From Rhynchobatus australiae (Eukaryota), in assembly GCA_034780895.1 (NCBI GenBank), contig JAUZTB010000098.1:85989963-86053962 (forward strand): a DNA stretch of 64,000 nt, given 5' to 3'. The position numbers and the translations under genes were made by a program. Position 1 is the stretch's first letter. Every line of letters starts with the position of its first letter. This document shows positions 1 through 64,000 of the stretch, piece by piece. The notes under the pieces were generated by a model that had not been told where the DNA came from, did not search any database, and saw only the letters and a list, made by a program, of their open reading frames with translations.

Positions 1-49
1 ATATTACAAACAACAGAAGTTTCAGCACTTAACCTTGCTGATGTCCAGT

Positions 50-900
50 CAGAAAAACATCCCTCCATTTGATGACCATTGCAGAGAGACAGATGGTGGT
101 ATCACTCCAAGACATTTATTGTAGGTTGTCCACATCTCCAACACATCAGGAGGGTAGGGATCACTTCTAGCCCAATAGATGAACAGTTTGACATGGGGTT
201 GAGGTATTGTTCTTTGAACACTCTCTTCCTCGGGCAGCTGGAACTGGTGGTAGATTTTGTCATTGATGTCTGCCCTCACTGACAGATGGTTCCAAAGATG
301 GTTCTTGTTGACTAGGGTCTTGGCCTAGAACTTATTTGTCATGTACTGGGGGAGCATGCTGAAGAACATTGATCCTCCAGCTGTTTAGTCAATGGCCCAT
401 CCTCTTGTAAGCTTCAGTGAAATAATCAACAGTGGTTTAGAATTAGCCTTCAAGTCCAAATGTATGCAAGCATTTATCTGCCTGTTGTAACTCAGTGACA
501 GAGAGTGGAGTGATCTTGGTTTTTCTGCAGATTAGCTCCATTCCAGCAGGGATCTTGGAAGTGAGGTGAAGCATTTTAGCAAAGCAGATTGGGAAGAGAT
601 TGATTTAGTAACATGGCTTGATTAGCGCAGGTCAATCAGGCAGAGAATGGTGACAAATTATTGAGGACTGCCAACATTGAGAACGAATCATTATAATCCC
701 GTTCGATTGATGGAGCCAAAGACTTTTGTGAAGTTGGAAAAGACTGTGTACAATGCTGCTCCCTACCTTTTTCTTGGATTCATTGTGTGGTGCAAGTCAT
801 GTCCATTTTGCCCTTTTTATGAACAGAATCTGCTTTGTGATTCTGGGACTAAGTGGATGAGGAGAATTTTTCTGAATGACTTTGCTGTTGGCAGATAGTA
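50..900 (-). mobile_element. Decayed RTE-clade LINE, reverse transcriptase region
   Basis: Minus-strand pieces such as LVPESQSRF, FSNFTKVF and SVRADINDKIYHQ resemble the RTE ORF motifs LPESQCGF, FIDLTKAF and SSKADIDEEIQHR. Many stops and frameshifts. Confidence 0.65.
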
Positions 901-1799
901 GGGATACCACTCCCCCCCCCTCCATTACTCCCATTTAAACAGAATTAATTTATCTAACCTGTAAACTCAAAGCAGGTTTATATATCCCACCTCATTAAAC
1001 TTTTAAGTCCTGGCACTACCAGTAAAAGGCAACATTACAAGTATTTGGAAGTGTTTTGAATATATTCTCTGAAGTCATCCCTTACCAATCAATGCAACTT
1101 TAGCCCAGACATATGAAGAAAATCACTTCACTTTGAGGAATGGATTTACACCTAATTCTACTTAAATAATTCTTGAAACGTTAGCATTAGTATGTATTTC
1201 AATTATATACACTCTCCAACCCACCTAACACAATGCAATCTCTTGAGTGATGCAGAAAGCAGATTAAAGATGAATATCTATTTGGGAAAAAGAATCTGGG
1301 AAATCCCTTATCATCTCCCTTAAGAAATCAAAGCTCTTCTGATTGACGATATGCAGCTAAATCTGAAATATTTATAGAATTTGATTCTCAAATATAACTA
1401 GAGAAGACTGAAATAATAATGCAAACGTATCTTTTGGCAATGCAGTGTGGAATTTATTCAACAGAGGGGAAGAGAAGTTGTGACTAAATATTTCTCATTA
1501 TTGCATAATCTGCGATGTATAAAGTAAAGCTTAAGAATAGATGGGAATGTCCTAGTTTTGCCCAGTTCTGATGAAGAGTCATTGACCTGAAAAGCTAACT
1601 GTGTCTTGGCATCATTTTGATCTGTTTCTTCATCATGCTGAGAATGATATTTACTGCAGAATATGAATATCTCTATAGATTACACACATATCCAAAATCT
1701 GGATACTTGAGAATTTTTAAGAGTTGATGTACTTACAGGATGGTTGCTATGGATCAATTGGATAACTTTCNNNNNNNNNNNNNCATGGGATTATGGTTT

Positions 1800-2280
1800 A
1801 GGAGCTACCCAAGAAATGTGAGTACAAACGGCTGACACATTAATGTAGTACTGAATGAGGGCTGTCTTTCAGACGAGACATTGAACTTAATCCTCCACCT
1901 GCTCTCGTGTTCATTTAAAGATGTTGTGTTAATTGAAGGAAAGTAACAAAATCTGTTTCTTTCTCTGTGGATGCAACTTGACCTGATGAGAATTTCCAGC
2001 ATTTTCTGTTTTTGTTTCATACTTCCAGTATGTGCAGCATTCTGCTTTTATTTCACAGCAATGAAATTCTCACTAGTGTCTAGCCAGCACTTATCCCTCA
2101 ATCAACTCCTAAAACAGATGTTTTGGTCACTGTGCTCATTGCTGGCTTTGGGCTATGGACAGCTTGCTAGTGTTTCTCCTTGCATTATAACAGTAAATAT
2201 AGTTCAGAAGGACTTGGGCTGCAGATCACTTTGAGATATCCTGAGTTCATGAATAGCATTACATAAATGCAAGTCTTTCT
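1800..2280 (+). mobile_element. Deu-type (SacSINE1/AmnSINE1-like) SINE interrupted by a foldback repeat at about 1945-2050
   Basis: gtactgaatgagggctgtctttcagacgagacattgaac and cacttatccctcaatcaac...aaaacagatg, ending in an L2-like tail ataaatgcaagtctttct. Confidence 0.55.
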
Positions 2281-2989
2281 TTTAACCTCAGTAGATTGTG
2301 TAACTATTAGAAACCCATTTCACTTAGCAGCTTTAATAGTCTCCAGGGAAAGGACAATGTATTCTCTCATTGGTTATTTTCAGCAAGAGTGATTTAGATA
2401 AAAGGATCTAATTTTAAAATCATTCATTTGTTGTTAATATATGCATGTTTTATATGTTTATATAATTTGCTATTTAGTGCTGGAACTTTCGGATTTCAGT
2501 CAGTCAACACCTATCATTTGTGTTTTCATTTTTTAGAGCCAAGATTCATAATGTGCCTTATAAATGTAGGTTGCATGCTGTAAATCTTTCTCAGCTGCGC
2601 TCCCTTTGGCAAGTTTTGAGACACCTCGGATATTAGTTCAAGTCTCTAATTTGCTCATAAGCCTCCAAATTAAAGGGTTTTTCTGGAAGACCAGCTGTTG
2701 ACATTCTGCTGCTACCTCGTTTTTTTAATCATTTGCCTTTCCCACCAAGTTACTAATGACTGCTTCTCGTGGAGTAAACTACAGTGGAGTTCTGTTTGCA
2801 ACAGGAGTGAGGGGCATCTTGGCTCAGTGGCAGTTTTCCCATTTATTGATTTGAAGATTTATTTGTTTGATCTCCACTGCAGACCTCCTTGATGACTGGA
2901 GTACTAAAACCTCCATACTGATGTCATATCCAGTATAGTGCTCATGCATGACAGGAATTCAGAGTGAATTTCTTTTTGCATCTAAGTTC

Positions 2990-3410
2990 TTGTGCTTCAA
3001 CCTGAAACTTTAAATGTTTGTCTATCCACAGATGCTGCTCAACTTGTTGACCGTTTTCAGAATTATCTGCTTTTATTTGAGATTGCTAGGATCTGCAGTG
3101 CTTTGATTTTCCTTTCTGTGCAGACTGCTTCCTCCTGATTATGATTTATGAATCAGGTTGCCAAGTGGTTGATGTGAAATGGGGTTTACTGTGCAGGAAC
3201 AGTCCAATGCCCAAACTGTTAAAATAAAGTATGGACAAATAGGTTAATCTTATGATTTTAAAAATAAACAACTGCAGATGCTGAAAATCTGAAATAGAAT
3301 CAGAAATTTGTGGATCTGCTCAGCAGATCAGGCAGCATCTGTGCAGAGAGGAACAGAGCTAATCTTTTAATACTATTTTAGATTTCCAGCAGCTGCAATA
3401 TTTTGCTTTT
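2990..3410. repeat. Two copies of the elasmobranch foldback repeat (probably Penelope-associated)
   Basis: ctgcagatgctgaaaatctgaaa...ctcagcagatcaggcagcatctgtg...tagatttccagcagctgca. Related copies at about 1945, 18835, 19975, 26610, 50119 and 57550. Confidence 0.55.
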
Positions 3411-3445
3411 GGACCAGAGAACTGTGTTAATCTTCTTCAAAACGG

Positions 3446-3515
3446 AACATAGAAAATAGAGCAGCACAGCACAGGAACAGGCCCTTCAGCTCATGATGTT
3501 GTGCTGAACTAATAA
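3446..3515 (-). mobile_element. CR1/HER1 LINE 3' tail
   Basis: atagagcagcacagcacaggaacaggcccttcagctcatgatgttgtgctgaac, the reverse complement of the CR1 3' terminus seen repeatedly in this window. Confidence 0.7.
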
Positions 3516-4369
3516 GATCTCCTTATTAGTCACAGGTACATTAAAACACACCGTGACATGCACCTTTTGTGAAGAGTNNNNNNNNNNNNNNNNNNNNNNN
3601 NNNNNNNNNNNNNNNNNNNNNNNNNNNNNNNNNNNGACTGTATAGTAAAACTTTGATAATCTGGTATCTGATTGTTCAGATAGTTCATCCAGTTTACTTA
3701 TTAGCACAGTAAGTCCTTGTTTTCTGTGGACTTACTGTCTGCAGATATGCATACTTGTGAGGTCATCTGTGCATTACTAGGGGTGTGGATTGGATATGCA
3801 GCCACAGGACAAGCTAAAACATACAAACCAAAACTAATTGGGTTCTGTTTTCTGCATTCCCTTTAAATTCACTGGGCGCACTAGAAAATTTATCTTACTC
3901 TGGTATAATATTAAAAAAAAAGTGAAATAAAAGTGTGTTGGAACAATACGAGTAAATGTGATAGTCCAGCTCCACCGACATCCTGAGGATGCTGAATTAT
4001 TGTGTTTCACTCTGTTATGAAAAGCTTGCATTCCTTGTTATGAAAAGCAACTCAAATTGATGAAATATGATTAGGGTTGCATAGTATATAGAGAGACATA
4101 AGCTCTACTTATGTGATAAGGTGGCTGTCTTGCTTTGTTGCATTTATTGTAAGGCATGATTGACTGCCATGGGAATCTATTTGAAAACTTCCCCTTTTAA
4201 AAAGCTGTATGAATAAGGAAGAATAAGACATTTGGGAACATCCAGACTGAGTTTTTTATTAATAACTGGAAGTTACAAGCAAAAATGAAGCTTAAGGGAG
4301 AAAAGTATTCAAGGCTTGAGTAAAACTGTGATTTATATACTATTCTTCATTATCCTGTGAATCCCAAAG

Positions 4370-4705
4370 TCCTTTAAAACCAAAGATGTTATTTTAGGTG
4401 TGAAATCACTGCTCTAATGTAAGAGGCACAGTAGCCAAATAGCTCAAAGAAGGTCATTCAGTGAGATAAAGGAGCAAATGATATTTTAGTTATTTGGCTG
4501 AGGGATAAATGTTGGAGCAAATAATAGTAAAATAGTGCCATGTGAACATGTATGTCCAGAGAAGGTGGGCTGCCACTTGGATTAATATCTCGTCCATATG
4601 ATGGCACCTCTGTTAAGGAAGTATATCCTCAGCTTTGCACTGGAGTATCTGTTAATAAAATGTAGTATCATATCTGGAGTAAGACTTGAGTCAAACACCT
4701 TAATG
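4370..4705 (-). mobile_element. Deu-type SINE, decayed
   Basis: ctgagggataaatgttgg...aatagtgccatg...atggcacctctg...tgcactggagt; similar to 23700-24070. Confidence 0.55.
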
Positions 4706-5209
4706 ATGTATGCACAGGTGTTACCCAGTGAGCTTTGTCTGTGATCTATAAGTCTTCTTATTAATGCAGTAACTAGATTGTAAAGACACAGATCATGGAA
4801 ATCAGCACATTTGGTACTTAGGAGAGACATGGAAAGGAACTTTAATGAAGCATTGACTACATAGCGATTGAATAGGGAAAGGTAAGCAGAGGTTTGACAT
4901 AGACAGAGGTGGGTTTCAAGCAATAGTTTAAAAGCTTTTTCTTGGATTGAGCTGAAGAGTAAAATGGAGCTGCAAAAGAAAATACTACAGAAGGTAGGTA
5001 TCTGAAATGGGCGGAAGATGCTGGAAATAGTTAGCAGGCCAGGGATAACAAAAGTTAGAACTTTCCTCAGATATAAGAGAAGCATTCATTTCCTCAATGG
5101 GATTAAGTGAGAAATGAGAGGAATTGCCTTAAAAGGAACAAAGGAAACCTAGAACAGTGAATCTTTTATTTGAGTCTATAGGGTGGAGGAGTTTATGAGG
5201 CCAAAGAAA

Positions 5210-5560
5210 GAACATAAAACAGTATAGCACTGGAACAGGCCCTTTGGCCCATGATATTGTGCCAAACTAATTAAGTTAATGATGCCTGATTAAACTAATC
5301 CCTTCTGCCTACACATGGTTCATGTCTCTCCATTCTCTGCATATTCATATGCCTATTTAAGAGCTTCTTTGATGCCTTCATCATATCTGCCTCTATCACC
5401 ACCCCTGGCAGTGCATCCTAGGCACCCACAACTCTCTGTGTTTAATAAAATTGCCCTTCACATCTCCTTTTAAACTCTCCTCCTCTCTCACCTTAAATGT
5501 GTGCCCTCTAGTATTAGATAGTTCATGAGAGAAGGATACCAGCTGTCTACTCAGTGACTT
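5210..5560 (-). mobile_element. CR1/HER1 LINE 3' end
   Basis: Minus translation NTRGHTFKVREE...KGNF matches the CR1 C-terminal TRGH.LK...F motif, followed by the 3' tail. Confidence 0.8.
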
Positions 5561-5829
5561 GCAGAGGTAAATTATGTGCAATGAACTGAAGGTAGCTAGA
5601 TTTTCATTAGAGGGTCAAAATTTTATGAGTTGGCTGTTTGCCAAAACATACAACAAATTGATAAATCAAAACAAAATGACCAAAGCAAAAGAGTGGCGGG
5701 CCTAAGTGATGTGTGGAAAATTTAGGGTGAAAACAGAAGGCAGGACAGAAGCCTGAGGAATCCATGACACAGCAGGAAAAGGCCAAAAGATTAATAATCC
5801 AGTAATCTGAGGAGAACACAATAGCTCTG

Positions 5830-6068
5830 ATATTGTTGCAGCCTCGTCTGTGTGGAGTTTGCATGCTTTCCCTGTGACCACATGAGTTTCCCCCAGGTAC
5901 TTTGGTACCCTCCTACGGGCTAAAGACGTGTGAATTGGTAGGTTAATTGGTCACATGAATTCCAAAATGGGGTTAGTGTAGGATTAGTGTATATGAGTGC
6001 TTAATTGTCAGTGGAAGCCTTAAGGGCCAAGTGGCATGTTTCTGTGCTGTATGATTCTATGACTTTAT
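5830..6068 (+). mobile_element. HE1/V-SINE, 5'-truncated
   Basis: gtctgtgtggagtttgcatgctttccctgtgacc V-domain plus CR1-like tail tttctgtgctgtatgattctatgact. Confidence 0.75.
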
Positions 6069-6194
6069 GGCACTATAACTATATTGATCTGCAAAGAGCT
6101 GGCACAGACTTGATGTGTTGAATCATAATCTCCTTTACCACAATTATTGTGTAATGGTTGATGTGAATATTGTAAGGTTTCTTTATTTTGGAAA

Positions 6195-6705
6195 TCTTGC
6201 CCAATATGTTGGTAAAAGATAGAGTCAGAATAAATAGGTCTTTTTCAGATTGGAAGGATATAAGTTGTGGAGTACCCTAAGGATTGATTGTTGGCCCTCA
6301 AATATTTACTGTCTATATTAATGATTTGAAGGTGAGAGCAGAGTGTAGGGTATCCAAATTTGCCAGTGACTGGGGTGAGCCTCAAATGAGAGGACATAAT
6401 TACAAATAAGGGGGTGTACATTTAAAACTGGTGTGTAATAATTTTCTCTCTTTTGAGGGTGGTGAATCTCTGAAATTCTCTAAATCTCCCGACATCTCCT
6501 CCCCCTCCTTCCCTGGGATTATATGGAAGCTAAATCACTCAAGATACTTGAAGAAGAGGTGGATAAAGTTTTGAAGATTGTGGGGAACTGGCTGGGAAGA
6601 GAAGTTGAAACCCAGGATAGATCAACCAGGGTCATATTGAATGTTTGGGCTGGTTTGAGGGGTTGGGTGGCCCACTCCGGCTCCTATTTTCTTGTGTTCT
6701 TCTTG
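6195..6705 (+). mobile_element. Old CR1 LINE fragments
   Basis: Decayed equivalents of SGVPQGSVLGPQLF, ISKFADD and TRGHN, then a 3' UTR ending in ctcctattttcttgtgttctt. Confidence 0.7.
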
Positions 6706-7489
6706 TGACAAAAGAAAAAATCAGCTGAGGGTGGGGATGTAAAACTGCTGTATACAAGCTGGAAAACTTTGGTATGATTCACTGCTATTTTCAGTGCTAC
6801 CATATAATTATTTATTCTTTGCTAAATGTGAATGATTGCTTGGGACAGTGTTTCTGCTGTAGGATGGCTATTGGCGATATTACTGACTGAATGATTAATG
6901 ATTGTTCCTCTGCTTCTATGTTAATAGNNNNNNNNNNNNNNNNNNNNNNNNNNNNNNNNNNNNNNNNNNNNNNNNNNNNNNNNNNNNNNNNNNNNNNNNN
7001 NNNNNNNNNNNNNNNNNNNNNNNNNNNCTCTGCTTCTATGTTAATAGATGGACAAACGTCAAGCAAGTATGTTAAGAGGATGTTTTATGAAGTTTTAAAT
7101 TTTTTTCCATGAATGTTCCACTTAATAATTTCTAGATTTTTGTCCTTCAGGTTTTAAAAAGAAAAACTGAAAGATAAGTATTTTGCTGGGGTGACTCCGA
7201 ATGGCAAAAATATATAGACACAACTGTTTTAGTGTCTAGAACTAAATATGTATGAGCTCTACATCTGGAGTGCATAATCTTTGCAAAGTCAGCACGAAAT
7301 AACCAATCTCTGTTCATTAATTGGTATTATAGATCATATTAATTCAAGGAATATTTGAATAGACATTGTTGTTCCTAGATTGGACTAGCCCTTGCCTTAC
7401 TTGTAATGCAATTGTCTCTGATCATCTGAAGAGGTTAAGATATTTTCTATTTTGGCACTAGTTCAGGTGGTCTGACTCTTGCTTCTGAA

Positions 7490-7870
7490 TCAGAAGATTG
7501 CACTGCAGAGGCTTGATAAAAATCTAGGATGGTGTCTCGCTACAAGGAGTGCGCTAGATTTCAAAGCTGCCGCCTCTCAGATGAACTGTTTACCTGAGGC
7601 CCTCTCTAACTCCTCATGGGTATTAGTAATCTTGTGGAACTATTTCATAGTTCTCCCAGGATTCTGGCCAGTACTTATCCATTATCCGATGTCTCTAAAA
7701 AGATTATGAAGTCATTATCACGTTTCTGTGCCAGCCTGCAGTACAAAAGTTAGTGGCTGGGTTTCTTGCATTGCTCCAGTAAATGCAGTTTGAAAATGCT
7801 TGTTTGGATGCAAAGTCCTTTAAAACATCCTGAGTTCAGGAAATGTATTACAGAAGTGTCAATCTTTCTA
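7490..7870 (+). mobile_element. Deu-type SINE, highly decayed
   Basis: cctctcagatgaactgtttacctgagg...ctggccagtacttatcc...aaagattat pattern with an L2-like tail. Confidence 0.4.
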
Positions 7871-7904
7871 TCTTTTCATTTGCTTTGTCTTGCAAAAACA
7901 TCAG

Positions 7905-8640
7905 GAAGAGTAGACCAAGAGACTCCATGAGCTTGCTCCATCTTTTCATAAGTTTGCAACTGAACTTCTACAAAACTTCCTGGCCTTATTCCCATGTCCC
8001 TTGGCTCCTTCTCATTCACTGAACATTCATAGCCTTCTGTGGCAGTAACTGTTAAAGATTCACAATTTCCTAAGTGAAGAAATATCTTATCTCAGTTTTA
8101 AGTGGCTGACCACTCGTCCTGGAATTATGACTTCTAGGTCTGGAGTCGATTGCTGAAGGAACAGCTTCTGAACACCTGTCCTTCCATTAATGGGTGTTTT
8201 AATGAGAACACTTTCATTCTTCAAATCTCCATTAAGAATAGACCCATTTTACATGATCTCTCCTTATTGGCACACTTTCACTTGAAGAAATAATTCACTG
8301 AAAATTTATGGCACCCCTTAAAATAAATATACATTTTCAAAAGGTGTGTATCCTTTCTGAAGCAAGGAAACCAAAACAAAGTGCTCCAGATGTGGTCTTA
8401 TGAAAGTCCTATATGAATACAGCAGAACTTTCATGCTAAATTCCCCTTGCAATTATAGTTAACATGTTATTTGCCATTCCAGCTGCTTGTATGTTAAGTA
8501 TTTAATTCCTGTATGATATTCCCCGAATGCCGTAACTTCATAATTTTAACTACTAAAGAAACTCTGCCTTTGCAATTTTTCCAACAAATTGGATGACTTC
8601 ACACGTCCCCACATTCTTATAAAAGCACCCTTTCTCAGTT
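7905..8640 (-). mobile_element. Old CR1 LINE 3' portion
   Basis: caggaagagtagacc..., aagattcacaatttcctaagtgaagaaat, ccaaaac...ctccagatgtggtct and tggatgacttcacac, all typical reverse-strand CR1 motifs. Confidence 0.6.
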
Positions 8641-11600
8641 TCTTCTCACAGTTTACTTTTCAACCTAGTTTTATGCCATAAACAAACATGGATGTGCTAA
8701 ACTTGTGCTCCTTATGTAGGACATCCACTAAATCATCCTCAAATTCAAATGGAATGATCACTCTTGCATCAAAACATGGTGACTCTAGTTAAATAATAGT
8801 GATTTATTGTTAATTAGCAAAAACACAAACTAAGGCTACCTGAAATGTGTGTCATCTTTCAGAGTAATATCATTATGAAAGATCGAGCTTCCATCTTTTT
8901 CCTAGGATTTAAAAAAATGCAGTTTTCCAAACCTGATTGCAATTCAGAATTTGCAATGAAGTAGTGGATGGAAATTAGGTTGTATTTAGCTTCAATAGAA
9001 CCAAATTTCAATATATAATGTGCAGCTGCTGCTATAATGTGCATTTTTAATGCTAAAGACTGTGAGTGAATTTCTAGGTGAATAATGTTTGTTTAATAAG
9101 TAATTACCATACTGCACCATCTGGTTCAATTAAAGGGTGCAGATTTGGCATCTCTTAATCTTTGAAACTTTTCAGCGTTTCCATTGTTGGATGAATGAAA
9201 ATCTTCCAAAGCAAATCCAAACAACTGTATTCAGATGTTATTGCCAAGCTATCAGTGTTAAAGGAACTGACAACATGAAAGACCCACCTGCTTTTGTTTT
9301 GCTGTGTGGTTTTCACAATTTTGGTGAAAATACCATCACGCTATTCTGATTTTATATAGAATTACAGAGAGCTGTACAATTTTATAGAGTTACAATAATT
9401 TGGATTTTGTCCAGCAGTAAGGCAACAGCTTTGTATGAGATTGTTCTTACCTGTATGTCCTTAGTTTATGTTTCACCCAGCATGAACTGTAAAAGGAGTT
9501 TCACTACAAAAGTTGAAGATAATTACAGGGTTCATACAACACAGGTGCAGAAGGAGAATGTGCGGAACTGCTAAGAATTTTTCTCTGAGGCGAGGATGTC
9601 TACTTTCATTGCGTTAGGGCATGTGTTCAGTGTTAACAACAGTTCAGTCACTGTACTTGCAAAGACGTGGTTGAGAAGGCTGAACAATAATTTCTTTCAA
9701 AAGTAGCTGCTGTTATTTGAGAGGACCTGCAAACATGGCATGCAGACCAACTGATGTCTGGGCTTCCTTTCTTGAGGGATGGTAAGTGTGGGGTTAATCA
9801 TAACAGTTTTTACTGAGACAGTGTTTGCAACTGTGAAATCATTATTTGCAATTTAATTATTTCCTAATATCAGTCAGCAGAGTTAAACTGCTTTTTGATT
9901 GCTTAATATATTACATATAACATTGTGTAGAAGTAGGAATACAGCTGTTACTTTGCTATTATGAGACTCCCAGCTAACACAAGAATGGCTGCATACAGGA
10001 GCTTTCCACAAGCACATTCGCTGCTTTCCCTGGCAGGTATTTGAGACAGTCTTCTCTCGGCTGAGGAGTGAGGTCCTGCTTGATTTAATATTAAGGAAAT
10101 TGATCAGACAATATTCACTACACACTTGCAATGTGTCCACATGTAGTAATTACTCTGTACTTGATGGGCATGGACCAGGAATTGCTTAAGAAAGGGATTG
10201 TGTCAACTGGAGTAAGGGAGTTTTACCATTGGACCATTATGACAACTGGAAGCTCATTGACATTGAGTCTGCCTGATTTGTGTTTAACCAATTTCCTTAG
10301 TTAATGTTTCTCTTTGCCATCTATGTCTATGGCTCTGACTCCTTGGTTGGGTATATTTACAGTCATGGTGATGAGTGTCTACTATATAAGCAGAAAAGCT
10401 TATAGCTACATATTCTGAATGTCAAGTCTGCTTAGAATAATTGGTATTGGACTTACTTTTATGATCTGGTTTAAGTATCTGAAAGCCATGAGTTGAAATT
10501 TTGTATCATTTTTTATTCAGATGTTGCTTAGTTTTTTAATACCTGACTTCAACATGCAGTAAAAGGCCTGTTGATGAGAACTGTAGGACAGGACTGCTCC
10601 AATCAATCATCTGCTCTCCTCTCTAACTGGATATTTTGATTCAAAAATGGGGGCAGAGCTCTTTGTGACCCTTGGAAATAAGAGCATGAGCCTCTTGTTT
10701 TTAGGTTTTCTCATAAAACATGTCAAAGCTGACACACAGACTGCAAAATTCTTGAATAGTGGTCGGGACCTCAAGCTCTTGTTACTAATGTCCCTCCTTG
10801 ATTTAAAATTGGTGACGTCAAATGTAATGTTTACTATCCTGCTCTGCTGTGATCTGCTGACTGGCCATTTCCAGGGAACAAACTCACTATCCAGCTGGTT
10901 TATGCATCTCAGCCAATGCCATGTAAACCCACTGTGACGTTGTTGGAAATTGATCAGTAATTGAAGTAAGATAGTGCCTAATATTTGAGCAGGTAAATGC
11001 TGTCAACTTGAAACATTGCAGCTGAGCACTTAAACCCTATTGCAATGGCAACTATCATTAAAAACACACAAATATTTTAATCATGGAACAAATGAGTCGA
11101 CTACCCATCCTCTGGAGCCAGTAATATTAAGGTGATTGTGCCTCCAATACAAATTAATTGCCTTAGCTCCAAATTCTTTGATACCCTCACCCAATAACCT
11201 TATAGCGATCTTCCTCTTGGGCTGCCTGTTGTTTCAGAATTGGGTCTTGCATTTGTTCACATTTATACCATTGAAGCAGGTTGTTTCTGAGATGGTGAGC
11301 TTAGTATTGAAAGAAAGCAGAGCCACATGGCTTCAGCTAAGATCACAAGGAGGCAGCTCTTCTTCACTTTACATTGGCCCAGCAGATATGAATTCTGTGG
11401 GAAAAAAAAAACAAATTTATCATCATGTTCCAGAAAATGTGATTTATTGGGAATGGGGAGCTTAGGGAGAAGTTATTTTCCTAACATTCACTCAAAGTTT
11501 GAACCTTTGTTGGTGGAAAGGGGATATTGGGAAGTTGTGCTGGGAGCACACATTTGTAAGACTATCTCTTTCATCTTTAAGGTTAGTAAAGAGTCATTGG

Positions 11601-12539
11601 GACAAATGCTCTTTCCTCGTATCTAATAAATTTCATTGATACCTCTGCTGCTGGTTGCGAGGTTAAGTTCAACGTGCAGAATAGAAATGGAACACACAGA
11701 GTGGGAAGAGTGATTTCTTACACTGCTGATTTAACCAATCTCAATAGGGGAGAGGCCAGCTGGGTTGTGTGAGGGAAGACAAGTGTCATATATTCCTAAT
11801 CATCAGTGGCTGCACTTCACTGGTTATAACAAGCTTTGGGACCCGCTGAGGTTAGGAAATGGGCTAGACAATTGCAAATCTTTTTTTTCTAATGGTTTCT
11901 GCAGGAGGATTGAATCAAATTTAAGAGTGCTTCTTGTAGCTGATCAGAGCTGTACACTTGGGTGTCTTGCTGGTGGGCTGCCCATTGAACCAGCCAGTGG
12001 AGAAGAGGGGAGGAAATACTTGGAACAATGCGCAAACACTCAGTATGTAGATCTGTGTACTAATGCACAATGCTCTCATCACTTCCAAAATTGCACATAA
12101 CAAGATATCAATGCTGATCTCTGTTGAATGACCTAGCTTGGGGCAAGCATGTAATTATCCCTTGCATCAGTCACTTATGTCTCTGGTTGCGTCTGTTTTT
12201 CTCCTGAGGGTGTTCACACCCAATATCAAGTAATTTTTGATCCTATACTGGCAGGGTGCCTTGTGTTTAAATAAAGACTGATATTTGACTGCTGCATACA
12301 TGTAAACAGTGGTTTGTATGTTTGCTTTATTTTAAGTGCAGTATTATTAGCTTTGAACATAAATAGTTACCTATGAGATTCTGGTCTTTTGATTTTATTT
12401 TGCAGTTTATGAACTTGCAGCCTTGGTCACAGACAAATATAGGAGCAGATAGTTGCTCGATCAGAAGGAATCAAGCTTGGTGGCAAGAAAAATGGTTTGA
12501 ATTAATAAATTTTGAGTATAAGGATAAATGTGTTTTAGA

Positions 12540-12855
12540 GTCTTAGAGAAACACAGTACAGGAGATGATCTTTCTGCTCATGAAGTCCAAGCTGACCATT
12601 AGCCACCTATATATGCAAACCTTACAGTAATCTGCTTTATTGTCCCCACATTCTCATCAACTCATCCCTAGATTACATCACTTACCTATTCACAAATGAC
12701 AATTTACAGGGGTCGATTAACCTACCAACCCACAAGTCTTTGAGATGTAGTAGGAAATCGGAGCACATAGAGGAAACACCACGTGGCCACAGGAGAACAT
12801 GCAACCTGACGCAGACAGCACCAGAGGTCAAGGTTTAACTGGGACTCTGGAGCTT
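12540..12855 (-). mobile_element. HE1/V-SINE
   Basis: aggaaatcggagcacatagaggaaac...acaggagaacatgcaacc...cagacagcaccagaggtcaagg. Confidence 0.75.
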
Positions 12856-12949
12856 TATGCCATCCCATTTAAATCTTGGGACATAGGCTTTGCTGGCACG
12901 AATTTCTCAGTCTTCATTCCATGACCTTCAACACAATGGACTACAAGGC

Positions 12950-13670
12950 AAAATCTCGTGTCTCGCTCTGCTCTCCCACCCCACTCTCTCTCGCTCTCTC
13001 AAATACACACACACCCTGGTCCTTTCTCTCTCGCGCTGCCCCCTTGCTCTNNNNNNNNNNNNNNNNNNNNNNNNNNNNNNNNNNNNNNNNNNNNNNNNNN
13101 NNNNNNNNNNNNNNNNNNNNNNNNNNNNNNNNNNNNNNNNNNNNNNNNNNNNNNNNNNNNNNNNNNNNNNNNNNNNNNNNNNNNNNNNNNNNNNNNNNNN
13201 NNNNNNNNNNNNNNNNNNNNNNNNNNNNNNNNNNNNNNNNNNNNNNNNNNNNNNNNNNNNNNNNNNNNNNNNNNNNNNNNNNNNNNNNNNNNNNNNNNNN
13301 NNNNNNNNNNNNNNNNNNNNNNNNNNNNNNNNNNNNNNNNNNNNNNNNNNNNNNNNNNNNNNNNNNNNNNNNNNNNNNNNNCAGGGGTCCGGATGGTGGT
13401 GCCGGCGCAGGGCGCCCAGGCCATGGTGAGTCCTCGCCTCCCACCGTCCGCGTCTCCTCCGCCGTTCCCTGCCACAGCACATCCTGGGGAGTGGGGGAGC
13501 TCCCTCACTCCAACCTCCGCCTGTGGTCGATCCAGGTCGTCCTCTAGCTGCCGCCCTCCCTCTCTCCTCCCTGTGCCTCCCTCCCTCTGCGCCTTGCTCT
13601 GCCACTCTCTCTTTGTAGATCATTCCGCTCAAACTATTTTGTGAACTAACGATCGGCATATGTGGTTCAC
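12950..13670 (+). promoter_or_regulatory. CpG/GC-rich island, candidate promoter and first exon (core hidden in gap 13051-13381)
   Basis: The most GC- and CpG-rich patch in an otherwise CpG-depleted window, with CT-rich flanks. Contains GCCATG followed directly by GTGAGT. Confidence 0.5.
13382..13425 (+). other. Candidate exon 3' end terminating in ATG (13423-13425), donor GTGAGT at 13426
   Basis: ccaggccATG|GTGAGT combines a Kozak-like GCC-ATG with a consensus 5' splice site. An upstream in-frame ATG would give MVVPAQGAQAM. Confidence 0.4.
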
Positions 13671-14164
13671 CGATTAATCACAGATGCATGCATTTCAGTA
13701 GTGCACACCACGGCTGAGTAAACATCTGAGATCTGCATCCCTGCACCCACCCCCTCCCCCCACCCAGAATGATGCAACTGGAAAGATAAGACCTATGAAC
13801 CGCATATAAACAATAACATTAAGACCTCCAACATTAATATTGGTATTTTGCTATGCAAAAGTAAGCCCTATTTTCTAGTGTTTATTGGTACTGTGCAGAG
13901 TTTCTAAACAAAGGATTTGTGACAGATTTATTTTCCTCCTGCTATACAGATGGGGCTAATTATCTTCTTTCTGGAGGTTTGACCTTGCTGGTCATTTGTG
14001 AAAAGGTTGCCAGAAATAAATAAACTTTCCAATGAAACTGTGTTTGACCCTGATATTAAAGTTTTCTGTGGTGCTACTTCTACATCTTGTCTGGAATGAG
14101 ACGTTTTCAAGACCTTTCCTATCCCCCATACTGCTGGTGATAGGATTCTGATACTTCTCAATGT

Positions 14165-15966
14165 ATTGCAAAACAACCTAGGGGCGTAGTGGACAGTGAG
14201 GAAGGCTATCAAAGCTTGCAGCATNNNNNNNNNNNNNNNNNNNNNNNNNNNNNNNNNNNNNNNNNNNNNNNNNNNNNNNNNNNNNNNNNNNNNNNNNNNN
14301 NNNNNNNNNNNNNNNNNNNNNNNNNNNNNNNNNNNNNNNNNNNNNNNNNNNNNNNNNNNNNNNNNNNNNNNNNNNNNNNNNNNNNNNNNNNNNNNNNNNN
14401 NNNNNNNNNNNNNNNNNNNNNNNNNNNNNNNNNNNNNNNNNNNNNNNNNNNNNNNNNNNNNNNNNNNNNNNNNNNNNNNNNNNNNNNNNNNNNNNNNNNN
14501 NNNNNNNNNNNNNNNNNNNNNNNNNNNNNNNNNNNNNNNNNNNNNNNNNNNNNNNNNNNNNNNNNNNNNNNNNNNNNNNNNNNNNNNNNNNNNNNNNNNN
14601 NNNNNNNNNNNNNNNNNNNNNNNNNNNNNNNNNNNNNNNNNNNNNNNNNNNNNNNNNNNNNNNNNNNNNNNNNNNNNNNNNNNNNNNNNNNNNNNNNNNN
14701 NNNNNNNNNNNNNNNNNNNNNNNNNNNNNNNNNNNNNNNNNNNNNNNNNNNNNNNNNNNNNNNNNNNNNNNNNNNNNNNNNNNNNNNNNNNNNNNNNNNN
14801 NNNNNNNNNNNNNNNNNNNNNNNNNNNNNNNNNNNNNNNNNNNNNNNNNNNNNNNNNNNNNNNNNNNNNNNNNNNNNNNNNNNNNNNNNNNNNNNNNNNN
14901 NNNNNNNNNNNNNNNNNNNNNNNNNNNNNNNNNNNNNNNNNNNNNNNNNNNNNNNNNNNNNNNNNNNNNNNNNNNNNNNNNNNNNNNNNNNNNNNNNNNN
15001 NNNNNNNNNNNNNNNNNNNNNNNNNNNNNNNNNNNNNNNNNNNNNNNNNNNNNNNNNNNNNNNNNNNNNNNNNNNNNNNNNNNNNNNNNNNNNNNNNNNN
15101 NNNNNNNNNNNNNNNNNNNNNNNNNNNNNNNNNNNNNNNNNNNNNNNNNNNNNNNNNNNNNNNNNNNNNNNNNNNNNNNNNNNNNNNNNNNNNNNNNNNN
15201 NNNNNNTTACAGGAGTGAGAAAGATCAGCTGGTTGAGTGGTGTCACAGCAACGACCTCACACTCAATGTCAGCAAGACCAAGGAATTGATTGTGGACTTC
15301 AGGAAGGGAAAGTTGGGAGAACACTCACCAGTCTTCACTGAGAGGTCAGCGGTGGAAAGGATGAACAGCTTCATGTTCCTCGACATCAAAATCTCAGAGG
15401 ATCTATATTGGGATCAACACATTGATGCAATCATGAAGTANNNNNNNNNNGCATTGCCAGTGGCTCTACTTCATTAGGAGTTTGAGGAGATTTGGTATGT
15501 CAGCAAAAACTCTCACAAATTTCTAGAGATGTACAGTGGAGAGCATTCTGACTGGTTGCCTCACTACCTAGTATGGAGGCTCCAATGTGCAGGATTGAAA
15601 GAGGCTGCAGAAGGTTGTAGACTCAGCCAGCTTCATCATGTGCACAACCCTCCCTGCCATCGATGACATCTTCAAGAGGCAGCACCTCAAGATAGCGGCA
15701 TCCATTCATTAAGGACTCTCACCTACCATCGGGGAGTAAGTGTAGGAGCCAGAAGAGAGACACTGAATGATTCAGGAATAGCTTCATCTCTTCCACCATC
15801 AGGTTCCTGAATGGTCCATGAACACTACCTCACTATTCCTCTTTTGCATTATTTATTTATTTTTGTAACTTAAATTAACTTTTATGTCTTGTACTGTATT
15901 GCTGATGATAAGCAACAAATTTCACAACAACCGTCAATGATGATAAATTTGATTCTGATTTTGATT
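14165..15966 (+). mobile_element. Rex1/Babar-type LINE 3' part (spans a gap)
   Basis: ELIVDFRKGK...AVERMNSFMFLDIKISEDL and RCTVESILTGC, then a 3' UTR ending in (gattct)n. Confidence 0.8.
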
Positions 15967-15967
15967 C

Positions 15968-16370
15968 AGAGGGAGAAGTTGGGGAGGCTGGGACTTTATT
16001 CCTTGGTGTGACCTTACAGAAATTAATAAAATCATAAGGGGTATAAATAGGATGAATGCGCACAGCCTTTTTCCCAGGGAAATGGAATCAAAAACTAGAA
16101 GGCATAGGTTTAAGGTGAGAGGGGAAAGATTCAAAAGCGACCTGAGGGGCAACTACTTCACACACAGGTTGGTGTGTATTTGGAATGAGCTGTCAGAGGA
16201 AGTGGTTGAGGCAGGTACAATAACAACATTTAAAAGACACATGGATAGGAAAGGTTTGGAGGCATATGGGTCAATGTAGACAAATAGGACTAGCTTAGAT
16301 GGGTATCTTGGTCAGTATTGATAATTTGGGCCAAAGGGCCTATTTCTGTGCTGTATTACTCTATGACTTT
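15968..16370 (+). mobile_element. CR1/HER1 LINE 3' end
   Basis: SKTRRHRFKVRGERFKSDLRGNYFTHRLVCIWNELSEEVVEAGTITTFKRH plus 3' tail. Confidence 0.85.
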
Positions 16371-16609
16371 AGTGCATTTAAGCTGTCTAGCGCATAGAGA
16401 GTCAAAGAATATAACACAGAAGAGACTGATTGAAAACTAGCTACCAAGCTAATCCTACCATCCTGAGCTAAGGTCTTGTGGGTCACAGGTCTTCAACTAC
16501 ACATCCAAGTACTGCTTTAAGGCCACTGTCATGCTCTCAGGCAGAGAATTTCAAACCCCTGCCACCAATTCCTCATTTCTCCTCTGATCTTTTCACCAAT
16601 TACTTTAAA

Positions 16610-16995
16610 TCTTAACATGAGGATAAACAATGGGTCCCGATCAAAAGAGATCTGGTGGCAAAATGCATGTTCATATAGAGAGGTTTAATGGAGGGTTTTA
16701 TATGAAAGAATGATGTGGGGTGTTGGAGGGGCTTTAGGGAGGGAATTACAGAACCTGTGAGTTGGATCGAAGGGCTCCTACAAAAGATGGCACATTAATA
16801 GTGGGGTAAATGGAGTGGGTAAAGATGCAAAAGATGTAAGCTCTGTGACCTGGAAATTATGGGAGCAGGTTGCAAGCACAGGGTAATGCTTCATGGAAGC
16901 ATTCAACATAAGGTAGGGAATTTTAAATCTGAAGCAGTGAGGAACTGGGAATTGTGGATATTCGTCAGGACCAGGTCAATTGACAAATGGGCCTT
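16610..16995 (-). mobile_element. L2 LINE 3' region, decayed
   Basis: ggagggttttata...gctttagggagggaattacagaacctg...gaattttaaatctgaagc. Confidence 0.5.
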
Positions 16996-18189
16996 GGGAG
17001 TGTCTATAAAGTAAAACCAAGGTGTTTCAAACCTCAGGAAATCTACATTTAGTGATAGTAAAATACATATTCACACAATGACTATTAAATTAATCTTGCA
17101 CCAATTTTCAGTTGCCTTCTCTGATATCACAATTTTGCTATTCTGGAAAAAAAAGTGGATATTGGGTTGAAATTATAATACACAATATTAGTAATAAAAT
17201 TTGTGCTGAAGGATTAACAGGTCAGTTTATCATGGTTGACAGAAACCTTGTATTGATATTAAAATGATAAAATCATTAACACAATATAAGATTCATTGAG
17301 TTTGTTATTTGTTACAGCCGATTGCTAGTTCATGTTTCAAATGCGTTTACAGTCATTTTTAGGAAGTTCTTATGAATTGTGACAACTTGAGTGGTTTTGG
17401 TGCTGATAGATTGAAAACTGCTCCATCACATTTGGCGTGTGACAAGATGTAGACAGGACATGAGTAGGCCACTCAGTGCTTCATGTCCATTCTACTGTTT
17501 AATGGCTGATCTGCACAACTTTCCCATTTTGCTCTGAATCCTTCACTATTTCCATCCAATCTCCTGGAACAGAACAGCACTGGACAGGCTATTTGACCCA
17601 TGATGACCTGACCTGGTAACTTAAGATCTCAGGCCTGGTAATTTAGGCTGGCTAGCACCTGCTGGCTTTTAAAGGAAGGGAAATAGATTTCCACCACTCT
17701 TAAGGTGGATGAAATGTTCCGGATGTCAGTCCTAAAGCCTTGGCTCTAATTGCTAAGATTATATCCCCATATTCTGAATTCCCCAATGAGCAGAAATAGT
17801 TCCTTGGTATTTATTTTNNNNNNNNNNNNNNNNNNNNNNNNNNNNNNNNNNNNNNNNNNNNNNNNNNNNNNNNNNNNNNNNNNNNNNNNNNNNNNNNNNN
17901 NNNNNNNNNNNNNNNNNCAGAATCCTTTTGTAGACCACACATCGGAAGTACTGCACTCCCCCATCAACATTAAGCAAGGCAATAAGTATTTGGAAATATG
18001 AAACATTCCTATCTCTAGTGGAATCAAACTGTTCTGTTATTATGAAGATAACAATCACCTAAAGAATGTGTTTTGGAGCTCTTGTCTAGCACATTAATTT
18101 TAGGCTCTATAAATAGTTGTTCCTCAAAGATATATCAAAGCAAGTTACTCAGGCATCGCCAATTTTAATTGCTGCATCACAGTTACCCA

Positions 18190-18380
18190 GGTAATCCAGC
18201 TGCCAAGGCCCTGAGCACTGGAATACCTGTCTCCAAATTCTCCACCTTTCTACCTCATTTTCATTCTCCAAGTTGCCCCCTAAAACTTTGACCAAACTCC
18301 CCCAACATCTCGCTACATCGTTCAGAGTCAAATTTTGTTTGTAATTGTTTCTCTAAAGTGCCCTGGGACATCCTGTGTTG
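18190..18380 (+). mobile_element. L2 LINE 3' end
   Basis: cagctgccaaggccctgagcactggaat...ttttgaccaa...gtcaaattttgt...aagtgccctgggac. Confidence 0.55.
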
Positions 18381-18589
18381 TTTATTTTTAATTTTCCAAG
18401 AACAATATGAAATCCCAGAAATGACTGGTTTAGTTTTAAATATACGCAAAGCCATTGCAAGGCATGGGCGGGTGATGGGTGGAGCCATCGTCAACCTTTG
18501 AAGATCTGGAATTTTCCAGCCACTATTGGAATCTAGTAATCCGCTGCACGATTGTTTGGAAATACTGATGGTTCAGCATCTGGCTCACC

Positions 18590-18760
18590 AGTAATGTTTC
18601 CCACATTCATTTTCAACTTAACAAGGCCCTGTTTCCCATGCTTCATTTAAACACATTGGGGCCTCATTTTCCACACCCCCTTTTAACTCACTGGGGCCCT
18701 TTTTCCTCTGCTCCTATTAAGCACAATGGCCTTGTCTGGGCTTCCTTTAAACTTATCGAG
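18590..18760. repeat. Degenerate tandem repeat, unit about 35 bp, 4-5 copies
   Basis: Recurring unit similar to ggggccct(g/c)tttcccac..ccttt(t)aaacaca(c/t). Confidence 0.5.
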
Positions 18761-18834
18761 GTTCACTGGAAAACTTCTTATTTTACTGTGTAACATCTAT
18801 AAACAAGTGAAGTAATAGTGTGTTGTGGTACTAG

Positions 18835-18966
18835 AGAAACAAAGGACTGCAGATGGTGGAATCTAGATGAAAAACATGATGATGCTGGAGGAACTCAGCA
18901 GGCGAGGCAGCATCCGTGGAGAAAAGCAGACGGTCAACATTTCAGGTCAGGGCTCTTCTTCGGGAC
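18835..18966 (+). repeat. Foldback (probably Penelope-associated) repeat
   Basis: gactgcagatggtggaatctagatgaaaaaca...gctggaggaactcagcaggcgaggcagcatccgtggag. Confidence 0.6.
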
Positions 18967-21269
18967 CAGGTTAATTGAAAAATGGGTCTAGGGATTGTGT
19001 ATTATAATTTCAACCCAATATCCACTTTATTCTTTTTTTCCAGAATGCATGTGTTGGAATACATGGGATAATAGGAATAACATCCAATAGTTTGGAGAAT
19101 CTGCCAGGCCACATTACCAAGTCCCTGNNNNNNNNNNNNNNNNNNNNNNNNNNNNNTTACTGTATTAAAATCAATTGCTCACCGACAATAGCACAGAAGG
19201 AAGCCATTCGACCCAGTTGGGTGAATTCTCTGCCAAACCAGGTGCAGAAAAGTAATAAAAGAATGAAAGAAATGTTCAACTGAAATGAAGAGTTAAAAGA
19301 AGAAATTATTTTTAAAATAATTTTTGCAGGTTTAGAAATTAATACCTGTTTGATATCAATAGTTGTGCTTTTTAGGAAACGCTGTGACTCCAATAAGTTT
19401 CAGAAGTGGAGTACAAAGCATAAAGGTTATTATGTAGCAAGGCTATCAACAAGAGAAGTTTCTGGACAATTTTTTTTAAACATCTACCTATAATTACGTT
19501 CCAAATGAGTGAGGCTTTACTATTGCCAGAGGTTAGGAATAATAATCACCTTGTTTAAGGGATTTAATTTTCTGTGGCAAATTCAGCTTGCACCCGCCCA
19601 ACAGATTCAACGGTTTTGTGCCATTCAATGTTTTCAATGTTAAGTTAAACAGCAGGATGGTGTTCTTTTTAAATGAAGATAATGTGATGTACTTCAGAGC
19701 AAATTTTAGATTTCTGTGTATAACTAAATATTTTCCCTAATTGTTAGACCTTGGCAGGATGACAGAAATTTGCAGTCTCCCTTTGGAGGATGACCAAAGA
19801 TTATGGGAAAGTTGTTGAACCTGGATTGTAGCTTGTGCATTAGAATCCTTTCCTAAAAGGACATGTCAGCTAGTTGGTTCTTGCAACAATCTGCAGCTTT
19901 CAGTATTTTTCTGATGCCATTTGATTTATTGACCAAACTTTTGACCACCTGTTCTGATAGTTCATTACAAAACCCAAATATCAAAGATGCTGGAAATTTT
20001 CAACAAGTGCCGAGGGTACTCTGCAGGCTAGGCAGTATCTGTGGATAGAGAAACAAGATTAATTTTGCAGTTCAATGACATCCATTCACAGATGCTGCCT
20101 CATTCATTGCGTGTTTCCACAAATTTCTGTGTTGCCTTCTGATATCTCGTTATTGTGAAATGTTGTCAGGCAATGTTCCTGTGAAGTGCTTGGNNNNNNN
20201 NNNNNATGCTGATGGTGCAGAAAAAATGCAAAATGTTATTGTGGTGCATTGTACTCCAGGCATTGACCACTCAGGGGAACGAACTAGCATTTCTCATGCA
20301 ATGTAAATCCGTTTTTCATTCAATGACACCAATTCAAAATACTCTACTGAAATCTCCCTACCAAAATTTGTCCTTTGTAATTAAGCACTTTATATTTTAT
20401 TTATGCAATTTGAAACTGCAAATTCATTTCAAGACAACTTAATGATAAATCAACTCAATGCATTTTCCCCATCTAAAAATTGATTTTAACTGCAGGAAAG
20501 AATGTGTCTCATTAATTTGTCCCTTCAGACATAACACCTTATTCATAAGTAATCTGTCAGTAATTTGTGTTGTGGTTTAAGGGCTTTTTGCCAATCCAAG
20601 TAACTTTCCATAAAAATTAACTGATTCATACTTAGCTGATGAGTAGTTTTCAAAAGAAAAATATAAAATTTATATCAGACATTCTGATATGAAAAAATCA
20701 AAATCAACAAGTCTCATGGCCACACCTTGTGTTTGATTATCTTTTTTGCACTTTTACATCAGGAAGATAATTATTATTAGAACTTCATGAGGATAGGACT
20801 GGTTCCTATTTCAGGAGTATAGTGCCAGGTATAGGTTAACCCCAGAGACAGAGTCCTACACCTCCTATGCTGTCCCAAAAAAAATGCTTTTATTTTAAAC
20901 TAATTTTTTTTTTACCATCTCCTCCCCAATAATTNNNNNNNNNNNNNNNNNNNNNNNNNNNNNNNNNNNNNNNNACAACTCTATAAAGATGATACACATT
21001 CCCACAAACTGCATGTAAATGCATATCCATAGGATATTCAATTTTTGGGAGACACCATATTTCATATCTATTCTTCCCCCACACAGAGAGGTGAACTTCT
21101 AACATGAGGAACCATGGTCTATTTCTTTCTGAATTGATTCAGACTATTGAAGCTAACCGTAAAGTTCCTGCAGTCCCGTCTGGTAATGGTAAACTATCCC
21201 AGCAAATACCACAGTTGAAGGGTGGTCTAGTGATATAGTTAATAGAACTGCTGCCTCACAATTCAAGCA

Positions 21270-21612
21270 ACATTCATCATTAAGACCCCCACCACTCGGG
21301 CCATGACCTCTTCTCATTGCTGCCATTAGGCAGGAGGTACAGGGGCCTGAAGAGTACACCTTCAACAGCTTCTTCCCCACTGCCATCAGATTTTGAACTG
21401 ACCTGAAGAACCCTAATTCTACCTCGGACTATATTTCGCTCAACCTGCACTAATGTTGTTATGTTATTTTTGTTTATTGTGTTGTGTAAGTTATGTATTA
21501 TTCATGTTACTTTTAAAGTTTATGTAATTTATGTTTGTTATGTTTGCAATGTACTGTGCAGCTGTTGCAAAAAACTAATTTCATGGTATTTATATCCTGG
21601 GTATGTATGCCC
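21270..21612 (+). mobile_element. Rex1/Babar 3' end
   Basis: atcattaagacccccaccac...ggcaggaggtacaggggcctgaag...aacagcttcttcccc (IKDPHHP...GRRYR...NSFFP). Confidence 0.75.
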
Positions 21613-22180
21613 NNNNNNNNNNCCAAAGCCCAAATTGCTGAATCAACTAAAGAAGCAGTTGGATAGATAACTAAAAGTTAGGTTAAAGAAAGAGTTCTTC
21701 TGGAGTGTTGTGAAGGAGGGGAGAAAGGCAGAGACAGAAGGATTAAGAGAGGAAATGCCAGAGTTTGGAAACAGCATGAATTAAGGGCATAGCCTCCAAG
21801 GATAGAGGAAAATGGATATGCTTTGTGCAAGAGGTAGAATACCTCTTGCAGAAAGAGGTTCAGTGCTCTTAGAGTCTGGAACACTCATGGTGAAGATGAA
21901 ACATGAAGTGGTTGGTAAATGTAGATTCTTATTTAATAAGCTTACATTCTTGGGTCAGGTGCTACATAAAGAAGGTGTAGAGAGAGTCCCATTATACTGT
22001 CTAAAGCTCATTCTGAAAAGATTCTATAAATAAAAAAAATGACAGCATTTTTCTTTTCCCTTTAAGAAGAATCCAAAATGGTTAAAACCCATGAAATGGT
22101 CTGGGAGTATAAGCCAGCAGCAAATNNNNNNNNNNNNNNNNNNNNNNNNNNNNNNNNNNNNNNNNNNNNNNNNNNNNNNN

Positions 22181-22533
22181 ATAGTGGTGCATCTAACAGA
22201 ACCACTGCTTCACTGCCAGAGATGAGGGCTGAATCCTGACCTCAGATATAGTCTATGTGGAGTTTGCACATTCTCTCTATGACTGTATGGATTTCCTCTG
22301 GGTAATCTAGATTCCTCCCACATCCCAAAGACATGCAGGTCAGTAAGTTAATTAGCCATTGTAAGTTGCCCCTAGTATGTAGGTGAATGGTAGAATTGGG
22401 GGGAGTTGATAAGAATGTGGGAGAATTGTGAAAAAAGGGATGAGTGTAGGATTAGTGTAAATGGTTGTTGATGGTTGGCACGGACTTCGTGGGCTGAAGG
22501 GCCTGTTTCTGTGTTTTATGTCTCAATGACTTG
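22181..22533 (+). mobile_element. HE1/V-SINE, near full length
   Basis: tRNA-like head, V-domain tgtggagtttgcacattctc...cccacatcccaaagac, and CR1-like tail gggctgaagggcctgtttctgtg. Confidence 0.85.
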
Positions 22534-23699
22534 ATGATTAATATTTTCAAGCTTTTATTTTAATAAGACATTGGTTTAAAGCTTGCTGGAAATTTAAATT
22601 TCTTCTGGTCTCATAATTTTTGAATGCTATCTTGGACTCCTGATTCCAATCCTGGTTCTCATTGTTGATTAGACACCTCGTCTTCAAGTTGATCAGCAAA
22701 CCAGAAGTCTGTAATGGAGCTGGAAGATGGAGATCAGATCTCCCATTGTTAAACCTTTGAGTTGGACAAATAACAATTGATAGGAATGCTTGCCAGGATT
22801 TACTCATCTCAAATGTGTGCACTTGTGGAAATAAAAACACCCTTTGTTCTTCCATCTTAAGCNNNNNNNNNNATTCAAGCATTTATATTTTGTGTGCCTC
22901 AGGACATCTCTGTTCTTTACAACCAACAGGGAGTAATGAAAGAAGCTTAGCATTCATTATGTGAATAACACGTTTCACAAACTGCAATAATATTACAACC
23001 AAATAAAATATTGGTTGAGGGATAAATATTGGCCATGGTGCCAAAGAGTTCTTTGTGTGTTCCCAGAAGTTTCCTTCCACAACACAGGCCTTCAGTCTAG
23101 TTGTTTGCACTCAAATCATTGGCATGGCATTTAGAACCATATCCTCTGACTCAGAGTGAGAAAAATCTGGGTATTGTATCAGGCCAATGTTCCCATTCCA
23201 TGTACTCCCTTTCAGTTTGGGAGTGAGTGAGGTTGCTAATTAGGCACCGTTCGCTCATTGTCTTTCAAAGAATACAACTAGGAATGTTCAAAACTCATGA
23301 CAATTCTGCTTGAACAGAAACTTTGCTTCCATTAATTTCATCTGGGCTGAAGCAAGAACCTCAATCTTCTANNNNNNNNNNNNNNNNNNNNNNNNNNNNN
23401 NNNNNNNNNNNNNNNNNNNNNNNNNNNNNNNNNNNNNNNNNNNNNNNNNNNNNNNNNNNNNNNNNNNNNNNNNNNNNNNNNNNNNNNNNNNNNNNNNNNN
23501 NNNNNNNNNNNNNNNNNNNNNNNNNNNNNNNNNNNNNNNNNNNNNNNNNNNNNNNNNNNNNNNNNNNNNNNNNNNNNNNNNNNNNNNNNNNNNNNNNNNN
23601 NNNNNNNNNNNNNNNNNNNNNNNNNNNNNNNNNNNNNNNNNNNNNTATATACTGTATTTTAAAAAGTATCCACTCATAAAGAGAATAATGATTTACATT

Positions 23700-24072
23700 A
23701 AAATAGAGTCTTTCACCTCACCTTCAGAACATCTCAAAATCCTTAATGGTTAATAAAGTCCTCCAGAAGTATAGTAACTCTCGTAGAAATCATAGCAGCT
23801 AATTTCAGTACTGTGAGAACCTTGATGATGAACAGGTTTTCTTATTAGTTTTGCTGACCAATGGATAAATATTGATCAGAATATCAGGGAGGACTCCTCT
23901 AGTCTTCTTCACAATACTGCCATAGTATATTTTGTGTAAAATTGAGCAAACGGAGCCTCAGTTTAACAGCTCAACTGAAAGTCAATCCCTCTGACAGTAC
24001 TGTCCAGTACTGGAGTGAAAGCTTCAGTTTCTGTTCTCAAATCTCTGGAGTGGGACCTAAAATTCATAACCT
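23700..24072 (-). mobile_element. Deu-type SINE
   Basis: ggataaatattgatcag...gcctcagtttaacagctcaactgaaag...ctctgacagt...ctggagtggga. Confidence 0.6.
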
Positions 24073-24734
24073 GCTAGCAAATGATCAACAAGTGCCACAT
24101 ATACAAGGTATGTACTGCCCTCCATTTTTTACTGATACTTCACTTAGCACTCAGGATGTTTTCACTGGAGATGAGAGGATTATTAGAATGAATGCTTCAC
24201 TGGGTCTGTCGTGAGCCTCACTGGTGTTCAGTAGCTGCACTTCACATTCCAGAGCAACATCAGCCCTCAACAGGTAGCCTCTCCACACTGAGCTGGGGTG
24301 TGGGGGAACAGGGAAGGGGGGAGGTTCACTGATGGAGAACAGGGACTTGCGCCAGACTCACAGCACAATGGTGTGTGAATGGATGGCTTGGTGGGTATAT
24401 TCCTGTGAGTGTTTGGAATGGAGGGCCAAGCCTGTAGTTACAATTCAGCACTCTGTGGGTGAGCACTAAACAGGTTAGAAGTGTACAATTGAAATGAGGA
24501 TTTTCTTGTTGTTATGTTGCAAGTATCTCTTCAGATTGGACAATATTAGTAGCATGTAGTTATACTGATGCTCCTGTACGTTAAATAAGGAGAAAAGTGA
24601 AAAACGCTATTAATATTGAAATGCCTGTGTGGAANNNNNNNNNNNNNNNNNNNNNNNNNNNNNNNNNNNNNNNNNNNNNNNNNNNNNNNNNNNNNNNNNN
24701 NNNNNNNNNNNNNNNNNNNNNNNNNNNNNNNNNN

Positions 24735-24974
24735 CATCGGGGAGGAGGTACAGGAGCCTGAAGACCCACACTCAACGATTCAGGAACAGCTTCTTCCCCT
24801 CTGTCATCAGACTTCTGAATGATTCATGAACCCATGAACACCACTTCATTATTCCTCTTTTGCACTATTTATTTTTGTAACTTATAGTAATTTTTATATC
24901 TTGCACTGTACTGCTGCCGTAAGACAACAAATTTCACAATATACGTCAATGATAATAAACCTGATCCTGATTCT
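24735..24974 (+). mobile_element. Rex1/Babar 3' end
   Basis: SGRRYRSLKTHTQRFRNSFFPSVIRLLN and tail taaacctgatcctgattct. Confidence 0.85.
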
Positions 24975-25518
24975 AAACCTCTGGTTAAGCCGCATCAGGA
25001 GTATTGCATTCAATTCTGGTCACCTCATTATAAGAAGGATGTGGAGGCTTTGGAGAGGGTGCAGAAGAGGTTCGCCAGGACGCTGCCTAGAACAGAGGGC
25101 ACATGCTTTCAAAAGAGGCTGGGATACTGGAGCAGTGGAGGCTGAGGGGAGACCCGATAGAAGTTTATAAAATTAGGAGAGACATAGACAGCCGGTATGT
25201 TTTCCCTCAGGGTCGAAATGTCTGTGCTGGAGGGCATGCATTTAAGTTGAGAGGGGGGAAAAGTTCAAAGGAGATGTGTGGAGTAATTATTTTTTTTACA
25301 CAGAGAGTGGTGGGTGCATGGAATGTGCTGCCAGGGGTGGTGGTGGAGGCAGATACGACAGAGGGGTTTAAGAAGCTCTGAGTTTGCCACATGAATGAGC
25401 AGGGAATGGGGGGATATGGATCACGTACAGACAGAAGGGATTAGGTGTCATTAGATTAATTAGTTCAGCACAACATCGTGGGCCGAAGGGCCTGTTCCTG
25501 TGCCATACTGTTCCGTGT
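24975..25518 (+). mobile_element. CR1/HER1 LINE 3' end
   Basis: LVKPHQEYCIQFWSP, RLRGDPIEVYKI and FFTQRVVGAWNVLPGVVVEADT, then tail gggccgaagggcctgttcctgtg. Confidence 0.85.
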
Positions 25519-26039
25519 AAAGGGCCCATTGTAGCCTTTTAACTTTGAATCTCTCAGTCTCCCAGCTTTTTATTCAAGCCGTGTCTACACGATTAGAGTC
25601 GGTCACTTGATTTGAGGAACCGAGCGTTGTAAAGGGCCCATCAGAGGAGATGCAGGTCGGTGTCGCACCTTGTGTGGTTTTCAAACACCCACGGACAATT
25701 ACTCCCCTGAAAGCAATTGCAACAAGCTGGAGTGCTTCAGTGACCTTTGGGTTTACTCACAGTGAAGGGCTCTGCCCACGTTACACAGACTGAGCAATTC
25801 ATCCTGGAAAGGAGGATTTTGTTCTACTTTTTGTTAACATTGATATCAGCTGTGCTTCAGTGGGAGGCTGTATCGTCTGTGAGTCAGAGGAATGTACATT
25901 CATCCCGATCTAGAATCAGCGGATGTTCACAATGCAGCATCAAAGGACTACTGAACAATCGAATAGCATCATACAGCACAGATACAGGCCCTATGGACCA
26001 TCTAATCCGTGCTGAGCATCAACCACAAGGCATCTACCA

Positions 26040-26345
26040 CCAAAGATCCCCACCATCCGGGCCGTGCCCTCTTCCCGCTGCTCCCATCGGGCAGGAGGTA
26101 CAGAAGCCTGAAGTCCCACACCACCAGGTTCAGGAACAGCGACTTTCCTACAACCATCAGGCTCTTGAACTGACCTGCACAACCCTAACCCCACCTCAGC
26201 AACAGAACACTATGGACCACCTCTTGCACTACCATGGACTTGTCTCTGATTGTGTGTTTTTTGCACTAATGTCTTGTTTTGCACAGTCTTTTCCTCACCG
26301 TCTTGTATAATTTATGTATAATCTACGTTCTGTGTGTTGTCTCAA
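26040..26345 (+). mobile_element. Rex1/Babar 3' end (second subfamily 3' UTR)
   Basis: KDPHHPGRA...LLPSGRRYRSLKSHTTRFRN. Confidence 0.8.
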
Positions 26346-26609
26346 CATACTTGCCTTCAGTCAAGGATGTTCCTGTCTCAGACCTAAATCACAACCCCCT
26401 TATCCTGAGGAGTTGTCCCAGTTCTGGGCTGTTCACCAGCAGATGCACCCTCACACTTCCAGCACCTTCCTTTCCCGATTCACCTGTAAATAACATCATT
26501 CTGAAAGTGAATTCTTGACTAACCATTTCCCACATTACTGCCTACATTCTATGTTACAGTGGGAAGCATAATTCAGTATTGTATCATTGGAATTCATGAG
26601 AGGTGCTAC

Positions 26610-26815
26610 ATTAATGCAGAAAATGCTGGAAACACTCAGCAGGTCAAGCGCCTTCTGTGGAAAGGGAGCCAGAAGCTTTGTTCTGCAAACTAACTTATTT
26701 TCTTTCTTTCTATTTCTGGTGAAGGTCTTGGTCCGGAAATGTTATCTCTGCTTCTTCCTATCAAGATTTTCCAGTATTTACTGCATTTATTTCAGATTTC
26801 CAACATCTGCTGTTT
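26610..26815. repeat. Foldback (probably Penelope-associated) repeat
   Basis: cagaaaatgctggaaacactcagcagg...ttccagtattt...cagatttccaacatctgc. Confidence 0.55.
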
Positions 26816-27434
26816 TTAAAAAAATTTTCATTTAATTTTCTTGAAGGGAAGAGTTCTCCTTCTGATGACTCGTCCTCTGACAAAGGGGTATGCAATAACA
26901 GACTCCAAGATAAACAGTGGTGCTAAGTTAATGGGACTTAGTGCAGGAAATTGTGTGTGCAGTGGAGATTTGGATGAGCTGGATTTCAGGTCAGGTGGAA
27001 ATTAGAGGATAGTGGAAAATTCAGGTCTGATAATTACTTTAGTGAGGCTAGATTTTATGTGGCAAACTGTAAAGTGTATTTAGTCACATTGAACAACATG
27101 GCTTAGTTGTCATTTTTGGATCGAACAAGATGATTGGGTTTTTTGGCAGACACAGATGGAATGGATTTGGCAGAATCATTATGGAACAGCTCCAGGCCTT
27201 CACAACATTGCAGATACTTCCATTGACTTTATGAACCTGAACTGGCAAGCCCAAACTAGAAATGCAGTGAAGTAATTCAACCTAGTAATTAACAAATTAT
27301 CTCAGTAAAATCTGAGAGTCTCTTAAAAGCTGCATGAAGTCAGGAAATACCAAGGCAAGCTGCAAATCATCTGGCTTCAATTCATCAGTTAGAACATTGT
27401 TGTTTGAAATTCAGAGCCTTCAATTTGTCAATTA

Positions 27435-27935
27435 TTGGTTTAGTGCTCACATTTTGCATCTGAACAACATGAGCTGATACCCTCTGGAGATTTGACTGTG
27501 TAGTTGAGGCTGATGTGTGAGAGCACATTGAGGGTGTCCTGGCTGCATTGTTGTGGGGTGCTGTTTTTATGAGTAAATGTTAAACCTAATCCCTGTCTCT
27601 CCTCAGATAGTCATAAAAGATCTCACAGAGCAGTAACTTGGGCCCTGTGCTTTTCAAGGGCTGTGCATTGCTTGGTGCAGGAGTCATCTGACTACAACTT
27701 GACAGTTCATATTCTCCTTGATGTAGTGGAGGTGCTAAAGTAGTGATGTGATATAAAGAAAGAGTCAATTTAATAACCTTAGGAAATATCCTTGTGCTCT
27801 GCAGCTTTAAATTATTGTCATATTGGAACATTGCACCAGCCAATTTGTGTACACAGAAAGATTCCACAACAGCAATGACCTAAATGGCAAAAGAATCAAA
27901 CTGGCAGATGAGGAATAGATGTCAGTCCTGAACAC
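27435..27935. mobile_element. Two Deu-type SINE fragments in opposite orientation
   Basis: + strand aggctgat...attgaggg...gcattgttg...tgttaaacc; - strand cagccaatttgtgtacacagaaagattccacaacagcaatg. Confidence 0.5.
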
Positions 27936-28071
27936 TATTGTTCTTTGGTCAGTATCAACTGTGATTATACAATATTTGCTAAAATTAAGAGTGTATTCTC
28001 CAACCTCGGAACCAATAGCTTTCTAATCTACAGTCAAGCAGCTGATGAATGAATGAAGATGAATGAAATGA

Positions 28072-29732
28072 ATACTACAGATCTGTGCGGACCAACTGGC
28101 TGGTGTATTTACGAACATATTCAACCTCTCGGTTCTGTGGTCTGAGGTTTCCACCTGCTTCAAAAAGGCATCTATTGTACCAGTGCCAAAGAAAAGCGTG
28201 GTGACCTGCTTCAATGACTACCATCTGGTGGTGCTTATATCAACCATACTGAAGTGCTTCGAGAGGTTGCTTATGGCATGAATTAACTCCTGCCTTAGAG
28301 ATAACCTAGATCCGCTTCATTTTGCCTACCACCATAAGAGGTCTACAGCAGATGCGATTTCTTTGGCTCTTCACTCTGCTCTGGATCACCTGGATGACAG
28401 GAACTCATACATCAGGCTGCTGTTCATCGACTACAGCTCAGTGCTCAACAGAATTGTCCCATCCAAACTCATCATCAAGCTTCAAGACCTGAGCCTCTGT
28501 ACCTCCCTCTGCAACCGGACCCTTAAATTCCTCATGGGCAGACCTCGGTCAGTGAGGATTGGTAACAACATCTCCTCCTCGCTGATAATCAACACAGGTG
28601 CACCTTAAGGCTGCATACTTAGCCCCTTGCTCATCTCTTTGTACACACATGACTGTGTGGCTAAGCACAGCTCCAATGCCATCTTCAAATTTGCCGATGA
28701 CACTACTGTTGTTGTCTGATGCCACTACAGGTGGCAATGAGACAGTGGTCACTGTCTGTAAGGAGTTTGTACGTTCTCCTGTGTCTGCGTGGGTTTCCTC
28801 CGGGTGCTCCGGTTTCCTCCCACANNNNNNNNNNNNNNNNNNNNNNNNNNNNNNNNNNNNNNNNNNNNNNNNNNNNNNNNNNNNNNNNNNNNNNNNNNNN
28901 NNNNNNNNNNNNNNNNNNNNNNNNCAGAACTGAAGGTCTGATTGTTGACTTCAGGAAGGGGAAGGAGGGTGAACATGTGCCAGTCTACATTGGGGGATCA
29001 GCAGTGGAGAGAGTCAGCAGCTTTAAATTCCTGGGCATTAATGTATCAGATGACCGGTCCAGGGCCCAGCACATAGATGCAATCATAAGGAAAGCGCCCC
29101 AGCATCTTTACTTTCGTAGGATATTAAAGAGGTTCAGCTTGTCACTGAACACTCTAACAAACTTCTACGGATGTAATGTTGAAAATATCCTGACTGGTAG
29201 CAAGATTGATAGTACGGCAATTCAAATGTGCACAAATGTAAGAAGCTGCAGAGAGTAGGCCCAATACATCACAGGCACATCCCTCTCCATGACTGGTAGT
29301 ATCTATAGAAAGTGCTGCCTCAAGAAGGCAACATGCATCATCAAGGATCCCCATCATCTGGACCATGTCAGCTTTTTGCAACTACTATGGGGCAGGAGGT
29401 ACAGAAGCCTGAGTTCCCACATCACCAGGTTCAAGAACATCTATATCTCTTCAACCATTCGGTTCTTGAACCAACCTGCAAAACTGTAATCACTACAGTT
29501 TAGCAACACTGTCACCACTTTGATCACTTTGCACTAAAATGGACTTTGTTTCTTTTTGTTTTGTGTTCTTTCTTGTAAAAATTGTGTATCATTTATGTTT
29601 AATTTATGTTTTTCTTGTAATGCTACTTATATGATGCTATGTGCCTGTGATGCTGCTGCAAGTAAGTTTTTCATTGCACCTGTGCATACATATATTTGTG
29701 CACATGACAATAATGACTTTGACTTGACTTGA
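28072..29732 (+). mobile_element. Rex1/Babar LINE reverse transcriptase region plus 3' UTR, decayed
   Basis: CADQLAGVFTNIFNLS...IVPVPKK...KCFERL...RLLFIDYSS...NTGAP*GCILSPLL...FKFADDTTVV, containing RT motifs with in-frame stops. Tail (gactt)n. Confidence 0.92.
28745..28824 (+). mobile_element. V-SINE fragment nested in the Rex1 reverse transcriptase
   Basis: ctgtctgtaaggagtttgtacgttctcc...gggtttcctccgggtgctccggtttcctcccaca, running into a gap. Confidence 0.8.
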
Positions 29733-30639
29733 AGTTGATATCTGGGTTGCACCCACACTAAATCTATTTTCTTTATGGATGCTAATGAATTTGCTCAGGG
29801 TATTTGCACATTTCTATAACCATGCTTTGTTTTGAATGCAACTGTTTCCTGCAGACCTTCTTACTTTAAGAAACATTTAATCTATTTTGGCCATCAATCT
29901 GCCAAATCCCTTGCAGTTGTCGGAACTAGACTATAATATCTGGCAGACAATAACGAAGTCCACACAATCAAAAAAAAAATTCCACAAGAACCTTAATGGA
30001 CCTTCAAGCAAATCTAGCAGGGTGTCAACAGAGAAGCAATTGATGATTTAGGAATTGAAAGGTTGAAAACAGTCTAGCAGTTAAATAGATACCTTTCACA
30101 TTCACTCAATAATTTATCCAGCACTTCTAAANNNNNNNNNNNNNNNNNNNNNNNNNNNNNNNNNNNNNNNNNNNNNNNNNNNNNNNNNNNNNNNNNNNNN
30201 NNNNNNNNNNNNNNNNNNNNNNNNNNNNNNNAATAGATACCTTTCACATTCACTCAATAATTTATCCAGCACTTCTAAACAAAACATTATTGCTCTAGAT
30301 AATTGTTTATTAATGCAGAGGTACTGCACTGAACTGTATTGAATAATTGTATTGGCTGTACTGTGTGTACCTGCTTTGCTTGTTGCTGTAGATGTTCTGT
30401 TAATACTGCTATTGATTATTACTGCAGCTTTTGCTGGTTACTGTGTTATTTCCTCGATCAACTGTTATTGCAGGTATTGATAGTTACTGCAATGTTGTCG
30501 GCATCAACTGTTACTGCGGAAAGTGACTGTCCTGCCTATTATTGCAAATATTGCAATATTTGAATTTGCTGTTGAGATGATGAGTAGTGGCATCCACCGT
30601 ATTTATATTTACGTATGTGTAACTTTTTTGTTTTTTCAG

Positions 30640-30700
30640 TTATTTGGCTAATTACGACTGAGCAATTAGGTTGTGGAAGTGACTGCAGAAAACCTGATGG
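30640..30700 (+). other. Candidate internal exon (61 nt)
   Basis: Branch-like tgtaac, long T tract and CAG acceptor; donor TGG|GTAAGT. One open frame: IWLITTEQLGCGSDCRKPD. Confidence 0.4.
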
Positions 30701-31687
30701 GTAAGTGGAGCCAATCTTTAGATCATTTCTGAAATGTGCAGATGATAAGCCTCAGGTTGATTTGATTATCACCAGATGGGAGAGTAGAGCATTTTGCCTG
30801 GAATTTTAATCTGCCTACACAGTAGTGAGTTTTCATTTTTTCTTCCCTCTCTTTTGTGACACAGGTGATCCCCGTGGGCTCTGAGGAGCTCGGACCCTGT
30901 GTGTAATTCTTCACCTGCCCATCCTTTCTGTCTGTGAATTCACGTGGATGGTTCTACCTTGCAGAGGAGGTTTCATACTTGAGCCTGTTACTGGAATCAC
31001 TCTGATCTTCAGTGGCTGGTTGTTAAATGAGCCCCAGGGACCAATATCAGGGGAACTGAATCTTCAATCTTCTAGTTTGCCAAAGGCTGTGTCAAGTTGC
31101 ACTAAATTTTAACTAGAGTTGGACTGCAAACTGATGCAATGATAATGAACTCCATGGTCTGTTGGATATTTTCAGCTCTGATTTTATGGGAGAAGCAAAC
31201 CTTTTGTGATGCTCTGATTTTATAAACCAAATTATTGTCTTGTTTATATAAAAATGAACTATTCAAATGTCTTATGCAGTTTACCCCCCCCCTTCCCATT
31301 CATCCAGCCAGAATGGGTGCATCCCCAATTTCTGCCCCAGTGTAGTTTTGACAAAGTATGAGATATAAATGTGGAATAATTGTCAATTTAGAAGCCTAGG
31401 ATAATGAGGATAATGTTCTTGCATAAATTGTACTTTGTTTGTAAGTTGTGGGTGTTTATCCTGTGGTTTTGCTCTTGGCCTGGTAATTCTGGAAATGGAG
31501 TATTAATTGACAATACTGCATGAACTAGTGAGTTTAAGGTTGGGCAAGGTGTATGACCCTTATTGAACAGCCAATTGTGCAGCAAACAAAATCAATTTAC
31601 TTGGGAAACAAAGTCTGAAAAGGTGAGGGAATAGAACTACGGCAACTTCTCCCAGTGAAAACAGAATAATTTCTCCAGAAAGATAAA

Positions 31688-31800
31688 GGGGCAGCACAAT
31701 AGCACAGCTTGTAGAGCGGTTGCCTTAGAGCTTCGGTGACCTGAGTTTAATCTTGACCTTGGGTGCTGTCTGTATGGAGTTTGCATGTTCTCCATATAAC
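31688..31800 (+). mobile_element. HE1/V-SINE 5' part
   Basis: ggggcagcacaatagcacagcttgtagagc...gggtgctgtctgtatggagtttgcatgttctcc. Confidence 0.75.
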
Positions 31801-31824
31801 CCCTTAAGTCTATGAGTGATCTGA

Positions 31825-32520
31825 TGTTGTCCTCAGCACTACATTCATTCTTTACCCCATAACTCATGATTCCTTCATACATTAGCCTTGAATATGTTCA
31901 ACAATTCAACCTCTGTGGCTCTTGGGGGGGGGGGGTTGAGACTCTCAACTCATCTGTTTTAAATGATCATCCCCTTATTTTGAAGCTTTGTTCCAATTCC
32001 AGATTCGCCACTGGGGGAATACATCCTTTCAACATATGCCTTTAAAAGCCCCATTAATATTCTTCCATGTCTCATCTCCTCTCAACTCCAAAGAACATAG
32101 AGCCAAACTACTCAACCTTTCCTCATTGGATAACTCCTATGCGCCAAAAATCAATGTCCTAAGCATTGCCTTAAATATAAGTATATCCCTCCTTAAATAT
32201 GGAAAACAAGCCTCTATATTGTGGCCCAGGTGCAGACCCACCAGTGCTGTGTATATTTATTGTAGGACTTCTCCACTTTCCTACTCCATCCTCTTACAAA
32301 GAAGGACACAGTTCCACTTGCCTTTTTATTATCTTACTGCAACTGCAATTTAACATTCTGTGTCTTATGTACAAGAACAAACCAGATGCATGTAGTCACA
32401 TGCATTTAAACAGTAATCTGCTTTATTCTTTGTAGTGGCCTCCCATGCTACTCTATCCTTTCTTAGGTAAGGGGGCAGGAATTGTCCATTCTACTCCAAA
32501 TCTGATCTCACCAATGCTCN
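31825..32520 (-). mobile_element. Old CR1 LINE fragments
   Basis: tcaacctctgtggctc..., cctctcaactccaaagaacatag and tactccaaatctgatctcacca. Confidence 0.55.
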
Positions 32521-35500
32521 NNNNNNNNNNNNNNNNNNNNNNNNNNNNNNNNNNNNNNNNNNNNNNNNNNNNNNAGTAAAGTGTCCTAGCTACAGAGAAA
32601 GTGCAGTGCAATAAGGTGCAAGGTCACAATAATTCACAGACAAGAACACCCAGATCTCTCCCTCTCTGTACTTCACTCATTTGCATTCTCTCTCCATCTC
32701 GATAATAAAGTAGCTGCTCCCGGTCTACTTTTACAAGGCCCTTTCTTATGATATTGAAATTAGTATCCCCCAGTTAAGGACCTTAATATCCAGACCATTT
32801 TATTCCTTTCCATAACTGCATTGGAACTTAAGAGTTATGGTCACCATCTCAAAATGTTCTGCCACTGACATGTTAAACACTTACCCAGCTACATTCGCTT
32901 ACATTAGTTCCAGTACTGCCCCTTCGCCAGGAGTATAATCTACACAATGCTTTAAATATTCCATCCTCTTTATGCCTTTCACACTAAAGTGATCCCAGTT
33001 AATACTAGTCTGCCTATTCATTATCATTCTTACATTGTGGCATAACTGTCAACATCTTCCTCTTTCTTTCTGTGAAAGAATGCTTAAAGAGTTGGGATGT
33101 AGGGGTTGTGAAGATGGCATTTGTTTGGATATGTGTGATTCATTGCTTGGACTGTGAAGAATCTCGCTCAGTACCAAACCTTGAATGAATTTGCCTCGAC
33201 TGAGTAAATAGTCCAAGCAACACAACACGTTAGAAGTGCAATTCTACATCTTCAATTTCTCCATGCTGGCCCAGCATCAACCTGGTCAGCTGAATGATTT
33301 TTTTTCAACACGTTGAATTAAAAGCAAAGAGAGATCATGATCACTGAGTGAACCTGCAAAATGTGGAATGAATCAAGTTCATTACTGTTTTCGGAGAGCT
33401 TGTGAGAGGCTACTTTCAGTAAGTAGAACTTCCTTTGTCAATATTTCTCTCATTTCCCCCAAATAATAGTTTAAGCNNNNNNNNNNNNNNNNNNNNNNNN
33501 NNNNNNNNNNNNNNNNNNNNNNNNNNNNNNNNNNNNNNNNNNNNNNNNNNNNNNNNNNNNNNNNNNNNNNNNNNNNTAAGCTGTGCGATGATTGGAAAGT
33601 GAGCTTGCTCCAGTAGCATGAATCAACACCTTCAGAAGAGGAGGAGATGAGGGGTGCAAATAATGTAATGTATACATGTACATAATGGTTTCTATGATTA
33701 TAGTTTGCCCCAAAGTGCTTTCCAACCAACTTGCTCTTGGCAATTTGGCTACCAGATTTCCTACATTAAATTACAATATTTTAATGTAGGAAACCTGGAA
33801 GTCAAATATCCATTCATAAGATCACACATATTTATCAGATAATCTATTTTTATTCATAATGATTGCATGGTAAATAATGACCAGTAAACTGAGAGCAGCT
33901 CTGCTCTTTTTCTATGAAACAATGAATTGCACTCGTAATGCAAAACATCCTGAAGCACTTTTGAGGAATTTCAGCAAATAAAGTATGACCAAAGAGGGTA
34001 TATATTAGGATAGATGGCTTAAAAGCTTAGTCAAAGGAGCTGGCTGTTCAGGAATGTCTTAAAAGACAAATGATAGAATAGCTTCAAGAGAAAGTTTCTG
34101 AGCTTAGTGAGTAGACAACTGAAAGTACACCAAGACAATAGTGAGGTGAAGAAATGTGCAATGATGAAAGAAAGTAAGAACAGATTTAAAAATAAAATTC
34201 ATCCTTCAGAAGGATATATCTGCTGACTGGCATTTGCCAGTCCTTCTGTACTATTGAATTTAAAGTTCAACAGAATTGATATGAGGAGAAATCGCATCAT
34301 CAAAAGGTGAAGAATTGTTCTCTTCTGTGGAAGATTGTAGAGGCTTAATCAATGATTGCATTCGCAATGGAGAACAATAGCTTTCCTGATGTTGGAGGAA
34401 TCAAGAGATATAGGAATAAGGGTGGAAAATGGATTATTAGAGATAGATCTGCAATGATCTTGATGAATGGTGGATCAAATTTGAGGGCTAAATGACCTAC
34501 TTCTCCTATTATTAAATTCTTCTGAAGTAAAATTAAAGATATTGCAATTATGCAATATCAGCATCTCCCAAAATTCCTCAGTTTCTGAAAGACTTTTTTT
34601 GATGTGCAATCGCTGTTATAAATTGTGGTCAGCAAGTGAATGAAGGCAACATGTGCTCACAGTCAGTGAAGGCAGCATGGACTTGAGTTGTACAATCTGG
34701 GATGGTCTAAAGATGAATATGTTGTTGAGTTTGGTAGTTTCAGCCAGAGTAGGAGTAGGAAACATAATAAGGCAATATAATATAACATACAGGAAAAGGG
34801 GGCAGGTCACAATGGGTTCAGAGATACAAACTGAACCAACAGTAGGCATTTTGACAGAGCTGAAAGTATGCTTTGTTTTAATTTTCCACTTGGATTTCCT
34901 TCGGAACGCTTTCCATTGTGGTAGAAATCTGAACCTGAATGTGAAAGAAGCAGAATCTTTGGACGTGAGTCAAGATTTAATTTGCATCACAGATTCTCGA
35001 TAATGGTTTCAGTGGAGGGAATCTGGATGTGAATTTGATGGATTCTGTGGCTGAGTAATTGCAACCAGCTGAACAGATGAACCAAGGTTATCCAGGCAAT
35101 ACCTTGGATGTTAGCTAGATCCTGTAGGTGATTGAGAGAGCTACGCACCATTTCAATTTTCTTTAAAGATTGTATTTCATGCTTTATTGTACCTCCATAT
35201 TTTTACACCTTCCTGGGTCTCATTATTCTTTCAGGGCATATGGTATTGCTGGCAAGTCCAGCATTTATTTCTTAAGTTTAAATGCCACCGAGAAGATGGA
35301 AGTAGCTGCCTTCCTGAACTAAAAGTACTCTTACAATGCTGGTAGGTAGGGAATTTGATGATTTGGAAATGAAACCCATTGACAGTGAATAAAGAGCCAT
35401 ATGTTTGTCTTAGGATAATGTGCGCTTTGAGGGGAAAATGGGATTGGTCATGGAACCTTTCCCAGCTCTACAACCTTCTGCTATCCCTATGTTCCTCCAG

Positions 35501-37199
35501 TAACTTGACCCTTTGGCATTTTCCTTTACCTTACCATCTAGGTAGGTCATAAGCTTTTGAATTCCTTTCTTAAATGTCACCAGCTCTTTCACCCATCCTT
35601 TACTTCTTTGACCAAGGCATTTGTTCATCTGTCATAATAAGTCTTTGCTTGACATATTGTCAAATATTAATGTTCCTATGAAGTGCATTGGAATATTTTG
35701 GTGCATTTGTGGTACTACACATACAAAAATGCACAAACTGTTGTGATTGAATGAGGTACAATTAAATGAAAGGTTAAAACTATATAATATTAAACAACTG
35801 TAAATAAAGCACAAGAATGATCATTTCTGATAATCAAATGTGCTGCTTATTTAGATGTATGTTTATGAGTGGTCATTGGTGCAAAGGTTTTATGGAAATG
35901 TGTTCTCTCTTATAATTACTATAATCAGATAGCTTTCCTTTCATGAAATTGATGGTGAAGGATGAGGCTTTCTTTGTCTATTTCTGATATACATTCATGT
36001 TGCAGTTAATACTGAGGACAGGAGTGGAATTGTTGCTTTGGCTGTGGTGCAGCTCAGTAAAGCCCACAGGAAGCGGAAAAGGTCTGCTTTTGTTTTGGTG
36101 TGAAGCAATGTAACCGACAGAAGCTTTGTACTGTTAATACGTTTTTATTGTGGACTATAAGCAGNNNNNNNNNNNNNNNNNNNNNNNNNNNNNNNNNNNN
36201 NNNNNNNNNNNNNNNNNNNNNNNNNNNNNNNNNNNNNNNNNNNNNNNNNNNNNNNNNNNNNNNNNNNNNNNNNNNNNNNNNNNNNNNNNNNNNNNNNNNN
36301 NNNNNNNNNNNNNNNNNNNNNNNNNNNNNNNNNNNNNNNNNNNNNNNNNNNNNNNNNNNNNNNNNNNNNNNNNNNNNNNNNNNNNNNNNNNNNNNNNNNN
36401 NNNNNNNNNNNNNNNNNNNNNNNNNNNNNNNNNNNNNNNNNNNNNNNNNNNNNNNNNNNNNNNNNNNNNNNNNNNNNNNNNNNNNNNNNNNNNNNNNNNN
36501 NNNNNNNNNNNNNNNNNNNNNNNNNNNNNNNNNNNNNNNTGAAGGTTGCCATTTCCTGATAGTGAATACTTGATTTGCAATTTTAACTCTGGTTGCTAAA
36601 AGGGGATTTGGGGTTGAGGAGGGTGGAAGAGCATGGTGGACATGAAGCCCAGGATATTTTAACTCACTTGGAACCAGGGAAATGGGGATAGAGTGGAATA
36701 TGAAGGGCTGTAGATGATCCATCATGAAGCTAAAGAGATTTTAACTTGGTGGAAATGGGATCAGATGCTGAAACTTTGACGAAAGATCTGGAACAATTTC
36801 AGTTCCTGAGCCTCATTTAAATTTCCCCATGTTTTCTCTTGAACGAGGATGATTTTAGGGAAAACCTGCAGGGCTTGGGAGACAATGGACATGCTACCCC
36901 AGCAAGGGAAGGGAACAAAGTGAGGTTGGGAGGAGCAGAAAGGGCAGAGGAAATCCAGGGGTTCTTTGACAGACTTGGAGCAGCACTCCTGTATCAACTG
37001 TGCCACAAGGTTAACCTTCAGGAATTTACTGAGAAACCTGGTGCCCTTCAGGGTGTCCCTTTGTTCTGAAAGCTTCTTGAAGTGGGAAGTCTTTATCTGT
37101 TTCTTTCTTCCTACACCCTTTCATAATTTAAAAGGCAGAACTTTAACATTTTTGGCATCTTTATATCTTTTGTATAGTTTAGGGGCAGACAATTTAGAC

Positions 37200-38085
37200 A
37201 GAATCAGAATAGGTTTATCATCACTGACATATGTCGTGAAATTTGTTGTATTATGGCAGCAGTACAGTGCAAGGACATAAAAAATCACTATAAGTTACAA
37301 AAATAAATAAATAGTGCAAAAGAGGAATAATGAGGTAGTGTTCATGGGTTCATAGACCTTTCAGAAATTTGATGGCGGAGGGGAAGAAACTGTTCCTGAA
37401 ACGTTGAGTGTGTGTCTTTAGGCTCCTGCACCTCCTCCCTGATAGTAGTAACTAGAATGTCCTGGATGGTGAGGGTCCTTAGTGATGGATGCTGCCTTCT
37501 TGAGGCACCATCTCTTGAAGATGTCCTTGATGGCAGTTGGGGGGTGGCAGTGGTCATGCCCATGATGGAGCTGGCTGAGTCTACAACCCTTTGCAGCCTC
37601 TTTCAACCATGCACATTGGAACCTCCATTACCAGGAGATGATGCAACCAGTCAGAATGCTCTCCACCTTACATCTGTAGAAATTTGCAAGAGTCTTTGGT
37701 GACATACCAAGTCTCCTTAAACTGTTAATGANNNNNNNNNNNNNNNNNNNNNNNNNNNNNNNNNNNNNNNNNNNNNNNNNNNNNNNNNNNNNNNNNNNNN
37801 NNNNNNNNNNNNNNNNNNNNNNNNNNNNNNNAGATGATGCAACCAGTCAGAATGCTCTCCACCGTACATCTGTAGAAATTTGCAAGAGTCTTTGGTGACA
37901 TACCAAGTCTCCTTAAACTGTTAATGAAGTAGAGCCTCTGGTGTGCTTTCTTCATGATTGCATCAATGTGTTGGGTCCAAGATAGATCGTCCGAGATGTT
38001 GACGCCCAGGAAATTGAAGCAGTTCACCCTTTCTACCACTGACCCCTCAATGAAGACTGGTGTGTGTTCTCCCAACTTCCCCTTC
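37200..38085 (-). mobile_element. Rex1/Babar LINE 3' part
   Basis: GEHTPVFIEGSVVERVNCFNFLGVNISDDLSWTQHIDAIMKKAHQRLYF...RCTVESILTGC; (agaatc) tail at 37200. Close to the copy at 15.2-15.9 kb. Confidence 0.9.
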
Positions 38086-38329
38086 TCCTGACTCCTAACT
38101 TAAATTAGATGTGATGCAGATTTTTCTCTTGTCCTTTTGTTAGGCAGCCCAAAAGATCAAAGATAACAAAGAGTTCTGTCACGACTGATGAGGCTAATGT
38201 GAGAATGACAGATTCTGCCTCAGGTGGTGTTGGAGGTGCTTGAAGGGTGGGTGGGTTGTAAAGGAGATTGTGTGCTCCTTCCACTGTTTTCACAGGGTTT
38301 CTGTGTATTAGTGACAAAAAGACTCGAGG

Positions 38330-39550
38330 TCCTCAGTGCCATACCAATCACTCTTTCTCCATCTTGTTTCACCTCAGGCCAGCAACTCCAACAAGTCAGT
38401 GAGGATGTTTCATTTTTTTCAAAGCTTTGAGGGCATCCTTGATGCATTTCCTCTTATCACTTGCCATGTCGGAGCTTGGAATAGATGGCATGTTTCGGGA
38501 GTCCAGTATCAGGCATGCAAATATTGTTGTCTACTCATGGGTGTTTAATTTGTTCCTCAATGCTGGGGAGATTATCCTGGGCGAGGACGCTGGTGTTGGT
38601 TCGCTTACTCTACCAGTGGATTTGGAGCATTTTGCAGAGACAGTGCAGGCATTACCTCTCCAATGTGAAATGTCTGTCAGAGATAACCCATGACTCCTAA
38701 GTATACAGGGATCTCTGCTGTCAGGAAGATGGCAAAATTAGTTCTAGTTTGAGGTTTTGATCATTGAACACACTATTCTGCAGACAGCCAAAGGCTGTGA
38801 TAGATCATGAGAGGTATTGGTGAATTCTATCAATATCTACATTTGCTGTGAAATGGCTCCTGAGATATCAATACTGATTCTCACTTTCTGGAGTTTGACT
38901 GTGGACCTGAATCGTTGGGGGATCCCCCCCAGGGCTGGAAAGGATGCAGGCTTCTGGAACTTTGTGAATGACAAGAAAAGACTTGGGAAAAGGAAGTCCC
39001 GTGGAATCCTCCTCCTGATAAAAAACTTGGAGCATGGTTTTGTCACCTTGTTCNNNNNNNNNNNNNNNNNNNNNNNNNNNNNNNNNNNNNNNNNNNNNNN
39101 NNNNNNNNNNNNNNNNNNNNNNNNNNNNNNNNNNNNNNNNNNNNNNNNNNNNNCCTTGTTCTATCAGAGTGAGGAGCACAAGACTTTGCAGCAATGGCCT
39201 CAGTAGCTGAAGGATATTCAGATCTTTCCCATCTGGGATTGTTCAGGAGCATTCTGAAATTCTTGATCAGGAGTAGCAGATGTCTGTGTGATCGTTTTAA
39301 GTGAGGTGGTTGTTTGAACTCCATCTGACACACAGAGGTAGATCAAGCTCCAGCAGCAAGTGTGTTCAAGATATTTGGCGACTAGGTCCTGGTGCATGGA
39401 TGTTTACCTATATCTGATGTGCATATGCACAGCCAGGAAGTTTCTGTTGATCCACTTACACAGGCATATGTATAGGATTCTTGCCTCCATGACCACCTCC
39501 CTAACCCACTTTTCTGCTAGACTCATCCCCTTTTCTACACTGAACAAGAG
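38330..39550 (-). mobile_element. Decayed RTE-clade LINE
   Basis: Minus translation KRTNTSVLAQDNLPSIE and PKHAIYSKLRHGK...KCIKDALKA resembles the RTE C-terminus (PKQLLYGEL..GKR...RFKD.LK). Confidence 0.7.
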
Positions 39551-39994
39551 GCACTAGTTTTATGAGTGCCTGTGGAATCCTGAGGGTCTTTTTGCTTCTG
39601 GAAAGCTGGAAGAGAGAGCAACACCTCCTTGAAACATATGATTTAACACAACACATTTTCACAAAATAGGAATTCTGCTTCTGTTCTTTAATCTGGAATA
39701 CAAGAGGGAAGAGGTTCTTTAGGTTTGTTCTGGGGTAATACATTTAGTTTTGGACATCATGATGTAGGAGAGGTGTATTGACCATGAAAAGTGCTCAATA
39801 CAAATTCACCAGAACAGTTTTGGGTCCAGATGCTAGCTTGGACAGGCTGTGGAAACTTGGCTTGTACTCCCATGAGTTTAGAATTTTGAGTGGTGTTGAC
39901 TGAACTTCACAAAAGTTTAAAATAAATCAGTTGTGGACACAGAGAAACTACTCTGGCTATTGTCGGCATGGCTGCAGTATGAACTATCTATAAA

Positions 39995-40322
39995 ATGCAG
40001 TGCATCAATATGCCAAGGCTAATTCAACAGCACCATTCCAAACCTGCGAGCTTGACCCTCCGAACGTCAGCATGAGCATGGGAACCCTCTCACCTGTAGG
40101 TTTCCCTTCAGGTCACTGCCCATCCTGCCTTGGAAATATATCCCTGTTTCTATGTCGTCACCTGCTCCAAATACTAGACCTCTCCATCAAACACCAGTTA
40201 TGAGTACATACATTCGTATTGCAGTAATTCGAAAGGATAGTTCACCATCACCTTCTCAAAAGCAGCCAGGGATGGATGATTAATATTGGCCTTACCAGCG
40301 GGTGCCCACATTCTGTTAGTAA
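39995..40322 (+). mobile_element. 3' end of a second CR1/Jockey-group LINE family
   Basis: Homologous to 58880-59180 (cagcaccattccaaacc...caccatcaccttctcaa). Confidence 0.6.
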
Positions 40323-41425
40323 ATACAAAAATTTCTCAAAATCATTTTCTTAAAATCAGCACTTATAAACAGGGATATGGGAAGTATCTTATTGTGCAAC
40401 CTGAGGGGAAATTCCCTATAGGGTATGGATTCTGGTGGACAACTGGAGCTCTGAAGTGTGAAATCAATGTATATCTGTTGAGCAAAGGAGACGAAAGATA
40501 TGGAACGAAGGCTGGAAAGTAAAATTGTGCTACAAATGAGATGTGGTCTAATTGATTAGGAGCACAAGCTTGTGGAGTTGAACTGTTTTTATTTACTCAT
40601 TTATAAGGGGTGGCTGTCATCAGCAATGCCACCATATGCGATCTGCCCATGAAATGAAATGACGTTTCAGAGTCAATGACATTGGTGGCTACAGAATCAC
40701 ATATAGGCGAGAGCAGGATGACAAGTTTCCTCCTCTGAAGGAATTTATGGAGCCAGATGTTTTTTTTTGTGACAATCTGGTTGTTTCATAGCCACCAATA
40801 CTGAGACTTACTGTTTAAAACAAAATCTTAATTTATTTTAATCACTTGAATTTGAATTCTCCAGCTGCCATTGTGATTGCACAAGGATTGGGCAGAGCTG
40901 CCAATCTCCATGCAAGTTCCTTCAGTTTTCTATATTTTAGCCTCATTTTGCATGAATGATGTATTTCATTCAAATAGTGCTGTGGGATCAGGGGTTAACA
41001 GGTACATTGCTGACAACTTCTCCCACTGCATCATATGTGGAGTAACCAATGTGGGTGGATGAGTTACAGCTATTAGAGCAACAAACACTCTGAGCTTGTC
41101 GCTGTGACTTCATTTTTCTTAGTCCATTAATTCCTTCAGATGGTTCTTCATTGCTCAGGCCCATTTATATTCAAGCAATTTCTATATGTGTTCCTGCAGA
41201 GCGGTGCTGAGATCAGTGTTGGGTGCATTTATCTCTCTCCACAATTATTCACAATTCATGAACGATCAGATTCTGGAGTTGGAGCACAGCAAGATTGTTG
41301 GTCAGTGTTAAGTAGCTGAGAGTTCCAAATGCAATGACATCTGCTGCATGCTATCAGTTTCAAAGGAATGCTGAAATGATTGGGAATGAGCAGTAAACCT
41401 GAGCAAGGATCAAGGGCTATTTGAT

Positions 41426-41625
41426 CTGTAGGGGTTTACTACTGAGCACTTGTGTGGATTCCAGCTGCTCTGGAATCCANNNNNNNNNNNNNNNNNNNNN
41501 NNNNNNNNNNNNNNNNNNNNNNNNNNNNNNNNNNNNNNNNNNNNNNNNNNNNNNNNNNNNNNNNNNNNNNNNNNNNNNNAGCTGCTCTGGAATCCACACA
41601 AGTGCTCAGTAGTAAACCCCTACAG
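41426..41625. repeat. Perfect inverted repeat, 39-bp arms, split by a 100-N gap
   Basis: 41426-41464 is the exact reverse complement of 41587-41625. A 17-mer is duplicated on both sides of the gap. Confidence 0.9.
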
Positions 41626-41874
41626 TAAACCTCTTCTATTGAAAATAAGAAATGATCATTGATGCATTTGCTCTTAAAGTTGGATGCAACAAGGTTCAGA
41701 TTTCCTTGATGGTTAACAGACTGTATTTGACCAAGTTCATGATTTTTTTTTGAGTGGAACTGGAATTGGTTCAGATGCTGCTTGCAACCATGCAACAAAA
41801 AACAAGGTGTTTAGGACTTTGTGTCTGAAGGTCAGAAAACATCAGGTTTGAGCTTTTCTGCCTGAGTAACTTAA

Positions 41875-42305
41875 GAATCATGGAGTCATAGAGTTATACA
41901 GCATGGGAACAGGACCTTTGGCCCAAGACATCCACATGGACCTAGATGCCTACCAACTCTAATCTAATTTGCCTGCGTTTGATCCATATCCCTCTAAACC
42001 TGTTCAAATATTTTTTTAAACATAATTGTACTGCCTCTACCACCTCCTCTGGCTGCCTGCTCCATATACCCACCATCCTCTGTGTGAACAACTAACCTCT
42101 CAGATCCCCTTTAAAGGTTTCCCCTCTCACCTTAAACCTATGCCCTTGAGTTTTAGACTCCCCTGCCCTGGGAAAAAGATTGTGACCATCTACCCTATCT
42201 TTGCCCTTCATGATTTTATGAACATCAATAAGGTCACCTCCTCAACCTTCTTCACATCAGGGAAAACAATCCAGGCCTATCTGATCTCTCCTTATAACTC
42301 AAGCC
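41875..42305 (-). mobile_element. CR1/HER1 LINE 3' end
   Basis: gagtcatagagttatacagcatgggaacagg...ctcaccttaaacctatgccc...ataaggtcacc. Confidence 0.8.
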
Positions 42306-42695
42306 TTCATCTTGAGTTGTTATATTTCAACCATGTCCCCATGATTAAAACAATGCCATATTCCTGTGTGCCAATCAATGCTCTAAGTTCNNNNNNNNNN
42401 NNNNNNNNNNNNNNNNNNNNNNNNNNNNNNNNNNNNNNNNNNNNNNNNNNNNCTATGTATAATAAAGTAATGCAGGAGAAGACTTTGGTGTATAAATGCT
42501 CTAATGTGACACTCCAGTCAGAAAGTTATTAGTATTCCATTAACAGTGTGCATAAAAATAGCCACAACAGCCAATGGAGCTATGATCCAAGGAAAGATTA
42601 GATACTTCAGTCAGGACTAACAGAGATGCTGGCACCTTCATGGCTACCCCTGGATGGTGTTTGCAATTTTTGTCATTATACGAAGNNNNNNNNNN

Positions 42696-42880
42696 GGAAA
42701 AAATTTAACAAAAATGGTGAAAGACTTATACACTGAAAACTATAAAACTTTGCTGAAAGAAATTAAAGAAAACACAGCAAATGAAAATATAGCCCATGTT
42801 TAGGGAGATAGAAGATGTAATATTATTAAAATATCAATATTACTATTGGTTTCAACGCCAAATTCTACCATGAATATTTT
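42696..42880 (+). mobile_element. Mammalian-type L1 ORF2 fragment
   Basis: KNLTKMVKDLYTENYKTLLKEIKENT...CNIIKISIL versus recalled human L1 ORF2 [25 protein letters not shown]...INIVKMAIL. Confidence 0.8.
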
Positions 42881-43726
42881 CTTCATTTCCTTCATTCCTA
42901 ATTTAAAAGGTAAAGATATAGACTGAACTTTCTTTTGAAGGATTCATTCAGGAGGAAGTTGGTGAAGTAGGCAGTGGTAATGGTGGTGAGGATTCACTGC
43001 ATGCTCATACTTTCAGTCTGGGTTCCCCATGTGTATTATCAGCGTTGCTCACTAAGCAAGCACAATGATGCTACACAGTCTGCAATGTTTGTTTTGATGT
43101 AACTTGGGGTAAGTTCTATCATGTATTTGAGGTCCATGAAGGGCACATATCTCAAACACGAAAGCAGGTGTGTTAAGGCTTGCAATGGCACTATTTAATG
43201 TGTACAGCTTTATCAGGGCCACAGCTGGGCAGCCCAAGGCGTTGATCTTCCTGCAGGTAGGTTACCTCTCCAATATTTTTTAATTAATGAGCATCCCAAC
43301 CTCTTGATGTCATTGTCCTCCAATAACTCCAGCCACAGCCAGTGTATCCCCTTGTGCTGTCGCCTTGATTATCAGCCCCTCCACTGTATCTCATAGGATT
43401 CTCTCCCTTCTCCACATCACACCTATTCTTCTCCTCCTCATACATCTCCTTTGTCCCTCTTCTGCTAATCATCTCTCAGCCCTGTTTTCTCCACAATCTC
43501 TGCTCCCCTCTCCCCAGTTGTGAGAGATTGTGGTAGGAATGCCTTTAAGCAAGTTTGTGCTTGAAAACACATTCTATTACACACAGCGCCTTGGGCCAGT
43601 GTGTGTTGGAATATTGGAGCTCCAGACTTCACAAAATGCTAGATGGACCACTTTTGCAATGGCAGCTTAATATGTCCTTATACATATGGAAGAATGTTTA
43701 GGCCTGTGTATTTTCCATGCTTTCAG

Positions 43727-43808
43727 TGTATGGAATCTTTGGAATCCAAAGGCATTCTTTTTAATGATCATCAAATTGATGCACAGATTAGTTGCAACAT
43801 TAAAACAG
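43727..43808 (+). other. Candidate exon (82 nt)
   Basis: ttttccatgctttcAG acceptor and CAG|GTGATG donor (weak). Two frames are open. Confidence 0.25.
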
Positions 43809-44059
43809 GTGATGGCCAAGCCCAAGTCGAATCTCTAGAGTAGGCTCTGAAGCCACCATTTTCTGACTCAATGATGAGAATGGTACCACTGAGGACATAC
43901 TTGGCAACATGTGGTTTCACTGATATAGCAGCCTGCATGCACAGAGATTCCTTCAGGTCCATGTATTACATTTTCCAGCAATGGTACATCACAATCCATC
44001 AGACAATTTGGGGCCCCAGACAATGGACAGGAGCTGGAAGCAGCACAAGAACACTCTAT

Positions 44060-44255
44060 AGCTCTATCTCCTTCTGTCTGTCTGCCTGTCTCTCTTTCTC
44101 TTTCCCTCTCTCCCTCTCTCCATCGCTCTCTCTCCCACATCACTTTCACCCCTCACTAGGCCTTCTTGATCCCCAACAGCACAGGCAAACCAACTCTTCA
44201 CCCTCCCATGTCACATTTTCTCTCGCTCTTTTTATCTCTCTCCTCTCTCTCCCAA
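44060..44255. repeat. CT-rich low-complexity tract
   Basis: Degenerate (ct)n runs. Confidence 0.7.
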
Positions 44256-46062
44256 AAAGAGGAAAACATTATTTCCTTAATTTAGTAAATGAGCATTTGT
44301 ATGTGGCACAATACTGAAAGTCTGCTCTGTAATATATGGCATTGGCCCACGTTTAAGCCCCTGGGGGGTTCAAGGCAAAAATTTTCTTTGGATTTCCCTT
44401 TAGATTTGGCTCCACTCCCTTTAATTATCTGAGTGCCCTGAGGCACCCAGTACTTACTTGCAAACCAAGAAGATATATTTTGATTTAATACGATGTATTG
44501 TTAAATTACACAATTGAAAGTTTGTTGTTTCGATCCTCCTTGTCTCATGTTCAATTAAGTTTGTGCAATCTACCGTGCTACAGAAAATTCTCTTTGTGTT
44601 CAATCCCACAATTAAATGCATCGTTTAATTTTGTTGTTTCAGTTGCGGATTTCACCTCTTTTTCTTCCGTAGTTTACTTGGTCCTTCTTCCCAAGGCAAG
44701 GTTCCTTCACCTCTTTTCCAATGTAGTACCATTTTAACTTTACACAACAGCTCCATCTATCTGTATTTAGCTGGCTCACTTTCTCTCAGGAGTCTTGTCC
44801 GGCAGATCGTATTTTATGTCAGCTGATTGGATCATTGCTGCCTTTACTCCTGTGCCTTAGATTTGATGTGAACCATTGAGGCAGTGGGACTGAATCTAGG
44901 TGTTGAGACACCATAGGTAGGCAGTCTGACAGCCTAATAATAGCAGGTAAGAAAGGTAGCCGTGGCTGTGGATCATGACCTCATTCGTTGATGTTGCAAC
45001 CCCCAGGAAGTCCTGCCCTGAGAGTTGGTGCTTAAGGTTCAGGGACTTCTCCAGCATGCCAATGAAATGGCCATTTCTCAGAAGATGCCTGGGGATGATT
45101 GAAACATAATCAAATGGAGGAATAAAGATCTCTAGGAATCCAGATCAACCAGTTGCTGACAGTACTAACAAGAGATGAGAAAGCTGTGAGGTATGCAAAT
45201 TCAGTGGCTAGTGAATTTTACCAGTATTTTACCATTGAGTCTCGCAATACCAATATCCTAGAATCAGCAGTTAACAGAAACCTCCAATGGCTAAAAGAGC
45301 AGGTCAGAGGTAGGGTATCCTGTGGCTAACGACTCATCCCTAATTCTCCATCAGAGTCAGGACCCACCCATATTTGGTCAGGCTAGGCCTATCCTTCAAA
45401 ATTCCAGTCCTAATCACACTCTCCATAATAGCTTACCCAATTATTATCAAGCCATGAAATGTACTTCCCACCAGTGGCAGAAGGAACCAGCCTACCTCAA
45501 GGCCCAACCTACAGATTAACTGCACCACCTCTTTCCCTATCAACAACTATTAGCACTCTGAATTTCACCAGAATCCTTGATACAGGATGCCACAAATAAC
45601 AGCACTGCTGACCAGCATCAACATCACAACGTATTGAGTAAAATAATTCCCTCCTTCCTCTTCCTTCCATTTTGGGAGTTACCTTGAATCCATCCCATGT
45701 AGTTGCCAACACTGGAAACACTTTAAACTCCTTGTGGCTTTGAACATCCCCATTAAATCCCCCAACCCTCTGGGGGGGTAGGAGGTTGACCCTGTTCCAG
45801 CAGGCTGTGTGCCCCCTACTCCTTACACCCCACCACCCACCTCGGAATATGCCCCTCGGCGGATGGAAAAGTAGCGAACACCGGTCCTGTTGGCAGATGA
45901 TGTTGCTGAGATGTGGGAGCTCTCAATGGTTAGTCTGCTGCAGCAGTTGGCCTAGTGGAAACTCCTTGTGCACTGCAAGCAGGAAAAGTGATGAGTGTTT
46001 AGCGACTGCCCAAAGACACAATCAATGCGTAACGAACATTTAAAAAGTAATCTTGTGGATAC

Positions 46063-46390
46063 AGGCAGCACCATGGCGCAGCTAGCCTCACAGCACCCGA
46101 AACCCAGCTTCAGTCCTGACCTTGGGTGCTGTATGTGTGTAGTTTGTACAGTCTTCCTGCGACCATTTGGGTTTCTTTTGGGTACTCCATTTTCCTCTGC
46201 TTGGTTAACTGGCCACTGTAAATTGCTCCCAGTGTATAGATGAGTGGTCGAATCTGGAGGGAGATAATGAGAATGTGGGGAGGATATAAAGAGGATTGAT
46301 ATAGGATTAATGTAAATGGGTGGTTGATGGTTTGCATGAACTCATTGGGCTGAAGGACCTATTTTGGTGCTGTATCCCTCAATGATTCTT
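46063..46390 (+). mobile_element. HE1/V-SINE
   Basis: ggcagcaccatggcgcag head, V-domain, tail gggctgaaggacc...tgctgtat. Confidence 0.8.
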
Positions 46391-46603
46391 TCNNNNNNNN
46401 NNNNNNNNNNNNNNNNNNNNNNNNNNNNNNNNNNNNNNNNNNNNNNNNNNNNNNNNNNNNNNNNNNNNNNNNNNNNNNNNNNNNNNNNNNNNGATTCTTT
46501 CGCTCTATTTCTTTCCCTCTTCCCAAGATACCAAATATATATTTAAACATGACTTTGTAAAAGAGCTGACATGGGGCGGGGGGAAGAGGATGATGGCAGC
46601 AGT

Positions 46604-46945
46604 TCAGTGGCACAACTAGGAGAGCTGCTGCCTCACTACTCCAGCAAACTGGGTTTAATGAGCTCTGCTGCTGGCTGTGTGGAGTTTGCACATTCTCCCT
46701 GTGACTGTGTGGACTTCTTCTGGGTGCTCTGGTTTCCTCACACATCCCAAAGATGTGCAGATAGGTAGCTAAATTGAATATTGTAAACTGCCCTGAGTGT
46801 GTAGGTGAGTGGCAGAATCTGGGGGGAGTTGATGGGAATGTGGGAAGATAAAACGGGATCAATGCAGGAGTTGTGTAAATGCATGCTTGGTCGATGTGGA
46901 CTTGTTGGGCTGAATGGTTTGTTTCTGTGCCATCTGATTCTATGA
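46604..46945 (+). mobile_element. HE1/V-SINE
   Basis: cagtggcacaactaggagagctgctgcctcac...tgtggagtttgcacattctccctgtgac, with tail. Confidence 0.85.
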
Positions 46946-49727
46946 TAAAGACAGTATCTCTTTGATATAGTAAAGTGTCTCCAGGTACTATCCAGAACCA
47001 TAACAATATAAAAAAAAGATGGTACATTAAAGGAGGAAATATTAAATAGATCAACTCAAAACATGGTCGGGGAAAGTAAGGAGAATTCCTAAAGAAAGTT
47101 TGAGGAAGGAAATCTAGAGCACAAGGACAGGACAGTTGATATCAAATCTACTAATGGTATGATGAAGGGAATGCATTGTTCAAGAGGCTAGAATCAGAAG
47201 AGTGCTGAGTTTACAATACTGTAGTTCGTTGAACTCGAAAGGTTTACAGAATGATGAATGAGAATGCTATATTGGAGGCATTGAAGGAGCTGGAACCCAG
47301 TAGGTCTGTCACCATAAACCCAACAGAAGAACTCATCTTGCCATATTACATGGCATTGGAAGGGACATCTTCATGAGCTGGTTTACAAAGGGGTAAGTTA
47401 CGAATAGGCAGGATGCAGGCATATCCCTGGATTTTCCACCCTGCAGCAATGTACATGCTGCATATATCAGTTTTGCTGATATTTCACTTGGTTGGAAAAA
47501 ACTAAAGGGAGAACTTTACAAAACACAATACCTTCAAAGTTTAAAAAAAAGGATAAATCAACCCTAACATAAAACGTCAGCTTGAAGCCATTATGAACAA
47601 CAGGTTTTACACCATGTGTTTCTTTACATTACAATCATCTCTATCCTTTTAAAAAGCACTTAATTGATTGTAAAGTCTTGCAGAATGTGCTTAAGTCATG
47701 AAGGGGAGCTTTGCAATCACAAGTCTTTTCCTACATTTCAGCATCCATCTCTGCAGCTTTTTAATCAGCTAAATAAAACATTTCCTCATTATAGGCGGTG
47801 ATAAAATCAATTTAATTATTTACGAATTTTGACACAGAAGGCCATTCAGCCTACCAAGTCCATGCTGGCTCCTATTTTGCCTTGGGCACCTCAGTTCATC
47901 AAGAGATTTACCTGTATTTTACTACAACTGAATTTACCTGCACTTACCTAAAAGTTAAAGAGTTTTGAAGATACCCATTTTTAATAATTTCTTGGGAATG
48001 AAGGAACCCTGATGCAAACTAAATGGATTCCCTGAATTAAAATTATCAATTACATTTCAGAGAATATTTTAACTATCTTAATGCATTAATTGAAAGTTGC
48101 TTCAATAGCAGTTTTCAAAATGGGCTTAAATAAATACACAAAAGAAAAGTTTCCAAGGGTCTTGGTAAAGAGGCACGGTGGGCTGAGTGGCCTTCAAAAC
48201 TAGGGTTCATTGAGTGTGCCATTCTATTTATTAAGTAAATCTGGTGTGATCTGAAGTAGCATCTGTTGAAAAGTTTTGTTTTGAAAAGACAATTAACCAA
48301 GAACCATAAAGCTCCATCTAAAATAACTAACAATTAAAAAAAATCACAGATTCCAATTTAGCTTGCAAACTACTCGGCACAAAATTGCTGCTGTTCAGCA
48401 TAATTTCAAAACATTTTTATCAGCTCTTTGAGTCAAGCTAAATTTTTGATGCTTTTAGATTCCGGTCAGAATGACAATGTTAATCAGAAAGCTGAAGTAA
48501 TAGAGTAAACTATGTTGAATTAAGGGGAGAAATTTCTCTAACTATGTAACTTGCCTGAATGGATTTCCCAAAAGGCGAGGCTAATAGAACGGCAGATCAA
48601 AGAGTACAATCTCATTTTTTATCTCTGAACCAAATGGACTTTTATGTCTATCAGGTTTGGCTCTGGTCCAAAGTTTTGAACGGCAGCAGTCAGCTGACTT
48701 ATCTAATAGATCTAAACATTATTTACAAACTGCCTGGGTAAACTTGCTTTACTTGTTCTTTTCTAGTCCTAAGTGAAAACATCTTGAGAAATTCTGAGGA
48801 AGGTCCCANNNNNNNNNNNNNNNNNCTTGTGTTTTTAAAATCTTCTATTTGCACATGTAGGGGGATAATATTAACATTCCTTCAGCTCATTAAATGCCCA
48901 TAAAGGGAAAGGTCAGTGGGTTGTTCAGACAGGTGCAACTTGCTGTGAAGTCTCAGTTTAAGCACTTACATTAACTCTAGAAACATCTGTGCTGTGACTT
49001 AGAATTAAAACACAACTGTGCTCCTTAATACACCAGGTCAAATTTGCCCATGACAAACATTGTAAGTGATCCGCTGTCCCCAACTTTACACTGGATGGAA
49101 CAAGTTGAAATTGTTCTTGGTGTAATAGGAGCACGAAAGAAAAATCATCTTGTTTTTTACATGAGTTATTTCCTATTGTAGGGAGACTAAAGAGAATGTG
49201 CTTGTTCAGATCTTGTTAAGGGCTGTATATTTCAATCAACATAAAATCCCTCATGGAAGAAAAGTGGATTTAATGCTACCTCCTTCATCCTGAAAGATGT
49301 GGGTGCATTTGGCATTTAGTGGAATTAATGGCCATAACTTAGTTGCTTTTGAGAAGGTGGTGGTCCTGAACTACATTCTTTCTTTGTTGAAATCCATGTG
49401 TTGAAGATGTGGTCTTAATGGCATTATGATTGTGACCCAAATAAGGAGACATTGAGGATACTTGTCTCAATCAGGATGGCACATAATCCAGGGCTTCATG
49501 CTTTGGTGTGACATTGAGGGAGTGTTGCATTGTTGAAGGTGCTATATTTAGGATGGGACTTGAAGTGCTCAAGCTGTTTACTCCCTTTCCCATATTACAG
49601 CAGTGAATACACTTGTTTTGGGATATNNNNNNNNNNNNNNNNNNNNNNNNNNNNNNNNNNNNNNNNNNNNNNNNNNNNNNNNNNNNNNNNNNNNNNNNNN
49701 NNNNNNNNNNNNNNNNNNNNNNNNNNT

Positions 49728-49897
49728 GGAGGCAGATACGTTGGACAGGTTCAAGAGGTTGTTGGATAGGCATATGGAGAAATGTGGGATAGAGGGATAT
49801 GCAAGAGGAAAGGGTTAGATAGTGCGAGGTGTGGTTTGATGGGCAGCACAACACGGTGGGCCGAAGGGCCTGTATTATGCTATATTATTCTATGGTT
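49728..49897 (+). mobile_element. CR1/HER1 LINE 3' end
   Basis: EADTLDRFKRLLDRHM and tail gggccgaagggcctgt. Confidence 0.8.
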
Positions 49898-50032
49898 CAA
49901 TATCATCACTTTATTAATCTAATTATTTGGCTATTTGTACCAGCCTATTATTGTTTATAAATGATACTTAATGTTCCTTCCCTACAACTCTTATATTAGA
50001 TTTGCTCAACACCTTAACTTTTTTCCATCTAG

Positions 50033-50118
50033 AATCCACCTGAGATCCATCTTATTTAGCTCGACTCGTAGAGAATGAACTGTCTTTCTTGAAGAGACTT
50101 TCGGACAATACACCTGAG
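50033..50118 (+). other. Candidate exon (86 nt; alternative acceptor gives 50060-50118)
   Basis: cttaac branch, T tract and TAG acceptor; GAG|GTAAGA donor. The 86-nt form has stops in all frames. The 59-nt form reads RLVENELSFLKRLSDNTPE. Confidence 0.3.
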
Positions 50119-50489
50119 GTAAGAAACAATCTGCTGGAGGAAAGGAATTGTCGACGTTTTGGGTCGAAACCCCGCATCAGGACTCTGTACAACTGAGGCG
50201 TCTGGTGTGTTTTAAAAGCAGAATTCGTAAACCACATGATCAGATTGGCAATGAGATTAATAGTGGTAAGAATTGTCGTTCATAGATCCAATAAAGAATT
50301 GAGGAAAAAGTTCGTCAGTAGTTGAAATCTGTAGCTGAGGCAAATGGCATCCATGCACTTAAGGGGAAGCTGAGTTGGGAAATAAGGACAAGAGAAATAG
50401 AAGGATAAAGCAACTTCTGGCTGAGGGAGAATGGAGTCAGTGAAATGGGAAGATGTTCACATGGAATACTATTTAATTGGTCTTTTAAA

Positions 50490-50737
50490 ATTAAAATTTA
50501 AATTTTATTTACAGTGTGGTAACAGGCCCTTCCGGCTCAACAAGTCCACACCGCCCATTTTAAACCCATGTTAACCTACCCGTACGTCTTTGGAATGTGG
50601 GAGGAAGCCAGAGCACCCGGTGGAAACCCACGCAGACACGGGGAGAACGTACAAACTCCTTACAGACAGCGACGGGAATCGAACCCCGATCGCTGGCGCT
50701 GTAATAGCGTCATGCTATCTGCTACGCTACTGTGCTA
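50490..50737 (-). mobile_element. Young V-SINE (CpGs retained)
   Basis: gtacgtctttggaatgtgggagg...cgcagacacggggagaacgtacaaactccttacagacagcgacgggaatcgaacccc (B-box). Same subfamily as 28745. Confidence 0.9.
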
Positions 50738-51742
50738 AGAGGTAGCATTTAGGGAGATTTGTAGTTGGGGGCTATTGCTTACAAGACCACAGAGCCTTAC
50801 CTGGAAAAGATGATTTACAGTATCCTATAATGTGCAGCAACAAAAGTTTCTTTGTTATTAGTGCTCAATGAAATATACAATCTGGATTCAAATGTGATTT
50901 GAAAGACCACAAACCTGCTAATGCAGTGAATAAACAAGAGTAATCAAATTAACTCCAAAGTCTGTGAAACTTTATGTGCGCCTACATTACTGTGTCCATA
51001 AATTGTACAGATCCATTCAATGTGTCTGATGGATGTTACTTTTCTTTATTTCACCCCACCACCCACAAAGCTATTTCTTCATTCTTGCAGAATCGTCTCT
51101 ATCTAATGAGCATTCTAAATTCTGACATGTTAAGTGACCTGTGAACACAGGTCAATGTATTTGTAAGGGACCAAAATCTAAGGCTGGGAAGTTTGCAGTG
51201 GGATTGCCGGCACATTAGATGCAAAGTATTTTGAAGAGATATGGTAATAAAGGCAATTTCTAACGTTCTTTTTAGGAAAGGATATTTAATGCAGTTTGAT
51301 GTAAATTTGAGAGGTATCAGTGGGCCTTTGATTTATTTCCAAGTTAGGAATTTGGAGGTGAACTTAGAGGTATGGTGTTTTCTCATGCTTACACCCTCAT
51401 ATTTTTCACTGACAGAGATTGTGGTTCCAGGACAGGCAATGAAAGAAGCCTTGGAAGTGTATCCTAGAGGTACTGCAGCCATGTGTGTCAGTGATGGAGG
51501 GAGGGAAGGTTTAGGTTGATGGATGAGATGTTAATCAATTAGGTGTTTTTTTCCTGGATTGTGTGGAGAATTTTGAATGTCATTGAAGCTTTACTCATCC
51601 AGACAGGTGGAAGGTATTCCATTTCCATCCTGACTTGTGTTTTAGTGACTGGGGAAAAAGTTAGGGAGTCAGGAACTAAGATACTGCAGAATACCTCCTC
51701 TTGTGGCTATATCATTATATGCTGGTCTACCTAAAGAATCCT

Positions 51743-52114
51743 ATCTGGATGTATCACGGCTTGGTAGAGCAAGTGCTCTGCCCAGGACCGCAAGAAACTG
51801 CAGAGAGTTGTGGACACGGCCTAGCACATCACGGACACCAGCCTCCCCTCCTTGGACTTTGTCTTTACCTCTCGTTGTCTTGGTGAGGCAGCCAGTATAA
51901 TCAAAGACCCCACCCACCGGGACATTCTCTCTTCTCTCCTCTTTCATTGGATAGATACAGGAGCCCGAGGGCACATACCACCAGACTTAAGGACAGCTTC
52001 TACCCCACTGTGATAAGACTATTGAACAGTCCCCTTCTACAATGAGATGGACTATGACCTCACGATCTACCTTGTTGTGACCTTGCACCTTATTGCACTG
52101 CACTTTCTCTGTAG
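51743..52114 (+). mobile_element. Rex1/Babar 3' end (third subfamily) inside an older decayed LINE
   Basis: RKKLQRVVDTA...IIKDPTH...TTRLKDSFYPTVIRLLN. Confidence 0.8.
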
Positions 52115-53289
52115 NNNNNNNNNNNNNNNNNNNNNNNNNNNNNNNNNNNNNNNNNNNNNNNNNNNNNNNNNNNNNNNNNNNNNNNNNNNNNNNNNNNNNN
52201 NNNNNNNNNNNNNNNNNNNNNNNNNNNNNNNNNNNNNNNNNNNNNNNNNNNNNNNNNNNNNNNNNNNNNNNNNNNNNNNNNNNNNNNNNNNNNNNNNNNN
52301 NNNNNNNNNNNNNNNNNNNNNNNNNNNNNNNNNNNNNNNNNNNNNNNNNNNNNNNNNNNNNNNNNNNNNNNNNNNNNNNNNNNNNNNNNNNNNNNNNNNN
52401 NNNNNNNNNNNNNNNNNNNNNNNNNNNNNNNNNNNNNNNNNNNNNNNNNNNNNNNNNNNNNNNNNNNNNNNNNNNNNNNNNNNNNNNNNNNNNNNNNNNN
52501 NNNNNNNNNNNNNNNNNNNNNNNNNNNNNNNNNNNNNNNNNNNNNNNNNNNNAATCTGGTTTTCCACCATCACCCCCATCAACTCCAGCACCATTGGTGT
52601 CCTTCTCTGGGGAATGTGCTGGCAGTGGCTGCAGGAGCAGGGGAAATTGGGAGATGTCCTTGAAGTTGAGTTGTGGAGGGGTGGGTGGTGATTGTACTGG
52701 GAGGGAATTGTACCAGGAAGATGGTTGGGCTATTGAGTGAACTTCCAGGAGGTGATAGGTGTGCCAAGGGACTGATGGGNNNNNNNNNNNNNNNNNGGGT
52801 GAATAGTAAAAGTTGTTTGGGGGTAGCAGGAAATGGCATGTAAGGTGAGGAAGGAGAGGTTCACCATTTTGTTAGTAGTGCAAGAGGAGGTATGATGGCA
52901 GATTAAGCAGCAATTGTCATGAGATCCGGGGCTGGGGTTGTTTACCAGGGCTGGGTGTATCATGGGTGGCGAATTTGCCTGAGAACGAGTGAGGACCAAA
53001 TCTGTACTTGAAGCTGCAAAACAGTCCTGTCCTTTAGATACTTTTACTTCAATTAAATGAAGCACAATCTTGACCAATTGCACGCATGAGACTTGAAGCT
53101 ATGGGACTCAGCCTTGTTGTTTTTCTGTACAGGGGGTGAAGCTTTGTCGAACAGTGTGTGGGAAATGAAAGAATAATACTAGCAGTTAGATCTGTGAAGG
53201 GTAGAAAGTGTTCACAAACAGGCTGATAATAGACTCAGTTTATGTGTATGATGGCAGGATTTGAGCAGAGGAGTTCACCGTGCTTCATG

Positions 53290-53700
53290 ACATGCACGGC
53301 AGGGTCTGTTTTGTTTTGATTATAAAGAATATTGAATGTTTAGAATAAATTGCAAGAACTGTTTGTAATGAACTGAGAGACACAGTAAGAGCATTGTATT
53401 TTCCATTAAAGCGACTTTGTCTTTATGCAAATATTTCACCCATTCCCGTGTTCCTTGGCTAACTAATAATCCATGAGATTGCTAAAGACAAGCCAGACAC
53501 CTGTTCACTTCTCATTAAGTCTTTATTTATTTTTAAGTTCCTATTTACTTTGCCTTCTACATTCCATTCCTAGTTTTCACCCCTTCACCCTAATTCCTCT
53601 AAGGCACTGATTACCTGAGGTTGAAAGTTAACTAACGAGGGCTCAGGCCTCTTCATGATGCTTGCATGTATTTGCATAACCCCTCAGGTCTTTACAAAGG
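53290..53700. promoter_or_regulatory. Enhancer-like block with a Sox-Oct composite site and a second octamer
   Basis: CTTTGTC-TTT-ATGCAAAT at 53415-53432, CATTGT at about 53392 and ATTTGCAT at 53670-53677, in apparently non-repetitive sequence. Confidence 0.35.
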
Positions 53701-54639
53701 AACCATGAGAGAAAAGCTTAGCAGAGCTGACATCTCCTCTGACTACTGCAGGATCAAATTGAAAGTATACATTTTGGAGTCTGCTTCTCAAAGATGATGG
53801 AAAAGAAGAGGGAAAACTGAGGGATCACCAGGGTGCCTCTGCCATTGATGGATAGAATGCACCTGGTTGGAGGTTAGAAGGGGGTTGGGGGCTCCTGACA
53901 ATAGGGAGATGCAAGGAAACAAAAGAATCAAAGATAAAGCTTTAAAGTTTATGTATGTTGTGGGATGACAGTTGTGGTGAACGCTGGTGGGGTGGGCTTG
54001 TGAAATAGGGAGCCAATGAAGTTTGGCAAAGATTGAGATGGTGGCTGAGGAGGGGTGTGGTGTGGGAGTGATTGCAGTGTCCTCTCACTGCCACTGGGAT
54101 TAGGTCAGTGGCTCCAACAGTACAGATCGCTGGAGCAATGATGCATCTGTCTGACTGGCTTGTTTTGTGTGCATCTGCCTTAATCTCTCCACCATTGCTG
54201 ATTCGATTATTGCTGGTTTCATTTGAAGACCAAACTATGATAAAGTGTGTAAATAAGTTGGTGGGAACTGAACCTGAAGGCTACATTTCTTTGGGTTATA
54301 TGAATCAACATTAATCCAAGGTTTCTTATGAAATTGCTTTTAACTGGTCAGACTGTTCATATTTTGGAACTATTTTGTTTTTGTTTCTGGGAGGAATGTT
54401 TCTCTGTGTGTATCAAACTATAAATAAGGTCACATCAAATCCATCAATGAATAATGGGAGCATGGGAAAGTGCAGAACAGGACTAAAGTCTCCTTATCTG
54501 TCATAATGGCACCTTTATTATGAAGCAAGCTTGTCAGTCCAAAGACATGGCTACTGTTTGGCCAATTCCATTGTGAGGATGAGTGCAGCCATGGTTTAGT
54601 GTGAAACACATTTGTTCTTGAGCCAAAAGGTCACACAAA

Positions 54640-55235
54640 CATATGAATTGGGAGCAGGAGTAGGTCACACAGCTTCTACAGCCTGCTGTAACCGTTAATA
54701 AGATGAGAGCTGATCTGTAACAACAAATCTGCATTTCTGCTTCTCCATGGTAACCTTTCACTCCCTTGCTTATCAAGCATCCATCTACCTCTGCCTTAAA
54801 ATATTCCAAGATTCTGCTTCTAGCTCCCTTTGAGGAAGAGAGTTCCAAAGACTCGTGACCTTTTGAGGGGGAAAAAAAAATCACCTTGTCTCTGCCTCAA
54901 ACGAATGGCCCTTGTTTTTAAACAGTAGCCCCTTGTTCACGATTCTCTCACAAGAGGAAACATTCTGTCAAGACCTTCAGGATCTTATATATGCCAATCA
55001 AGTCACCCCCCCACTCTTCTAAACTCCAGTGGATATGTCCTCGCCTATCCAAACTTCCCTCATAGGACAACCTGCCCATTCCAGGTATCAGTCCAGTAAA
55101 CTTTCCTTGAACTGAATTAATATTCTTCCTTATTTAAGGATACCAACACTGTACACAATATTTCAGGTATGGTCTCAGAAATGGACTAAATGAAGCATAA
55201 CTCCCTATTTTTGTATTCAGTTCCTCTCTCAATAG
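54640..55235 (-). mobile_element. CR1 LINE 3' portion
   Basis: catatgaattgggagcaggagtaggtcac...gagttccaaagactcgtgacc...ccaacactgtacacaata. Confidence 0.8.
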
Positions 55236-55391
55236 GTTGCAAGTTTGAACCACTTAATTGAGCACCTAACCAGCCGAGAATCCAATGCAAAACCAAATTA
55301 ATCCTGCACTGTACAAATTTCAAATTCTCTCTTCTCTCACGGAAATCTAACATCAGCTTCTGGCCACCGTCTCCCAAGCACATAAAATATT

Positions 55392-55741
55392 GAGTCATAG
55401 AGCCATACAGCACAGAAATAGGTCCTTTAGACAACATGTCTGCACTGATCATTCAAGCACACATTTACACTAATCTGACACTAATCCCATTTTATTCTCC
55501 CCATATTCGCACCAATTTCCCCCCAGATCCTACCAAACACTTACACACTCGGGCCAATTTACATTGGTCAATTAATCTACCAACCTGCACAATTTTGGGA
55601 TGCGGGAGGAAACTGAAGCACCTTGGGAAAACCCACAAATTCATAGGGAGAACGGGCAAACTCCACACAGAAACAGTGGAGGTCAGGGTTAAACCTTGGT
55701 CACTGGAGCTGTTAGTCAGCAGCTATGTTAGCTGTGCCACT
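55392..55741 (-). mobile_element. HE1/V-SINE, full length
   Basis: gagtcatagagccatacagcacagaaatagg...gggaggaaactgaagcac...gcaaactccacacag...agctgtgccac. Confidence 0.85.
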
Positions 55742-56267
55742 CAACATATTATCATGGATAGGGTGATNNNNNNNNNNNNNNNNNNNNNNNNNNNNNNNNN
55801 NNNNNNNNNNNNNNNNNNNNNNNNNNNNNNNNNNNNNNNNNNNNNNNNNNNNNNNNNNNNNNNNNNNNNNNNNNNNNNNNNNNNNNNNNNNNNNNNNNNN
55901 NNNNNNNNNNNNNNNNNNNNNNNNNNNNNNNNNNNNNNNNNNNNNNNNNNNNNNNNNNNNNNNNNNNNNNNNNNNNNNNNNNNNNNNNNNNNNNNNNNNN
56001 NNNNNNNNNNNNNNNNNNNNNNNNNNNNNNNNNNNNNNNNNNNNNNNNNNNNNNNNNNNNNNNNNNNNNNNNNNNNNNNNNNNNNNNNNNNNNNNNNNNN
56101 NNNCAATGAGAAGTGTGGAGGGCCTTTCAGGTGCAGTACCAGGCAGACCTTAAAATGTTGAGGTGCCAGCCTTGTGAAACTTCAGTGCATGACCACACTT
56201 GAGCTAAACAGATGCAATAGACAGAGCTAAGCAATCTCACAACCAACAAAGCAGATCAAAGCTCTTA

Positions 56268-57368
56268 GTTATAGAACAGTACAGCACAGTAACAGGCCCT
56301 TTGGCCCACAATGCCTGTGCTTGACATGATACCAAATTAAACTAAATCTCTTCTGACTGCACATAATCCATATCCCTTCATTCCCTGCATATTCACACGC
56401 CTATCAAAAAGCCTCTTAAATGCTCCTGTCGTATCTGCTTCCACCACTCCCCCTGGCAGCCTGTTCCAGACACCTACCACTCTCTGCGGAAACACTTGCT
56501 ATGCACATTTTCTTTAAACTTTCTCTCTCTCACCTTAAATGCATGTGCTCTAGTATTTGACATTTCTACCTGGGGAAAAGGATTCTGACTGTCTACCCTG
56601 TCTGTGCCTCTCATAATTTTTCTAATATCTCCTTATAACTAATACCTTCTAATCCAGGCTGCATCTTGGGAAACCTCACTTGTACCATTTCCAAAGCCTC
56701 CACATCCTTCCTGTAAGGGATGAGCAAAATTGCACAATACTAAGTGCAGCCTAACCATAGATTTATATGGCTGCAACATGACCTCCTGACTCTTATGCTC
56801 AATGCCCCGACAAATCAAGTCAAGCATGNNNNNNNNNNNNNNNNNNNNNNNNNNNNNNNNNNNNNNNGTGCAGCCACTTGCAGGGACCCCAAGATACCTC
56901 CGGACATCAATGTTGTTCAGGGTCCTGCCATTAACTATATACTTTTCCCTTATATTTGACCTCCCACAGCGTAACACCTAACACTTGCCTGGATTAAACT
57001 CCACCTGCCAGTTCTCTGCTCATTTTTGTAACTGATCTACTGTATATTCTGCTGCATTGTATGACAGCCCTCTGCACTGCCTACAACTCCACCAATCTTT
57101 GTTACATCTGCAACCTAACTAATCCACCCATCTGCATTTTTATCCAAATCATTTGTAAATATCACAAACAATGGAGGTCTCATCACAGATCCCTGCAGAA
57201 CACCACTGGTCACAGACCTCCAGCCAGAATAACATCCACCACTTCCCTCTGTTCTCTAAGGACAAGCCAATTCTGAAATCAAACTTCCAAGTCACCGTGG
57301 ACCCCATGCATATTAATCTTCTGGATCAGCTTACCATGAGGGACCTTGTCGAATGTCTTACTAAAGTC
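56268..57368 (-). mobile_element. CR1/HER1 LINE, reverse transcriptase to 3' end, with deletions
   Basis: Minus translation RGIEHKSQEVMLQPYKSMVRLHL, plus DFSKTFDKVPHGKL and SGVLQGSV. Confidence 0.85.
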
Positions 57369-57394
57369 CTACCATGTTTATTGAGAAGGGTAGT

Positions 57395-59185
57395 AGATAA
57401 TTAAACAACTACTGGAAGGAGAAGGTTACCAGAATATCCTCACACTTAATGATGTGAGGGTCAGCACATGATTACTACAGAAAAGGCTGAAGCTGAAGTG
57501 TCAGCTCGAAGGGCGGAACAGATGATCCATCTTGGTAAAATGAGACAACATATGCTGGAATCTGGAGCAAAAAACAAATGTCAACTGTCCATTTCCCTCT
57601 CCACCTGCTGCCTGACCCACTGAATTCCTCCAGCAGTTTGTTTTTGAGTCATTTTGACTTCTTGATACCCCCAGCATCAGAAGCCAGTTTCCAGCCAATT
57701 CAATTCATTCCACATGACTGTAGCAATTGTTATGGGACTATTCAACATCTTGTCTGTAGTACTGAAGACCTGTGCTCCAGAACTAGCTGCACTTCTAGCC
57801 AAGCTGTTCTAGTACATTACAGCACCCTCATCTATCTGACAAGGTTCTGTTCACAAAAAGCAGGATGAATCCAGTCAGGCCAATTTGTCTACTGAGGAAG
57901 ANNNNNNNNNNNNNNNNNNNNNNNNNNNNNNNNNNNNNNNNNNNNNNNNNNNNNNNNNNNNNNNNNNNNNNNNNNNNNNNNNNNNNNNNNNNNNNNNNNN
58001 NNNNNNNNNNNNNNNNNNNNNNNNNNNNNNNNNNNNNNNNNNNNNNNNNNNNNNNNNNNNNNNNNNNNNNNNNNNNNNNNNNNNNNNNNNNNNNNNNNNN
58101 NNNNNNNNNNNNNNNNNNNNNNNNNNNNNNNNNNNNNNNNNNNNNNNNNNNNNNNNNNNNNNNNNNNNNNNNNNNNNNNNNNNNNNNNNNNNNNNNNNNN
58201 NNNNNNNNNNNNNNNNNNNNNNNNNNNNNNNNNNNNNNNNNNNNNNNNNNNNNNNNNNNNNNNNNNNNNNNNNNNNNNNNNNNNNNNNNNNNNNNNNNNN
58301 NNNNNNNNNNNNNNNNNNNNNNNNNNNNNNNNNNNNNNNNNNNNNNNNNNNNNNNNNNNNNNNNNNNNNNNNNNNNNNNNNNNNNNNNNNNNNNNNNNNN
58401 NNNNNNNNNNNNNNNNNNNNNNNNNNNNNNNNNNNNNNNNNNNNNNNNNNNNNNNNNNNNNNNNNNNNNNNNNNNNNNNNNNNNNNNNNNNNNAGAGTCT
58501 AGCCATCTACTCTTGTCATTCAATGGGATAACCATTGCCAGGTCCCACACCATCAATATTCTAGTAGTTATCATTGACCAGAAACTCAATTGGACTAACC
58601 AGTTAACTACCATGGCTACCAGAGCAGGTCAGAATGGGTACCTGTGGTGAGCGACCCACCTCCTGACACTCCAAGACCTTTCCACCATCTAAAACACACA
58701 AGTCAGGAGTGTGATGCAATATACTCTCCATTTGCGTGGATGAGTGCAGCACCAAGAACTCTCAAAAAGCTCAATAGCATCCAGGACAAAGCAGCCTAAT
58801 TGATTTGCAACCCACCACCAGCCACCCTGTACATTCATTCCCTCCACCATTTGGCACATTGGCTGCAGTGAGTACCATTCACAAAACGCACTGCAGTTAC
58901 TTGCACAGGCACTTCCAACAGCACCTCCCAAATCCATGACTTCTTCCATCAAGAAGAACAAGGATGAAGTCGCATGGGAATATCACCACCTGTAGGTTCC
59001 CTTCCAGATCATGTACCATCCTGAGCTAAAAATATATCTCCTGTCCTTCATTGCTGTTGGGTCTAAATCCTGGACCTCCCTGCCTAACAACTTTATGGAC
59101 TACCTTCACCAGAAAGACTACAGTGGTTCAAGAAGACAGGTCACCAACACCTTCTCAAGGGCATTTAGGGATAAAGAATTAATTC
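57395..59185 (+). mobile_element. CR1/Jockey-group LINE (second family) spanning a gap, with a foldback repeat inserted at about 57550-57645
   Basis: LKTCAPELAALLAKLF, TINILVVIIDQKLNWT, QVRSVMQYS and IHSLHH. Confidence 0.7.
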
Positions 59186-59805
59186 TGTACTTGCAGCTGG
59201 TACCCAGATGCTTAATAGAAAAAAATGACAAATTTTGCTGTGTGCTATATTTGCCTGAAGACAACGTAACTACAGTTCATTCATTTTCACTTTTGTAGAG
59301 TACCCTAATATCCCCTGAAGAAGTAGAGTTATAGCACAAAGATAGTTATTCTTCGTTTTGGTCCATCTTGCTAAAATGCTTCATCTGTGGGATTAACCTG
59401 TCTCCTATTGTCCTCATGCTTAAAATGTAAGCTTTGGTAATGTATGAAGCTGCAGCAAACTTCATTTTGGCATACTTTGTGTTTGTGACTTCTTACAGCA
59501 GTTTATTGTTCAATCCACTTCCAGTTCTTATCAGTTGGTAGAGCATTAGCAACTAAATACCACTAAAGACCGTCAGATGTAAACTGTGTTTGCTATGATG
59601 GGTGTCAAATGGGAAAGCAACCAAGGGCAAAGCTGATAGGTCATAACCCCATTTTGGGGTCAACTACTGTAGCCTTAGGGGACCTCTTCTATCTCATGCT
59701 GACACCTCTGTCTCCCTTCTTCAACCTTCATTGTTGGCCTGTTAAAATATATAGTTTCCTACCTAACCTACAGACTGGATAGATTGATACCTCCTTGGCT
59801 TCCAG

Positions 59806-60258
59806 ACATAGAACTTAGAATAGTACAGCACAGTACAGCAATAGTACAGTACAGCCACGATGTTATGCCGACCTATATAAACATCTACTCCTTGATCAAT
59901 CTAACCCTTCCCTCCCACCAGCCCATAACCCTCCATTTTTTTTATATCCACGTGCCTATCTAAGAGCCTTTTAAATTTCCCTGTTGTATCAGCCCCTACC
60001 ACTACCCCCGGCAGTGTGCTTCAGGCACCCACCACTCTCTGCATAAAAAAACCTTCATCTGATATCTCCCCTAAATTTTCCTCCCCTGACCTTAAACTGA
60101 TGTCCTCTGGTACTGGCCCTTGCCATCCTGGGGAATAGGTGCTGGCTGTCCACTCTTTGGGGTGATATGTTAAACCAGAGCCTTGACTGCTCACTCAATA
60201 TAGAACAGTACAGCACAGTACAGGCCCTTCAGCCCACAATTTTATGCCGAACTATATG
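59806..60258 (-). mobile_element. CR1/HER1 3' end plus a second short tail at 60200-60258
   Basis: atagtacagcacagtac...caggcacccaccactctctg...accttaaactgatgtcctctgg. Confidence 0.8.
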
Positions 60259-60534
60259 GTTGATGTAAGATAAGCAAGTTGATGTGAAAGATCCCATAAG
60301 TGATTATCAGTGCCCTGCTCAATATTTGTTCCACAATCAACATCACTAAAAAAAATGTTTATTTGATTAGCCTACATTGTGTACCCGGACACTTCATGGC
60401 CAATCGACTAAATCTCCAGTCACTACACAAACTTTTCTATGTACTTTGATTCCATCTCTTTTCCCAGTCACTGTACGAGGTGCAGCTAAATCTTGGCATG
60501 CTAATTGAAACTGATTGGGCTTTTGACCTTATAT

Positions 60535-61118
60535 CTCTATGTCAGTAACTCCGCCTGTATTTGGCAATGTAACATCAAACTCAGCTTATAGGCTATTGAA
60601 GCCATCATTCACCCAGACTCGATAATTTCAGTGTTTTTCTGTTTGTCTTTCATCACTTCATGAATTTGAGTTTATTCAGAACTCTGCTGCCTGCATTCAA
60701 GTTCACACCAAGCCCTGTCTACCCCTTGCCAGGGTGCGTTCTGACCTGCATTGATTCCCAGTTAAAGATCACCTCAATGTTAAAATTCTCATTCTTGGGT
60801 TCAGGTCACTACATGGCTGTTCCCTCCCTACAGTCATCTGTAATCTGTGCTCTTGCATTTCTAGCCTCTGGCACGCCCTTCACTTCCATTGCTCCACATT
60901 GGTGGCTGTACTTTCAGCTTTTTGGCCCAAAGCTCTGGAATTTCCTCCCTGAACTTTTCCAGCTTTTAAAAAGCTTCTTAAAACCCCTCTCTGTGATCAA
61001 TTTTGATCACTTGTCCTCTTATCTTTTAATGTCGTTTGATGTCAAATTTTGTAAAATAAAATCCTGTGAAGAGGCTTGTGAGGTTTTACAACATTAACAA
61101 CTGTTGTAAATGCAATAT
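60535..61118 (+). mobile_element. L2 LINE 3' region
   Basis: ccagactcgataattt...ttcagaactctgctgcc...acctgcattgattccc...ctctggaatttcctccctgaac...taaatgcaa. Confidence 0.7.
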
Positions 61119-61576
61119 CTTACTGAATATCTTCTTGTTTTTTTTAAAAGTGTAACGTGGAATGCAGCCAAGTTTCCCTGCAAGCATCCCCTCTTGTTTG
61201 GCTGAAGTAGGCTGCGATTCCTATTGTGTGTCAGGGATGAGATTCAGCTTCCTGCTGGGCAAGGTTGCATTGAGTGCTTAAAAACTTTGAGAATAAGGGG
61301 AGGAAGTTACATCAGTATGCATAATGAGAGAGCCCAGGAGTGCTGGGGTTGGTTCATCAAACTCTCAGTCTTATAGTTTCCTCTCAGCACAGTTCAACAG
61401 CAGTCCTTGAGGATCAGTTGTTGTTCTCTTTAATAGCGGGTGTTTATGTTCTAGTGGGTGGAAAACATTGCTTTAAAAAGAGAGAAACTAGGGAAATGAC
61501 AGAACATTTTTGCAAATGGAAATGAGAAGGATACTGGAAAAGAGCATGCTGTGGATTTTATGTTATTTGGCTTTAG

Positions 61577-61651
61577 GTGCTGAACCTGTTTAACATGACT
61601 CACAGATCGTCAGCGTCAAAGGCTAGAACTGATAACCATTTGAGCATAAAG
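61577..61651 (+). other. Candidate exon (75 nt, symmetrical phase 0)
   Basis: ttatttggctttAG acceptor and AAG|GTATGT donor. Single open frame VLNLFNMTHRSSASKARTDNHLSIK. Confidence 0.4.
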
Positions 61652-62109
61652 GTATGTGAAATAATATGATAAAGACAAGTGAAAGTAAACTTGAAAGTAA
61701 AACTACAAGAGTTTGCTATTATTAGCAATCTCAGCTGCAGGCGATAAAGTGAGATAAGTTGTTAATTTTGCTTGGTATTTGTTGCTTTCTGACAATGCAC
61801 AGTGTTGGTATTTATAATGTTGAAGTAGTCTTTTTAGCGAAAGGACCAGAATTAAAAATTACACTTTTTAATCAATGTTGTTGATAACTTACATACCTTT
61901 TTAAGTATTGCTTGGTTCTCATTTGTACTGACTAATGGTATATAAAATACACATCCATTACAGTCTTGTTAGTAGAATGGTTGGTCAGATGCATCACTTG
62001 CTGATTTAATGAAACACGTTTCAAGATGATGTTTATTATTTGTAAGGTTCTTTGAAAAGATGTTTTAAAAACTTTGAAATATATAATTTTGATTTTTTCT
62101 GTACTTCAG

Positions 62110-62132
62110 AATGAAGTGCAGCAAGAGTTAAG
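62110..62132 (+). other. Candidate microexon (23 nt)
   Basis: ttttttctgtacttcAG acceptor and AAG|GTCAGT donor. Reads NEVQQEL in phase 0. Confidence 0.25.
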
Positions 62133-62549
62133 GTCAGTTGTGAATTTCTGAGTAATTAGGCAGTTTTAAGCAAGGAATGGCAGTGTTTGTATTTGGCAGT
62201 GAGATGGTTTTCCCCAGCGGATTGTGACCGGAGACTTGTACTGAAAGAATCCCCAGAGCACTCAGGACTAACTCCTCCACACGAATTAACTTAAAGTAAA
62301 ACAAACTAAAGTTCACACGTCAGCCAGAGTAGGGCAGCAATTAGAATATATTTGGGCAGAAATAGCCATAAAGTAGGAGTTGATTCAAAGACAAAAATAT
62401 ATGGGCTTGCAGATTTGTCTTTTCTCTATATATTTAACCTACTCACTGCAGTCTGTAAACTATGAACTGTGCAGTCACTTCTGTGCAGACTGTATTTTAC
62501 TTTTGATTCTTGGGGATCCAGCATCAACAGCTGATTCTCTTGCTGTTAA

Positions 62550-63105
62550 TGTGACAACTACTTGTAATTATATAGTACCTTTTAATGCAGTAAAGTGCCC
62601 CATGCTACTTCAGGTGAGAGTTATCAAACTAAGGTTGGTACTGAGCCACATAATGAGCTATAAGCTTCAGTAGGCAAAAGCGCATTCAACCAGGAAGGTT
62701 TTAAGAAACGTCTTTAAAGTGAAAATAGATCTGGAGGGCTTTAGTGAGGGATTCCAGAACTAAGGGCATTAGTAGTTAAAGGCAAGGCTGCCGTTGCTGG
62801 GCAAAGGAAGTCTGAATGCACAAGTAGCAGAGTTGTTAGAGCATTGGGAGGTAGCTGTTGGAGTTTACAGAGACAGGAGGGACAAGGTTATGGAAAGATT
62901 TGAACAGGAAAGTGAGAATTTTAAGAATCATTCATTTACTGGGTTGGGATCCTATAAAGATAATTAACCATGTGTTTGATGGGTAAGTGTGGGTTTTTAC
63001 GAGGTGACGAGTAGGCAGCAGATCTATTGAAAAGCCCTGTTCGTAGAAGGTAGAAGGTGGTACCGTGGCCATGAGTGGTACCTTGGAATAGTCACGTTTG
63101 CAGTG
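62550..63105 (-). mobile_element. L2 LINE 3' region
   Basis: acttgtaattatatagtaccttttaatgcagtaaag...gagggattccagaact...ggaatagtcacgtttg. Confidence 0.6.
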
Positions 63106-63411
63106 CATTGCATCTATTTCATTCCTCCAGTAGATCTAGCCTTTCATGGGTGTTCCAGTCCACTACTGGCATAAAGCAATAAAAACTAGACCTGTAAATT
63201 GTAGGAACTGCCACCTGGATGTTGCTCATGGGAGGAGGCTGTTACATCTTAACCGGAAGGGGTCATTACTTTAGTTACATAGGTGCTGGGTAATGCCAAT
63301 CCTCAAGTCTGTTGTAGAGGTATGGGAAAAGAATATTCAGCATCTTGAGCTTGTAATGTAGACAAATGAGAAAGCCATTCAGTCCCAAGACTATTGCAAA
63401 GATATAGTAAA

Positions 63412-63786
63412 TGTCACAATGTTGATCAAAGAGCAAGCTCACAGACAACCTAAATGCAGCACACTGATACAAGACTGGAGTCAGTATACTTCCTCAGGAC
63501 AAAACACAGGCATTGTCGTAGGAAGAACCGGCATTTTCCCAGATCCCCTGTGTAGGGTTCTGGGTCAGGTACATGCGGTNNNNNNNNNNNNNNNNNNNNN
63601 NNNNNNNNNNNNNNNNNNNNNNNNNNNNNNNNNNNNNNNNNNNNNNNNNNNNNNNNNNNNNNNNNNNNNNNNNNNNNNNAGTTGCTGCCTGTGTTTTGTC
63701 TTGATGAAGTGTCCTGACTCCAGTTTTGTATCAGTGTGCTGCATTTGGGTTCTCTGTGAGCTTGCTCTTTGATCAACATTGTGACA
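63412..63786. mobile_element. Non-autonomous TIR element (MITE) with TG...CA ends, 101-bp TIRs and 5-bp TSD
   Basis: 63412-63512 versus the reverse complement of 63686-63786 gives 94/101 identities by manual alignment. GTAAA lies at both 63407-63411 and 63787-63791. Confidence 0.85.
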
Positions 63787-64000
63787 GTAAAAGATTATTT
63801 GGTTCCTCCAGCTTGTCATGGGTACAGAAGGAAATGTTGCCATGCTAGTCTAATATATAGGCACCAGAGGAGACAATTTAGTTGCTCAGGCTTGATACAT
63901 AGAAAGGGAAGTGGTGCATTAATCTCTTGTTTATATTACATACTGTAGGTGTACAAGAAAGTTGTTTGGTTCTTTTGAACCTCTTACAATCAATGATAGA

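What the first reader, a model, noticed from the sequence alone, without database searches (positions are those of the whole stretch)
63407..63791. MITE with retroviral-style TGTCAC...GTGACA ends, 101-bp TIRs and a 5-bp target duplication
Seen: two 101-bp arms in inverted orientation with 7 mismatches, ends TGTCAC...GTGACA, and GTAAA directly on both sides. The short interior runs into a 100-N gap. Established: TG...CA termini with 4-6 bp duplications are the signature of retroviral/Gypsy-type integrases. LTRs have only short terminal inverted repeats, whereas Ginger1/Ginger2 (TDD) DNA transposons combine such ends with long TIRs. Inference: this is either a non-autonomous Ginger-like element or an LTR end turned into a foldback and moved in trans by an LTR-retrotransposon integrase. 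I do not recognise it as a described elasmobranch family.
Basis: partly seen in the sequence, partly recalled or inferred. Interest (0 to 1): 0.7.

Follow-up and report, generated by a model that had tools for sequence, protein, structure and literature searches.

The report
Same-ended faulty copy of Gypsy retrotransposon
This insertion is not a miniature DNA transposon but a broken copy of a very common retrotransposon that carries the same end at both tips, likely made by a copying slip and pasted in by the element's own integrase, and other same-ended copies occur elsewhere in this genome.

Summary
The arms, the ends and the 5-bp duplication are real; a related species has the empty site. 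The MITE/Ginger reading fails. Each arm is the U5 tail of the ~400-bp LTR of a Tf1/Sushi-type chromoviral Ty3/Gypsy element, with 5,134 exact U5-end matches genome-wide. The visible 'interior' is a gag fragment fused to U5 at a 7-bp microhomology, and the true interior length is hidden by N. The insertion is therefore a copy with U5 at both tips. Such copies recur: 3 of 42 duplication-bounded ends in an unselected sample are U5-U5, one without a gap, and one U3-U3 copy was also found. They have different internal junctions, so they look like separate accidents, not an amplifying family. Resolved fold points lie in a hairpin at the U3/R border; 14 of 16 lie at the predicted RNA 5' end. Most likely cause: template switches in reverse transcription, followed by normal integrase joining. 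The interest is moderate: it shows a frequent route from an LTR element to a TIR-bounded insert, but nothing shows these copies move again.

The parts
63407..63411 (.). Left copy of the 5-bp target-site duplication (GTAAA)
   Evidence: single copy at the empty site of a related organism
63412..63512 (-). Last 101 bp (U5 tail and integrase end) of the ~400-bp chromoviral Gypsy LTR, read on the minus strand
63506..63512 (-). 7-bp microhomology shared by gag and U5, at which the two are fused
   Evidence: the same junction occurs at 2 places genome-wide
63513..63579 (-). Fragment of the element's gag gene (about 270-340 nt downstream of the 5' LTR in intact copies), encoding the P-E-P-Y-T-G-D...C-R-x-F-L-R-Q-C stretch
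   Evidence: 94% identity to the gag of copy L036; parent gag hits PF16297 and PF19259; the 22-aa piece alone hits nothing
63580..63679 (.). N stretch (assembly gap or mask, cannot be told apart). Predicted to hide the 5' part of gag, the primer-binding site, a U5-R copy and the fold point
   Evidence: the content is inferred from resolved analogues L013, L181, L183, L184
63680..63786 (+). Last 107 bp (U5 tail and integrase end) of the same LTR, on the plus strand, standing where a U3 end would be in a normal copy
   Evidence: junction covered by a contig
63787..63791 (.). Right copy of the target-site duplication (GTAAA)

Best explanation
The insertion is a rearranged copy of a Tf1/Sushi-type chromoviral Ty3/Gypsy retrotransposon with the LTR's U5 end at both tips, likely made by template switches during reverse transcription and likely joined to the chromosome by the element's own integrase. 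Shown: both arms are U5, the left one is fused to gag at a 7-bp microhomology, the insertion has a 5-bp duplication, and an empty orthologous site exists. Inferred: the new minus strand copied 101 nt of U5, jumped early into gag at the microhomology, and ran back to the RNA 5' end. There it switched at the U3/R hairpin onto a minus-strand U5-R (its own or that of a co-packaged RNA) and copied U5 again. Inferred: the integrase used the two U5 ends like a normal pair. Lacking U3 and the polypurine tract, the copy is predicted to be a dead end.
For: Identity of the arm: of 30 best-matching loci, 16 showed a different second end about 380-400 bp away in gap-free copies. 8 of these 16 have a perfect 5-bp duplication, 2 more match at 4 of 5, and none has a perfect 4- or 6-bp one. 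Parent: 17 of 29 gag-matching loci have the LTR upstream in the same orientation; Pfam RVT_1, RT_RNaseH, rve, SH3_Tf2-1 and Chromo; best solved RT is Ty3. The primer-binding site is complementary to 11 nt inside the LTR, as in self-priming Tf1-type elements (PMC4600332, passages). Recurrence: among 99 unselected U5 ends on contig C1, 39 pair with a U3 end and 3 with an inverted U5 end under a duplication of at least 4 of 5; the three U5-U5 cases are 5 of 5 (chance 0.3%), and L107 has no gap. Fold point: the U3/R region folds as DNA at z = -3.4. A tight pattern finds 16 fold junctions genome-wide; 14 of 16 carry the letter of the R start, so the switch came in the last 4 nt before the predicted RNA 5' end (p = 0.002 against 50:50). 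Early jumps: internal-to-U5 junctions with U5 tails of 14-112 bp at short overlaps occur in the window, L002, L003, L179, L181, L183 and L184. HIV-1 proviruses with the 3' LTR deleted up to U5 are described and ascribed to template switching (PMC9278108, passages).
Against: The window's own fold point lies under N and was not seen. Of 12 U5-U5 inserts with both tips visible, only 6 have a duplication of at least 4 of 5, 2 have 3 of 5, and 4 have 0-1 of 5, so half lack a clean integrase signature. A U3-U3 copy with a perfect duplication also exists (L204, 1 of 14 duplication-bounded U3 ends), which a minus-strand run-off does not explain. Paired arms are no more alike than random family pairs, and 4 of 9 scorable inverted pairs differ by a 7-bp indel variant (random pairs 40%). 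That points to two templates, which fits a two-molecule route equally well. The RNA start is predicted, not mapped. How the second strand of such a molecule would be primed without a polypurine tract is unexplained.
Confidence: 0.55

Rival explanations
1. Two separate cDNA molecules each gave one end to a single integrase complex. The staggered cut made the 5-bp duplication, and host end-joining fused the two inner ends at microhomologies, preferring the U3/R hairpin.
For: Arms are as divergent as random pairs, and 4 of 9 scorable inverted pairs differ in the 7-bp indel; both U5-U5 and U3-U3 products exist; the interiors are heterogeneous.
Against: 14 of 16 fold junctions sit at the predicted RNA 5' end, not spread over the stem. 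L204's U3 arms differ at only 1 of the first 73 bases, as from one template. The four direct two-LTR copies checked also differ by 6-10 substitutions in 70 bases, so divergence alone does not discriminate.
Confidence: 0.2
2. A normal, internally deleted copy inserted first. Later a replication template switch between the internal hairpin and the 5-bp terminal inverted repeat replaced U3 by an inverted copy of U5 and left the duplication intact.
For: Explains the symmetry of U5-U5 and U3-U3 and the near-identical arms of L204. The window's 7% arm divergence is compatible with the 5.5% flank divergence to the organism with the empty site (56 substitutions in about 1,020 bases).
Against: Predicts arms of one subtype, yet L098 and L107 (both 5 of 5 duplications) differ in the 7-bp indel next to the tip. 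It needs a copied tract of 100-230 nt that returns at a 5-bp match. It does not predict the bias to the RNA 5' end.
Confidence: 0.12
3. A MITE or non-autonomous Ginger-like family with 101-bp TIRs that is cut and pasted as a unit.
For: TG...CA ends, 5-bp duplication and empty site; the TIR length lies in the Ginger1 range of 40-270 bp (PMC2836005); the gag-U5 junction is shared by one other locus with different flanks (L002).
Against: The arm is the U5 of an LTR, and most copies have a different second end. The interior is gag. The other same-ended copies have different lengths and junctions. The window and L002 are no closer to each other (93%) than to ordinary copies (95-96%). None of 99 ends had integrase sequence between inverted arms within 7 kb. 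Ginger1 duplications are 4 bp, CCGG or CCGT.
Confidence: 0.05
4. Assembly artefact: gap filling or a heterozygous inversion put two U5 ends around a gap.
For: The assembly is fragmented at these LTRs (34 N runs in the window; most sampled copies contain N). The gag-U5 junction, 101 bp inside the arm, was not shown on a listed read or contig.
Against: Contigs cover 25 bp of U5-specific sequence at both tips, joined to unique flank. The arms differ by 7%, too much for two alleles of one LTR. The gag piece differs from L002's, so it was not borrowed from that contig. Gap-free same-ended copies exist (L107, L170, L172, L173, L180).
Confidence: 0.05

Closest known systems
Tf1/Sushi group of chromoviral Ty3/Gypsy LTR retrotransposons (parent family)
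   Same: LTR with short TG...CA inverted ends, 5-bp duplications, order gag-RT-RNase H-integrase-chromodomain, primer-binding site complementary to the LTR's own sequence (PMC4600332 and PMC3601003, passages).
   Different: This copy has U5 at both tips, no visible U3 and no polypurine tract. The family name could not be checked, as Dfam and Repbase are not available here.
Defective HIV-1 proviruses with asymmetric LTRs and inversions (PMC9278108, passages)
   Same: Integrated products of reverse-transcription template switches; 3' LTR deleted as far as U5 in 1 of 26 asymmetric proviruses; inversions reported.
   Different: The passages I saw describe deletions and internal inversions, not replacement of the U3 tip by an inverted U5.
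Ginger1 and Ginger2/TDD DNA transposons (PMC2836005, parts 1 and 3 of 5 read)
   Same: TG...CA ends and inverted arms of about 100 bp. The paper suggests Ginger1 TIRs may derive from two LTRs in opposite orientation and calls the chain of events unclear.
   Different: No transposase between the arms, no shared-interior family, a 5-bp non-specific duplication instead of Ginger1's 4-bp CCGG/CCGT, and the arms belong to an LTR family with RT.
TRIM/LARD-type non-autonomous LTR elements (recalled; two TRIM papers seen only as search listings)
   Same: Short, internally deleted, integrase-made insertions with 5-bp duplications.
   Different: TRIMs have direct repeats with primer-binding site and polypurine tract and can be copied again; this copy has inverted U5 tips.

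Membership tests
MITE | Terminal inverted repeats and a target-site duplication | tested here: met
MITE | Many copies of uniform length and interior | tested here: not met
   The internal junction occurs at 2 places; same-ended copies run 289-1180 bp with different junctions; 39 of 42 duplication-bounded ends pair with U3
MITE | Short non-coding interior | tested here: not met
   The visible interior is gag; the length is unknown because of N
Ginger1 | 4-bp CCGG or CCGT/ACGG duplication | tested here: not met
   5-bp GTAAA; definition from PMC2836005
Ginger1 / Ginger2 | Autonomous partner with the same TIRs and an integrase-like transposase without RT | tested here: not met
   The coding partner has gag, RT, RNase H, integrase and chromodomain; none of 99 ends had integrase between inverted arms within 7 kb. 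This is a sample, not the whole genome
Ginger1 / Ginger2 | Cut-and-paste excision | not testable with these tools
   No population data on excision footprints
Ty3/Gypsy chromovirus, Tf1/Sushi group (parent) | Domain order RT, RNase H, integrase | tested here: met
   Copy L067; best solved match is Ty3 RT
Ty3/Gypsy chromovirus, Tf1/Sushi group (parent) | Chromodomain after the integrase | tested here: met
   PF00385, E 1.4e-07, in L044 just before the 3' LTR; in L067 this part lies under N
Ty3/Gypsy chromovirus, Tf1/Sushi group (parent) | Direct LTRs with TG...CA ends and 5-bp duplications | tested here: met
Ty3/Gypsy chromovirus, Tf1/Sushi group (parent) | Primer-binding site complementary to the transcript 5' end (self-priming) | tested here: inconclusive
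   An 11-nt complementarity to a site about 25 nt after a TATA-like motif is seen; the transcript start was not mapped
Ty3/Gypsy chromovirus, Tf1/Sushi group (parent) | RT phylogeny groups with Sushi-ichi | not tested
   No reference sequences were fetched

The most novel reading that the evidence does not exclude
A hairpin at the U3/R border makes this self-priming chromovirus turn several percent of its insertions into inverted-repeat elements with integrase-type ends. Some of these have been mobilised again as DNA units (the window and L002 share one junction), which would be a direct route from a Gypsy LTR element to a Ginger-like DNA transposon.
Probability: 0.07. Interest if true: 0.8.

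Novelty: new variant of a known kind. Interest (0 to 1): 0.42.

Why it matters
It removes a false 'new MITE': TIR-plus-TSD finders will call such copies DNA transposons. It also shows that same-ended insertions are a measurable class in one vertebrate LTR family, about 7% of duplication-bounded ends (3 of 42, 95% interval 1.5-19%), with a hot spot at the predicted RNA start. That is a genomic record of reverse-transcription errors in a self-priming element, and it indicates that the integrase accepts two like ends in a germ line. It offers a simpler source of TIRs than the two chance insertions suggested for Ginger1 in PMC2836005, but only if integrase-coding or re-mobilised same-ended copies are found; none was seen here.

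Tried and rejected
A genome-wide count of outward-facing U5 pairs was not obtained, so frequencies rest on the first 100 listed ends of contig C1. 99 were scored (L165 dropped because the wrong side was fetched); 35 showed no partner end within 7 kb, mostly because of N, and 22 showed an end without a duplication. Laying contigs on an intact LTR-gag copy listed 12 short skips and no strand-changing joints: uninformative, as the contigs are short in this repeat. A genome search with the integrase core PF00665 gave 150 scored hits that do not separate Ginger from Gypsy and was not followed up. The second fold junction (L013 type) is unique in the genome. The long and short U5 variants are not tied to 5' or 3' LTRs. 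L013 and L009 are fold-backs without a duplication. L143 has normal ends with an internal inversion and is not counted as same-ended. The 22-aa and 55-aa gag pieces hit no Pfam family. Literature searches found no paper on U5-U5 insertions with target duplications; the library lacks most subscription journals, so this does not show absence from print. The one 'U5-U5' hit concerns RNA packaging. PMC109269 was not held; Butler et al. 2001 was seen only as a reference entry. No supplements were read.

Full report
Observation. The window has two 101-nt arms at 63412-63512 and 63686-63786, 93% complementary with 7 mismatches, ending TGTCAC and GTGACA and flanked by GTAAA on both sides. No other copy of the arm lies in the window. 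The stretch 63580-63679 is N, also in G000, so the length of the insert is unknown. Contigs from three runs of a related organism (two studies) join 63405 to 63786, skipping 380 bases with 5 letters that fit on either side: an empty site with one copy of the target. The flanks differ from the window by 56 substitutions in about 1,020 bases. A fourth run, possibly the assembly's source, covers both junctions without differences and reaches 25 bp into each arm. The insertion and its 5-bp duplication are therefore real. Earlier notes of this scan call the host a ray (unchecked).

What the arm is. A genome search gave 1,939 candidates, of which 40 were scored and 30 fetched. In most loci the arm is one end of a unit of about 380-400 bp whose other end is different. 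The second end was found in 16 of 30 loci: 8 have a perfect 5-bp duplication, 2 match at 4 of 5, and none has a perfect 4- or 6-bp one. These are solo LTRs. A 19-mer of the arm's tip matches 5,134 places exactly, and a 19-mer of the other tip 7,053. The window's visible interior, read on the minus strand, encodes a gag stretch. A search with it found 29 further loci: all continue as ordinary gag, and 17 have the LTR upstream in the same orientation. Unbroken frames of single copies hit DUF4939 and Ty3_capsid (gag), RVT_1, RT_RNaseH, rve, SH3_Tf2-1 and Chromo, and the closest solved RT is Ty3's. Since the arm's tip is the end followed by the primer-binding site and gag, it is the U5 end. Seventeen distinct U5 ends are followed by a site complementary to 11 nt inside the LTR itself. 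This is the arrangement described for self-priming Tf1-type elements from fungi to vertebrates (PMC4600332, passages; PMC3601003, passages). The parent is thus a Tf1/Sushi-type chromovirus by structure; no tree was built.

What the window's copy is. On the plus strand it reads: inverted U5 (101 bp), inverted gag piece, N, forward U5 (107 bp). The gag piece is fused to U5 at a 7-bp match inside a longer imperfect similarity. This junction occurs at 2 places in the genome, the window and L002, whose flanks differ; L003 uses the neighbouring match. The window and L002 are 93% alike, no closer than either is to ordinary copies.

How often this happens. I fetched the first 100 listed U5 ends of contig C1 with 7 kb of inward sequence and scored 99; one was dropped because the wrong side was fetched. 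Of these, 39 pair with a U3 end under a duplication of at least 4 of 5, 3 pair with an inverted U5 end under a perfect duplication (L098, L107, L117), 22 show an end without a duplication, and 35 show no partner, mostly because of N. Chance for a 5 of 5 match is 0.3% per pair; 3 of 42 is 7%, interval 1.5-19%. L107 has no gap. Among 30 U3 ends, 13 pair with U5 and 1 with an inverted U3 under a duplication (L204). Over all 12 U5-U5 inserts with both tips visible, 5 have a perfect duplication, 1 has 4 of 5, 2 have 3 of 5 and 4 have 0-1 of 5. Lengths and internal junctions differ. None of the 99 had integrase sequence between inverted arms.

Where they fold. The U3/R border holds an imperfect palindrome (z = -3.4 as DNA; tested on the copy in L061). 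A tight pattern for a switch within its inner stem finds 16 places genome-wide; the pattern read backwards finds none. One stem position tells the two partners apart: normal LTRs have one letter at the R start (20 of 21) and the other downstream (12 of 13). 14 of 16 junctions carry the R-start letter, so the strand was copied to within 4 nt of the predicted RNA 5' end before it turned (p = 0.002 against 50:50). Four of the 16 (L179, L181, L183, L184) combine this fold with an internal-to-U5 jump, the architecture predicted for the window; L183 has a perfect duplication. The pattern only samples folds in this stem; a fold in the outer stem occurs once.

Mechanism. Shown: the parts, their orientation, the duplication, the empty site, the recurrence and the hot spot. 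Inferred: an early minus-strand jump from U5 into gag, run-off at the RNA 5' end, a switch at the hairpin that copies U5 again, and joining of two U5 ends by the element's integrase (0.55). HIV-1 proviruses with the 3' LTR deleted up to U5 are ascribed to template switching (PMC9278108, passages). Against a purely single-template fold: paired arms are as divergent as random pairs, and 4 of 9 scorable inverted pairs (one is L143, which has normal outer ends) differ by a 7-bp indel, against 40% of random pairs. Four direct two-LTR copies do not differ by this indel, though one has other gaps and all differ by 6-10 substitutions in 70 bases. Two molecules joined in one integration event (0.2) and conversion after insertion (0.12) remain open; L204 fits the latter. 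A MITE/Ginger family (0.05) and an artefact (0.05) are unlikely. That the insert is an LTR-derived same-ended copy and not a MITE family is about 0.9.

Comparison and novelty. Ginger1 has 40-270-bp TIRs, 4-bp CCGG/CCGT duplications and a transposase without RT; its authors suggest that its TIRs may come from two opposite LTRs and call the route unclear (PMC2836005, parts 1 and 3 of 5). The window fails these membership tests but has the structure that such a route needs. Eight literature searches found no report of same-ended LTR insertions with target duplications; the library is incomplete. Two earlier notes of this scan reached a similar reading for single fungal inserts; they are leads, not support. 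Verdict: a real insertion, an ordinary parent, and an unusual but recurring faulty product; a new variant of a known kind, interest 0.42.

Noticed in passing
L204 (G000:C1:9104476-9107494): Copy with the U3 end at both tips, a perfect 5-bp duplication (CAAAT) and arms differing at 1 of the first 73 bases, across a 100-N gap: the mirror image of the window's structure.
   Followed up: partly
L117 (G000:C1:30025162-30032461): U5-U5 pair with a perfect duplication 1,180 bp apart that encloses an internally deleted inverted LTR and about 0.9 kb of non-LTR sequence; possibly captured or later-inserted DNA.
   Followed up: no
L171, L177, L178, L182: Inserts that begin with only 0-30 bp of the inverted hairpin arm and no integrase-type left end, then run as R-U5; they look like opened hairpins joined by the integrase at one end only.
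   Followed up: no
L143, L059, L040: Copies with internal inversions of LTR parts; L143 keeps normal outer ends and a 5-bp duplication.
   Followed up: partly
L013/L061:547-1129 and L009/L174: Fold-backs whose far end is a short match to the U5 tip (in L013 a look-alike inside gag), without a target duplication.
   Followed up: partly
L069-L168 and L001-L030: Many gap-free solo LTRs of this family lack a matching duplication (for example L082, L090, L106, L121), which suggests frequent recombination between LTRs at different loci.
   Followed up: no
window 1-64000: 34 runs of N in the window, many exactly 100 long; the assembly is very fragmented at repeats.
   Followed up: no
window 63412-63786, runs X1-X3: The related organism with the empty site also holds this LTR family and gag, at about 90% identity and much lower summed depth than the run that holds the window's sequence.
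   Followed up: no
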